Below, piece by piece: positions 1 through 64,000 of a stretch of 64,000 nucleotides of DNA. The notes beneath the pieces are model-generated. The model saw nothing but the letters and a program-made list of their open reading frames with translations, was not told the DNA's origin and searched no databases. The stretch is from the NCBI RefSeq assembly GCF_006345805.1, contig NC_042999.1, positions 117,366,001-117,430,000 on the forward strand. Direction: 5' to 3'. The translations under genes and the position numbers were made by a program. How positions within the stretch are numbered: the first letter of the stretch is position 1; each line of letters starts with the position of its first letter. Source of the DNA: Octopus sinensis (lineage: Eukaryota).

Positions 1-477
1 AATCATAGGATCTTTGCATTATCATTTTCGATGTTACCTTCGGGTTTATGTTCGTACCACTTTTTTCCTCTGCCAAGTTCATACTGGTTGCAAAGTGTCC
101 AATGGACAATTCTCGCTATGTTATCATGATGTCTCTTATGTTCTTTCTGGGCTAGTGGCGTACATTGACTGGTAATATGCGATACGGTTTCACAATTTTG
201 TCCACAAATTCTGCTCTTATCACTTTCTGATGTGTTGTGTACTCTGTATTTGATGTAATTGGTTCTTAATGCTTGCTCTTGGGCAGCACAGATTAGTCTC
301 CGTTTCCGGTTTTAAATCAGTTTTAGTAATCCATAGCCATCATTTTTCTCCGTCTGTCTTATCTTCAACATCCCTATGAAATTGTCCATGAATTCTTTTC
401 TTTATCCATCTACTTTCAATTTCATTCATTCGCATGTGCTTGTACAGTGCTTTATCTTTGCAATCTTCCATCCTACA

Positions 478-480
<3 letters not shown>
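1..480 (-). mobile_element. R4/Dong-type RLE non-LTR retrotransposon fragment (CCHC knuckle region), runs off window edge
   Basis: Minus-strand translation gives HGQFHRD...RICGQNCETVSHITSQCTPLAQKEHKRHHDNIARIVHWTLCNQY...KWYEHKPEG..ENDNAKIL; same family as 3436-3801; abuts (TTA)n. Confidence 0.85.
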
Positions 481-528
<48 letters not shown>

Positions 529-533
529 CATTA
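481..533. repeat. (TTA)n microsatellite, tail/target of flanking retroelements
   Basis: Direct reading of sequence. Confidence 0.95.
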
Positions 534-1025
534 TCGAGTGAGAGTGCAGCGCATAGCATCTAAGAGACACTGGGGTACAAATATAGGAGGCCCAATATAC
601 CCATCATGGCTACCCATCTGATAAGGGTACACCAGGTACATGCATCACAATCATATGTGCGCGACATAGGAATTTTATATCACGATAAACAGAGCATGAC
701 CTTGTAGGAGAGGTCCAGTTAAAATTTTCTTCAGCTAGAGTAGCCCATCCCACTTAAAAGATCTTTGAGTTAGGGTTGTTTAGGGATGAATGAAACACCC
801 ATGTTTCCAAAGGGGAATTATTCAAACCCGAAAGAATTCCTCTCAACACATGGCTACAATGCTCCCCCACTACTTTTGCTCGCGATGCACATATCGTCAT
901 CCACTAAGGGACATGATCAACTGGTTAAAGTCAAGCAACTGACAAACTAATCTGTGATATTGAGCAGAAGATATGTTACCAAGACAAAACATGTACATGA
1001 ATATACTTCCAATCAGTTAAGATGA
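534..1025 (-). mobile_element. ~500-bp non-coding interspersed element with (AAT)n tail (copy 1)
   Basis: Reverse complement aligns colinearly with 9290-9808; ends in ...cactcg+(ATA)n on minus strand. Confidence 0.75.
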
Positions 1026-1400
1026 GCGGGACCTATCACGAGTCCCCTTCTAGTCCACAGCTGTTGCGTCGAATGAGATTAAATCCCTGCTAGGATGATT
1101 TGGCGGGAGACAGAGGTCATGTTTGTACCAGCGCATACGACGAATAGTTATCCGGTGGAAGGTTGCGGGCTAATGCAAACATAGCTCTTTGTTGGAAATG
1201 TAATGGTACCACCTGATATTCTCGATAGTTCTCAGAGCTTTGCTATCGAAGCCGTCGATCCTTTTTGCCAGGTCTCCGAGAGAGACCACGTTTCTGCCCC
1301 ACAAAGGAAACGGCAGAGAGTCGATGCGTTGTAGATGCGGAGCTTCGTCTTCCGGGAGATAGAGCAGTGGTGCCAGAGGGGCTTTCTTATGACCCCGGCG
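1026..1400 (-). mobile_element. RTE-clade LINE 3' ORF fragment
   Basis: LWHHCSISRKTKLRIYNAS...GAETW...IDGFDSKALRTIENIRW...ISNKEL...RRMRWY, typical RTE post-RT region, with frameshifts and stops. Confidence 0.75.
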
Positions 1401-2460
1401 GTTAGAATATATAGTGAATGTTTATATGAGGCATTCCAGTAACTCTTTCCATATGCACTCGCATACACACATACATATACATAGATAAGCATATGTATGT
1501 ATGTGTGTATATTTGTAACTATGTATAAAACTATGTACGTCTTTTTGTATGTATGTATTACTTACGTATGTATGCTCGGTATGTATGTATGTGTATTTAC
1601 TGGTGTGCGTGTGCATGTAGAAGGAAGCCTTCGTTAGGAAATAATCAACTATTAAACACAAGCCTGGAAGCGATATTTCTTAAGTGAAAGGTCAGTCCAT
1701 TTTTACTCTATGTAAATCGTTGTATATTGGATATTTTTTCTCGTTTCTTTCCATTTTCTAATTATTTTGAAAAAGAGCGAAACAATCTCCTGCACCCACC
1801 TTGATAATTTAAATAAACTGTACGATCATACGCACACTTACGCTCACACACGTACACGCGCACACACATGCACACATCCACACACACACACACACACACA
1901 CAAATTAGACTCTTAGTTACGCCAACAATAAAATAATTAAAACAATAACTATTTTAGAAACTCAAATTAATGTTTTTGTTTCTTGTTTCAGTGTGAGGGC
2001 GGATAATTTTTGTTGCCATTGTTGTTGTACCTTTTTAAAAATTGTATAATTGAAATTTAGATGGTCTGTTTCCAAGTTTTACAGGAATTTAGATCAAACT
2101 TATAGTTGCTTCAAACCGTCTCTTCGACGCCAATAGATATATCGAATATTTATCAAGAACTATGTTCACTTGAATGAAATTATTTATCCATCTCGTTGTT
2201 TGTTCTTTTTCTTAACAAGCACAATCATACGGTCTTCCCTTTCTTAAAGACGGCAGAATGTGACATATAGGAAATTTAGCTGATATTTTTTATATATTGC
2301 AACCGCACGGAAGATTCGTTAATGCTTGGAATATTGATTTGCGTGTTTCTTATGGAGATGAGTCCATCAGCACCTAGTTGTATACAGTACATATTCTGAA
2401 TTCAAATCCTGCTGAAGCCAACTTTCACTTAAAACTTCCAGAGTTAGTAAAATAATTATT

Positions 2461-2605
2461 TCTACTCTAGGCACAAAGCCTTGAAAATATTTTGGGGGAA
2501 GGTGTAACTGGTACTTATTTCATCGACCCCGAAAGGATGAAAGGCAATGTTGTCCTCGGGAGAATTTTGTCGCAGAACGTAGCAGCAGACGAAATATTCA
2601 GCTGA
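2461..2605 (-). mobile_element. SINE family 2 (degenerate)
   Basis: atcgaccccgaaaggatgaaaggcaa...cagaacgtagc matches 61836-62067. Confidence 0.7.
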
Positions 2606-3149
2606 ATAAAATGACTGCTGTTGTTTGTCAATAAGGACTTCCGCCGGTGTATATTCCGTTTGTCACTGTTATTTATGACATATTTCATCTCAGTTACGTT
2701 TGTATGAATAAACGAGTGTATCTGAAGCACGTTTACTTCATGGAACCACCATAATCGTTCTTGCATTTCTGCTACTTTTAGTATTTTTTCCTGTTTTTCA
2801 GCTACTATTTTCGGAAAGACTTTTTCGCACCCCGCTACACTATATTCAAAATTGGTAAATCTAAAAGATGTCGAAGATAAATTAAATTTATTATTGTTTC
2901 TGAATATGTTAGTGTTATTTAATTTCTGAGCGGTTTTGCTGCCGTTTGTTTATATAGTACGATTCCTGTATCCATCAGTTTCTACTAAGATAGAGACGTG
3001 TATGAAATTAATAATAAAGAGACGAAAATAAAACTATGGAAACAGCAACGTCGCCATAACTTACGTGGAATCCATGAGCGTACTTTCAAGGGAGATAATC
3101 AGAGAACGATTTGAAAGTCAACGTAAGATCGTAATACTTCACGTAAAGT

Positions 3150-3312
3150 AAATATAATAAATAATCCAGAATCCTTGTTCGGTACTCGATCAATCCACAA
3201 ATCTAACAAGTTCGTGCCAGTCACGAGGCCAAACGTCCCTGAAAGTTTCATTCGAATCCATCCAACGGTTCTTGAGATATCTTGTCCACAGACAAACAAA
3301 CAAACAAACAAC
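3150..3312 (+). mobile_element. Partial Helentron-associated (DINE-1/HINE-like) element
   Basis: Aligns with 56075-56225 (aataatccagaatccttgt...gaaagtttcat.cgaatccatcca.cggttcttgaga...acaaacaaac). Confidence 0.6.
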
Positions 3313-3435
<123 letters not shown>

Positions 3436-3801
3436 TGGAACCGTATGGCATATTACCAGCCAATGTACGCCACTAGTACAGATGGAATATAAGAGACGCC
3501 ATGACAATATAGCCAGGCTTGTCCATTGGACACTTTGCAACAAGTATGGACTTGACAGAACAAAAAATTGGTATGACCACAAACCTGAAGGCATTATCAA
3601 AAATAGAAATGCAAAGATCCTATGGGATTTTATGATTCACTGCGACCATGATTGGGACTAGGAAGCCGGACATAGTCTTATTTAACAAAGAAAACAAACT
3701 ATGCTGGATCATAGACATAGCATGCCCAGTAGACAACAAGGTATGCGATAAGGAAGAAAGAAAAGTCGAGAGATATGACAGGTTAGCATGGGAAGTTAAG
3801 C
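3436..3801 (+). mobile_element. R4/Dong-type RLE fragment (end of CCHC, RHD, PD..D endonuclease)
   Basis: TVWHITSQC...KRRHDNIARLVHWTLC...KILWDF...RKPDIVLF...IIDIACP...KVERY; bounded on both sides by (AAT)n. Confidence 0.85.
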
Positions 3802-3850
3802 ATAATAATAATAATAATAATAATAAGAAGAAGAAGAAGAAGAAGAAGAA

Positions 3851-6800
3851 CACCGGGGACGTTTAAGATGTGAGAACGATAAAACAGTGCTCCGAAATCT
3901 ATCCACAAAGATCGAAAACAAAGACATCGTATGGAGCCAAAAATTTACTAACAAAGGATTGGACTATATCCGAGTAAGTAATACTCATTGAAATTTATTA
4001 CTATTTTCGAAACGAAATGATGTATTTTAACTCGATATCATCTCCACCTCTAACACAACACATGTAAACATGCGTGAGCCATTACGATCCATCAACACCA
4101 GATCATCCCCGACCCCAAACACCATGTACAAAAAAACTACGAAGAAATTAAATAACACCGATATTATTCAACCCAAGAATAACAATCGGGAAGTACGTAC
4201 TTTAAACTTACAACACAAAATGTACGAAAAACTACACGTTCAAAACAATGTGACAACAGAAATGAACGGACCGGTACCCTACGAAAATGACGACCGTCAA
4301 AATAATGGGCCGGACGTTGTTCCTCATGTCCCGCAAATAAAACCCAAAAGACATAAATAGACAAGTGAGGAATGCATTTCTATCCTACACGCTTACTTCA
4401 CAGCAGTGCTCTACCCCAAAAATGAAAACACAACAACACATACATATAAAATATGGAAGGAAAATAACATAAATATAGACTTGGATACAGCAATGAAGCC
4501 TAATAAACTAGCTAACGTACGAAGATACATTCTCAGTGCCAAAAAAATATCAGAAATAGAAATAGAACATCTAAAAGAAAAAATACACCAGGAAAATGTA
4601 GATAGAAGCCACACAACAATGCCCAATAATATAAACACTGAAACAGTAAAACACGAAGAAAAACGTAACATTCCCAACAAACAACAACAAACCCAGACCG
4701 TAAGGATGCATAATAATACACGACAAACAGCAAGCCAAAACACGGCAAACAAACATACGAACGTGAAAAAAAGTGACACAAATGTAAAACCTGGAAACAA
4801 CGAAGGGGAGCTTAATGATTATGATAATATAAAAAGTAGAATAATCAAAGACCTGAAAACCACAGAGCTCAAAATGGACCACCGACCATACCTCCCAAAA
4901 ATCAAAATAGACGAAACAACAACACCAATTATAAACAGCATAAACCTAGCCGTCACAGAACTAATAGCCACTGAAACAAAAAGCGATATCACTGAGCTAA
5001 ATGACTTAGTATAAACAGCAGCCACTGCAGCCACAAAAGAAGCTGGATACTCACTCAAACCCATCCAAACAGGAGTACCACCACCCAAAGAAACCCTGTG
5101 GATAAATAACATCCAAAACAAAATAAAAAAAATGAGAAAAGATCTGTCGATTCTTAATGAAATCAGTAGACAATCAACGCTACTGAGCAACAAAAAGAAA
5201 ACAAAAATACTCCGCAAAGACAACATCACAGAAAAAGATTTACCTGAGATAAAAGAAAAGCTAAAGCAAGATATCCTTGCCAAAGCACAAAGGATCCGCC
5301 GGTACGAGAAACGCCAGCGCTTCTTTGAACAAAACAAAAAGTTCAACTCCAACCCCAAAAAGTTCTACCAAGAACTTGGCAAAAATAAAATAGAAATCAC
5401 TGCAGCATCAACGGCAGAAGAAGTGGAAGAATTCTGGAGAGAAATATGGTCGGCGAACGAACAACCAAAAAAAAGGAGTATTAAAACAACAAACTCAGTA
5501 TCTGAGCAACTTTGGACCCCATAACAACAGAAGAGGTCACCCAGGCACTGCAAAGACTAAGTAACTGGAAGGCACCTGGGCATGACAAGATCCCCAACTT
5601 CTGGTTGAAATATCTAACAGGAATGCACAAAAAGCTGGCTGAAAACTTTAACAACATACTAGCAGAGCCAGAGACAATGCCTGAATGGCTCACGAAGGGG
5701 AAAACCATTTTAATTCCCAAATCAAATGAGACAGCAAAACCAGAACACTACAGGCCAATAACCTGTCTCCTTACAATGTACAAGGCATTTACTGCAGTGA
5801 TATCGCAAAGGTTGAACAAGCACCTGGACGAAAACAACCTGTGTCCAGAAGAGCAGAAAGGATGCCGCAAAGGCTCATATGGCTGTAAAGATCAACTAAT
5901 GATTAATAAAGCCATAACTGAAGGCAGCCACAGAAAGAAGAAAGGCCTCAGTATGGCCTGGATCGACTACAAAAAGGCGTTTGATAGCATCCCCCACACA
6001 TGGATCCTCGAAACACTAGCAATTAACAAAGTAGCACCAACAATTATAAAATTCATAGGACACTCTATGAATAAATGGAAAACAGTGCTACAGCTCCAAA
6101 CAAAAGTGGGTCTCATGAAAACCAAAGGAGTATTCCAGGGAGACACGCTCTCTCCACTCCTTTTCTGATTGGCACTGTCACCTCTATCTGATATGCTAAA
6201 TAGAACTGGATGCGGATATAAATGTTACGGCAAAACGATCAGCCACCTTTTATATATGGATGACCTAAAACTATACGCTGCAAATGACAAACAGCTGGAA
6301 ACACTATTAAAGACAGTTCATGGATTTACCAAAGAAATAGATATGAAATTTGGATTAGAAAAATGCGCCAAAGTAACCCTGAAAAGAGGAAAACTAGTTA
6401 AGAGTAGCAACATCACACTAGATAAAACCAATGAAATAAAAGAAGTAGACCAAAGCCAAACTTACTAATACTTGGGAATCCATGAACTAGATAAGACACA
6501 ACACACACAAATGAAAGAGAAAATAAAAAAAAGAATATTATAGACGTGTTAGATCAATACTAAAAACAGAGTTCAATGCTAAAAACAAGATAATAGGTAT
6601 TAACACTTTAGCTGTCCCAGTTATAAGTTACAGCTACAATATCCTTAACTGGACACGAAATGAACTGACCAAAATAGATAGGAAAACAAGAAAAATAATG
6701 ACAGGATCTTGGATGCATCACCCAAAATCTGACATAGAAAGACTATATATACAACGTATAGAAGGTGGTAGAGGCCTTATACAGCTGGAAAACTACTATA

Positions 6801-7951
6801 AAATAACCACCATAGGACTGCAAAAATATCTACTTCAGAAGGAAGGAAAACTGATACAAATAGCGGCAAAACACGAGCAAAACAAAAAACTGTTCTCAGT
6901 ATTTAAGGAAGCTGACAAATACAAACAAGAAATCATACCACCTAATAAATATGAAGAAGAAGAAGAAGAAGAAGAAGGAGAAGAAGGAGAAGAAGAAGAA
7001 GAAGAAGAAGAAGAAGAAGAAGAAGAAGAAGAAGAAGAAGAAGAAACAACAAAAACTATAAAACAAATGAAATCCAAACTAAAACCAGAGCAGCAAAGAA
7101 CCATGATTAAACGATGGCAAGAAAAACCCCTTCATGGTAAATACTGGAATAAACTAAATGCAAAAGAAATAGACAAAGAAAAATCCCAGCAATGGTTGAG
7201 AAGCTCAGGACTGAAAGCAGAGATAGAGGAATTTTTAATTGCAGCACAAGACCAAAGCCTCCCCACCAGAAATTACCAAAAACATGTAATGAAAAGAAAT
7301 ATAACAAGTAACTGCGGAATATGTGGAGATGGACAAGAAACAATAAATCATATTATCTCTGGCTGCCCAGTCCTGGCTAAGAAGGAATATATTCACAGAC
7401 ATGACAGAGTTGGAACCTACATACACTGGAAGCTATGCCAACATTATGGAATAACAACAGAAAAAAGGTGGTATAGGCACACACCAGAAAAGGTCACAGA
7501 AAATGAGAAAGCAACCATACTCTGGGATATGCCGATACACACAGATAGAGAAATTAAGGTCAACAGACCAGATATAGTTGTCAGAGATCATGAAGAAAAA
7601 AGATGCTTTCTAATTGATGTATCAATACCGGCAGATGACAACGTGTCTCTAAAAGAAATGGAGAAACTTTCAAAATACAAAGACCTGGAAATAGAGGTAA
7701 CCAGAATGTGGAATCTAAAAACAGAAACAATTCCTCTCATAATAGGTGCATTAGGCATGATAAAAAATATTCAGACAAATGCATAACAAAAACACCAGGA
7801 CTTACAAACACACTAGGCACTGCACACATCCTACGCAGAACACTTTCCATACAATAACCATCAGAGCATCACAACAAATCACAGCACATACCCAAGGCAC
7901 ACAGAGCTGCGCTCGGCAGTGAAGTGAAAGCACGCTATAAAAATAAAACTG

Positions 7952-7955
<4 letters not shown>
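3851..7955 (+). mobile_element. Near full-length R4/Dong-type RLE non-LTR retrotransposon
   Basis: Putative 5' UTR, N-terminal Myb-like region, RT, CCHC and RLE in order; 3' UTR; (AAT)n tail at 7956-8022. Confidence 0.92.
4070..7855 (+). pseudogene. Disrupted single ORF (RT + restriction-like endonuclease) of the R4/Dong element
   Basis: NWKAPGHD, YRPITCL, EEQKGC, WIDYKKAFDS, GVFQGDTLSPLLF, HLLYMDDLKLY, GGRGL, CGICGDGQETINHIISGC, HRHD, NRPDIV, KLSKY; several stops and frameshifts split it into ORFs 4070, 4406, 5132, 5512, 6169 and 6698. Confidence 0.9.
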
Positions 7956-8022
<67 letters not shown>

Positions 8023-8025
<3 letters not shown>

Positions 8026-9093
8026 GCTAGGCGCAATAAAACCCGTGCCAAAACTGCGGCCTCAGATATTCTGAATAATAAAGAAAAACCTCTCTATGGC
8101 AAATACCCAAAGAGAGCGAATAATGCAGATATCGACAAAGCCCTGACCCATCAATGGCTAATGGCCTCTGGCTTAAAATCTGAAACAGAGGGGTTTTTCA
8201 TAGCAGCTCAAGATCAATGCCTACCAACAAGAAACTACCAGGCCAACATATTAAAGATCAGAAGCAGTCCAACGTGTCGTGTATGCCAGCAACAAAATGA
8301 AACCATTGACCATGTGGTCTCCAAGTGCAGTCTTCTAGCGCCTACAGAGTATCTCAACAGACACGATAGAGCTGCACAATATATTCACAGGGTAATCTGC
8401 AAAAACCTGGATTTGCCCCATGAAAAAAACTGGTGGGAACACAAACCACCCCCAGTGCTTGAAAAGGACCACATCTCACTCCTCTGGAACTTCACCATTC
8501 AAACTGACAGAAAGATAGATGCAAATAGGCCAGACATCATATTGAAAGACTTCAGACAAAGAACATGCCTCCTCATTGATATGACTGTCCCAATCGATAT
8601 AAACGTATCTGTCAAGACCTACCAAAAACTGAGCAAATATAAAGATCTTGAAATAGAAATCAGCAAAATGTGGAAGCTGAAGACTAAAACAATACCTGTT
8701 GTCATAGGTGCCCTGGGAATGATAGCGAAAGGGACTGATTGCTACCTAACTCAGATACCAGGAAACCCCAAAATGGCAGAAATTCAAAAGATAGTGCTCA
8801 TGGGAACTGCTCATATCCTACGCAAAATACTCTCTATGTAATCCCAAGGTTTAAAACAAACTTTTTTTATTTTCTTATTTCTTTTATTTTTTTATTTTTT
8901 TATTTTTATTTTTTATTTTTTTTTATTCTTATGTATTAGACATTCACTAGTACAACGCCAAAAAAAAAAAAAACCAAATATATGGCACAGAACTTCCAAT
9001 CTGTTGTCTCTTGAGGTCTCTTGAGGTCTCTTGAGGTCTCTGTGTGAGACTTGGAGCTAACTTGTACAGACATAAAGCAAAAGTCAAACGTAG
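8023..9093 (+). mobile_element. 5'-truncated R4/Dong-type RLE element (second family)
   Basis: ORF 8161-8841: AAQDQCLPTRNY, CRVCQQQNETIDHVVSKC, NRHD, NRPDII, KLSKY, GALG; 3' UTR differs from the preceding element; (AAT)/(AAC) tail to 9253. Confidence 0.9.
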
Positions 9094-9112
9094 AATAATA
9101 ATATTAATAATG

Positions 9113-9161
<49 letters not shown>

Positions 9162-9171
9162 CAACAACAAC

Positions 9172-9253
<82 letters not shown>

Positions 9254-9255
<2 letters not shown>

Positions 9256-9808
9256 CTCTGACGCAGTATCAGACAGTGGTGGACATGGCTTCTGATCTTA
9301 ACTGATTGGAAGTGTTATCATGTACATTGTTTTCTCTTGATATAAAAGATTGGCTACAGCAAATATTCTGCTCAATATGACAGATTTGCTTGTTAGTTGT
9401 TTGACTTTAACCAGTTGATCATGTACTTTAGTGGCTGATGATATGTGCATCTCTGATCACGAGCAGAAGTAGTGGGAAAGCATCATAGCCATGTGTTAAG
9501 AGGAATTCTTTGAGGTTTGAATAATTCATCTTTGGAAACATGTGTGTTGCGTTCAACATCATTAAACAACCCTTATTCAAGGACCTTTTGAGCGGTATGG
9601 GCCACTCGACCTGAAGAAAATTGTAACTGGGCCCCACCTGCAACGTCATAAGCTGTTTATCTTGATATGAGATCATATAGCACATATATGGCTGTGACAC
9701 ATGTTGCCTTGTGTACCCTTATCAGACAGGTAGTCCTGATGGGTACACTGGGCTTCGTTTATTTTACCTCAGTATCACTTTGATAGTATGCACTACTCGC
9801 TCACTCAA
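9254..9808 (+). mobile_element. ~550-bp non-coding interspersed element with (AAT)n tail (copy 2)
   Basis: Homologous to 534-1025; flanked both sides by AAT-type repeats. Confidence 0.75.
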
Positions 9809-9825
9809 TATTAATAATGATAATA

Positions 9826-10193
9826 ACTTGGAAAAGATGGAGAAATACAGACCACTAAAAGACGAAATTGCAAGAATGTGGGTAATAAGCAGAGTAACTG
9901 TTATCCCAGTAGTTGTAGGGGCACTCGGAGCACTAACTCCCAGGTTCAAGAAATATTTAAGAGAAATTGGAATTGACATGAGGGCACAACAGGCCCCAAA
10001 ACCGCTCTTTTAGGGACAGCTAGGATTTTGAGAATGGTGCTCGGGTGCTGAATGTCTTCCATGGTAAGTTAACATCCAGTTAACAAAACTTATAGATTGC
10101 GGAATGAGACCCTGTGAGACCTATGGCAACAGGTTGCTATCTTCTCTCATAGAATCAACCAGAGCAAGTAAGACCGAGAGCTCTGAGAGGTAA
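9826..10193 (+). mobile_element. Short 3' end of another R4/Dong-type RLE element
   Basis: EKMEKYRPLKDEIARMW...VIPVVVGALG...LLGTARILRMVL, its own 3' UTR, AAT/AAC tail. Confidence 0.8.
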
Positions 10194-10798
10194 AATAATA
10201 ATGATAACAATAACTACAACAACAACTATAATTATAACGCGAGAAGTTATGCACTGCGCTGAACCTGTGATAAGAAGAAATGTAGCTTCAAAATACCCAC
10301 TTGTTTCCCTTTGAGTGGTCACCGTTTGAGCTGCAATATTGTGTATAAGTGCTCAGCCACTAACCACAACAATTTCACCAAAATATACATCAAGTTTTCA
10401 GTTAAGCGCCATTACTTAGACCATACCAGCTTTTTTTCTAACACTTAGCACAAATTTTCGAGATCACTAGCAATTCACATACCCATCTCAATGACAATGC
10501 ATGCCATATAATGTTTCCTGGTCTATCATTAATACAGAAAATTATACCAGAGAAGTAGGAGAGAATGCAATTTGTGTTGCAGACAATCTCTTGAAGTATA
10601 ACGTGAGAACAAAGACAGACTTCTAGATAAAATGAGTGATATAATTACTTTCTGCCGTATAAATTTTATAAAATATTTTTCTTCTGCTGCAAATCCTGCT
10701 CCAAAGGACCCAGATAAGTGTAAGTTTTTATTTCATATCTTAAATCTTGGGTAACCTTTTGTCGCTTCTGTTACTTCCACATATATATTACAGTTCTG

Positions 10799-11165
10799 AA
10801 GGCGTGTGGATAAGAGTTTAGGGTATTCGGCTTACAATCGAAAGGTCTTGAGATCAATTTCCGGCGACGCGTAATGTTCCTGAGCAAGACACTTTATTTC
10901 ACGTTGCTCCAGTCCACTCAGCTGACAAAAATTAGTTATACCTTTATTTCAAAGACACTTTATTTCCCGTTGCTCCAGTTCACTCAGCTGTATTTCAAAG
11001 GGCCAGCTTTATCACACTCTGTGTCGCGCTGAATCTCCCTGAGAACTACGTGAAGGGTACACGTGTTTGTGGAGTGCTCAGCCACTTGCACGTTAATTTC
11101 ACGAGCAAGTTTTTCCGTTGATCATATCAGCTGGGACCCTCGTCGTCGTAACCGATGGTATGCTG
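10799..11165 (+). mobile_element. SINE family 3 (tRNA-like head, CORE-like CCTGAGCAAGACACTT segment)
   Basis: Homologous copies at 15495-15690 and 50340-50540; internal ~50-bp tandem duplication (aagacactttattt...cactcagctg). Confidence 0.75.
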
Positions 11166-11994
11166 CTTTTCCTTATGATTTTGTAGCGATAACTTACTTT
11201 ACTGCTAAAAACGGGATACAAACGGAATCTAAGGAGCTTATTAATCTGTGAGAGAGACTATATAAATTACAGCACAAGATCATAAATTTGGTAGAACTGG
11301 CTATAACTAATTCGGCACCCGTGATCGATTAGCGCTTGATTTCTTGACTCTGGTTGGGTGTAACTGAAATATCAAAGGTACCTAAAACTCTTATTAACAA
11401 TGATTGTTTTCAAATGAAAGTTTCGTATGAGAGAGTATATAATCTATAAAATAGACCTTCACCATATACTTGGTCATCATTGTACGCATTCATAGGGAGG
11501 AAAAGTAAAGTTGTAATTGTCCGGATTTAAATTCAAGAAGTAGATGAAACGAAACCAAGCACGGAAAAGGATTTTATCAGTGTACTACTATTTGTTTGAA
11601 ATTGCCTTTAAAAATAACACTGGTTCCGTAAAAGGACTTGAAATCAAATATTTGTAGGAAAGATGTATAGTTGATGACAACAAGACATGTCTAGTACTTT
11701 GTTTCTCCTCAAAGAGAAGAAAATCAGATTTGTTTCGGATGAAATCTGAATTCAGAATAACTAAATGAATCAAACTAGTAATATCACTGATACTTATTTT
11801 TCCGAACTTTGTAGCAAGAAATTCGGAGTTAACCCCAGCAAAATTTGAACTCAGAACTTAAATGAACATGAGTAGGGAATGAAAGGAAGACAATTCTGTC
11901 CAGCTCGCGATCAATTGAGGTATTAATCAAGCTGCTAGTCTAACCACAATGACACCAATCATACGAAAACAATATATCGATCTAATTACCCTGC

Positions 11995-12215
11995 TATTCT
12001 TTCATTCTTTTATTCTTCTACTCGTTTCAGTTATCCGACTGCGGCCATGCTGGAGCCTTTAAGGCTTTAGTCGAATAAATCGATTCCAAGACTTATTCTT
12101 TGTAAGCCTAGTACTAATTCTATCGGTGTCTTTTGTTGAACCGCTATATTACGGGGGACAACATGCCAGGATCAGTTGTCAAGATAGGGCGGGGTGGGGA
12201 CTAACACAGACACAC
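11995..12215 (-). mobile_element. SINE family 1, 3' half
   Basis: gtttcagt...ctgcggccatgctggagc...ttattctttgtaagcctagtact matches 61086-61300; its 5' tip appears at ~13259-13298. Confidence 0.8.
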
Positions 12216-12230
12216 ACACATTAATACATA

Positions 12231-12323
<93 letters not shown>

Positions 12324-12327
12324 ATAA

Positions 12328-13250
12328 GTCAACTTCCTCCACAATACGAGGGAAGAAACAAAATCTCTCTGTCCTCCAAGTGCTGGCTCACAAATTTGCG
12401 AACCTCCCCAGGAGTGTCAAACAGCAACCACACCGTCGCATATTTGATGCCCCTGGAGATGAGTTTAATAGTCTGCCAACTCCCTTTCTATAGCAGTCTT
12501 TTCAAATAGGGCGATGGTGTCGAGCAAATTGGAGTAAGTCCTCAACACCACCGTCCTCTCTTCAAAGTCTTTCAACCACTGTTTGGGTGGAACAGTTTCC
12601 CACTCCAAAACATTGTCCTTGTTCTTTTCCATGTTTTTTTTAATAAAAAGTTCAAAAACAGTTCACGATAAAAATTCAAAAATAAAGAAGGAAGAAAAAG
12701 AAAGAAATCAAAAGAAAGTCACAACAAAAAGGAAGGAAGAAAAAAAGAAAAATAGTTCAATAAAAAGAAAGTCACCACAAAAAGGATAGAATAAGGAAAA
12801 AACAGTCTACAGTCCAAAAAAACAGCAAGCAAAAAATCTTCTGGCCACTAGGTACTCCAGGCCTATTTGGTTCTCCAATTTGAACTCGGAACGCCACAAC
12901 TTGGAACACAGCCTTCACAAAAATTGGTAAAAGAAGTTGTATCTTCGATGAATTCTCACAATTTTTGAAAAAAACTATTCCTTAACAGTGAACAAATTTT
13001 TGGAAGCGAGATACGCCCCCAAAACAACAATTGAGAAAGACTATTCACTCAACTGCAGGCAGAGCAGAGTCCAGAATCCAATGAGGACTTCTTGTTTGTA
13101 CAAAAATAATTGCGGCAAAAAACAAACCCCCACTGGACCCCCAGAACAAAAGTCTTACCTTATGGTTGAGCTTCTTTCACAATCAATTTTCGCTCGCTAC
13201 AAACTAGCGTGACAACTTCTATTCAGTGGTACGAACAACGCTGACAACAC
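12328..13250 (-). mobile_element. Possible 5' UTR/ORF1 remnant of an L1/Tx1-like LINE
   Basis: Minus-strand RTVVLRTYS...[22 protein letters not shown]...LFLPSYCG resembles RRM-type ORF1; lies between the two halves of a SINE. Confidence 0.35.
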
Positions 13251-13454
13251 GCATGAGCGGGAAGCAAGCTTCATACCACACAGCCACGTTTTTGCCTATA
13301 TGACTTTTTTCTTGAGACCTCCTGCTGATAAGGAAGGAACGATAAAGGCTATGAGATCTGGACTGACCACTTGAAGGAACTTAGCTAACATTTACTATGT
13401 ATTAAGTTTGCCAGCTCACCAACAACCCTGTGTTTACAGGAATTGTTCCTAATA

Positions 13455-13640
13455 TAAACACAAGGCTAGAAATTTGGAAGATGGAGTTTTGTCGATTGAA
13501 TCAACCGCAAGCACTTGAGTGGCATTTTATTTTATCGACCCTGTAAGGATGAAAGACAAAACTGATATCAGCGAGATTTGAACTCAGTGGGTAAAGAACC
13601 GTAAAATATACCGCAAGATGCACTAACAAGTCTGCAAATC
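13455..13640 (-). mobile_element. SINE family 2 (degenerate)
   Basis: ttatcgaccctgtaaggatgaaagacaaa...atttgaactcag. Confidence 0.65.
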
Positions 13641-14139
13641 ATTAATGCTAACAATAATAAAATTAAACAAAAACTGGATAAGAAAAAAGATTAAACAGAT
13701 GGATTGGAATTACTAGTGTCTATATTGATCTGACGAAAATGGTTTTAAAATGCAATTATTTGAAGAATATTACAATTAGACTGTACTTTGTCCAGAATAC
13801 TGCAATTAATCTTATTCGCACCGTTTTGCTAACATGCTATTATAGATAGTCGATGAATGTGTTTAAATCGATATTTTAAGAAGGACACTGTTTAATTGCT
13901 TTGTTTTGAATTTTTCAAGTAGTATATCATCATATCTAAATGGTGGCAATGGTGGGGCTGAAGTGATGACGATGGAGATGGTAATAATGATCAGTTTTCT
14001 AATCTATTGGATCACTGGAGCAAAAAAAACAGCCAATATAGAGGAAGAGTGTCAGTCTTTTTTAGCTCATTCTCTCAGAAAATCTGAACGAAACGCTCAT
14101 TGTACTTTCTTAGAGCTGGGTTGACTGAGATATTTCAGG

Positions 14140-14437
<298 letters not shown>

Positions 14438-15268
14438 CAATGATAAATCTCAGAGCGAGTTATAAACAGTAGCGGTAACACACCGGGAGATGTTAACCAT
14501 CTTTTCTTTCGAAATTGTATAATTGATTTTTAAGTGAAGTACAAGGCTACAAAACTTAGAGACAAAAGGCGACAATCAATTACATCTATCTCTGCTTGAC
14601 AGATACGTATTTTATGCAGCACAGAATGATGAAGGGTAAAACCAGTATAGAAAAATTTGAACTTAAAACTTAAAGAAAGCCAGATAGATATCATAAGATT
14701 TCTGGTCCGACGCACGAGCCCTGCCAATTGTGTGTATCGTTTTCATTGAGGATCTTTCTCGTAGTTTACTCTTCATAGTTTCATTTATGCTTCCACAGTG
14801 ACAGACTCAGACCTGAAGGAATCTTTAAAAATTCTAAATAAAGCAATAATTGAAATTCAGATCAATTAAAAATATGCTAAAGACTCAGTGACTACATTCA
14901 ACCAACCGAACTATAACTTTCAGCAATAATTTCTCCAGAAAAATGCATCTTTCAAGTTTCATTACGGTATAGCCCCAGGTTCTTCCAGCGCATTTTGGTT
15001 TTTAAAATTACGAAGTTGTGCAATCGGTTAAGTAAATGTAAAAATAAATTGAGTTAAATCAACCTTTCCTTTCGCAATTAGACAGGCACTGAGTTAGTGC
15101 TCGGATATATAGATTTCTTAAACTGCAACATTTTAATCTTGTTATAAAATTGATGCGGATATCGGTCTGTCTGTCCATCACATCTATTATAGAGCGGGAA
15201 AGAAGGGTAGAATCAAAATATACTACGTCACAATGTATTTTTAGAAGAGGAGGAGAAAAGATGTTGTT

Positions 15269-15299
<31 letters not shown>

Positions 15300-15494
15300 T
15301 GCGCGCGCGCGTGTGTGAAAGAGAGAGTGATTGGCCGGTAGTGTTGTCATCAAAGTAATTAGAAAGTCTTGATAAAAACGCTGGAATTTAAGTGCAAGTC
15401 TGTCAACAGTACGCAACACAGTTTCAAAAAACTCTTTCATTATATGACAATATAAGCAGTCATATTTTTTAGCCTTTGTGTGTGTATTTCTTTG

Positions 15495-15690
15495 TGCGTG
15501 TACCCTTCACGTAGTTCTCAGGGAGATTCAGCGCAACACAGAGTGTGATAAAGCTGGCCCTTTGAAATACAGCTGAGTGAACTGGAGCAACGGGAAATAA
15601 AGTGTCTTGCTCAAGGACACAATGCGTCGCCGGGAATTGAACTCACGATCGTGAGTCGAATGCCCTAACAACTAAGCCCCGTGCTTTCAC
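15495..15690 (-). mobile_element. SINE family 3
   Basis: Reverse complement of 10800-11065. Confidence 0.8.
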
Positions 15691-15997
15691 ATAAAAAATT
15701 ATAATACTGAACAAAAAACGTCAGAGTTAATGCTTAGAAAATATTTATAAAATTTTTTCGTACAGTTACTGATTGATATAGAACATAATACAGCTGTTAT
15801 GTCTAGAACATACTTATTTACATATTGAAATATGAAATTATGTGTAGTTCTTGTCTGCTTCAAAAGCCATTTATCAACGGAAAGATAAAATATGGTTATC
15901 ATTGAGAACACAGAAACACGGATTCAGCACATCGCTAGTTTATCTTATGTCTTTGAAGAAATCGATACTAATAAGAGTACATACATTCATATATATA

Positions 15998-16197
15998 TAA
16001 AGTTAATCCAAACAAGAAAACACAAAAAAACACAGCAACGCGAGGACGTGGAACATATAAAGTATTATTGGACGCTCAGGAAGAAGGGAAGAAGGAGGGC
16101 TTAACGTTTCGAGCGGAGCTCTTCGTCGGAAACAAAGGAGAAGGAAAGATCCCGAGAAGGGAAGACAGAGGAAAAAAATTGCTGGCGGTGCTTACGA

Positions 16198-16204
<7 letters not shown>
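15998..16204 (-). mobile_element. Short (TA)n-associated element carrying a minimal hammerhead motif (probable PLE pLTR-derived)
   Basis: Related to 53460-53790 and 55258-55745; flanked by (TA)n. Confidence 0.6.
16099..16133 (-). ncRNA. Minimal type-I hammerhead-like motif (no stem III spacer)
   Basis: GUUU-CCGACGA-A-GAGC(UCC)GCUC-GAAAC-GUU-AAGC; core CUGANGA carries a U>C change. Confidence 0.55.
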
Positions 16205-16248
<44 letters not shown>

Positions 16249-16539
16249 ATATTAAGTTTTCAACAAGCAGAATAACACTCGATCAGCTAACAGAGTAAAG
16301 ATATTACTATAATAAAAACTACAAGTCTTGCAAAATACAGCTACCCAGGGTTCTCTGGTCGAAACATTGATTTATCTCACCATTGTTCAAGCTGAGAACA
16401 AGATTGTTTGCTGGTTGCTTTCTGAGTAGATGACGTTTGAATAAGGAACGCTGCTCATAAGGAAAAAGACATTATATTAAACAACTGTCAACGTTACATT
16501 AAGCAAATGTAAAAAGATGTAAACAGATATAAATGATTT

Positions 16540-17330
16540 ACGATGTGTCTGGTAGCCTATTATAAAATTCCGCCAAGATGTATTTCTTAAAATGTGAACA
16601 ACTAGAAACAATTTCGTTCTTGGAATTTACGTTGTTGTTGGAAAATCTCAAGGTACAGTTTTTCAAGAGAACATACTGAACATCTTTTGGACTCATTAAT
16701 ATAAGGTCTGGTTTTCGAAAGGATCTTTCATTTGTTGACGTAGATACGTCCTTCAACTTTAAGCTTTCAGATTAAAGCCGACAGTTTAGTTGAATGCCTC
16801 TTATCACGGTACCTAAAATTCGAAAGATGGGTGTTATGCCTAGAATTAAATTTCCTCCCACGGTTCCGATATAACTCTTGATTTCTGATCGACCGTTGCC
16901 ATGGTTCACCGATACCGGTGTTTCATAAATAGCGGAGTATTTATCTCATTTCTACTCCAGAGGACATTCAGATTTGTCTCTGCATGTGCACCCAAAGCAG
17001 GCTTGAGTCGTCTGTTGCTTATTGATATATGACTTAATATTAGGAGAATAAGAAAAGGTAATTTTAAACTTGTGTCTGTTAAAGATACATTAAAATCTTT
17101 AACAGTAGGACGGAATCTGGTGACACGACAATATATTTGTAAAGCGTCATAATAGTTCAACTTTAAATTTTTTTAGCGTAGTGACATTTGAATGTCATGT
17201 AGAGGTTGATAAAGTAAAGCGAATCTATTTTTCAAATAGACAGCAAATTATCGAATGATGGGGTATTTTTCATGTATAGGAAACGGAAAAGGAACACCGA
17301 AGCCATATTGTTGATACTGTATTTTACCTA
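16540..17330 (-). mobile_element. Degraded Penelope-like element, thumb/linker to GIY-YIG region
   Basis: IFNRHKFKITFSYSPNIKSYINK; KSYIGT (~16865-16873); RHNTHLSNFRYRDKRHSTKLSALI*KLK; NSKNEIVSSCSHFKKYIL; motifs parallel 28469-29206. Confidence 0.75.
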
Positions 17331-17943
17331 CTGGAATTAGCTAAGCCCATCACAAATGTTTCGCATCCCCAACCGTCTTGTTGACATATATCTATACTTA
17401 TTTGTACTTTGTAGAATAGCAGACTCAACATTTCTGTTTGCATGAGATGTCTTAGGAGTAGGTAAGAGTAGGACATGTACTGTTCTTTTCATGCTGTCCG
17501 GACAAATTTTAAGGCTTATTTCTACCGGTGCGAAAAGGATAGTCATCTTCACCTACTTGGGTTTCTTTGGCAAATACACTGAACCGCGAGACGTGTGACA
17601 ACTGAAGAAGGGGAATATTCTTGATGTTGTATGTCTCGTTTCTCTGTTTGATTTTATCGTTGTTCGAAAAAAGTTCGTTTTCTATGCTTTTCTTTTTATG
17701 CTTTCGCTTGTCATTGTGTTCAACGTTTTTTTGATGTCCTGTACCCTTATATGCATGTATATATACATATATATGTACATATATGTATGTATATATGCAT
17801 ATATTAATATATATTATATATATATTCTGTGGAGGTAAGATTAAGAAAAATACTCCGCCCAGTGAGAGTTAAATATCTTTTAATGTACATAGTATAAACA
17901 TAGATATGTTTCCAGTAGCTCGTATCTTTAAACTGTGTACATG

Positions 17944-18032
<89 letters not shown>

Positions 18033-18034
18033 CG

Positions 18035-18057
18035 CTTGTGTGGGTGTGTAAGTGTGC

Positions 18058-18091
<34 letters not shown>

Positions 18092-18114
18092 GCACACTTA
18101 CACACCCACACAAG
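18035..18114. repeat. Perfect 80-bp palindrome centred on (TA)14
   Basis: cttgtgtgggtgtgtaagtgtgcatg-(ta)14-catgcacacttacacacccacacaag. Confidence 0.9.
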
Positions 18115-18699
18115 TGCGCGCGCACGCACACATACGCACACCACACACAATGATTTGCTAAGGATAATCACTAATTCTCCATCGGACCACACCTACTGTC
18201 GTCAATAAATAAGAGACACATTAAGCTCCATAATTTTAGGTATACAAATAGTTGTATAGACCATGGGTTGAACATGTTTTATCACATGATGAAAGTACTA
18301 GTTAATGCAAGCTAGACAGGTTTCATAAGAACGTTACACGCAAACCAACGAGAAAACCTCCAGGTGGCTGGTTGACCTTATTATGTTAGTTGTACTTGCG
18401 ACGGCATTTACCCAGGGTGAATTGAAACGGCTCCAACCAACAAGTTCTCCACGTCCCTCACGAATGCTGACCACAGCCGACCATCGGTAGCAGGTGAGGT
18501 GTAGAATTCATGTTCGAAGTTTCAGTGGAAATACAAGTTCATATGTGATCCCCGGTCACCTGCGTAAACACTTTAGGATAGTGTCATCCGTAGCAGCTCA
18601 TCGTGCCGTCGATTGCCGACTGTCGCAGAGCATTCGCTGACCAAATCACCGCTGATTATCGGACGGGACGTAGCTTGAGTTTAAAATGGGTTCTAGAGA

Positions 18700-18985
18700 C
18701 ATACTTGAACAAAAGCTAAGGAATACTTCACTCCCAGTGGTCTTACATGTCGGACACCAACCCAGAATTTCTGAGGTCCCGTCCTATTACGAAGCAGTAG
18801 TTGGACCTACACTATGTTCATCCATCCTTTTGATAGGTCTTGTTTTTAGTTTTGCTGGGTTTCTAGCAATCCTTATCACCAGGCAAGCCCTGTAGGGGTA
18901 CTGGTGAAGTTGTTGACAATCCGACCATGCAACAGGTTGTACTGGATTCCATGTTACTAGTTGCATTCATAAGAGACCTCACAAA
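18700..18985 (-). mobile_element. Interspersed repeat, probably 5' region of an RTE-like LINE (copy 1)
   Basis: Reverse complement aligns with 46063-46310 (gtaacatggaatcca.tacaacctgttgc...gcttgcctggtga..a..gttgctagaa). Confidence 0.5.
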
Positions 18986-19744
18986 TGACATAACATTCGA
19001 TTGACTTGCTAAAAGTAGTAGTCAAATTCTCCAGGATTATAACCAACCGCCTTAAGTACGGAAAGAATGGACACATTTGCGTGTGCACCCTAATATAACT
19101 CGGTCACACCAGAAATGTTTCCGATGAAAGGCGTTGTCGACTTGCGCTGACCTAAAAGCCGAGCAGTTATAAAACACACAGACACACACACACACACACA
19201 CTTTCATTCAAGCACTTGCTCATGTATTTGCACAAATAATTATATGTAATAAGAGAACTGAAACTAAGTAATTGTATAATAAATGCAAATACATGGTAAT
19301 ATGAAGATCCTATATTTGTGATGGATAATTTAATTATACATATACATTAATATGTATGTATCAACTACACCTATTTTCTCAAATATAAATGGAAATAATA
19401 AGCAACACAATAGTGTTCCGTAGCGAAACGGTTACAATTCTGATTCTCAAATTCAAGTTCAAATCTCAGTAGAGCCTTATGTGAATTATCGTTTCCTTAA
19501 GTTATTAATCTGCGACCATGCTGTGGCACCGCCTTGCAGGGTTGTTAGTCGAATAAATCGATACTAGAGATTATTTAAAAAAAAAATTTGCTATTTGTTC
19601 TGTTGATCGGTGTTACCGCACCACTAATGTTACATAAACGTAATCAAACCAACAGCGGTTGTCAAGCGGTAGGGAGGGAAAACAGGAAGACATACGCGCA
19701 TATACATACATAAGCATATACGCACACACACATATTTCGCTTAG

Positions 19745-20010
19745 ACATTGCGCGTGGCTTAGTGGTTAGGATACACACATATATGCAATCATACATAGTG
19801 GTTAGTGGACTCATGATCATAAGATTGTGGTTTCGATTCCCAAACCCATCGACACGTATTCTTATGCAAAACCCTTCATTTCACGTTGCCCCAGTCTACT
19901 CAGCTGGCAAAAATGAGTTATCCTGCGACGAGCTGGGGTCCCGTCCTGGTGGCATGTCATGGAAACCGGTCCTATGACTCTATACGGTGCACGAAGGAAC
20001 TTTACTTTAC
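19745..20010 (+). mobile_element. tRNA-derived SINE (family 3-related head) with duplicated A-box
   Basis: gcgcgtggcttagtggttag...tagtggttagtggactcatgatc...ggtttcgattccc; tail ggaactttacttta. Confidence 0.6.
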
Positions 20011-20319
20011 ATTTTGCTAGACATTGAAATACTCATATCCTAGTGTTAGAACCCTGTACACATGTGCTTCAGAATGAATCGTAAGTCAAGTACAGAGAGG
20101 TAATATGAAATTTCAAAAACAAAAGAAAAAACTATTAGGTTCATAACATAATCATTTATTCCTTTGTCATCCCAAATTTCTTACGTATATAAGCACGGTG
20201 CTATAGCAGAAACCAACGCAGTGGGACTGAAACCAAGACTGCATGATTATGAAGCAAGCAGCGCGACTACACAGCTATGTCTCTCTCTCTCTATATATGT
20301 ATTTATTTTATATATATAA

Positions 20320-20685
20320 CTTAGATAACCTAGATTGACTTCGGCCATTATCGTCCCAAGTCATGACTAACTCCATAGCAGTCTTTTTATTAATTATTTC
20401 GGGACACCATGGGCGACTAAAGCAGAGAGTTGTTCTTGGTTGAAACGTATCGGAGGAATATGTCCAGACACCGTTTGAAAGTTGTGAAGTCTTTTTCTAC
20501 TTTAATTTCTTTTGGGATAACATTGAAAAGTGCAGGACCATTTGCAGTGAAGAAATGGTATCGCAATGTTCTTATGTGATGTGATCTCGACCTTTGTAGG
20601 GAACGCATTGTACGGGGGCCCAGTCTTAGGTGAATTGTAAACATAATACCAATATCATTTGGATATAATTTTTGCAAGGCCAAAA
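20320..20685 (-). mobile_element. CR1-like LINE 3' fragment
   Basis: PNDIGI.F..HLRLGPR...FFTANGPALFNVIPKEIK...FKRCLDIFL, plus short 3' UTR and ctaggttatctaagttat tail. Confidence 0.7.
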
Positions 20686-20689
20686 TTAT

Positions 20690-21800
20690 ACTGTGTGAAG
20701 AAGACATAATCAGCTAGATACACGAGCACACTCACGCTGCAGATATTTTTCGTCAAGATCTATCTGTACTTGAGGAAATGAATGAGAAAGCTATTACAAC
20801 CCAGAAAACTTCACCACGAATTATAACACAAATGTTTCGGAAAATGTCTCTACTCAACTACCGGCCATGAGCACTATAAGGCGTTCAATCAGAAGATATA
20901 CGCAAGCTATACACGCTCCGCATCCCACACCAAGAAACTTGCATGATATGGTCATTCCAGATGAATGCAAAAAAAAACGACATGCAATGAGGAAAACTTA
21001 CTTTACGATAGTGGACACAGTGAGAACCGCACACTTTTGCTTTCCACAAAGAAAATAATGCGACTCTTGCAACCTTCAAGTAATTAGTCTTGTGATGGTA
21101 CATTCAAAGTAGTATCAGAACTATTTTACCAACTCCATTTACTGATTAATCGCTAATAGAACGATTCTTTGTGTCTTTGCATTAATGCCAAATAAACGTC
21201 AAGCTGACTATGAAGAACTTTTCAGCCGACTTCGGACTATTAACTCCAGGCTCAACCCCGCTAGTATTATGATCGATTATGAACAAGCTGCCAAGAATGC
21301 AATTACCGAATTTTTTCCAAATGCAATTATCAAGCAGTTTATCGGAAGGTACAATCAGAGGGATTACAATCAAGATATCAGAGCGATGCTGATTTTGCTC
21401 TAAGCATTCACATGACACTACCCTTGGCTTTTGTGCCAGCAGACAATCTTGTAACAAGTTTTGGGCAATTATAAGAAAATTTGTGCCATGAAGCAGATCC
21501 AGTCATTGATTACTTTGAAGATACTTATATCGGTATAATACGACGGAGTAACAGAGGCAACTTACTCTTTCCTATGTGTATGTAGAACATATATGACCGA
21601 GTATGCAATAATTTACCACGAACAATTAATTCCTTGGAGGTACGGAATAACCATTTACAGGCGAACATAACGTCATGTCATCCAAATATCTGGCGTTTTC
21701 TTCAGTTACTGAAGACGGATCAAGCACTTAATGAAGCGATCATCAATCAAATGCTGGCAGGAAATCAGCCTTCACCCGAAAAGAAAAAAAATATCAAGAT
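20690..21800 (+). mobile_element. Degraded MULE/Mutator transposase
   Basis: CDGTFKVVSELFYQL, FALMPNK, IMIDYEQAAKNAITEFFPN, LAFVP, DYFEDTYIG, LPRTINSLE, HPNIWRFL; frameshifts and stops. Confidence 0.85.
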
Positions 21801-21945
21801 TTAACCAATAAAAAATGAAGTCTTAGGAATCGGTTATATTTTATATATATGGTAGATATTATGTTTAATAACACATACCACTTAATTTTTTACTAATTTA
21901 TTCAACAGGTAAGAAGTTATTACAAATTTGTGTGTGTTGCATTAA

Positions 21946-22178
21946 CGCAACGATAGGCACACCAGCCCCAGTACATGTTTCGTTAGAGCAACGATGGGCC
22001 ACATGTCCCATAATGTATTATATAGAAAATCTTAAAACATCGAAAATATGTTTATTAATTTAAATGCAATTGAAGCATTTTACACTCGTTCTTTCTATTT
22101 TTAGGAAAAATATTTGAATTAATGATAATTGAAGTAAACATTGAGGTTAGATAAGAATGACTGAGTATTTGAAATAAC

Positions 22179-22246
<68 letters not shown>

Positions 22247-24167
22247 TGATTGAAACCTTTTTGAAGATTTTACTTTGAAACAATAATTATTTATCATTGT
22301 AACATACCATTATACAATATCACAAAACAGAATATACATTCTATCCAAATATAACATTTCTCTTTTCTGTTATTACGTGATAGGCTGAGTGTGACTACTT
22401 TTGTCTCTCATTACGTAATATAAGATAATTTGCAGTACTTCTACCCCAAACTTCACGCATTAAGACTGGATTCTGTGATAATCAGAGGCACACTTGACAT
22501 GCATAACAACTTTGCATTTCCTGCACATTTATACAGTTTGACTCTTGCATTACCTACATCTTCGACAGTTTTCTGGCTCACTCTTTTGATAAATCATGAC
22601 CTATGTTGTGATATCTTTCCTCGTTGATGATACTTGATCTAGATGCAACAAGCATTTTTTATCTTATTGGATTCATGGGTGGTGTCCATACTTCTTCAAA
22701 CGATACTGTACAGTTTGACGTGTAAATGCTAGTAGATCTTCTTTATAACCGCCTTCTCTGGCAAACAACCATGCATTATTCATGCACACGTTCAATAGGT
22801 AGGACACAAGTGGGAAATACCCTTTCCCCACGAATGGCAATGTGGCACTGAGATATGTTTTGGTCTTGCCTGTCGATATCTCCCATGCTTGAGTTATATT
22901 TTCCAATTAATTATGGCATTGGTATCTAAACTTGTTTACGTTCTGTAACTGACCAGCGATGAACTTGCTTTATAGAATGCACACCACACTGATGAGACCC
23001 AACAATAACGACACCATTATCATTCCACATTACCACTAAAATGCAAGAATATTTTTCAAGAAAATGCTCCTCAGTCTCTCGTGGACTTATTTCAAACTGC
23101 TTGACCTCAATTAGAGGACACTTTTTGATCTATTACTACGAATCATGCCAGTGGAAGAATGACCTCTTCGCTGTATCTCTTCTAGAAGGTTGAACAATGT
23201 GAATAAGTTATCAAAGGAGAAAGATTTCTTTTCTGAATATTGAGATTCAAATTTATCAATTATGTTAAGCACCACTTCTCTTCCTAGGCCGTATGTGTCC
23301 TTGCAACAGCTACTCTTTGCCCTTTTACATTTCCTTGATATAAATCAATCCAGTATGAGTAACCTAATGAACTAGCTGCTACCCACCCTTTGTAACCCCA
23401 TCGGATCGGTTTGTCTCGAATAAATTGCTTTGTGGGATGGCCACAATAATATGAGATCATGGATTCATCAATAGAGACATTTCTTGGATCAAAAACCGAG
23501 CCAAACTGTATAAAGCTTTGATTTAAAAGCTCCAACAATGGTCATACCTTTGCAAACCTGTCCTAGCTATCCAGTTCATTGTTGTCTGCTGCATGAAAGT
23601 ATTTCATTATCTCCTCAAATTTGTTTCTTCGCATTGAACTAGCTACGAGCTCATTTCGAACATTAGATTCGGTTTCCCATATAAACGCCGGTGATGTAGA
23701 GTGTTGTATCCTAAGAGCAACAAAATACCAATAAAAACCTTCATCTCGTTGCTTGACAATTGGAATATATGTTTTCCTTTTTGAGCTGCAAAAAAAAACT
23801 GTACTTAGTACGGTCTTCTATGAAGAGCTCAATATTTCATGAGGTTGCCGTGGTATGTCAACAATAGAAGGCCTGTAGGGGTAACTTGTGACTTCCTCTT
23901 TTGAGGTCATATCCTCCACATTCCAGTGCCAGGTCTTTTTACGCTTACACTGACGTGGGAGTACTCGTCTGCTGAAAATTATCATCTTGTTCTGTAGGCT
24001 GTTATGGACCATCATCCGTTTGTCTCATACTAGATTCTTCAACAGCAAAATCGGCTTCACTAAGTAGCTGGTTTCTCGGCAGATTTAATGCCATACACAG
24101 CCTAGATTTACGTGCTTGCCGTTGTAATAATGCAACACCCTGTAAAGGTAGGGTGCCCATCATTGCG
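21946..24167 (-). mobile_element. Degraded piggyBac (PGBD2/3-like) transposon
   Basis: EMKVFIGILL, SMRRNKFEEIMKYFH..DN, VSIDESM..YCGHPTKQFIRDKPIRWGYKGW, SFDNLFT, NNAW; imperfect TIRs cgcaacgataggcac / gtgcccatcattgcg flanked by TTAA / TTTA. Confidence 0.85.
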
Positions 24168-26957
24168 TTTACGCATCATCAAAAAAACATTTTTCTTTAC
24201 TCTTTTATATAAACTACTTCAAGTTGGTAAAACTAATAGATATTTTAGTTGTGAGTAAAATGATCCTGTGTCATCAGGTTCAAAACATTAGAAAGCTTGA
24301 ATTAAGTATGAACTACATTATTTACTTGAATTTGTGAGAAGATATAGTGATTTAAAATTTCAGTGTATTTAGATTAAACGTTATGGTAAGTTTTCACAAT
24401 CTGGAAGAAAAGAACAGTATGCAACTGTTAGCTACGGGTGTCGACTACCTACTGAACATTTTGCATGCTCAGTCAGATGCTTCCCGACGAGAAGGAGCAG
24501 GTTTTGCATTGCGAAAACGCAACCAGGGATATATATGGGTTAAAAGAATTGCAAATATTGTGGAGGATTATGAAAATCGAGAAGTGATGGATGTTTTGAG
24601 CTCACAACTTTTTAAAAATTATTTTCCGTATTACATTATTGCGCGTGATATTGATAAATTATCTGTAAATAATATTGTTTTTATAAAATTTAATTATTTT
24701 CTTTTTTTGTTAAAGTTTTACCTCTGTTTCTACAAATAAAACATAAATGCTATTTTTTTTGTACTTTTATTTTACTGTTGAAAAAAATGAAAATTTTATG
24801 CTTTTATTGACAACTATGATAGCTAAAAGGATTTAATATAACTTAAGATTTAATATAAAAAGATGACAACTAAAAAGATTTAATATAAAAAATGGATAAT
24901 GTTATATTTATTCACAACTAAACTTTTTAACGTCTCTTAAACTTTTGCCTGTGCAAAGCATTTGCTTACAGTTGTTTTAAGCGTCCATGCTTGTTTTCAG
25001 ACTTTTAGTTAGCCTTTGTTTTATGTGTTCTGAGTAATCTAAAATTTACCTTTAATAAATCCCAAGTTACACTGGCAGTTGAAAGCACTGAGAATGTATA
25101 TCATCGACGCCAGGAAAATGTGTCCTGTATAGCACATGTGACACACAGGACAAAAAAGGGTTAAACAATATCATTATTAATGTGAAATTGCATATTAATT
25201 AATTAATACTGAGTGGAAAAATTAATATAACTAAACTATAAGCCACCTCTGACCTCTGACTCAGTGTCAACTATAACCTCAGTGGAATTAATAAACAGGT
25301 ATATGGAGTAGATTTAAACGCTTTGGTTTGGCATTCCTAGATTAGCTTATTTTAACGTAGCACAAAGTTTTCGAAAAATAGCAAACTGAGATAAAAAAAA
25401 AATAATAACTCAAAATGGATATTTTGCTTGCTGGCCGGATGTATTTTGCTTGGTTGGTAATTTAATACAATATCCAACGTTATTCTTAGCTTTATAAATT
25501 TAATTTCCCTCAAATTAGGCCTTAGCACCTCAAGTATGGAAAGGTCACATTAATGAATGTAAGTCGAATCTAACTTTGATAAAAGCGTAGGTCACGGCTA
25601 AGCCATCCTTGATCAAAGCGTACTCGATCAGGGCTGACCTGGGGTTAAACAATTACGACAGCAAAATATCACGCATACATATGTATGCATACACACATGC
25701 ATAAGCTCATATACATACACGGACACACACACACACATACACGCTCATACATAACTCAAGTGGTGTAAGAACATACAAAAGTTTAAATTTCTTGGTGTAT
25801 CTGTCAGTAGTTAGTTACATTACAAACTCCTCGTAAGCATCTAAAGCTAGAATTTCAAGGAACCAGCAAACATTATGAGCCAAGATGGGCTCGTAATGAA
25901 AACTGAAATTTTATTTCTGCAAAAAACACAGTACAGAATCTTGTATCTATGAAATGTAACACAAATAAGGCATTTACAAAACAAACATCTAAAATAAAAA
26001 TTAGAAAAATAAAATAGAAATTACAAAAATAATTCGGAGCAAAATCTAAACCATAATCTCAATATTATCCCAGCTGAAACAATAACAGGAGAAAATATGA
26101 AAAAATAACCGTAAACAGTAGAAATCTTATGATCGCAGATACAAAATCAGCATGTCGTAACTCAGTCATCACAACACAGTCTCTGTAAAAAAGCTCTCTA
26201 TGAGGGACGAAACAACGAGTTCAAAAAGCAAGCTGTATGGATCGATGAACTGGGATGTTGCCATCCTTTTGAATTAAATCAAAATAAAAATATTAATAAA
26301 GGTTTCGAAATAGTCCTAAAGAAAATTATATAGAAAATCCTCAGATAAACATCCCATAACATTAGTTTAAGAATTTCGCATTATATCGAGGGGATTTGAT
26401 AAAGCTGTACGCAAAAATCATTGGGGATATGTAGGTGTACTAAAATAGCTGTCAACTCGCATTCTAAAAAACAGCTATACTTCCCAAATTAAAAATAATC
26501 CATTAAAAGCCAACCAGAACAACGTGCATATGATGTAAATTGACTTCCTTCTTCGTGAATGAAAAGACCCATTGGTAAATGTAGTCCAAAATAACTCTAT
26601 AAAGACATAATTGTCACAGTTGGAAAATCCTTAATTGTAGGTATGCTTGGTCAGGGTTGACCTAAGACTAAACGGTACAATAATTACACACATACACACA
26701 TGCACCTGGATAAAGAACTATACATGATTAAAAAGAGACGTGAAACTAATTGTAATATAATATATATATATATATATATAATAATAAATATTAGGGAATA
26801 AATCCAAATTTACAGGGAAAAAAATCAGATTTAGGATTAAATCGATTTTATAGTAAAATATTATAAAATATTATTCGAGACAAAACCACTATTTTGCAAA
26901 ACAAACAAGGAAAGACTTAATCAATACATAAATTTTAATAAATAGTCAAAAAAACCG

Positions 26958-27000
26958 CCACTACAATCGTTTCTTGTCTTGATCGACAATCTTCAGGTGG
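26958..27000 (-). ncRNA. Minimal type-I hammerhead ribozyme (inverted copy)
   Basis: Exact reverse complement of 31256-31298. Confidence 0.85.
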
Positions 27001-27969
27001 ACTTCCAATCTAAAAAATCAATATTTTAAAAAATAAAATAATAATTTTAAAATAATTAAAGTATGAATGAAAAAATATAAGTATATAATCCATATATAAC
27101 CTATCTATAATCCATATATAATCAATATATAAACAATATATAAACTAAAAAAACTATCAACAATTAAATATAAAATATAAAATATAAAATATAAAATATA
27201 AAATATAAAACAAAACAAAAAAAATAATAATAATATAATATTAAACTATATATACACCCATACGCATATACCTAATTATATATAACCATATCTAACTACA
27301 TACACTAAATCACACACCTATATATATATCCCTATACATACACATAAAAATGTCTAGGCAACTATAAATAAATAAAATAGCTAAATACTTCAACACAATA
27401 CTTATTCATACTCCCACACACACACACATACAACCCACATTCACACTCTAGAAAATGGACATCACTCAAAACTATGAACGGAGAAATAGAATAAATGGAA
27501 TTAAAAATTATATTCACTTGGTAAAACGAACACTACTTAAAAATTATGAATGAAACAATGCAATAAAACAACAGACATCGCAAATAGACACAAATTACTA
27601 CAAATTCCTTATCAAACCTACCATGATAACCAAAACTCATAAAAACATATAATGATAAAATCTCCCTTTACTAAACTCTATAACAAACCTATATAGCAAT
27701 CCCCCTAACCTAAACATTCACACACAAATACACACACGTAAACTACACACCCACGACATATACAAATACCCACACCACTTACACATACCAATACATACAT
27801 ATAAACCTCAACATATACTCCAAAACCCACTCAACCCCACACAGACAAATAAACACAAAAATTATGAATGGATTCTTTTATAAAACTACCATGATAAGCT
27901 AAAACTCACAAAACAGAAATGATAAAACCTCCCTTTACTAAACACTAAAACATACTTATATAGCAATAT

Positions 27970-28068
27970 CTTGAAGTATATAAGAAAAAACTATATAGTT
28001 TCTTTAAAAGATATGGTTTAAGTATTACTATATATAAGGAGAATTATAATGTTAATTATTTAGATATA
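27970..28068 (+). pseudogene. Isolated PLE reverse-transcriptase fragment
   Basis: LEVYKKKLYSFFKRYGLSITIYKENYNVNYLDI matches the PLE RT K..F...GL.ITI.....VNFLD segment. Confidence 0.7.
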
Positions 28069-28468
28069 GTTGCCTAGACATTTTTATGTGTATGTATAGG
28101 GATATATATATAGGTGTGTGATTTAGTGTATGTAGTTAGATATGGTTATATATAATTAGGTATATGCGTATGGGTGTATATATAGTTTAATATTATATTA
28201 TTATTATTTTTTTTTGTTTTGTTTTATACTTTATATTTTATATTTTATATTTTATATTTTATATTTAATTGTTGATAGGTTTTTTTAGTTTATATATTGT
28301 TTATATATTGATTATATATGGATTATAGATAGGTTATATATGGATTATATACTTATATTTTTTCATTCATACTTTAATTATTTTAAAATTATTATTTTAT
28401 TTTTTAAAATATTGATTTTTTAGATTGGAAGTCCACCTGAAGATTGTCGATCAAGACAAGAAACGATT

Positions 28469-29206
28469 TGATAATAATAATAAGATTAATAAGAATAAAA
28501 TTTGGTTAATAGTTCCTTATGGAAATCAAGTAAAAACGAATATTATTAAAGAGATTTTAGATGTTATAGATTTATTTATTAGAGTTAATCGTAAATATAG
28601 AAACATTTTCTCTTTTAATAATTTTGGAGTTGGTTACTCTACCACTAATAATGTTGGTAACATTATTTCTTCATTTAATAAATATAAACTGAATAATTTT
28701 TATAAAAAGAAATTATTTGATAATAATATTAATAATGATAAGACTTATATTAATTGTACATGTAGAGATAAATCTAATTGTATATTAAATAATAATTGTG
28801 ATATTAACGATGTAGTGTATAAATGTATAGTTACATTACATGATAATAACTTTAAGAATAATAATTACAAAAAAGCGGTTATATAGGTTCTACTTCCTCA
28901 AAAATAAAACTAAGAATCGCACAACATATGAATTCTTTTAAAAATAAAAACTTAATCAACTCAACCGGAATTAGTAAGTACATTTGGAGTCTTAAATCAC
29001 TAAATATTAATTATAGTTTAATTTGGGAAATAATTTGTAAAACTAAATCATATACTATAGGAGCTAATTGTTGTTATTTATGCTCTAATGAGTTTAAAGA
29101 AATTTTATTTTATAAGTATGATAATTTACTTAATACTGGCGAGGAGCGCAAAATAAAATGCAGACATAAGTTACTTTACCTATATAATAAGTTTCATGAT
29201 AAATAG
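28469..29206 (+). pseudogene. PLE thumb-linker-GIY-YIG endonuclease coding fragment
   Basis: IWLIVPY, IFSFNNFGVGYSTTNNVGNIISSFN, CTCRDKSNC (CxC-x5-C), VVY...GYIGST..K.RIAQHMNSFK, STGISKYIWSLK, CYLCSNE, KCRH; one frameshift in an A-run near 28869-28874. Confidence 0.85.
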
Positions 29207-31255
29207 CAATAATAGTTCCCTTTTAGGTTACTTTAGTTTAGTTTAAATTAGTTTAGGTAATATATTTTGGTTATGTTGTCTAGGCTTTAATTATAGTTAG
29301 TCTTTATTTATATTTCTTTGTTTTAATTAGTTCATTTTTAATGTATATATTTTGGAGGATATTTATATGTTTATGGGTGTTATTTAGTGGTGTTTTTATT
29401 GAGTTTTGTTGAATTGTAAGTATGTATTTTATTTACCTTTATGTCATATTGTTATTTTTGATATTCTGGTTAATTAAGATGTATTTAATTAATGTTGTTT
29501 TCATAGGAGTGTTTATGTATATGAGATTGTGTGCGAGTTTTTAGTTGTATAATTTATTTATCTGTATGAGTGTGGGTGTGTAAATATTGTTGTATATATT
29601 GAGTTTAGTGAGTATGTATATGCGTATATGTGAGGGAGTATATGTATCTGTTGTGTGTGTGTGTTTTGCGTGTGTGTGTGTTTGTGTGTGAATGTGTATA
29701 TGGGTTTGTTATTTAGGTTTTGGGATGTATGAGTTAATTTGTCTGTGTGGGAGGGAGTGGTTTTGGTGTATATGGAGGTTTATAAGTTAGTTTAGGTATG
29801 TGTATAAGTCGTGGGTCTGTGGTTTACGTGTGTGTTTGTGTGTGAATGTTTAGGTTTGGGGGATTACTATATAGGTTTGTTATAGAGTTTAGCAAAGGGA
29901 GATTTTATCGTTATATGTTTTTTAAGAGTTTTGGTTTATCATGGTTTTTTTTTTTTAGGGAATTCGTAGTAATTTGTCTTTTTTCGATGTTGGTTGTTTT
30001 ATTATATTGTTTCATTCATAATTTTTGAGTGGTGTTCGTTTTGCCACGTGAATTTTATTTTTAATTCCATTTCTTCCATTTCTCCATTCATTAATTTAGA
30101 GATGTTCGTTTCCAGAGCGGTTATACTTTTTATATATATGTTATGTTCTTTGGTAAAGTAATTTTGTTTGGTGTATATGTTGAGGCTTATATGTACTTGT
30201 GGGTGTGTGTGAGTGGGGTGGGAGTTTGTATTTGTTATGGGTGTGTGGTTTACGAGTGGTTTTGTGTGTGAATGTATTGGTTAAAGGAATTGCTATATAA
30301 GTATGTTTTAGTGTTTAGTAAAGGGAGGTTTTATCATTTCTGTTTTGTGAGTTTTAGCTTATCATGGTAGTTTTATAAAAGAATCCATTCATAATTTTTG
30401 TGTTTATTTGTCTGTGTGGGGTTGAGTGGGTTTTGGAGTATATGTTGAGGTTTATATGTATGTATTGGTATGTGTAAGTGGTGTGGGTATTTGTATATGT
30501 CGTGGGTGTGTAGTTTACGTGTGTGTATTTGTGTGTGAATGTTTAGGTTAGGGGGATTGCTATATAGGTTTGTTATAGAGTTTAGTAAAGGGAGATTTTA
30601 TCATTATATGTTTTTATGAGTTTTGGTTATCATGGTAGGTTTGATAAGGAATTTGTAGTAATTTGTGTCTATTTGCGATGTCTGTTGTTTTATTGCATTG
30701 TTTCATTCATAATTTTTAAGTAGTGTTCGTTTTACCAAGTGAATATAATTTTTAATTCCATTTATTCTATTTCTCCGTTCATAGTTTTGAGTGATGTCCA
30801 TTTTCTAGAGTGTGAATGTGGGTTGTATGTGTGTGTGTGTGGGAGTATGAATAAGTATTGTGTTGAAGTATTTAGCTATTTTATTTATTTATAGTTGCCT
30901 AGACATTTTTATGTGTATGTATAGGGATATATATATAGGTGTGTGATTTAGTGTATGTAGTTAGATATGGTTATATATAATTAGGTATATGCGTATGGGT
31001 GTATATATAGTTTAATATTATATTATTATTATTTTTTTTGTTTTGTTTTATATTTTATATTTTATATTTTATATTTTATATTTTATATTTAATTGTTGAT
31101 AGTTTTTTTAGTTTATATATTGTTTATATATTGATTATATATGGATTATAGATAGGTTATATATGGATTATATACTTATATTTTTTCATTCATACTTTAA
31201 TTATTTTAAAATTATTATTTTATTTTTTAAAATATTGATTTTTTAGATTGGAAGT

Positions 31256-31298
31256 CCACCTGAAGATTGTCGATCAAGACAAGAAACGATTGTAGTGG
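31256..31298 (+). ncRNA. Minimal type-I hammerhead ribozyme
   Basis: CCAC-CUGAAGA-UUGUC(GAUCAA)GACAA-GAAAC-GAUU-GUA-GUGG; stem I CCAC/GUGG, stem II 5 bp, predicted cleavage after 31294. Confidence 0.85.
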
Positions 31299-31384
31299 CG
31301 GTTTTTTTGACTATTTATTAAAATTTATGTATTGATTAAGTCTTTCCTTGTTTGTTTTGCAAAATAGTGGTTTTGTCTCGAATA

Positions 31385-31449
<65 letters not shown>

Positions 31450-31559
31450 ATAGGATAGTTTATACTTGAGACGACTAATTTAACAACGCATACACATCAA
31501 TATGACAAACACTTATTTCTTCAAATATAGACGCAAATAGTGAGTTGCTATTCATGTAG

Positions 31560-31634
31560 GGTTCTATGGTGTAATTAATGGTTAGCACTGTAGACTTTGA
31601 ATCCAGCAGTCTGGTTCAAGTCTCGGCAGGGCCT
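31560..31634 (+). pseudogene. tRNA-Gln(TTG) pseudogene
   Basis: ggttctatggtgtaat[taat]ggttagcactgtagacTTTGAatccagc...ggttcaagtctcggcagggcct; 4-nt duplication in D-arm and stem mismatches. Confidence 0.75.
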
Positions 31635-31779
31635 TATATTAAATAAAAAAATTCTTTCACTCCATTGCGCCAATTTTATACTACCTGAGCAAGCTGGAGG
31701 AAAGGAGAAAGTGTGATGCTAAAAAAAGAAAAAAAGAAAATGGTATAAGAAACGCAAGGACTTGGTTGTCGTGTAGCTG

Positions 31780-32210
31780 GATTATTTGGCGTATTATCAA
31801 ACCATGGGTAGTTGCTAGCCAGCATTTAATCAAGACAGTCTACGATTTTACTGTTCACAGATAATAACAAACAAATCAAATCTGACATCATAAATTACCA
31901 AAACTATACCCTATTGGTCTATGATTTGTTAATATTGCTCATTTCCTTGCTGTCGAAATATCTATCATAATATTTATGGAGTTGGATGCCCTGAATCCAG
32001 AGCCATATCTCATCATTTTTGACGAACAGATGCTGCACGGATAAAACATTGCTCACGGAGAAAATAAATTAGGTCTCATTGTCCAATATTTCGAAGACAT
32101 TGGGATGAAATTTCTTGAGTCGAAATACGCAGTTTTGATTGTGAAACTAAGACGGGTGTAATTGCATTCAAATGCGTATTACATGTATCTGGGACAAGAT
32201 GAGGATGCAA
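31780..32210 (+). mobile_element. Heavily decayed R4-type RT remnant
   Basis: QYFEDIGMKFLESKYAVL and YMYLGQDE resemble F..DIGM.FG..KCA and YKYLG motifs. Confidence 0.5.
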
Positions 32211-32849
32211 AATCAGTACTAACATAATATTTTCTTTAGGACATTTCTATTTAAGATGGAGATTTGCCATTTAAAAGACATTTCGTTGCTATTTTTAGCA
32301 TGTCCAGCAGTCATGTAGGTCCTACCAGTTATAAAAGTGAGCCAGAATATGCTGAGAGCAGTCATTTGGTCACAAGATGAATTTTAAATATTTTAAATAC
32401 TTAGTGCGTTCAGACTACTCAAAAATCATATTCATTTACATAATGCACATGTGGACTCGAAAAATAGTCTCAAATATCCTGGTTATTGGATCCAGAATGT
32501 TCAAACTAGGTCAGAGAAATAAAATAATAGCAACCAAAATTTATATAAAATGTGCAATGGGGAAAAAAACCAGTATCACTAGAAGATATCAGCCCGCATG
32601 ATCGCGTTTGGTTCTATGATACAAAATGATCTTAACAAACTTTTCATCAAAATTTTTCCATACATCAGCTTAATAACAACAAAGTTACTTTAATGATTTT
32701 TTTTTTATTATTTTCCAAATGATTTCAACCGAAGGCAGTAAATTTCATGAACAATTTAGTAATGAAAGGGTTAAATTAAACATTAAAAATAATACTGTCA
32801 TGAACTCGAATTCTCAACAAACTATCAAATCATTTTTGTTTTCCTAGTA

Positions 32850-33900
32850 ACAGTTAGCAACATCTGTACCTTGTCATGTAAATATTCACAGCATCGACAA
32901 ATTATTAATGAAGGAATTCCTTCATTACTTGCAACTAATCTGAAACTGCATAGAATAAAATACAGGGTTCTTGTAATAATATTATTGATCCATCCTCACT
33001 TGATGATACTGTTTGAGAAAAGTGTGTGTGTGTGAGTGCGTGTAAGACGTTGCAATTAACGACAAAATAAAATTGTATCATAGTATTAATTGATGCTAGA
33101 AAAACTACTGCTGAAGTCTTGCATAAAGTCGTGAAAAAGTGTTTGAGTGATGTGGGAATTAATATTTTATATAACTGCTTCTCTATTGCAGCAAATGGAG
33201 TTCCAAGCCTTTCTGGCGTTAATAATTCTCTCTACACGTTAATGAAATTAGCTAATCCAAACTTGAACCTTATAAAATTCATTTGCCACTCTTTCCATTA
33301 AATGTATTCCCATGCTGCAGGAGAATTTCCTTCTAACATTGTCTGTCTTTCAAGAGAAGCTTAAAACTGGTCTCATAGATCAGCGCTGTGAAGAGAATCT
33401 TACAAAGAAATAATTAATTTATCAACCAAAGATGGCGAGGAGCGACTGAAAATGATTTTCCTTTTCAACCACAAGTTGATTAGCGAGAAGTTACTGTAAA
33501 AAAGTTCCTGGCCAGTGAAAAGTATTAAAATTACATTTTCAATTGGCAACAACTCATTGCGACAGATTTTAAGCAAGTGAATTACATGCTATATAGTTAG
33601 TTATAATCAATGAACCTCTTGCAACATTTATGAGAGAACTGTTGAGCGAATTTGGAACAATTAATTTAGTGTTCTAAAAAGGAACAGCAGAAAACTAGAA
33701 TCTTAGATGGACTATGTACTTTTACATTCTCTATGCTTACAAGTATTTTACACCCTCAATATGTGAATCTTGAAGCGATTCATACATTGAATCACAGTAT
33801 ACTTACATAGGAAAAAAGATTTGGATAAAAATTCTATGGATTTTTGATCAGTAAACTTTCATTAAAACAAAGTTTCGAAGGTCAAAGGAAGCGCTGTACA
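32850..33900 (+). mobile_element. Decayed hAT-family transposase
   Basis: LKLHRIKY, ANGVPSLSGVNNSLYTLMKLANPNLNLIKFICHSFH (DGA..M.G / CxxH region), NWSHRSAL, Q*KVLKLHF. Confidence 0.6.
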
Positions 33901-34413
33901 AAAGCGGTTGTTCAGCCGTTGAGACAGACATTAAAAAATACTTATATCGCGTGCCTAGAATGAAACCCTTCATTTATGTTTAATCCAAGCACGTCCATCT
34001 TTTGCCACTTCTTTAAGATGCGAAATGTTAACACTTGACTTTTTGTTTATAAAAGTAACAATCCAATCGAATTTTATATTAAACTATCAACTAAGCAAAT
34101 TAGAACCTACACGAGGGCAACCATCACTGATGTATATTTCCTTTTGAAAATTTCGAAGTACTTTTTTTATGAAATCGATATGGTTAATCCGTGTTAGTCG
34201 TAAGAGAAACTTGCATAAGGCTAATATCTGTAAAGAGTGAGAATAGTTAGTTCAATCAAAAGAATGAAAAGATTTATAACTTCAACATAAAGTGCATAAG
34301 AGTAAAGTAACTACAGAATATAATCTAAATAGGAATACAAATCCTTAGAAATTCATAGTATGAATCCTTATAAAGTGGGATTTTCATGTTTCATCTTTTA
34401 GTATAAAATATTT

Positions 34414-34735
34414 AAATATTTTATACTAAAAAATGAAACAAACGGAAAATGAGGTGAGGTGTGGGGTAACTTATTTTCAATAGTTAGATATTATTAGATA
34501 CGAGGGGCTCGACAATATCGTTTGCACATTCTTGAATGCTTTTAATCAGATTTTCTATTGCGCACACTGGTTAGGGTTAGTTTTAGGGGTAGGTGGTGTG
34601 CACTCGCTTTACCTCCGCCTATTTTATGATGTTGTGATATACGACAGTAATATTTATAAAACAATACAGTAAATGGTAAAAGTAAACTACCTCCCCTTGT
34701 ATCGTCCGATTCGCGAGTATCCCTTTTCGGTTTTT
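34414..34735. mobile_element. Probable MITE whose right TIR is split by the CR1-like LINE
   Basis: Left aatattttatactaaaaaatgaaacaaacggaaaa vs ttttcggttt[LINE]tgttttatttttttagtataaaatatt (37193-37218); internal ggttagggttag. Confidence 0.45.
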
Positions 34736-34744
34736 TTAAATTTT

Positions 34745-37193
34745 TTTATTTATTAAGTTTCAGCTCACAAACTGTGGCCATGCTGGGGCACCGCCATTTG
34801 GTGTTGCTACATGATTTTACTTCACGAATGCTTTTTAGCAAATGCCATCTAGTGCATGAGAGAGTTCGATGCAGCTACCCTCATCTGCACCTCCTGCCAT
34901 GAAGTTGGTTCATCTGGGACACCTGACAAGATGAGATCCAGTTTTATTTTAAAGACATCTGCATCCATCCCATGCAGGTCTCTTAGGTTCTTCGGGAGGA
35001 TATTGAAGCCCAGGCTATCACAGTATCTTGTCCTACATCTTGAAGGCAAATTTGGAGTCCTTGGCACTATGCAGTGGCGCCCAGTTCTGGCATTTGTGTA
35101 ACTCTCGATGCCAAAGTTTGGGACAAGTCCTTCTAGGATCTTCCAGATGTATATTATGGCATATCTTTCTCACCTATGGTCTAAAGAATAGAGTCTCAAT
35201 CTCTTGAGTCTTTCCCAATAGCTTATATGCTGCGCAGAGGCTATCTTCTTCGTGTAGCTTCGTTGGATCGCCTCAAGTTCTGTGATTAACTTGACACTGG
35301 ATGGTGACTATAACTGAGAGCAATAGTCAAAGTGGCTTAGGACAAGTGTCCTCCAGAGGACCATCATGGTTTCCTGGTCTCTTGTTCTAAAGGTTCTAAG
35401 AATCCATCCGGTCAGCCGCCTACATTTCATTGCCAATTTAGCAACATGCACATGAAAGGTTGCATCATCACTCATGTAAATACCCAGGTCTCGCACTGAT
35501 TGTGCCTCTGGGATTACAATCCCTCCAGGTCCAGTGTATTTATTGGGTATTGCATTTAGTTTTGCATGCTGATAGTATAAAGCTTGAAACTTTTCAGCAT
35601 TCAACTGCATGCTATTCTTTTCAGCCCACTTGTATATTTTGTCCAGCTCACATTGCAGGTGCTTAGTGTCCTCAGGGTTCTGTATTGCCTGTGAAACTTT
35701 TGTATCATCTGCATAACTTGTGATCGTAGCTCTCTGCGTGGCTGAGGGTATGTCTGAGGGGGCCATTATGAACAGTAGTGGTCCCAGAACAGTGCCTTGC
35801 GGGACACCGCTCACTATTTGCGTGTTAATGGAAGTGGCCCCATTGGCTACTACCACCTGACTTCCATCCTTCAGAAAGTCATGAAGCCATTCTCCCAATT
35901 TTCCAACTATGCCAAGATCACGCAGTTTGTGACATATCATTCCATGATCGACTTTATCAAAGGCCTTGCAAAGTCAAGATACATGACTTCCACATTTGAG
36001 TGGTTGAGCAGTCGTTTCAGCACCCAGTCATAGTGTTGTAGGAGCTGAGTTAAGCAGCTTCTTCCTGGTCGGAAACCATGTTGGGTGTCAGGCAGCAAGT
36101 CATTTCCTTCAAGGAAGGTGATTAGTTTCCTTCTGACTATTCGTTCCATGACCTTGCTGATGTGTGAGATCAGAGAGATAGGTCTGTAGTTCTTGGCCCC
36201 CGCTCTTCTACCTCCTTTATGAATAGGGCATATGTTACCTCCCTTCAGTTTTCTTGGAAGTTTGCCAGTTGCAAGGAAGCTCTGAAAGAGGAACTGCAGT
36301 GGTCTTGCTAGGACTCTCTTACATACTTTTAGAAGGATTGCTGGGAATCCATCGGGGCCAGTAGCTGAGTTTGTTTTCATTTCATCAATAGCCTTTATTA
36401 CATCGTCTTCCTTTATATTGATGTAATCAATCATCGCTGCCTCTGATTTTATATCTGCAGTGGTAAAGAAGTCAGTTGGATTGCTGACTTGAAAATGCCC
36501 TAGGGGTAGAGGGAAACTACTCTTGAATTGCTCATTTAGTATTTCACCTACCCTCATTGGATTTCCTGTGAGTGTGCCATCCTTTTCAAGGAGTGGCCCT
36601 ATCCTACAGTGTACCGTAGCTGTTTCTTTGGCATACCTGTAGAAAGCTCTGGGGTTAGATTTTATGTTGTCTATAGCCCAGGCTTCTTTGTCTGTTCTTT
36701 CTTTTTCATGGGAGAGTTGCAGACATTTTTCAATTTCCAACAGCTTTATTTTCAGGCGGGACTTTTCACTGATTTCAATTTGTTTGTTTAGGTGATTTGA
36801 AACTTTTGTACGCCGTCTCATTAGAATTTTCCTCTCTCTGGGGATTTTGCTCTTGTGTACAGTGGCCTTTCTCTCTGGGACACATTTGTAGCATATGGCT
36901 TGCATTACAGACATGAATTGTTGAAGTTTCATGTCGATGTCTGGCGAAGATAGACATTCAGGCCAGTTTTGTTTGAGGATCTCTTTCTCAATTTGTTTCC
37001 AGTTTGCCTTATAGAAGTTCAAGCTGGAAAGATTCTGAGAGTTTCTTGTAGGCTGCATGTCCATGCTTTCCTTTGGCCCGTACATGGTCAGCTCTACCAT
37101 TTTGTGATCCGAGAGTAGTGTCGGCGTCACTTTCACATTATGGATGAGATCCATATTATTTGTGAAGCAGAGATCCAGTATGTTACCTGCCCT
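34745..37193 (-). mobile_element. 5'-truncated CR1-group LINE (end of APE, RT, C-terminus, 3' tail)
   Basis: GNILDLCFTN..LSDH; SATGPDG, NYRPISL, QHGFRPGRSC, YLDF, GVPQGTVLGPLLF, YADDTK, RDLGI, DYCSQL; frameshift near 35960; 3' stem-loop tail. Confidence 0.92.
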
Positions 37194-38359
37194 GTTTTAT
37201 TTTTTAGTATAAAATATTAAAAAATATATGAATCTTACTAATTTTTTGACAAATTCATTTCTTTTGGATATATTTCCCATTTTCCTAACTATTTTTTTTA
37301 CAATTAAACGTCATTTTCTTGGAGAGGTGCGTTTCTAAAGAAGCGTCACTTACTGTAATACTGGGTGTTATACAGTCGTCTGCTAAGTTATGAGGATCTA
37401 AACAAACTAAAACTAGTTTTCAAGCAATGAAAGGAATAAGCACAATGACACACATGCATATATAGGACAGACTTCCGCAAAATTCTCTGTCTATCAAATT
37501 CACTCGGTATTGGTTGTTCTGGAACTAAAGTAGAAGAAACTTGCCTAAGGTGCCACAAAGTGGCATTGAACTCGAAGTCGCGTAGATTTTGTTTCATATA
37601 TCATTATTTTTGGTTTCAAAACTAAATGCACCATTTAAAATATAACTAGACATCATTTCTATACATTCGCCCCCTTCCGGAGGCTCAAATATCACATCTG
37701 TATTATTTTCACCACATATTTAAGCACCAGTTGTAAAAGTATCTGCTAGTACTCATTAGATGAGTATTACTATCGTGATAAATATTGATCACATACTTAA
37801 TCGTATATTTAGCTGGAAACATAAAAGACAAGGTTAAATGGTCCTATCTGTTTGCATGAACTAGCATAATAATTCTGTGACAAATAGCTAACAGCCGCTG
37901 TATAGAATCACATCTCAAATTGCTAACAATAATTCTCTTATCACTGAATTATATATTAGCTGATTATATTTCCTCAATGTTAGAACCATCTATCAAGTGT
38001 TTAAATCTTGGCACACTAGTATCAGATTCAATATACATTTTCGCAATGATACTAATGCTGGTATCAAGAAATTTCCTTTCATAGATATTTGTTAATAAAG
38101 TTAGTGTCAGAGTGTAGCAGTATACGTATTGATTAATGCCGAGGAGAGTATTTCTGTTTATAAAAGTTATTAAACTAAGCCCATCGACTCGAGTTCAGAC
38201 TTCAGCAGAATCTTTCTTTTTTTTATAATGAAGGTTTTTTTATTTTTTAAATATGACCAAAAATTATTATATATTTTGATTACAACACTATTTTCATACA
38301 TTTTCATACAAATAATGGTTCATGCATTTCAGCTAAATTAACAATTTCTATATACAATA

Positions 38360-38568
38360 GTTTCAAATTTTAGCACAATGTAGTTTTAAAGGCCGGAATA
38401 AGTCAGTAGCATCGACCCAGAACGCTCAACTGGTACATATTTTACCGACCCCGAAGAGATGAAAAGCAAAGTTTCCCTCAGTGGAATTTGAACTCAGAGT
38501 GTAGAGCCAGAAGAAATGCCGCAAAGCGTTTTGTCTGAAGTGCTAAGTTTCTGCCGGCGCACTGCCTT
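38360..38568 (-). mobile_element. SINE family 2 with TSD
   Basis: Matches 61836-62067; flanking caatttctatat duplication. Confidence 0.7.
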
Positions 38569-38924
38569 CAATTTCTATATAATAACAATTCATCTCTTCT
38601 TTGGGTACATAGCATGAATGTTTTAGATGGGGTGGGTGTGGAGACTAGTCGATTACATCGACCCCAGTACTTCACTGGTACGAAATGCCGCTTAGCATTT
38701 TGTCTGATGTGCTAATGATTTTGTCAGTTTGCTACCATATTTCTATATATTAAATAAATACGGTTATCAATTTGTGTTGCAAGATTCCTGATGTGAAATA
38801 GTTTGTTGAAACCGATATTGTTGTATTTCGGGACAGTCACTTTTTTTTTGCCAAATAAACACACGCACTATATATTTTTCATCACTCGTTTATTAATGTT
38901 CCTATTTTAACTCATGTCCATTGT

Positions 38925-38964
38925 CCGGAAATCTTTCGTCACGCATCTGTGACCTCTTCAGCTA
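38925..38964 (-). ncRNA. Minimal hammerhead motif
   Basis: CUGAAGA-G-GUCAC(AGAUGC)GUGAC-GAAA-GAU-UUC-CGG; stem I 5' strand mutated. Confidence 0.6.
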
Positions 38965-39703
38965 CACTTTTCGTTTTTGCGTGTGTTCTTGCTCCGCTTA
39001 CTCCATTTTATTCTTCTAATGTATGTATCCTTATGTGTGCATGATTTTGTGTCCTTGTTTGTGTGTGTGTGTGTGTGTGTGTGATAGTTTTTAGCAGCAG
39101 TGCAGCCTTCCCCTCAGCAGCCCCATCCTCTCACCCCATAGTGCTGCTGCTGTCCTAAGACGCGAAAAATATGGTACAATTCCTGTATTCTTTTATGTAT
39201 GTTCACCCACGGTATTGCCATCGTGGTAGTTGTTGTTATTGCCATCGTTGTCACCACCGCTGCTGCTGTCGTTGATAAGCGTGTTGTTGACATTGTTGTG
39301 GCTGTCCGTGAAATTTCTTGTATGTTTGTGTGCGTATGGGTTCGCTTCGTATGCTGTATGTATCTATGCCCTTTATATAGATTTATTTAGTCATTTTATC
39401 TAGCTCATATTTATCCCAGATATGTGACAAATATATTTATATGCTTATTTATTTATTTTTGATACATCTATATTTGTGATAAGTATCAATGGTAAGTGCA
39501 TGTATGTCTATTGTGTGTGCGTGTTACTCTGTATGTTTCTGTGTATCCTGGAGTGAGAGGATGGAGCTGCTGAGGGGAAGGCCGCACTGCTGCTAAAAAC
39601 TATGACACACACACAAGCATAAACACACATATACACACGCACACACACACAAATGCATGCGCACATAAGGATACACACCTCAGAAGAAAAAATGGAATAA
39701 GTG

Positions 39704-39743
39704 CCGCTGAAGAGGTCACAGATGTGTAACGAAAGGTTTCCGG
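39704..39743 (+). ncRNA. Minimal hammerhead motif
   Basis: CCG-CUGAAGA-G-GUCAC(AGAUGU)GUAAC-GAAA-GGU-UUC-CGG; stem I CCG/CGG. Confidence 0.65.
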
Positions 39744-41327
39744 AAAATGGACATGAGTTAAAATAATAAAATAAGAACATTAATAAACGAGTGAAGAAAA
39801 AATATATAGTGCGTGTGTTTAATTGGCGGAAAAAATTACCGTCCCGAAATACAAGTATAAGAAAATAATAATACTGATTTCTTTTGAGACGGTGAAAACG
39901 CATGGTTTAATGATTAAGGTGTCTGATTCATTATCATGAGGTTGTGAGTTTAATTTCTGGTTTGGACAGCACCTTGCGTCCTTGAACAAGGGACTTTATT
40001 TTTGTGCTGTTCCATGCTATTCAGAAACAATAAGCACTAGTCGGATGCTGGCGCAATTCTCACTCCTTCCATCTCTCACGTCTGGGATATTCTTCTCGGT
40101 CAAGAATAAGAGGGCCGAGAAGTTGTCTTTGATCGCAACTACATAAATACTTAAAACAATAAAAGAAAAAAATCATATTACCAAGCTATATATGTTCGTA
40201 AGTGACAGCTGATTGTGCTGCACTTTCGTTCATCAATTTCAAGACTAGGGTCAAAGCAAGCCAAGACGACTAGATGTAGATCAGGGATGTACTGAGATGA
40301 TCAGGGCGATCTACGTAACCCACTCCGAAATGCATGTGACTGAGTATAGAATACTCCCTCTGCTCTAAACAAGATACTAATTCATCGCAGGGATAAATCC
40401 CAGCATTTGGTGGTTTTTAATTTCATCTGACTTGATTGGAACTACGTGAACTGAAACGTTTAGATCAAGAATATAAGGTGCACTTGCTTTGGGAATCGAA
40501 ACCATGATCTTAACGATCGTGAGTTCAATATCCCTGCACCCTTAGAGACTCATCTTAGAAAGTGCATGAATGTACTACAAAGATTTAAAACGTCAACTGA
40601 CTCTCATTAAATACTACTTAACCTTTTCTTTCTTTCTATTTTGTCATTTTCTCTCCCTACTCTCTCTCTCTCTGTCGCATACTTTTATTACTGTGTGTCA
40701 TCCTGGTCTTTTTTTCATTTCTTTATCCTTTTATCTCTGCTACCTCGCCGGCATTTTTGACTACCGACCTGAAAATTTGCAATTCTTTATCATCTTCCTT
40801 TCTTTTGTCTTACTATTTTCTTGTTTGCTTTTCCAATTTTTTCTCTCCTCTCCATTTTTGTCCTTCAGCTCTTTCTTCTACACATTTTACTTTTTTCTGT
40901 TCACTTATCGTTTTATATGGAAACTAAATAATTCTAAACGCCATTCGTGCGACAAGCAGTATGTAATTACATGTCAGTATATTTAATTAATGGAAGATTA
41001 AAAACGAAAGTAGAATAAATTATGCGATGAAAAATAAACAATATTAGTCGATGAGTAATTATCTTTTCATTTCACTCCATCTCCGCCAATTACAAGAGAC
41101 AATCTCGCATATAATTCCAATTTAACGTGACATTTAGACATTAGTGAAGTATAAGCCTCACTGTAACATGCCCATTTGGTGGCGAATGAATAAAAGTAGT
41201 TGTTCACTGACTTCCGAATCAGAAGTTGCTTGAGTAGACCTAGGATCAAAAGTATTCCATCTGTGTCTATTTTGTTTTAGCCGTATCTAGAACTACTTAA
41301 TCCACCCTGTTCTTCTGTCTTAAAGAC

Positions 41328-41612
41328 TGTTTGTTTGTTTGTTCCTTCTCGATTCACGCCTGGCTCATAAGGGCCGGTTTCCCCGTTTCCTTGGCGTATA
41401 GGTTCCCTACCTGGACGGGACGCCGCAGGTGAGCTGCAAGATGTAGGAGGAAAGAATGAGAGAAAACTGTGGCGAAAGAATCAGCAGAAGTTCGCCATTA
41501 CCTTCTGTCGGACCTGTGTGGAGCTTAGGTGTTTCTCTCGGTCTGACATTCGAACACGCGATCCCTCGATCGCGAGTCCGCTGCTCTAACCACTAGGCCA
41601 TGTGCCTCCACA
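41328..41612 (-). mobile_element. tRNA-derived SINE (tRNA-Arg-like head, (AAAC)n tail)
   Basis: ggaggcacatggcctagtggttagagcagcggactcgcgatcgagggatcgcgtgttcgaat (A and B boxes); flanking aagactg duplication. Confidence 0.75.
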
Positions 41613-41939
41613 TTTAAGACTGGAGGGTGTTTATATTGATGTAAGACCTGGCTACTATTTTGAGCAGGTCAAGCATTAACGGAGAAGCATCTGTGTTGAT
41701 TCAATTGCAGAAGTTGAGAGACGCGTTAGCGCGTCAGAGAAAATAATTTGATATATTTATTTACACCTCTTTCTGTTTCGAGTTGAAGATCTGACTCTAT
41801 TAAGTTTGCATTTTCTCCTTGTGCATCAATGAAATAAGAACTAGTCAAGTATTGATGTTTATAGAAATAACAGTTACTAGAATCTGTGTCCTACAGCCTA
41901 TGTTAGAAACCATTATCAATTTCAGCACCCTAATATAAC

Positions 41940-42152
41940 TTTTCGACTTTCTACGAGAGACACGAGGCCTGAAATTTTATGGGGAGCGGGGCAATCCGAT
42001 TTCATCGAACCTAGTGTTTCACTGGTACTTAATTTATCAATCCCGAAAAGATGAAATGCAAAGCCGACCTTGGTGGGATTTGAACTCATAACGTAATGCT
42101 GCTAAACATTTTGTCCGGCGTGCTAACGATTCAGCCAGCTCACCGTCTTGAC
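41940..42152 (-). mobile_element. SINE family 2 with 17-bp TSD
   Basis: cagcac(c/t)ctaatataac at 41923-41939 and 42153-42169. Confidence 0.8.
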
Positions 42153-43702
42153 CAGCACTCTAATATAACGGCAGCGACGTAGCAAAAATTGGAACGAACC
42201 ATAAAAAATGCGCTAATGTATTTAATACAGAGTCCGCCCCCACCCAAAAAATGTATGCACACTTAAAAAATACGCAAAAAACCCCCGAAACGTAGAAATA
42301 TTTTAATACTAAATTTATTCAAACATCACAGGATTAATATAAGTTACCTTTAACCAACACAAAAGCGTTGCTAAAAGTGGTGCTCCGTGGGGGAAATTCA
42401 ACTGGGACTGGTTTTGTTTTTTTTTTGTCTCTGGGGTCGATCCCATCCCTGAGAAATCGAGTGGTAAAATAATAAAACAACAAGAATACTCTCATGTAAT
42501 GTTTACATTAGTTAGGCATGACTGCGTGACTTAGTAATCTGCTTTGCAATCCAAATCGTTCTATGGTCTTGTACCAGAAGCCTCAGACTGATCCATACTT
42601 TGTGAGTGGAATTTGATAAAAGGCATTGTGCGAGACTGTATGCACGTACGCGCGCATGTGTGTAATTAATGGTGCAAAAATCAAAAAGAAAAAGAATAGT
42701 CCCTGAAAAGCTGGTGCCCTTCGAGAGAAGTACTTTCCATTAGGAACACTCTCTTAATACTTTCGCCGTTAGAAATGCAATGATCCAGAGATTGGCCCCC
42801 ACGGAAGCCAACTAAATACTGTTTTTCTAAAATGAATATGAAGATGTTTTTTCTGGGGCTAAAAAGGATAATACATATGAATAATAAATAAATAAATAAG
42901 TTAGATATTGTAAGTCATTATGCGTATATACAACTCTAAGAAACCATATGTTCAGTGTATTGTAAAAAATAATTTGAGTAAAAGTAAAAAAAAAAAAGAT
43001 AATGTCTGCATTTAATGAAAAAAAGAAAGATAATGTTAATGTTTATGTCAGGGAATTATTTTGAGAATATTGCGTCTGAAATGTATAATCCACCTATCCA
43101 TCCATCTATCCATTCATCCATCCACCCATCCATCCATCCACCTACACGATCAAGAGTCTTCACTAATAATTATTACTGTTTAAAAAACAAAAGAAGTGTC
43201 TGGTGTCAGATTGTTGATATAACGTCATAAATCTGAATTCAGAAATAGGCTATTAATCATTACATCATAGAAATAGTCTATTATAAATGTATTGTTTATA
43301 CCTGTTTCAACCACAGAAACGATTAAATATGGTGTTTCAGCCATCAGTACCCAGTCACTTTTCAGATCTGCAGCTAGGATAAATGATCCAGTTTGTACTT
43401 CTTTTAAGATTAGATTTAGTTTTGGAAATATGAATATAATTTGTAATAGGTCCAGCTATCAAGTAGAGGGCCTTCTCTTATTCACGTTTCTTGTTTTTGT
43501 GTTTTATAGTGCACGTGTGTGTGTGAATGTGTGTGTGATGAAGGAAGGGATACATTATTCAGGTCCTGAATATTACACAGTGGTTTGCAGGAACTGAATA
43601 ATGTACTCCTTCACCTGTATCTGTTTATGCCTTGATTGTTATACTACACCCCATGACTATGTCCTTAACTGCTAAACGACTCCCACTTATGTTTCAACAT
43701 CA

Positions 43703-44210
43703 TTTTTATTAAATTAAGAGAAAATGTTTCTCGAATGATAGAAATAATTGAACAATTTCAAAAACAATTCTCATATTTTCTATTGTAATTCTGAATACAT
43801 TATTTGTGAAAAGTAGAGTTAGTGTATTACAAATAACATGGATTTGTTATTCAGAAAGATGATAAAGTACTATAAAAATGATGAAATTTCAAAATCATTA
43901 TAAACGTTTCATATAATTTGTCTAGTGTCAGAAGAAAAAAATTAGGCCAGCTAACGTTAGCTAATTTATTAGAAATAAAAGAAAAATGAATTTTAATTAA
44001 ATTAAGAGAAAATACTTTTCGAATGATAGAAATAATGGAAATTTTCTCTTACAGTTTAAAAAAAAAATCATAAATTTTCATATACATTTTCAATTGCAAT
44101 TCCGAATACATAATTTGTGAAAATTAAATTTAATATATTACGAATAATATGGATTTGTTCTTCAGTAAGATGATAAAGTTCTATAAAACTAATAAAATTT
44201 CAAACTCATT
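43703..44210 (+). repeat. Diverged direct duplication (~200 bp; 43703-43899 and 43990-44210)
   Basis: attaaattaagagaaaat...gaatgatagaaataat...atggatttgtt...aagatgataaagt in both. Confidence 0.8.
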
Positions 44211-46062
44211 CTTTTTTCATGATTACCCTGATTCAGGACATTCCAATTTAGGACAGAAAATGGAAGTCTCCACAAAGAATGAAACTACAAGAAGAGACAG
44301 AGTTAAAACAATATTTCTGAATATGATTGCATTACTGATTGGTTGAAAAGAAAAAAAAAAGGAGGGGAAAGGAATAACAGAGAAATAGTATTATGTTATT
44401 AGAATTGGAAAAATTATTTTGCACTAAATGAACTCCAACAAAAGAGAAGTTTCTATCTGAATGATTATGGTATTATATTTAATAAGAACTAATATTACCA
44501 CCCATTCGCCTCGTACATCCGTCACACACCGGCTGATTTATCTGCTTTCAAAGTAGGATAATTTCTAGTCATATAGCTGAAAACTTCATCAGAAATGTCA
44601 TTATTAAATCAAGATTTAATAATAATCCAAAATATATAATTAAGATCTAGAATAATGAAAAATATGAAAAAAATCTTATTTCTTTGTTACATATTCTACA
44701 ATACTAAAGAGATGTCTAATTTCGTATTCAGTTCATCTAGTTTAAATTGTTCTCAATCTTTGGTGCTTCAATCCGTTTGCCTAGGCCTGTGTTCAGGCCT
44801 GTCATCAGACTTTCATACCTGGGGGTGCATCAGAGTGGGCACTAATTTGCATTGCGTGAAGATTTTTGTATTTTCTAAATATGAGGGTGCTCTATTAAAT
44901 AGTGAGCGAGCAGTACCACCCAGTGCATCGCCCTGGCGACGGCTATGTTAGTCAGTCTACACAAAATGTATTGCAGGAAACGTTTTGTAAACTGTATTTT
45001 TTTAAATCTGAGGGTGTAGTGCCGTCCAGTGTTCTTCCCCTTAGCTACAAGCATGCCTATGTTCCTATCAATGGAGCGATATGCACAGTCTCATTGAATA
45101 ATCTTGCATTTCCTCATCAACAGAATGCTTCTTTCATGATCTTCAGCATATCTCGCAATTTCCGTTGAGTCCTTTGCTGCCAAGTTATATCCAATCTTAG
45201 GAAAGGCCAGTACTTACTTTGAATGTCGGGTCTGATCAGGCGAACTTATAATAAAAAGTGCTCAGTCGTGGCCATCGTATTTACTTATATGCCTAATATA
45301 TCTTTCTTTTAAGATTGTTGAAATTTAAGATTCTTTAGACCCTTAAAGCCTGTTATTTGTAGGGGATTTGGTTTGTATTAATAGCAGGTCAAATAACCAT
45401 TGAAAAAGTCGGACACCGTGAAACAGTTTCCTTAGTTATTGCAGTTTAGCTGCGGCTAGGTCTGATCGAGTAGACCTATGAAAAGAGGTATTCAAACTCC
45501 GAAAATTCAGTCTTTTGTTTATCAGAGACAGGAAATTTTGCAACTATTTCTTACACTCCGATCGAAACTCTAGTTCCCTGTTATAACTGAAGATTGCACA
45601 TGCGCACACATAGACGCGCACACATTGCTAAACGAAGAGAGAGAGGGAGAGAGAGGGGAGGGAGAAAGAGATGGAGAAAGAGACGGCGAGAGAGAGAGAG
45701 AGACGAAAACAATTAAAAAGAAAGGGAGAGACAAAGACAAGAAGAAAAAATACAGAGAGAGAGAGAGAACGAGAGAGAGAGAGAGAGACAGGGGGGGGGA
45801 GAAAAAGAGACCGAAGAAGAGTGCTGAAGTCAGCATTTAATCAGTGGAAAGTATGAGACAGAAATCCGGATGAGTGGGAAAACTGAAAATATTTTAAATC
45901 TTGGTTTATTATAAGCATCGTGCGTGACTCTGTGTGAGTGTGTGTTGTGTGTGTAAGCGCACGTGTATATGTGTATGCGTGTGTATAAATGGTTGCATAA
46001 ATACATGGATGTATGTGTACGTGTGTGTGTGTATGTATGTGTATGCGTGTGTGAAGTTAATT

Positions 46063-46700
46063 GTGACGTCTCATGAGTGCTACTGGTAACATGGAATCCA
46101 TTACAACCTGTTGCTTAGTCGGGTCGTTGACGACTAAACCGGCAACCCCACTAAGCTTGCCTGGTGAGGAAGGTTGCTAGAAGACCTATTGAAAGTTCAA
46201 TGACTATCTTGCAATAGCACGGACCTTCAGAAATTCGGGGCTGGTGTTCGGCTTACTGGAAGACCATTGCGAGAGAGGCACCCCTCAGCTATTATTAAAG
46301 CATGTCTCTAAAAGTCATTGATATAAACCCAGATATGTAGGGAATAGCATTGAATATTTTGGAGATCTTTTGCATATGTTTAAGACCATGGTGCTCCCAC
46401 ATTCCTGAGCCTGCGGACGATATTGACAGTGAATATCGTCTCCTAGCATGTCTCAAGATCATTTTAGTAAGGGGGTAGGTTTTGTGATGGGCCGTGCAAG
46501 CTTTATTGGAACTAAAATTTTAGGTTGTGCAATCGCCGGCGAGGCGACTATCGGGTGGGCGTCGCGGAGATCATAGAAGCTGCAGACACGAGCGAACCCG
46601 GATGAAGTCGACTTCTAGTACAATAACAGCATGCACTGGAATTGCCGGTATTTTGCATTGTAATGGTCAGCGATGGTCTTTCTCGGTCATGAGTGAATAG
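46063..46700 (+). mobile_element. Interspersed repeat, probably 5' region of an RTE-like LINE (copy 2)
   Basis: First ~250 bp homologous to 18700-18985; locally GC-rich. Confidence 0.5.
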
Positions 46701-46778
46701 CCATCATACACACACACACATGCGCGCGCGCGTACACATACACACACACATATAAGCAATAATACAAATTGGTTGAGG

Positions 46779-46861
46779 TTCACTACAGCTGTTTCACACG
46801 TATTCTTCATTGATGAACAAAATAATTACATCAGGTACAATAACCATTTTCTTCAGGTGAA
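46779..46861 (-). ncRNA. Type-I hammerhead motif with long stem-II insertion
   Basis: UUCAC-CUGAAGA-(~54 nt)-GAAAC-AGCU-GUA-GUGAA; stem I 5 bp; palindromic loop III. Confidence 0.6.
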
Positions 46862-47894
46862 ACCATCTATGTTATTGTTTATATTTCACCATACTCGGAA
46901 CCTTCCCTGCGTTGGATGATGAGTCTATAGTCGACCGTGGAATGCGTGCCAGAGTGTATCCCTGTGTGGTGTGTGTTGTGCATTTGGTCAATGCTTGTGA
47001 ATGTATACATAACTGGAAGGACAACTCCGTATTTACCTTAGAAAATACGTGTGTGTCCATACAGATTATTAGTGCAGAGGTGCGTCATCCTCGACCTCAC
47101 CTTGGTGCCTTTGTTATTTAAATACCTTGATTCTATCCGATCCTGAAAATCTTATAAAATTTTAATACAAACATACATACATACATATATATATACATAC
47201 ACACATATATATAGACATAGATACATACATACATACATACATATATATATTATATATATACATACATATATATATATACATACACACATATATATACATG
47301 CACACATATATATACATACATACATATACATACATACATACATATATATATATTATATATATATATATATGCACACAAAATAATGTATAATCATGTATAA
47401 TCAAATACACGTTTCCTCGCAAATTTTATCCATATAATTTTGATTTTTTTCTTTTTAACACGCGTTCAAAGCACTCTTAGTGTCGACTCTCGTCTATTTA
47501 CAATCGGTAAACATTGACATACATGACAGAAGCAAATTAATTATTAAACAAAATAAAAACAATCCATTATTTGATAATACAGTAATCTTATGTAGCTTTT
47601 CACAAAAATTCTAAATTAATCATGGAATCCATATAAATACAGCAAAATACAAAAATAAGAAAAATTCAAACTCAGATTAACATTACAGATAGCGCTCTAC
47701 CATTTCCAAATTAAGACCTCTTGTTAGATACTGCAAAAATAACATTGAAGTTTACGGGGAAATATCTAAAATTTGGCAATAATAAAGTTAACGCATTTTC
47801 CTTCATGATTTGTTATGATACCAATTGATAACAACAGAAGCTGTATTGTATATGGCTATTTCATTTAGACAAGATATTAAATGGCTAAACAATG

Positions 47895-48070
47895 ATTTCA
47901 AATTTTGTCATAAGGCCAGCAGTTTTAGGGGCAGCGACCCCATCGAGCCCGGAAGGATAAAAGGTAAAGTTGACATCAAGGGAATTTGAACACAGAACGT
48001 AAAGAGCCGTAAAAAATACCGTTAAGTATTTTGTCCATCTCACTAACATTTTTGTCTGATCACTGCCTTA
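47895..48070 (-). mobile_element. SINE family 2 (degenerate) with TSD
   Basis: ggaatttgaacacagaacgtaaaga; aa(t/c)ggctaaaca flanks. Confidence 0.65.
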
Positions 48071-48260
48071 AAACGGCTAAACATTTAGAAAATAATAAAA
48101 CTTGATCACACGTGATGCCGAAAACCTGAAAAAAGTTGATATCTATCTATTTTATTATTACCTTGTAATCCCGGGAATATTCACAGGTCTGTGTACCACT
48201 AACGCAACCCTCAGGCTGAAGTAGATATGACACACGGGTCAGTAAGTATATATATATATG

Positions 48261-48640
48261 CTAGCAAATGCACCCGTCCTTTGGACGTGTAATTATTATA
48301 ATGGTGCACTCCTGTGGACGGTTTAAGTTGAATTAGCTCGCAGTTAGAAGTCGTTTCAAGTTGATAGGCGTAAAATGTATAATTACCATTTTCGTTAGCA
48401 GCTTATGACATGATATTAAAGTGGTTATTTTGGTTCTGAGAGTATTCTGTACTAAGGTTGGGGTAGTGTTTATTATTATTATTATTTCTACTAACACCGC
48501 CGTCGGTTCTATTTTTGTTTCGATTTGAGTAGAAAGTATCTAATTTTTGCACTATTTAAGATTGTAGGGCTTATGGAAGAGTAATAATTTTGAATGTCAA
48601 TTTGCAAAAATTTATGATTATCCCTTTATTTTATATTAGA
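48261..48640 (-). mobile_element. Possible non-autonomous Helitron
   Basis: Minus strand starts TCTAATATAAAA and ends with hairpin cacgtccaaaggacggg + CTAG; A/T target dinucleotide not preserved. Confidence 0.4.
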
Positions 48641-48883
48641 GAACCATTCTATTGCACTTTAGGTGTTTGTCCATAACTCCAGTTTAATTTTCTTCTTAAG
48701 GGTTGGTGTATATTTATCCAAGATTGCTTTGCTAAGCTTACCTAAATCCGACTTATTGGGGCTAATTAATCTGACCTGTGTGTTATGTAAGTAATTATCT
48801 TTATGTCATGCTTTGTATTAAAAAATAAGATGTAAACGTGTTCCAATCGATGTGCTGGTTAATCTGTGGTTTTCTCCATTTTC

Positions 48884-48959
<76 letters not shown>

Positions 48960-48964
<5 letters not shown>

Positions 48965-49125
48965 GACGGGTTTCTTTCAGTTTCCATCTACCAAATCCAC
49001 TCACAAGGCTTTGGTCAGCCCGAGCTATAATAAATACACACTGCTGAGGTGCCACGCAGCGGGACTGAACCCGGAACCATGTGGTTGGTAAGCAAGCTAC
49101 TAACCACACAGCCGCTCCTGCACCC
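48960..49125 (-). mobile_element. SINE family 1, 5' half
   Basis: Matches 61345-61507. Confidence 0.8.
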
Positions 49126-49737
49126 ATGGAAACTTTATTTTCATCTTCGACGTATTTAACTGCTTTTAACGACGAGACAAATATACGCCGGCTATTTTCC
49201 GATAAGACAACGGTACCGCATTTCTATTTTTAAACTGGTAAATGTACTTTTATTGTTGCTTCGGTATATTTACTTTGTTAGGAGACATTAAATATTGGAG
49301 TGATAGCTTTATTGCTTTTTGGAAGAAAAAATATATATCAATTGTTTCAAACATTTTTGCTGAGCATTCAAGAACTGCTCACTGACAATACATCATAATA
49401 TCAAATTGTTCATTTCGAATATAGATTAGCTATGCGTAAGCCGATTGCTTTAGATATATAAAGAGTATAAATAAGTCTGTGTGATACTGATACCTTCGTG
49501 ATAGGAATTAACGAAACAATGTATAGTGATATCTTACATATAAGAACTAAAATTAGGTGTTGAAGCTTGCATATATAATAATAAAATGAAATAGAAGACT
49601 GAAAAGAAATCACTGATAATCTGCCTTGGCAAATGGGTAATATAGAATGTTCGCAGCATGAAATAAGATAATCGTAAAGAGTTACTTTAGTTCTTGATGT
49701 AGACAGCCAATAAAATTTAATTGAAATTAATAATGAG

Positions 49738-49822
<85 letters not shown>

Positions 49823-49881
49823 TACATGTAAGTATATACCAGCCAGTATACATCCATCCATCCATACATACATACATACAT

Positions 49882-49929
<48 letters not shown>

Positions 49930-50049
49930 ACATGTATAAATATATATATATACATACAATATATATATACATGTATATATTTATTTATATATATAGAGAT
50001 ACATATATCTTTTCATACATTTTTAATTTTTAATCTTCGAATTTTTAAT

Positions 50050-50166
<117 letters not shown>

Positions 50167-50194
50167 CACATATATATGTATGTACATACTTTAT

Positions 50195-50540
50195 GGGCGC
50201 AGCCGTGGCAGTATGGTAAGAAGCTTGCTTCCCAACCACTAAGTTCCGGGTTCAGTTCCACTGCGTGGCACCTTGAGCAAATGTCTTCTACTATAGTCTC
50301 GGGCGTACTAAGGCCTTGTGCGTGGATTTGTTAGACGAGTGATCCAGTTGATCAATGGAAGAGCCTGCTCGTGAAATTAACGTACAAGTGACTGAGCATC
50401 CCCTTAACGTAGTTCTCAGGGCAATTCAACTTGACACAGAATGTGATAAGGCTGGCCCTTTGAATAATAGGTACTAGTCATTTTTGCCAACTGAATGGAC
50501 TGGAGGAACGTGAAATAAAGTGTGTTGCTCAAGGACACAC
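50195..50540. mobile_element. SINE family 1 5' half (+, 50195-50335) joined to SINE family 3 (-, 50340-50540)
   Basis: Alignment to 50863-51000 and to 10870-11130. Confidence 0.7.
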
Positions 50541-50862
50541 ACACTAACACACACACACACATAGACACATTTATATGTATGTGGGTGTATACATAAACAC
50601 ATTCACACAATGTTATGCATTATTACGTACTGTATGTAGTAATAGACATATTGGAGAGATGAACCATATTACTATGTCCAGGCATTTGTCTGCATTTAAC
50701 AATAATTTCATTCCTCCCACTTTTATCCTTATAATTAAAATGTTTGACTTTGCTTTTTTAATACAAGTGCAAACCGCCGGCGCCCAAGCATCGGCAACAA
50801 GGAGACAATGCAGTCCTACCTTACACAATCTATAACATCATAAACAGAAAAATATAAACATA

Positions 50863-51241
50863 GGTGTAGGAGTGGCTGTGTGGTAAGTAGCTTGCTTACC
50901 AATCACATGGTTCCGGATTCAGTCCCACTGCGTGGCACCTTGGGCAAGTGTCTTCTAATATAGCCTCGGACCGACCAAAGTCTTGTGAGTGGATTTGGTA
51001 GACGGAAACTGAAAGAAGCCCGCCATATATATGTATGTGTGTGTATATGTTTGTGTCGGTTTGTCCCACCAATATCGCTTGAGAACCGATGCTGATGTGT
51101 TTACGTCCCCGTAACCTAGCGGTTCGGCAAAAGATACCGATAGAATAAGTAATAGGCTTATAAAGAATAAGTCCTCGGATCGATTTGCTCGACTAAAGGC
51201 GGTGCTCCAGCATGACTACAGTCAAATGACTGAAACAAGTA
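50863..51241 (+). mobile_element. SINE family 1, full length
   Basis: tRNA-like head gtggctgtgtggtaag...ggattcagtccc, CCTTGGGCAAGTG core, CR1-like 3' tail. Confidence 0.85.
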
Positions 51242-51269
51242 CATACATACATACAAACATACATATATA

Positions 51270-51940
51270 CATGATTCATACATACATGCCCAAAGAAGTC
51301 ACACGGCACTACTGCAACGTATCATCAGATGAAAGGATGAGCGTATATGAGAAGACCATGCATGGATATGTTAGTAGTAAGTTTAGAGATGATAGCAACT
51401 ATGATCATCAAAGCGGTTAATCATGGACCAATAACCGGATTACTACTTCCCACTTTGAAGAGTATGCGTTTGGAATCCAGGTACAAGAAATATCAACCAA
51501 ATCCCTGATGCACAAAAGGTACAGAGATGCAGACTTTCTGGTGTTTACACTCACATCATAAGCATCACGTATTATCTACCAATGAAGCATGATGTCGTAG
51601 CTAGGACACTGTTAACGAGACCCGTCGAAAAGATAACACTGAGGATAAAGAAATAAGAACCCACAGTATGGTAGAAGTCATAGCCACTCATAATAGAAAG
51701 GAGTACTGGTGGAATGTCCCAGTGAAATGTAAATACAACAGACCTGATATAAGGATTTGGAAGAGAGTTTTACCTGTAATTATAGGGACGCTGGAATATG
51801 TAACAAACTTCCTAAATACCAATCTTGAGAAATTAGTCTTCTCAAAACCAGAAAGGAGAAAGCTGATTCGAAGACTACAAATCTAATCCACTACTGGAAA
51901 TGCAAAAATTAGTAAAACGTCCCAGAATTTTATCATTTAA
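51270..51940 (+). mobile_element. Decayed RLE non-LTR element 3' fragment
   Basis: HGYV, SHFEEYAFGIQVQEI.TK, YLPMKHDVVA, EYWWN, NRPDI, PVIIGTL. Confidence 0.65.
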
Positions 51941-52179
51941 GTATATATGAGCATGTCTAGATATGCAACTATATGCATGAGAAAACACATAAATATGAAT
52001 CTGCAGGTATACTTACATACATATAAAATTACTGTGTTGTTGATGTTGAAATTCCAATGAGGGAGTCTCGGATCTAGGTAAGGAACCGGCTCTTTCTCTA
52101 CTGACAAGAAATCTTGAAATAAAACTAAATAATTACATACATACATGTATGTTTGCATTTATATATATATAAATACAAT

Positions 52180-52930
52180 TATGCATCTTTCCAAGTGCAT
52201 ATTGCCAATTTGGTAATAAAATGCAGACAGCTAGCTGGATGGGTCCTCCGAACTTTCAGAACAAGAGAGAAGGAGACACTGATGGTCCTTTGGAAGACAT
52301 TCGTCCTCAGCCGCTCGGACTACTGCTCCCAACTATGGTCACCACACAATATAAAGTTAACAGCAGAACTCGAAGCAATCCAACGAATCTACACTAAGAA
52401 GATCGTTTCAATGCAACATATCAGCTACTGGGAAAGACTGAAAGTATTAAAACTCTTCTCCCTGGAGCGAGGGTGGAAGAGATATGCAGTGATATACATC
52501 TGGAAAATCCTGGAGGGTCTTGTCTCGAATTTTGGCATTGAAAGTTACCCCAACAGCAGAACGGGGCGCCACTGCAGGATGCCAAAGATCCCAACATCAC
52601 CATCAAAATACAGGACCAGATACTGCAACAGCTTGGGTTTCAGAGGACCACAGCTCTTCAATATCCTTCCTAAATACCTGAGAGACCTGCATGGTGCGGA
52701 TATGGGTTTCTTTAAAACTAAACTGGATCTCTTCTTGTCAGGGGTTCCAAATGAACCTACCCCTCAACAGGAATCACAAATGCGGGAAGCGGCGTCGAAC
52801 TCCCTTGTTGACCAAGTGCCACGTATCAGAGGTGGTTTCACATACTAGTGTAGCTCATTCAACGGTTGTGCCCCAGCATGGCCGCAGCTTTCGGGCTGAA
52901 GCATTTTAAAGATTTTAAGGATTTAAGGAT
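52180..52930 (+). mobile_element. CR1-group LINE 3' fragment (related to 34745-37193)
   Basis: AGWVLRTFRTR, DYCSQLWSP, LEAIQR, YWERLK, GPQLFNILP, FKTKLD; same 3' stem-loop; short repeat tail (gattttaa-like). Confidence 0.9.
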
Positions 52931-53358
52931 ATATATATGTAAATAGAAAATAATTAACAAAATTATATGAGTATGGCAAAATCTTATAAGAAATTATTAC
53001 TACAGATAGCCTTCTCTATTTCCAACAGAAAGATAATTTTCTAGTTACTGAAATAAACCTGAGATTGAACGCCGCGATTTTAAAAATCAGTTATGATAAT
53101 AGTAATAGATTTCAGCCCACGATAAAAGAAAAAAAAAACATGGGCTATAAATTGCTACTTTATTCTTACGATAAGACGTAAATCATTTTCAAGCGTGTAA
53201 ATTGTAACAAAGTAAATTTTCCTAAACAAAATATATGTATAAAAAGGAAAAACATAAAAAAAGTTTAATAAAAAAGATAAAACTACATAATAGTTGTGGT
53301 TACGTTAATAGAAATCTGAGTTGTTTTCCATATACTAAATTATAAGTATATACACACG

Positions 53359-53423
<65 letters not shown>

Positions 53424-53459
53424 TGTATGTATGTATATATATATAGATAGATATATATA

Positions 53460-53790
53460 TATGGTTCGAAATTGTACAAAAAAAAAAACAACAGAAACAA
53501 AAGACAGAGACAGCTGAGGGAACAACAAACAAGGTGTATTAGCTTGATGCTCAGGAAAAATGGAGGGTCTTTGACGTTTCGAGTTTACGCTCTTCTAGAG
53601 GAGGGAATGTGGTGAGAAAACGGATAGGGAGAAAAAATGGAGAGAGAGAAAATCGTGTCTGGGTTAACGGTTGCACGTGTTGAATTGACCGGGAGGAAGG
53701 AAGTGGTTGGAGACAAGGCTGGGGAGGAATCAACAGTAACTTGACTAAAGAGTGTGTGCGCAAGCATATGTGTGTATGTGAAGATATGTG
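53460..53790 (-). mobile_element. (TA)n-associated element with degenerate hammerhead motif (~53569-53602)
   Basis: GAA-GAGCGUAAACUC-GAAAC-GUC followed by ttcctgagcatcaa..taatacac..tgttgttc as in the 16.1-kb and 55.3-kb copies. Confidence 0.55.
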
Positions 53791-53804
53791 TGTGTGTTAT
53801 ATAT

Positions 53805-54185
53805 TCTTTATTCTTTTACTTTTTGCAGTCATTTGACTGCAGCCATGCTGGTGCACCGCCTTTAGTCGAACAAATCGATCCGAGGACTAACTCTTTTAAA
53901 GGCTAGTACTTATTCTATCGATCACTTTTGCCGAACCGCTAAGTTAGGGGAACATAAACACACCAACATCGGTTGTCAAGTGATGGTGGGGGACAAACAC
54001 AGATACACAAAACACACACACATACACACACGCACACATATAGTTTCCGTGTGTCAAATTCACTCACAAGGCTTTGGTCGGTCCGAGGCTATAGCAGAAG
54101 ACACTTGCCCAAGGTTCCACGCAGTGGGACTGAACCTGGAACCATGTTGCTGGGAAGCAAGCTTCTTACCGCACAGCCACGTCTG
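53805..54185 (-). mobile_element. SINE family 1, full length
   Basis: Alignment to 61086-61507. Confidence 0.85.
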
Positions 54186-55217
54186 TATGTAATATATATA
54201 TCCCGACTTTTGTTAACAGTAAGCTTGTATACCTTTTTTGCGACTGTTTCCTTCCTTCTCTCTCGTCCTAATATTCCTTTTCTAGCAACTCTACATACTC
54301 TTTTCCTCTCTCTCATCTTCTTACACTTATTTGTAGACGTTCACCCTTTCTACCCCTGTTCTCACTCTCTCCCTTCTCCTTTCTCCCCTTCTATCTATTA
54401 CTCACACGTGACCGGTGATTGTTTTTCTATCTTCTGCCTTTTTGTCGCCGGACGCCTAGTGTGCTGTTCAAACTTTTTCTCTTCTCAAAATCTGTTCTTT
54501 TTGTCTCTTCTAAATTCTGTTCTTTATATCCATTTGAGGATTCTCTTAGGCGTTAGTCCATCATTTTGATGTTTGGTTCCAAGGCTTCATTTATTTATTG
54601 TCTTCGTCTTTCGTTTCAAATTACTGTTGTTTACTTTCGTACGTCCACCCTGTATTAATTTTTTTGCTCGAGCCCTAATACTCCGCAAATCTAGCGGGTG
54701 CCGCCGTTATACGAAGTATCTAGTCTTATCGTTAAAGGCATGAAACTAGGTATTTGTATTTTCGGTCGATAACTGACGAAATATTAGGGTTCTAGTTAGT
54801 GTCTGTCCTAATTGTCCGTTTTGTAGTACTTAAGGCATTTTTCCTTTGTGGAGTAACTGAACGCCACGCATCCCGAATTTGTTAACAGTAACGTGACGCT
54901 GTGTAGACATATGGAAAAACGCACATAGTTTGATGCGGCGCAGGACTGGCAGGAACTGGCTGACATCGGTGCGGGTCTCGAATACGTCGCAGTGGAGCGT
55001 GAAGAGGGATCCTCTACCAAGGAGTGAGCGCTCGGAAGCGGACAGGGGGTGGTTGGGTGGTATAGTGACAACAGCGCGTGGGAACAGAGTGGTGGGGTCA
55101 GTGGGGTCAGGAAGAGGGGTGTATAGGTGTGGGGAGGAGGGTTGAAATGGGTAGGTGGAGATGGGGTAGGGGTGGGAAGGTCAGGATGAGCGTGTGCGTG
55201 TGTGGAGGGTGTAGGGG

Positions 55218-55257
<40 letters not shown>

Positions 55258-55262
<5 letters not shown>

Positions 55263-55745
55263 GAAATTTATAGAAAAACAGAAGACGATGACAAGTGTAT
55301 GAACAACAAGCAAGTGTATTTGTTTGATGCTCGGAAAAATGTAAAAGCCTTTTACGCTTCGAGCTACGTTCTTCAACAGAAAGGAATAACAAAAATAAAC
55401 AATGAGAGAATGAAAAACACTTATATATTTCAGCGGTTTAACATGGCGAAAGATTGGAAGAAAAATAGGTTGAAAGAAAGAGAGATAATAATAAAAAAAG
55501 AGGTTGAATGAAAGGGAGATAATAAAGTGTAAGTGATCCAAAGAAGAGGTGTGCATGCCTTTGTGCGTGTGAGAATTGTGTGTGTAAGTGTGAAAGTGTG
55601 TATGTGTGAAGATGTGCGAGTTACTCTGACATGTGTGTGTGCGTGTGTAACGTGTGTGTATATGTTTGTGTGTGTAATAGAACGTATAATAGAACAGGAG
55701 GAGTAAGTGGTGGAGAGGGAGTAAGTGAGAGTAGGAGTAAGTGAC
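55258..55745 (-). mobile_element. (TA)n-associated element with hammerhead motif (55348-55384)
   Basis: CCUUU-CUGUUGA-A-GAAC(GUA)GCUC-GAAGC-GUA-AAAGG; stem I CCUUU/AAAGG. Confidence 0.55.
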
Positions 55746-55916
55746 ATTCTTAGCTGTAGCTGAAAAACACTCAGCGATTATTCATATTTATTTTGATATT
55801 TTCCTTAGACGATATTTCAAGTTCGGTAGCGGAGTATTTTGCATTAATTATTTGGTTTTATTTGCTAACTTAAGAATTTATAGCAAGCTCTTTCAAATCA
55901 CAACGATTGCAATAAT

Positions 55917-56258
55917 AACAAGAACATTCAGAGAGTGCAAACCTCCGCCAAGGCAACACAAAGTCCTCTCAACGATTAGCGAGATATGATTTTAAATAAA
56001 CTCGACTGCTCTCACAAACGAGAATACTAAAACTGAACCCAACTGTTCTCAAAAATTAAGTAGAAAAACAGGAAAAATAATCCAGAATCCTTGTCCGGTA
56101 GCGGATCGATCCTTAAATCTTATCAGTTCGTGCCAGTTACGAGGCCAAACATACCTGAAAGTTTCATCCGAATCCATCCAGCGGTTCTTGAGACATCTTG
56201 TCCGCGGACAAAGAAACAAACAAACACAACTGAAAACAACACTCCGCCTTAGGCAATC
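55917..56258 (+). mobile_element. Helentron-associated (DINE-1/HINE-like) non-autonomous element
   Basis: Starts aacaaga...acctccgccaaggc, ends actccgccttaggc, internal (AAAC)n; second partial copy at 3150-3312. Confidence 0.6.
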
Positions 56259-57049
56259 ATACACTTTTGTAACCATCGGTAATAACTGGAAATATGACAT
56301 ACAGACAAGTATTATAATTTCACTTTTATTAAATTACCTGCAGTATATTTCTAGATTAATAAAATACATGAATCATACCCATCATGTGATGGATTACACG
56401 CTAGTTTATCAATTAAATATACACTAAGCTATACGCATTCAAATGGGTTCATTCTAGAAGTGCACTTAATGTTTATGCTACCCAATTTTCATTTTCAAAT
56501 GAATAAAACTTATATATTTTCGTAACTCTTATGTTTTTGTAAACATTCACTTTGATTACATTTTCCTGTTTTAATGTTTAACATGTTGTTCCTTATTCTC
56601 TTAAAAGTATCGTGTTTTGAAAATTATTTCAATTTCAATGACAAAAAAAGGAAAAAGAAATGTATAGATTTTCATGTTCTTTTAGATGACTTGTGGTTGT
56701 GAGCAGGTGTATGAAAGAGATAAATAGATAAAGAGAGGGAGAACGAGAGAAAGAGAGAGAGAGAGGGAGAGAGAGAGAGAGAGAGAGAAAGAAAAGGAGC
56801 GCCTGTGTATATATACTTTTACGTTTCTATATGCGAATTGTTATGTATGAGTATTTTTGCATGTGGCTGTGTACATGAATATGTATATGATGTAAATTTC
56901 AAAGTGAAATTAAAGTAACATTTGAAAATGCAGACTTCAGATTTTAACATATACACTGAACCGCAAAAGAAATGCGATTTTTCAAATGTCATCTTTATAT
57001 GGTAAATTCTGAAAATTTATTTGAGGATGTCAGTGCAAATATTCCAAGA

Positions 57050-58075
57050 CATGCTGGTTTATGGCTGAGACCCAGATTGCAGGTAACCTTTCAAATTTCC
57101 CTGAAACGAGATGCCAAAACGCAGCTGCGTCGAATGCTGTGGCTGGCAGTCGCAAACAATTGTCAGGAAAACCGATATGCACGTGCATCTCGTGGAGGTT
57201 ATGGGTAGAAAAATCTAGCATTCGCAATTTGCGCATCTGTAATCACTTACCGACAAACCGTCGTGTTTTGCCTCGATTCGTGGCTATGCAAGCTGGAAAG
57301 ATTGCTCTTCCGCTTTTTGTGGACGGGCTCTATTTGATGTCAATAACCGCTAAAGGGTGGGCTAGGGATGCCATGGCAAATGATGCGCAGGCATGCGCTG
57401 AGGCTGAGACATCTTTGGCGCTACCTGGATAGTGAGCGGGTGTGCTCTCGTCCAATTGTTACTTCCTGGTTTCGGTGAACTGGAACCTTGGATTAAACGC
57501 AGACCAAAGCTGGAAGCGTGGCAAGCTGAGTGTCGTCAGGCACTGGCGCTTCTCTTCTGGACGGGTAATGCGGCATCGAGGATTCCACCTCGTCATTCTA
57601 CAGAGTGTTGGTAGAAGCCAGGTGTGACGACGCTCTAAGGGGTAACCCTGGGCTTCGATGGTGGTCAACTTGCCAGCCTGTTCCGAAGAACATTTGGGCC
57701 AGGGCCTATGGATAACTTCCAAAAGTCCCTGCCTTGGTAATGTTACCGAGAAGCCTTACCAGTTCGAGATAAACTCGCCAGGCACAGCTCTTCATGCTCG
57801 CCCACTTGCCCAAGATGCGAGCAGAGCAGTGAAACTGTCTTGCACGCAATTGTGCAGTGACCGAAACTTTCGGAAGTGTGGGTTTAAGTTGAATAACTGC
57901 TGTCACGTTTGGGAAGCGTACAACTGTCTTCCGAGTTTATAATAAAGATTGTTCCACCGACCTCGCTGAACTGGGAGGGGGAAGGTCTGTTTTGTCTCTG
58001 TAGTGGTTGTGGTGAAAGAGGCAGTGTGGAGAACATCCATGGAAGGATTAGTAACAGGCGTCTTCATCTCCAGCA
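57050..58075 (+). mobile_element. L1/Tx1-clade ORF2 3' fragment (decayed)
   Basis: FRFLWTG...PLKGGLGMPW...LRLRHLWRYL; REALPVRDKL...CPRCEQSSETVLHAIVQ*P (CCHC). Confidence 0.75.
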
Positions 58076-58077
58076 TT

Positions 58078-58316
58078 GGTTTACTCTTTACTCTTTTACT
58101 CTTTTACTTGTTTCAGTCATTTGACTGTGGCCATGCTGGAGCACCGCCTTTTCTTAGTCGAGCAACTCGACCCTGGGACTTATTCTTTGTGTAAGCCCAG
58201 TACTTATTCTATCGGTCTCTTTTTGCCGAACCGCTAAGTGACGGGAACGTAAACACACCAGCATCGGTTGTCAAGCAATGCTAGGGGGACAAACGCAGAC
58301 ACACAAACACACAAAC

Positions 58317-58347
<31 letters not shown>

Positions 58348-58508
58348 CATATATACGACAGGCTTCTTTCAGTTTCCGTCTACCAAATCCACTCACAAGG
58401 CATTGGTCGGCCCGGGGCTATAGCAGAAGACACTTGCCCAAGATGCCACGCAGTGGGACTGAACCCGGAACTATGTGGTTGGTTAGCAAGCTACTTACCA
58501 CACAGCCA
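58078..58508 (-). mobile_element. SINE family 1, near full length
   Basis: Alignment to 61086-61507; (TTTTACTC)n-type tail. Confidence 0.88.
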
Positions 58509-58712
58509 GATAAACTTTTTTTATTTTCCATCTTAAAAAGGAAAATAAGGCTGGATAGGAGACGCTTGCCACTCAGTATATATAAGAAAAGATGGAAGAA
58601 AGTGGCAAGCATGTTGAGAGTGACTGTGCCTGCTTAAGGGAGAACATAAAAGACTTACAAAGGGTTCAGTGATGGAACGGGGTTTGTGGAGTCACACCCG
58701 TCCCTCACTCCC

Positions 58713-59540
58713 TCATTATCATCCGTTTATTATATGTCATCATAAAATAAAACTTTTAATTAATCTTGTCATTTCATTAGATCCCCCGATCGCTTTGTCA
58801 GTCCTCTCTTTGTTTTAACCGTTATGGTAAATAAAAAAATCACTTCGCAAATTAGACGTCGTGTCATTCATTTCCATCACTTTGTGTTGGATTTGTCCAT
58901 TTTTACCGGTGTGTATATTTGCTTTTGAATTACTATTGAATTTTATTGTTGAATTTTTTTGTTATCATGTTTTTATAATACTCGTTTTTTCTGCTTTGTG
59001 GCAGAATTGTTAACATTTTCCCCCTTGTTTGAAGGGGGAATTATTGAAGCTTTTGTTCATTACGTTATGCTCAAGTGTCAGCTCGACTGATGTCGACTCT
59101 TCTGAGGAGTACGTTGAAAAACTGAACCAGGAAATGTCGACCAGAAATGATTCGGAAACTGTGAACAAGTTAGCGGAATATCGAAGAAGGAACTTAACAT
59201 AGTAAAAAAAAAGAACTTGATTAATTCAGAGAACTACTGCAAAAGGAGGGGCATGAAATTAAATTGACCCCTACCCCCAGTGAAATGACGCACATTGCTA
59301 CAAAGAAGAGCATAATTTTCAAAATGTTTGCAGTAAAACAAAAAAGGTTGGATATGGTTCCGAAAGGACAAGTGGAAAAATGTTTAAGGCATCATTATCA
59401 TCTGTTTATTATATATCATCATAAAATAAAACTTTTAATTAATCTTGTCATTTCATTCGATCCCCCGACACCTTTGACTGTCCCCTCTTTGTTTTTACCG
59501 TTATGATAAATAGAAAAATCAATTCATAATTTGGACGCAT
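58713..59540 (+). repeat. ~145-bp diverged direct repeats (58713-58858, 59392-59537)
   Basis: cattatcatc.gtttattatat.tcatcataaaataaaacttttaattaatcttgtcatttcatt.gatcccccga in both. Confidence 0.8.
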
Positions 59541-59544
59541 TAGG

Positions 59545-60190
59545 TATGACCTGATTGTTAGCAGCGCAAAGAGAACAAGCTATCGGCCGATTGCAAGCAA
59601 GGCAGCGTGCCCTGGTTGTTGCGAAAGCTTACAATGTCCATCTATTGTCTGCAACAGCGATACAACAACACCAACTGCACTGCAGACGGTTCCTGCAGAG
59701 GGCACCTGCGGATGATCACGCACCGGCAGGACCGCTTTATCCATCTGCAACACCTCCATGATCACCTCAGACCGGCCAGCGCGACGGCTCACGAACAACG
59801 TCGCATTATACAGCGACCCATCAGCGACGACACGGTACAACGTCAACTGGTCGCCAGCAACCTGCATTGCTGTCGTCCTCTTCTAGGGCCCGTCCCCACC
59901 GCCCGCCACGGTCAGGCACAACTACAGTGGGCAACACAACGACGATATTGGCAGCATCAACAATGGAGGTCGATAGTCTCTGACGAGAGCTGGTACTACG
60001 TTTCCAGCCCAGATAGTTGAGTGAGGGTTGGGCGTAGGAATGGTTGAACGCTACGAGTACGCAAGTGTCATGGAGAGAGATGCGTGGGTGGCCAATGCAT
60101 CATGGTTTTGGGTGCCAGAGGCCTGAGTCAGAGAAGTGGGCCCTATGTGTTCCAAAATTTTGTGCAGGTAGAGGGAATGGCATCACTACA
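59545..60190 (+). mobile_element. Decayed Tc1-type transposase
   Basis: QREQAIGRLQA, G..R.IT.RQDRFI, ISDDTVQRQL, RPLLGP.PTARH...LQWA, W.SIVSDES. Confidence 0.8.
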
Positions 60191-61085
60191 TTGATAATTG
60201 CTGCTGCTGATAATTGGTTGCGTTTTTAACAAAATACATCTGTGATAGGTAATTTCTCAAGGCAAATAGCACAGTTTATAAAGTTTTCAACTATTCAAAC
60301 TTTGAAGTATGTAAACATACACACACACACACTCACGCACACATAGACACACACTCTCATATATATATACTTCCAAATTGAAGGAGTGGAACAGGTAAAA
60401 TCCGTGCTACATATGTTCCTAGCTAACAGATCCTTTGATGCAACGAAGGGTGCTCAACTAGCTACCGATCAAGCCGAAGATACCTTAATTATATGAAGGT
60501 TACATTGTCGTTAAGGGATCCCAACTCGCCGAAGATATAATTTGAAATGAGTGTTGAATCCTGAAGGACAGAGTAAAACAAAGAAACAAAAAAACAAATA
60601 AAAAACAAATGTTTGAAGAAACAAAATGGTCAGTAAATAAGAAAAGGGAAGGAAGAGGTCAAATATATAGGAGTGGGAAATTCTCTGAAGTTGTTAAGAA
60701 TAATGAAAACGAGGGGAGGGGGAGGGAAAATTTAGTGTAGACGGTAGCTGACTTTAGGGAAAAGGTCTTTGCAAATATTAAGGTGGGATCACTTCACTAG
60801 GCCAGAAATCAATGGAGTAACGCCACAGCCGTTCACCACGTCCCACGAAGTTTCGGACTCAGAAGTCAGCTATAAAATACACATACACATCATATATACG
60901 TATAATGCATACATATGTATATGTTATATATATATACATACGTACCCCACCGCACACACACACATATTCGTACACAGTACTGTATATCCGGTTTCTTAGA
61001 ATAATTGCATCATGTCCGTAGGTTTGGTCATGTCGATTTCAAACAACCTCACTCTCTATTTTGTGAATTTAATATGTTGACCCTA

Positions 61086-61507
61086 TACTCTTTACTCTCT
61101 TTTACTCTTTTACTTGTTTCAGTCATTTGACTGCGGCCATGCTGGAGCACCGCCTTTAGTCGAGCAACTCGACCCGGGGACTTATTCTTTGTAAGCCCAG
61201 TACTTATTCTATTGGTCTCTTTTGCCAAACCGCTAAGTGACGGGGACATAAACACACCAGCATCGGCTGTCAAGCAATGCTAGGGGGACAAACACAGACA
61301 CACAAGCACACACGCACACACACACATATATATATACATATATACGACGGGCTTCTTTCAGTTTCCGTCTACCAAATCCACTCACAAAGCATTAGTCGGC
61401 CCGAGGCTATAGTAGAAGACACTTACCCAAGGTGCCACGCAGTGGGACTGAACCCGGAACCACATGGTTGGTAAGCAAGCTACTTACCACATAGCCACTC
61501 CTGCGCC
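61086..61507 (-). mobile_element. SINE family 1, full length (best-preserved copy)
   Basis: tRNA-like head, CCTTGGG core, internal TA/CA tract, CR1-like 3' stem-loop and (GAGTAAAA)n tail. Confidence 0.9.
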
Positions 61508-61835
61508 TATGTGTATGTTAAAAAAATAAACTCAGCATTTTCGGATAATCAGGAAATTTCATTTCGGAATGTACATTCTGTACACATTCATGTACACAGG
61601 CACATATAAAAACATGTACACATTTGCATAAAGTAACACAAAAGCGCACGTGCGCGCACCCCTCACACGCACGCACACAAAACTTATAAAGGGATGGAGA
61701 GATCTGGAGGAAAAAGTAACAAGATAATGTAATGATTATCTCCAGTGATTTTTTATATTTAAATCGAAATTTAAGTTGACGCTGATGCTTTCCACACTGT
61801 CTCCACTGAATGATAGATAATGCTTTGCATTATAT

Positions 61836-62067
61836 ATTTCTTTACTGCCCACAAGGGGCTAAACATAAAGGGGACAAACAAGGACAGACAAACGGATTAA
61901 GTCAATTACATCGACCCCAGTGCGAAACTGGTACTTTATTTATCGACCCCGAAAGAATGAAAGGCAAAGTCGACCTCGGCGGAATTTGAACTCAGAACGT
62001 AACGACAGACGAAATACCGCTAAGCATTTCGCCCGGCGCGCTAACGTGTCTGCCAGCTCGCCGCCTC
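61836..62067 (-). mobile_element. SINE family 2, full length, 16-bp TSD
   Basis: ggcggcgagctggcaga...gagttcaaattcc B-box; TSD atgctttgcattatat at 61820-61835 and 62068-62083. Confidence 0.9.
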
Positions 62068-63279
62068 ATGCTTTGCATTATATTCACTGGAGAGATATAC
62101 AATATTTACTGTTAGAAGTGGTTTGTAATTATTGAAATATGAATAATTAGACACTTCAAAGTTTGTCACTTGTACTGGAAAATGTATTGTACTGATGTGA
62201 CTTACAATTGGAAGAGAATGTTACTCAATACTAATATGAAATTGATTGAAAAGATATCAATGAACCGCTTTGATATCAACACACCTGTGACCACCCTTAA
62301 TTTTATGATACAAGCTTCCTACTTTAAAGTTATCTAAATTAAAACCATTCAGGAATGTTTCATGTTTATTTACTTTCCAAATATTAGGTTAATAACGACA
62401 CGAAGTTATTTTACTAAATTCTTTATTTTTTAAATTAACGGAAACAAATAGAGTTGCATTTATCGCTTGTAAGCGAAATGACTGACTGTTAGGAATTGCT
62501 GCAGGATTTTGAAAATGAGAGGGTATTAGTAAGATAACCTAAATTGAATTGAACTTTAACTGAAATGAAGACGCAACTGTAATGAAATGTTATATTAATT
62601 GATAATCATAACTTTGAGCGATTGGTTTGAAGTAGAAGTTTGACCTAAACCTGAATGAGAACGTATCAAAAATTTGAAAGGTCTGCCCGAAGAGATGGGA
62701 ATAGGTATTGAATGGCAAGAACTGGAAAACGATGGCTGGAAATGGAGTAGAATATATTTCCTCTAAAGTTATGAATAAATACTATTGCAACAATCACGAG
62801 AGAATCATTGTGTATGAATAGAGTGTAGTGGTATGTTCTTTCGAAAACTGGAAGAAACCGTCATTGGAAAGTTGAAAGGACTGGCTTGAAGAGACCAAAA
62901 TATGTTTTAAAAGAAAGGCTATGCATTTCCGATCACATAATGAATAATTGTTATAACTATAATGTACAAATGTGAAGTATAGCGTCAAACGCTGAAGAAA
63001 GGGGTTTCAGTTGTGATAGTCCTGTTTGTTTTTATATCACTATCTAAATATTAATATGCTAAGGCCCAATGCATTGCGCTGTGACATGATTAGTTGAAGG
63101 GAGAGGTGAAGATTGAGATAAAAAGAAGCAGAGAGAAGTGATAACGTCCTGCTTTAGGAAGAAAGTAATAGCTATTAGTAGTTAAAAAGTTAGTTGTAGG
63201 GCGGGATATATATAGAGTGTTAGAAACACAATGTTTAGCAGAAGTGCGAAGTTCTTGTAGTGAAGTTAAAGTAGTGTAG

Positions 63280-63317
<38 letters not shown>

Positions 63318-64000
63318 GGGGGGTGAACAGTTATATTAAGAGTGAGAAGCAAAGAGAGAGAGAAAGAGAGAGCAAGTGAGTGTTGACTGAAAGGAACGTA
63401 GGTATGGAAAGCAGTTACTTGGTCTTTAAACGTAGTATAATAGAATATTGTGAGAGACGATAAAAATAAAAGTAAAGTTGTTACAGGTTTTAGTGTTCAA
63501 CCGTTTCTATCATATATCTTCAATCTCTCCATATATCTATGTGTATAGGTTGATTAATTGACGGGTAGAAGATAGAAAGATAGAAAGATGGGTGGCTAGA
63601 TATATCAACGCATAGGTTAATCAAAGTGAAATAGCCGTAGCAAATAGCTGAGGGTGTCACTTTTATCTTTTTATGTGTAGCATCCTTAAAGGCCGAGGCT
63701 ATGCAATTATCTAATTTATTTTTGCTTTGTGTTATTTGGTTTCAATGTTTAGCCGTTTTATTTTTTGGAACAGACACCTACACCAAGAGAAATGTAAGTA
63801 GAATATCATAGATAGACAGATAGAGCGTTCCTTCGGTATGGGTATATAAATACAACAAGAGGCTCCCAAAAAGGAAAGCCTTGTGCTAGAAAGAGCAGTA
63901 GAAAGCTCAAACCAACAACTAAGGATAAATTCTCGAAAGGAATGAAAATTAAAAAAGATTTAACATCTCAATTATTTCCCAGACCATGGTTTCTAACTAT

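What the first reader, a model, noticed from the sequence alone, without database searches (positions are those of the whole stretch)
28065..28468. Internal PLE junction falls 3 nt from the hammerhead cleavage site
Seen: 28065-28468 is a direct copy of 30890-31291 with one substitution and two 1-nt insertions. It stops at ...GAAACGATT, inside hammerhead loop III and 3 nt short of the predicted GUA cut (31294), then fuses to the thumb/GIY-YIG coding part. Inference: during reverse transcription the RT jumped onto the 3' end of a ribozyme-cleaved and slightly trimmed RNA, copied ~400 nt, then jumped again onto RT-coding RNA (27970-28068). This would be a genomic record of in vivo hammerhead cleavage feeding PLE template switching.
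Basis: partly seen in the sequence, partly recalled or inferred. Interest (0 to 1): 0.75.

Follow-up and report, generated by a model that had tools for sequence, protein, structure and literature searches.

The report
Patchwork Penelope copy from template jumps
This is one dead copy of a Penelope-type jumping gene stitched from five pieces of its own sequence, likely by a copying enzyme that hopped between RNA molecules; one seam lies three bases from the predicted cut of the element's self-cutting RNA, but such seams do not pile up there among thousands of sibling copies, so the closeness is likely chance.

Summary
In detail: 28065-28468 copies 30890-31291 (one substitution, two 1-nt insertions) and stops 3 nt before the predicted GUA cut. 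It is one of four seams in a 4.6-kb two-armed insertion of a Hydra-clade Penelope-like element (motif-based), replacing about 560 nt of RT code. Template jumping is the likely cause. The ribozyme link failed the genome-wide test: among about 2,800 hammerhead copies no insertion end or long-range junction sits at the cut (0 of 12 candidate hits), only two events break at -3, and a control stretch breaks as often. All 30 sampled copies read through the intact hammerhead to fixed ends about 100 or 185 nt past the cut. A weak hint remains: copies whose 5' end lies at -1..+1 are 1.7-fold more frequent than in the flanks (p about 0.03, post hoc), within a gradient. About half of the hammerhead copies come from spliced RNA. 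The scan noted spliced Penelope copies and two-armed insertions before on other DNA; one note on another genome reports junctions at the cut, which this family does not show. The junction is unconfirmed in reads.

The parts
26760..26779 (.). (TA)n target microsatellite, left flank
   Evidence: sequence
26780..27967 (-). inverted arm: pLTR from about 1,005 nt before the cut to the long tail end, about 183 nt after it; 26862-27967 is identical to 30289-31394 (1,106 nt, 0 differences); contains an intact hammerhead at 26958-27000
27968..28065 (+). 98-nt RT-coding bit (LEVYKK...NYLD); seam J1 (inversion) at 27967/27968, seam J2 at 28065 with one shared T and an imperfect 7-nt match (TTATTTA) just upstream
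   Evidence: 100% identical to L002/L031, L019, L035
28065..28468 (+). 404-nt pLTR piece (intron end, acceptor, hammerhead up to loop III, 28433-28468); replaces about 560 nt of RT-coding sequence
   Evidence: (544-566 nt in 22 other copies)
28468..28469 (+). seam J3, the junction of the finding: pLTR position -3 joined to coding position +2021; no microhomology as written, 2 nt (TG) if one T is a stutter
28469..29409 (+). end of RT/thumb, CxCx5C linker, GIY-YIG endonuclease (frameshift near 28880, stop 29204-29206) and start of 3' UTR
29410..29415 (+). last 6 nt of exon 1; seam J4 at 29409/29410 skips about 3.2 kb of 3' UTR relative to copy L033
29416..31246 (+). spliceosomal intron of the pLTR (GTAAGT ... 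TTTTTTAG), retained here
   Evidence: 1,383 exact matches to the spliced junction in the genome
31256..31298 (+). type I hammerhead, predicted cut after 31294; predicted to work as a dimer
   Evidence: sequence; dimer fold -23.4 kcal/mol with extended stem III; no Rfam hit
31295..31394 (+). short tail (+1..+100), inferred RT start at its end
   Evidence: 30 of 30 sampled copies end near +101 or +185-210
31395..31446 (.). (TA)n target microsatellite, right flank
   Evidence: sequence

Best explanation
The 404-nt piece is one segment of a five-piece Penelope-like insertion likely assembled by the element's reverse transcriptase jumping between RNA templates, and its end 3 nt before the predicted hammerhead cut is most likely a background landing site rather than a ribozyme product. 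Inferred order: the endonuclease cut a (TA)n tract; one cDNA started about 100 nt past the hammerhead cut site, read through the uncut ribozyme and the retained intron to within a few bases of the RNA 5' end (J4), jumped into the 3' UTR, copied 941 nt, jumped (J3) to loop III of another pLTR, copied 404 nt, jumped (J2, imperfect microhomology) into RT-coding RNA for 98 nt, and was joined head to head (J1) to a second cDNA that had started about 183 nt past the cut. Shown: segment map, seams, arm identity, tail ends, genome-wide counts. Inferred: RNA-level jumps, their order, start sites, transcription start.
For: Segment map against natural copy L033: [+194..-1002 inverted][+1363..+1460][-409..-3][+2021..+2965][-1877..+101]. 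The piece carries the family allele GG where both arms have a single G found in 0 of 36 other copies, plus its own private C (0 of 32), so it is not a copy of this insertion's arms; all segments are closest to the same sibling, L031. J4 keeps 6 nt of exon 1, inside the 3-23 nt range where 102 of 103 spliced arms begin, as expected for a jump from near an RNA 5' end. Mosaic seams occur in other copies, e.g. L036, L039, L150, L157, L188, L191, L347. Test of the cut site: 2,778 exact hammerhead 28-mers; non-G right after GUA in 12 hits, 0 of 12 an insertion end or long-range junction; non-G at -2 in 19 hits, 16 point changes or 1-nt indels, this seam, and two arms of one 45-nt duplication; window -10..+2 gave 14 hits with 4-5 breaks that are not simple indels, against about 7 such breaks and 8-9 deletions among the first 100 of 143 hits in control window +60..+74 (70 of them read by eye). 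30 of 30 unselected copies read through the hammerhead to the two tail ends. In the Anolis element RT starts internally, hammerhead mutants do not affect insertion, and no RNA reads end at the cut (PMC11167929, parts 1-2 read).
Against: For this seam alone, the chance that one of three landing sites falls within 4 nt of the cut in a 7-8 kb unit is under 1% before allowing for how many windows and families were read. Both jump-type seams found near the cut lie at exactly -3. Three small changes touch the cut: a 7-nt deletion starting at +1 (L287), a 6-nt deletion at +1/+2 (L089) and a 5-nt duplication ending at 0 (L085). 5' ends are 1.66-fold denser at -1..+1 than in both flanks (26 against 46 events, p = 0.029), and one ORF-long copy starts at about -1..+2 (L036). 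A cyclic-phosphate end could block jumps onto the exact cut and leave only trimmed ends (3'-phosphate RNAs are under-read by a group II intron RT, PMC4691826, passages). Patterns need exact anchors and miss about 15-28% of random partners. The seam is unconfirmed in reads.
Confidence: 0.62

Rival explanations
1. One reading: the acceptor at J3 was the upstream product of hammerhead self-cleavage, trimmed by 3 nt; a minority of RNAs of this family are cut in vivo.
For: Seam 3 nt from the cut with no microhomology and a terminal T that fits single-base clamping as described for a group II intron RT (10.1101/2021.05.13.443781, passages); second event at -3 (L092/L093); small indels at the cut (L085, L089, L287); 1.66-fold excess of 5' ends at -1..+1; intact core and dimer fold; an unreviewed scan note reports junctions at the cut in another genome (e1-8848484).
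Against: 0 of 12 junctions at the cut, none at -2, one local rearrangement at -1; no excess over the control stretch; 5' ends are denser still at +54..+60 (10.5 per position) than at the cut (8.7); the other landing sites here (+2965, +1460) have no ribozyme; the second -3 event has a 3-nt ATT microhomology.
Confidence: 0.2
2. The mosaic centre was made at the DNA level after or during insertion, by repair synthesis that switched between genomic copies (microhomology-mediated templated insertion) between the two 1.1-kb inverted arms.
For: Perfect inverted arms are fragile (general knowledge); thousands of donor copies exist; J2 has an imperfect 7-nt match.
Against: All three internal pieces are in sense orientation and come only from this family and from the same sub-lineage; J4 lies at the inferred RNA 5' end; J1, J3 and J4 have little or no microhomology.
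Confidence: 0.1
3. -3 is a cryptic 5' splice site (GATT|GTAGTG), so the acceptor was a free 5' exon or a mis-spliced RNA.
For: The real donor reads GAATT|GTAAGT; in the other -3 event the partner is exactly the 3' splice site position -47.
Against: Mismatches to the donor consensus at +4 to +6; the partner of J3 is preceded by AA, not AG; ATT microhomology explains the other event; only 2 events in about 2,800.
Confidence: 0.04
4. Assembly artefact in a collapsed repeat.
For: Copies in this assembly carry many 1-nt indels; no public contig bridged the seam.
Against: Both outer ends are the family's two standard tails in (TA)n; small sense pieces with private alleles; similar mosaics elsewhere.
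Confidence: 0.04

Closest known systems
Hydra clade of C-terminal EN+ Penelope-like elements (Craig et al. 2021, PMC8557442; sections 11 and 15 read, other passages, one supplement search)
   Same: DKT, CxCx5C linker, no second cysteine of CCHH between the GIY and YIG halves, CxxC and CxH around the E and N residues, canonical hammerhead, (TA)n targets, inverted 5'-truncated copy and optional tail.
   Different: Unit of about 7-8 kb with a long repeated 3' UTR (described families are generally under 3 kb); tail about 85 nt rather than 30-40; RIKWK instead of RWK; no tree was built.
PAc (Poseidon of Anolis; Frangieh et al. 2024, PMC11167929; parts 1-2 of 4 read)
   Same: Two fixed RT start sites downstream of the hammerhead that define the tail; uncut RNA is the main template; both DNA strands are extended.
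   Different: Different clade; the two starts are about 85 nt apart; the ORF does not overlap the hammerhead; multi-jump mosaics and spliced mini-copies were not described in the parts read.
Type I hammerheads in pLTRs of metazoan PLEs (Cervera and De la Pena 2014, PMC4209133; parts 1-2 of 4 read)
   Same: Small palindromic helix III suited to dimers; intron end next to helix I, as in D. virilis Penelope.
   Different: That paper proposes cleavage and circularisation of precursors; insertion ends here show little trace of it.
End-to-end template switching by non-LTR-type RTs (group II intron RT, 10.1101/2021.05.13.443781, passages; R2 jumping, search listing only)
   Same: Sense-to-sense joins with 0-1 nt of pairing, one starting near an RNA 5' end.
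   Different: Not shown biochemically for any PLE RT in the papers I found; here inferred from DNA only.

Membership tests
EN+ Penelope-like element | single ORF with RT followed by C-terminal GIY-YIG endonuclease | tested here: met
   859-residue open frame in natural copy L040 with YRDD, YLDV, VVY...YIG; Pfam and PDB searches gave no significant hit, so the call rests on motifs
EN+ Penelope-like element | partial tandems forming pLTRs, inverted 5'-truncated copy, optional tail | tested here: met
EN+ Penelope-like element | hammerhead motif and spliceosomal intron in the pLTR | tested here: met
Hydra clade | DKG changed to DKT | tested here: met
   DKT at residue 149 of the L040 frame
Hydra clade | CxCx5C linker and absence of CCHH | tested here: met
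   CTCRDKSNC; one cysteine only between VVY and YIG
Hydra clade | CxxC and CxH on either side of conserved E and N | tested here: met
   CYLC ... CRH in the window copy; CRN in L040
Hydra clade | N-terminal RWK motif | tested here: inconclusive
   RIKWK found, not an exact RWK
Hydra clade | insertion into (TA)n | tested here: met
   both flanks here; 3' ends of sampled copies
Hydra clade | groups with Hydra families in an RT phylogeny | not tested
Type I hammerhead ribozyme | core CUGANGA, GAAA, NUH with stems I-III | tested here: met
   sequence and fold; the monomer's lowest-energy fold is not the hammerhead, the dimer's is; no Rfam match
Type I hammerhead ribozyme | self-cleavage | not testable with these tools
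   needs an in vitro assay
Record of in vivo hammerhead cleavage | upstream-product ends (landing or start sites) cluster at the cut | tested here: not met
Record of in vivo hammerhead cleavage | downstream-product ends (5' truncations) cluster at +1 | tested here: inconclusive
   1.66-fold over flanks, p = 0.029, within a gradient

The most novel reading that the evidence does not exclude
A small share (well under 1%) of this element's RNAs are cut by the hammerhead in vivo: the downstream product gives the excess of copies that start at -1..+1, and the upstream product, once its cyclic phosphate is trimmed away, serves as an acceptor for template jumps such as J3. That would be genomic evidence of hammerhead activity in an animal Penelope-like element and of ribozyme products feeding mosaic insertions.
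Probability: 0.2. Interest if true: 0.6.

Novelty: new member of a known kind. Interest (0 to 1): 0.3.

Why it matters
What PLE hammerheads do is stated as unclear (PMC8557442, section 15). This family allows a count: at most about 0.13% of hammerhead copies end at the cut (0 of 2,778, 95% bound), so cleaved RNA is at most a rare template, in line with the in vitro result for the Anolis element. The insertion also shows that a PLE RT likely makes several jumps in one event, and the family shows two fixed start sites, one per arm, and abundant spliced dead-end copies, which bears on why ORF-bearing copies keep their intron. The single seam is not evidence of cleavage by itself.

Tried and rejected
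Rfam scan of 20000-40000 found no hammerhead family. Pfam on window fragments and on the L040 frame, and a PDB sequence search, gave nothing significant. Sequencing runs: no RNA holder listed on record; contigs of 6 runs in two calls showed only the native continuations on both sides of J3 and no bridging contig, which proves nothing because the runs may be other individuals and contigs are filtered. Splicing as the direct cause of J3 was rejected because the partner lacks AG. A native microhomology at J3 was looked for and not found. Local duplication from this insertion's own arm was rejected on alleles. A normal 5' pLTR plus simple deletion was rejected because RT sequence that belongs downstream lies upstream of the piece. 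Restricting 5'-truncated copies to ORF-long ones gave no set: all those found by pattern end at the tails or earlier. My first guess of the Neptune clade was dropped after the motif check. Paper searches for PLE template switching with hammerheads and for spliced or intronless PLE copies listed no paper on the point; subscription papers are not searched. Rows dropped before counts: point changes and 1-2 nt indels, hits of a second subfamily with another stem II, twin arms and local duplicates counted once; 16 of 67 hits and the indel-like rows were judged from the listing only; some searches listed 100 of 135, 166, 130 and 143 hits, and counts were scaled (from its first 30).

Full report
Coordinates written with a sign are relative to the predicted cut: 0 is 31294 (the A of GUA), +1 the next base.

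Observation. The copy, its three differences and its end at -3 are as described. The hammerhead core and stems are in the sequence at 31256-31298; the lowest-energy monomer fold is not the hammerhead, while a dimer forms it with an extended stem III, as expected for metazoan PLE hammerheads (PMC4209133, parts 1-2). Rfam did not report it. The seam is unique among the 40 best hits to 28400-28700.

What the locus is. Against natural copies the insertion 26780-31394 has five pieces between two (TA)n tracts: an inverted arm ending at the long tail (about +183), 98 nt of RT code, the 404-nt pLTR piece, 941 nt of thumb-endonuclease-3' UTR, and a 1,985-nt pLTR ending at the short tail (+100). The piece replaces about 560 nt of RT code (544-566 nt in 22 other copies), and seam J4 skips about 3.2 kb of 3' UTR relative to L033. 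The arms are identical over 1,106 nt and share a single-G allele seen in 0 of 36 other copies; the piece has the family allele and its own private base. All pieces are closest to one sibling (L031), so they likely come from one source lineage but from more than one template molecule. The protein motifs in the intact frame of L040 (DKT, CxCx5C, no CCHH, CxxC/CxH) match the Hydra clade as defined in PMC8557442, section 11; no tree was built, and Pfam gave no hit. Earlier scan notes call this genome an octopus; I did not check that.

How the family copies itself. There are 2,778 exact matches to the hammerhead 28-mer. In the first 30, every copy runs through the uncut hammerhead and ends near +101 or +185-210 (the latter inflated by TA matches) before (TA)n. 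This fits two internal RT start sites, as shown in vitro for the Anolis element (PMC11167929). The pLTR has an intron (29416-31246); 1,383 exact matches carry the spliced junction, 11 of the 30 sampled copies are clearly spliced against 14 with the intron, and 102 of 103 spliced arms keep at most 23 nt of exon 1, marking the likely RNA start. All 21 hammerheads in the 20 ORF-bearing 10-kb loci keep the intron end. J4 keeps 6 nt of exon 1, so the first jump likely left from near an RNA 5' end.

Exact anchor plus non-G at +1: 12 hits, none an insertion end or long-range junction; ten are 1-nt indels, one a diverged copy, one a 7-nt deletion starting at +1. Non-G at -2: 19 hits, 16 point changes or 1-nt indels, this seam, and both arms of one small insertion on contig C27 in which -47..-3 is duplicated, with ATT on both sides. 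Any break in -10..+2: 14 hits, of which this seam, the C27 pair, one break near -9, one local rearrangement at -1 and one stray 20-nt fragment are more than small indels. The control stretch +60..+74 gave about 7 such breaks and 8-9 deletions in the first 100 of 143 hits, about 0.7 against 0.3-0.4 per position, on a somewhat larger set of copies. There is no pile-up at or just before the cut; the 95% upper bound for copies ending at the cut is about 0.13%.

Test 2: copies that begin at the cut. A cleaved downstream product would give copies starting at +1. Events per position, scaled for anchor frequency and listing limits: 2.6 at -22..-11, 4.3 at -5..-2, 8.7 at -1..+1, 6.1 at +2..+7, 10.5 at +54..+60 (raw 17, 17, 26, 29, 21). 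The main trend is loss with distance from the start sites. The cut window is 1.66-fold above its flanks (p = 0.029; against -5..-2 p = 0.015, against +2..+7 p = 0.12). The window was chosen by hypothesis but microhomology with TA partners blurs positions, and RT stalling on entering the folded hammerhead would give the same step. One ORF-long copy (L036) starts at about -1..+2. This is a hint, not a result.

Weighing J3. Taken alone, a landing within 4 nt of the cut is unlikely, but the seam was picked out for that reason from many families and windows, the other two landing sites of the same insertion have no ribozyme, and none of about 12 sense-strand seams met without selecting for the site lands there. 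Absence at exactly 0 is not decisive, since a cyclic phosphate may block an acceptor (PMC4691826, passages). I give 0.62 to background template jumping, 0.2 to a cleaved and trimmed acceptor, 0.1 to DNA-level templated repair, and 0.04 each to a cryptic donor and to an assembly artefact. Public contigs neither confirm nor deny the seam.

Novelty. Complex tandem and inverted PLE insertions are known (PMC8557442, passages). My searches listed no paper that maps PLE breakpoints against the hammerhead cut or reports spliced PLE mini-copies; subscription papers and most supplements were not searched (one supplement search of PMC8557442). Earlier scan notes describe spliced leader copies and two-armed insertions on other DNA, one rejects a ribozyme-cut origin for a similar filler, and one reports junctions at the cut in another genome, so families may differ. 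Verdict: real mosaic, ordinary kind, ribozyme link unproven and probably coincidental.

Noticed in passing
window 29410-29421 and 31232-31256; genome-wide: About half of the hammerhead-bearing arms are retrocopies of the spliced leader (exon 1 of at most 23 nt joined to the hammerhead exon), many as tiny head-to-head palindromes; 1,383 exact junction matches, while ORF-bearing loci keep the intron.
   Followed up: partly
window 26780 and 31394; L038, L042, L348, L358: Two-armed insertions often have one arm ending at the short tail (+100) and the other at the long tail (about +185), which fits priming from both target strands at two start sites about 85 nt apart.
   Followed up: partly
G000:C27:4558165-4558303 (L092/L093): Both arms of a spliced palindromic insertion carry a tandem duplication of -47..-3, i.e. 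a break at the same base as the finding, joined to the splice acceptor position.
   Followed up: yes
L117, L353, L255: Deletions that skip most of the hammerhead between the two strands of stem I (or from its core to +54), as if the RT crossed the base of the folded ribozyme.
   Followed up: no
L150, L157: Short tandem repeats of about +1..+32 that restart at or next to the cut; the pattern a run-off at a cleaved 5' end followed by a jump back would leave.
   Followed up: partly
L036:2994-6773: An ORF-long copy whose 5' end lies at about -1..+2, directly after (TA)n.
   Followed up: partly
L226-L242: A second subfamily with the same tail but a different stem II (CTGACGA core, ATGTC/GACAT pairs), a covarying hammerhead.
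   Followed up: no
L045-L048, L041: A subfamily whose pLTR intron is shortened by an internal deletion ending at -156, in tandem arrays.
   Followed up: no
window 31564-31635: A tRNA-like stretch (GGTTCTATGGTGTAATT ... TCAAGTCTCGGCAGGGCC) just right of the insertion; ARAGORN calls no tRNA, so probably a SINE head or decayed tRNA.
   Followed up: no
window 34849-37196 (-) and 23284-23817 (-): A decayed LINE-type RT frame (DFARPL...YADD) and fragments resembling a piggyBac-derived transposase (family labels recalled, not tested).
   Followed up: no
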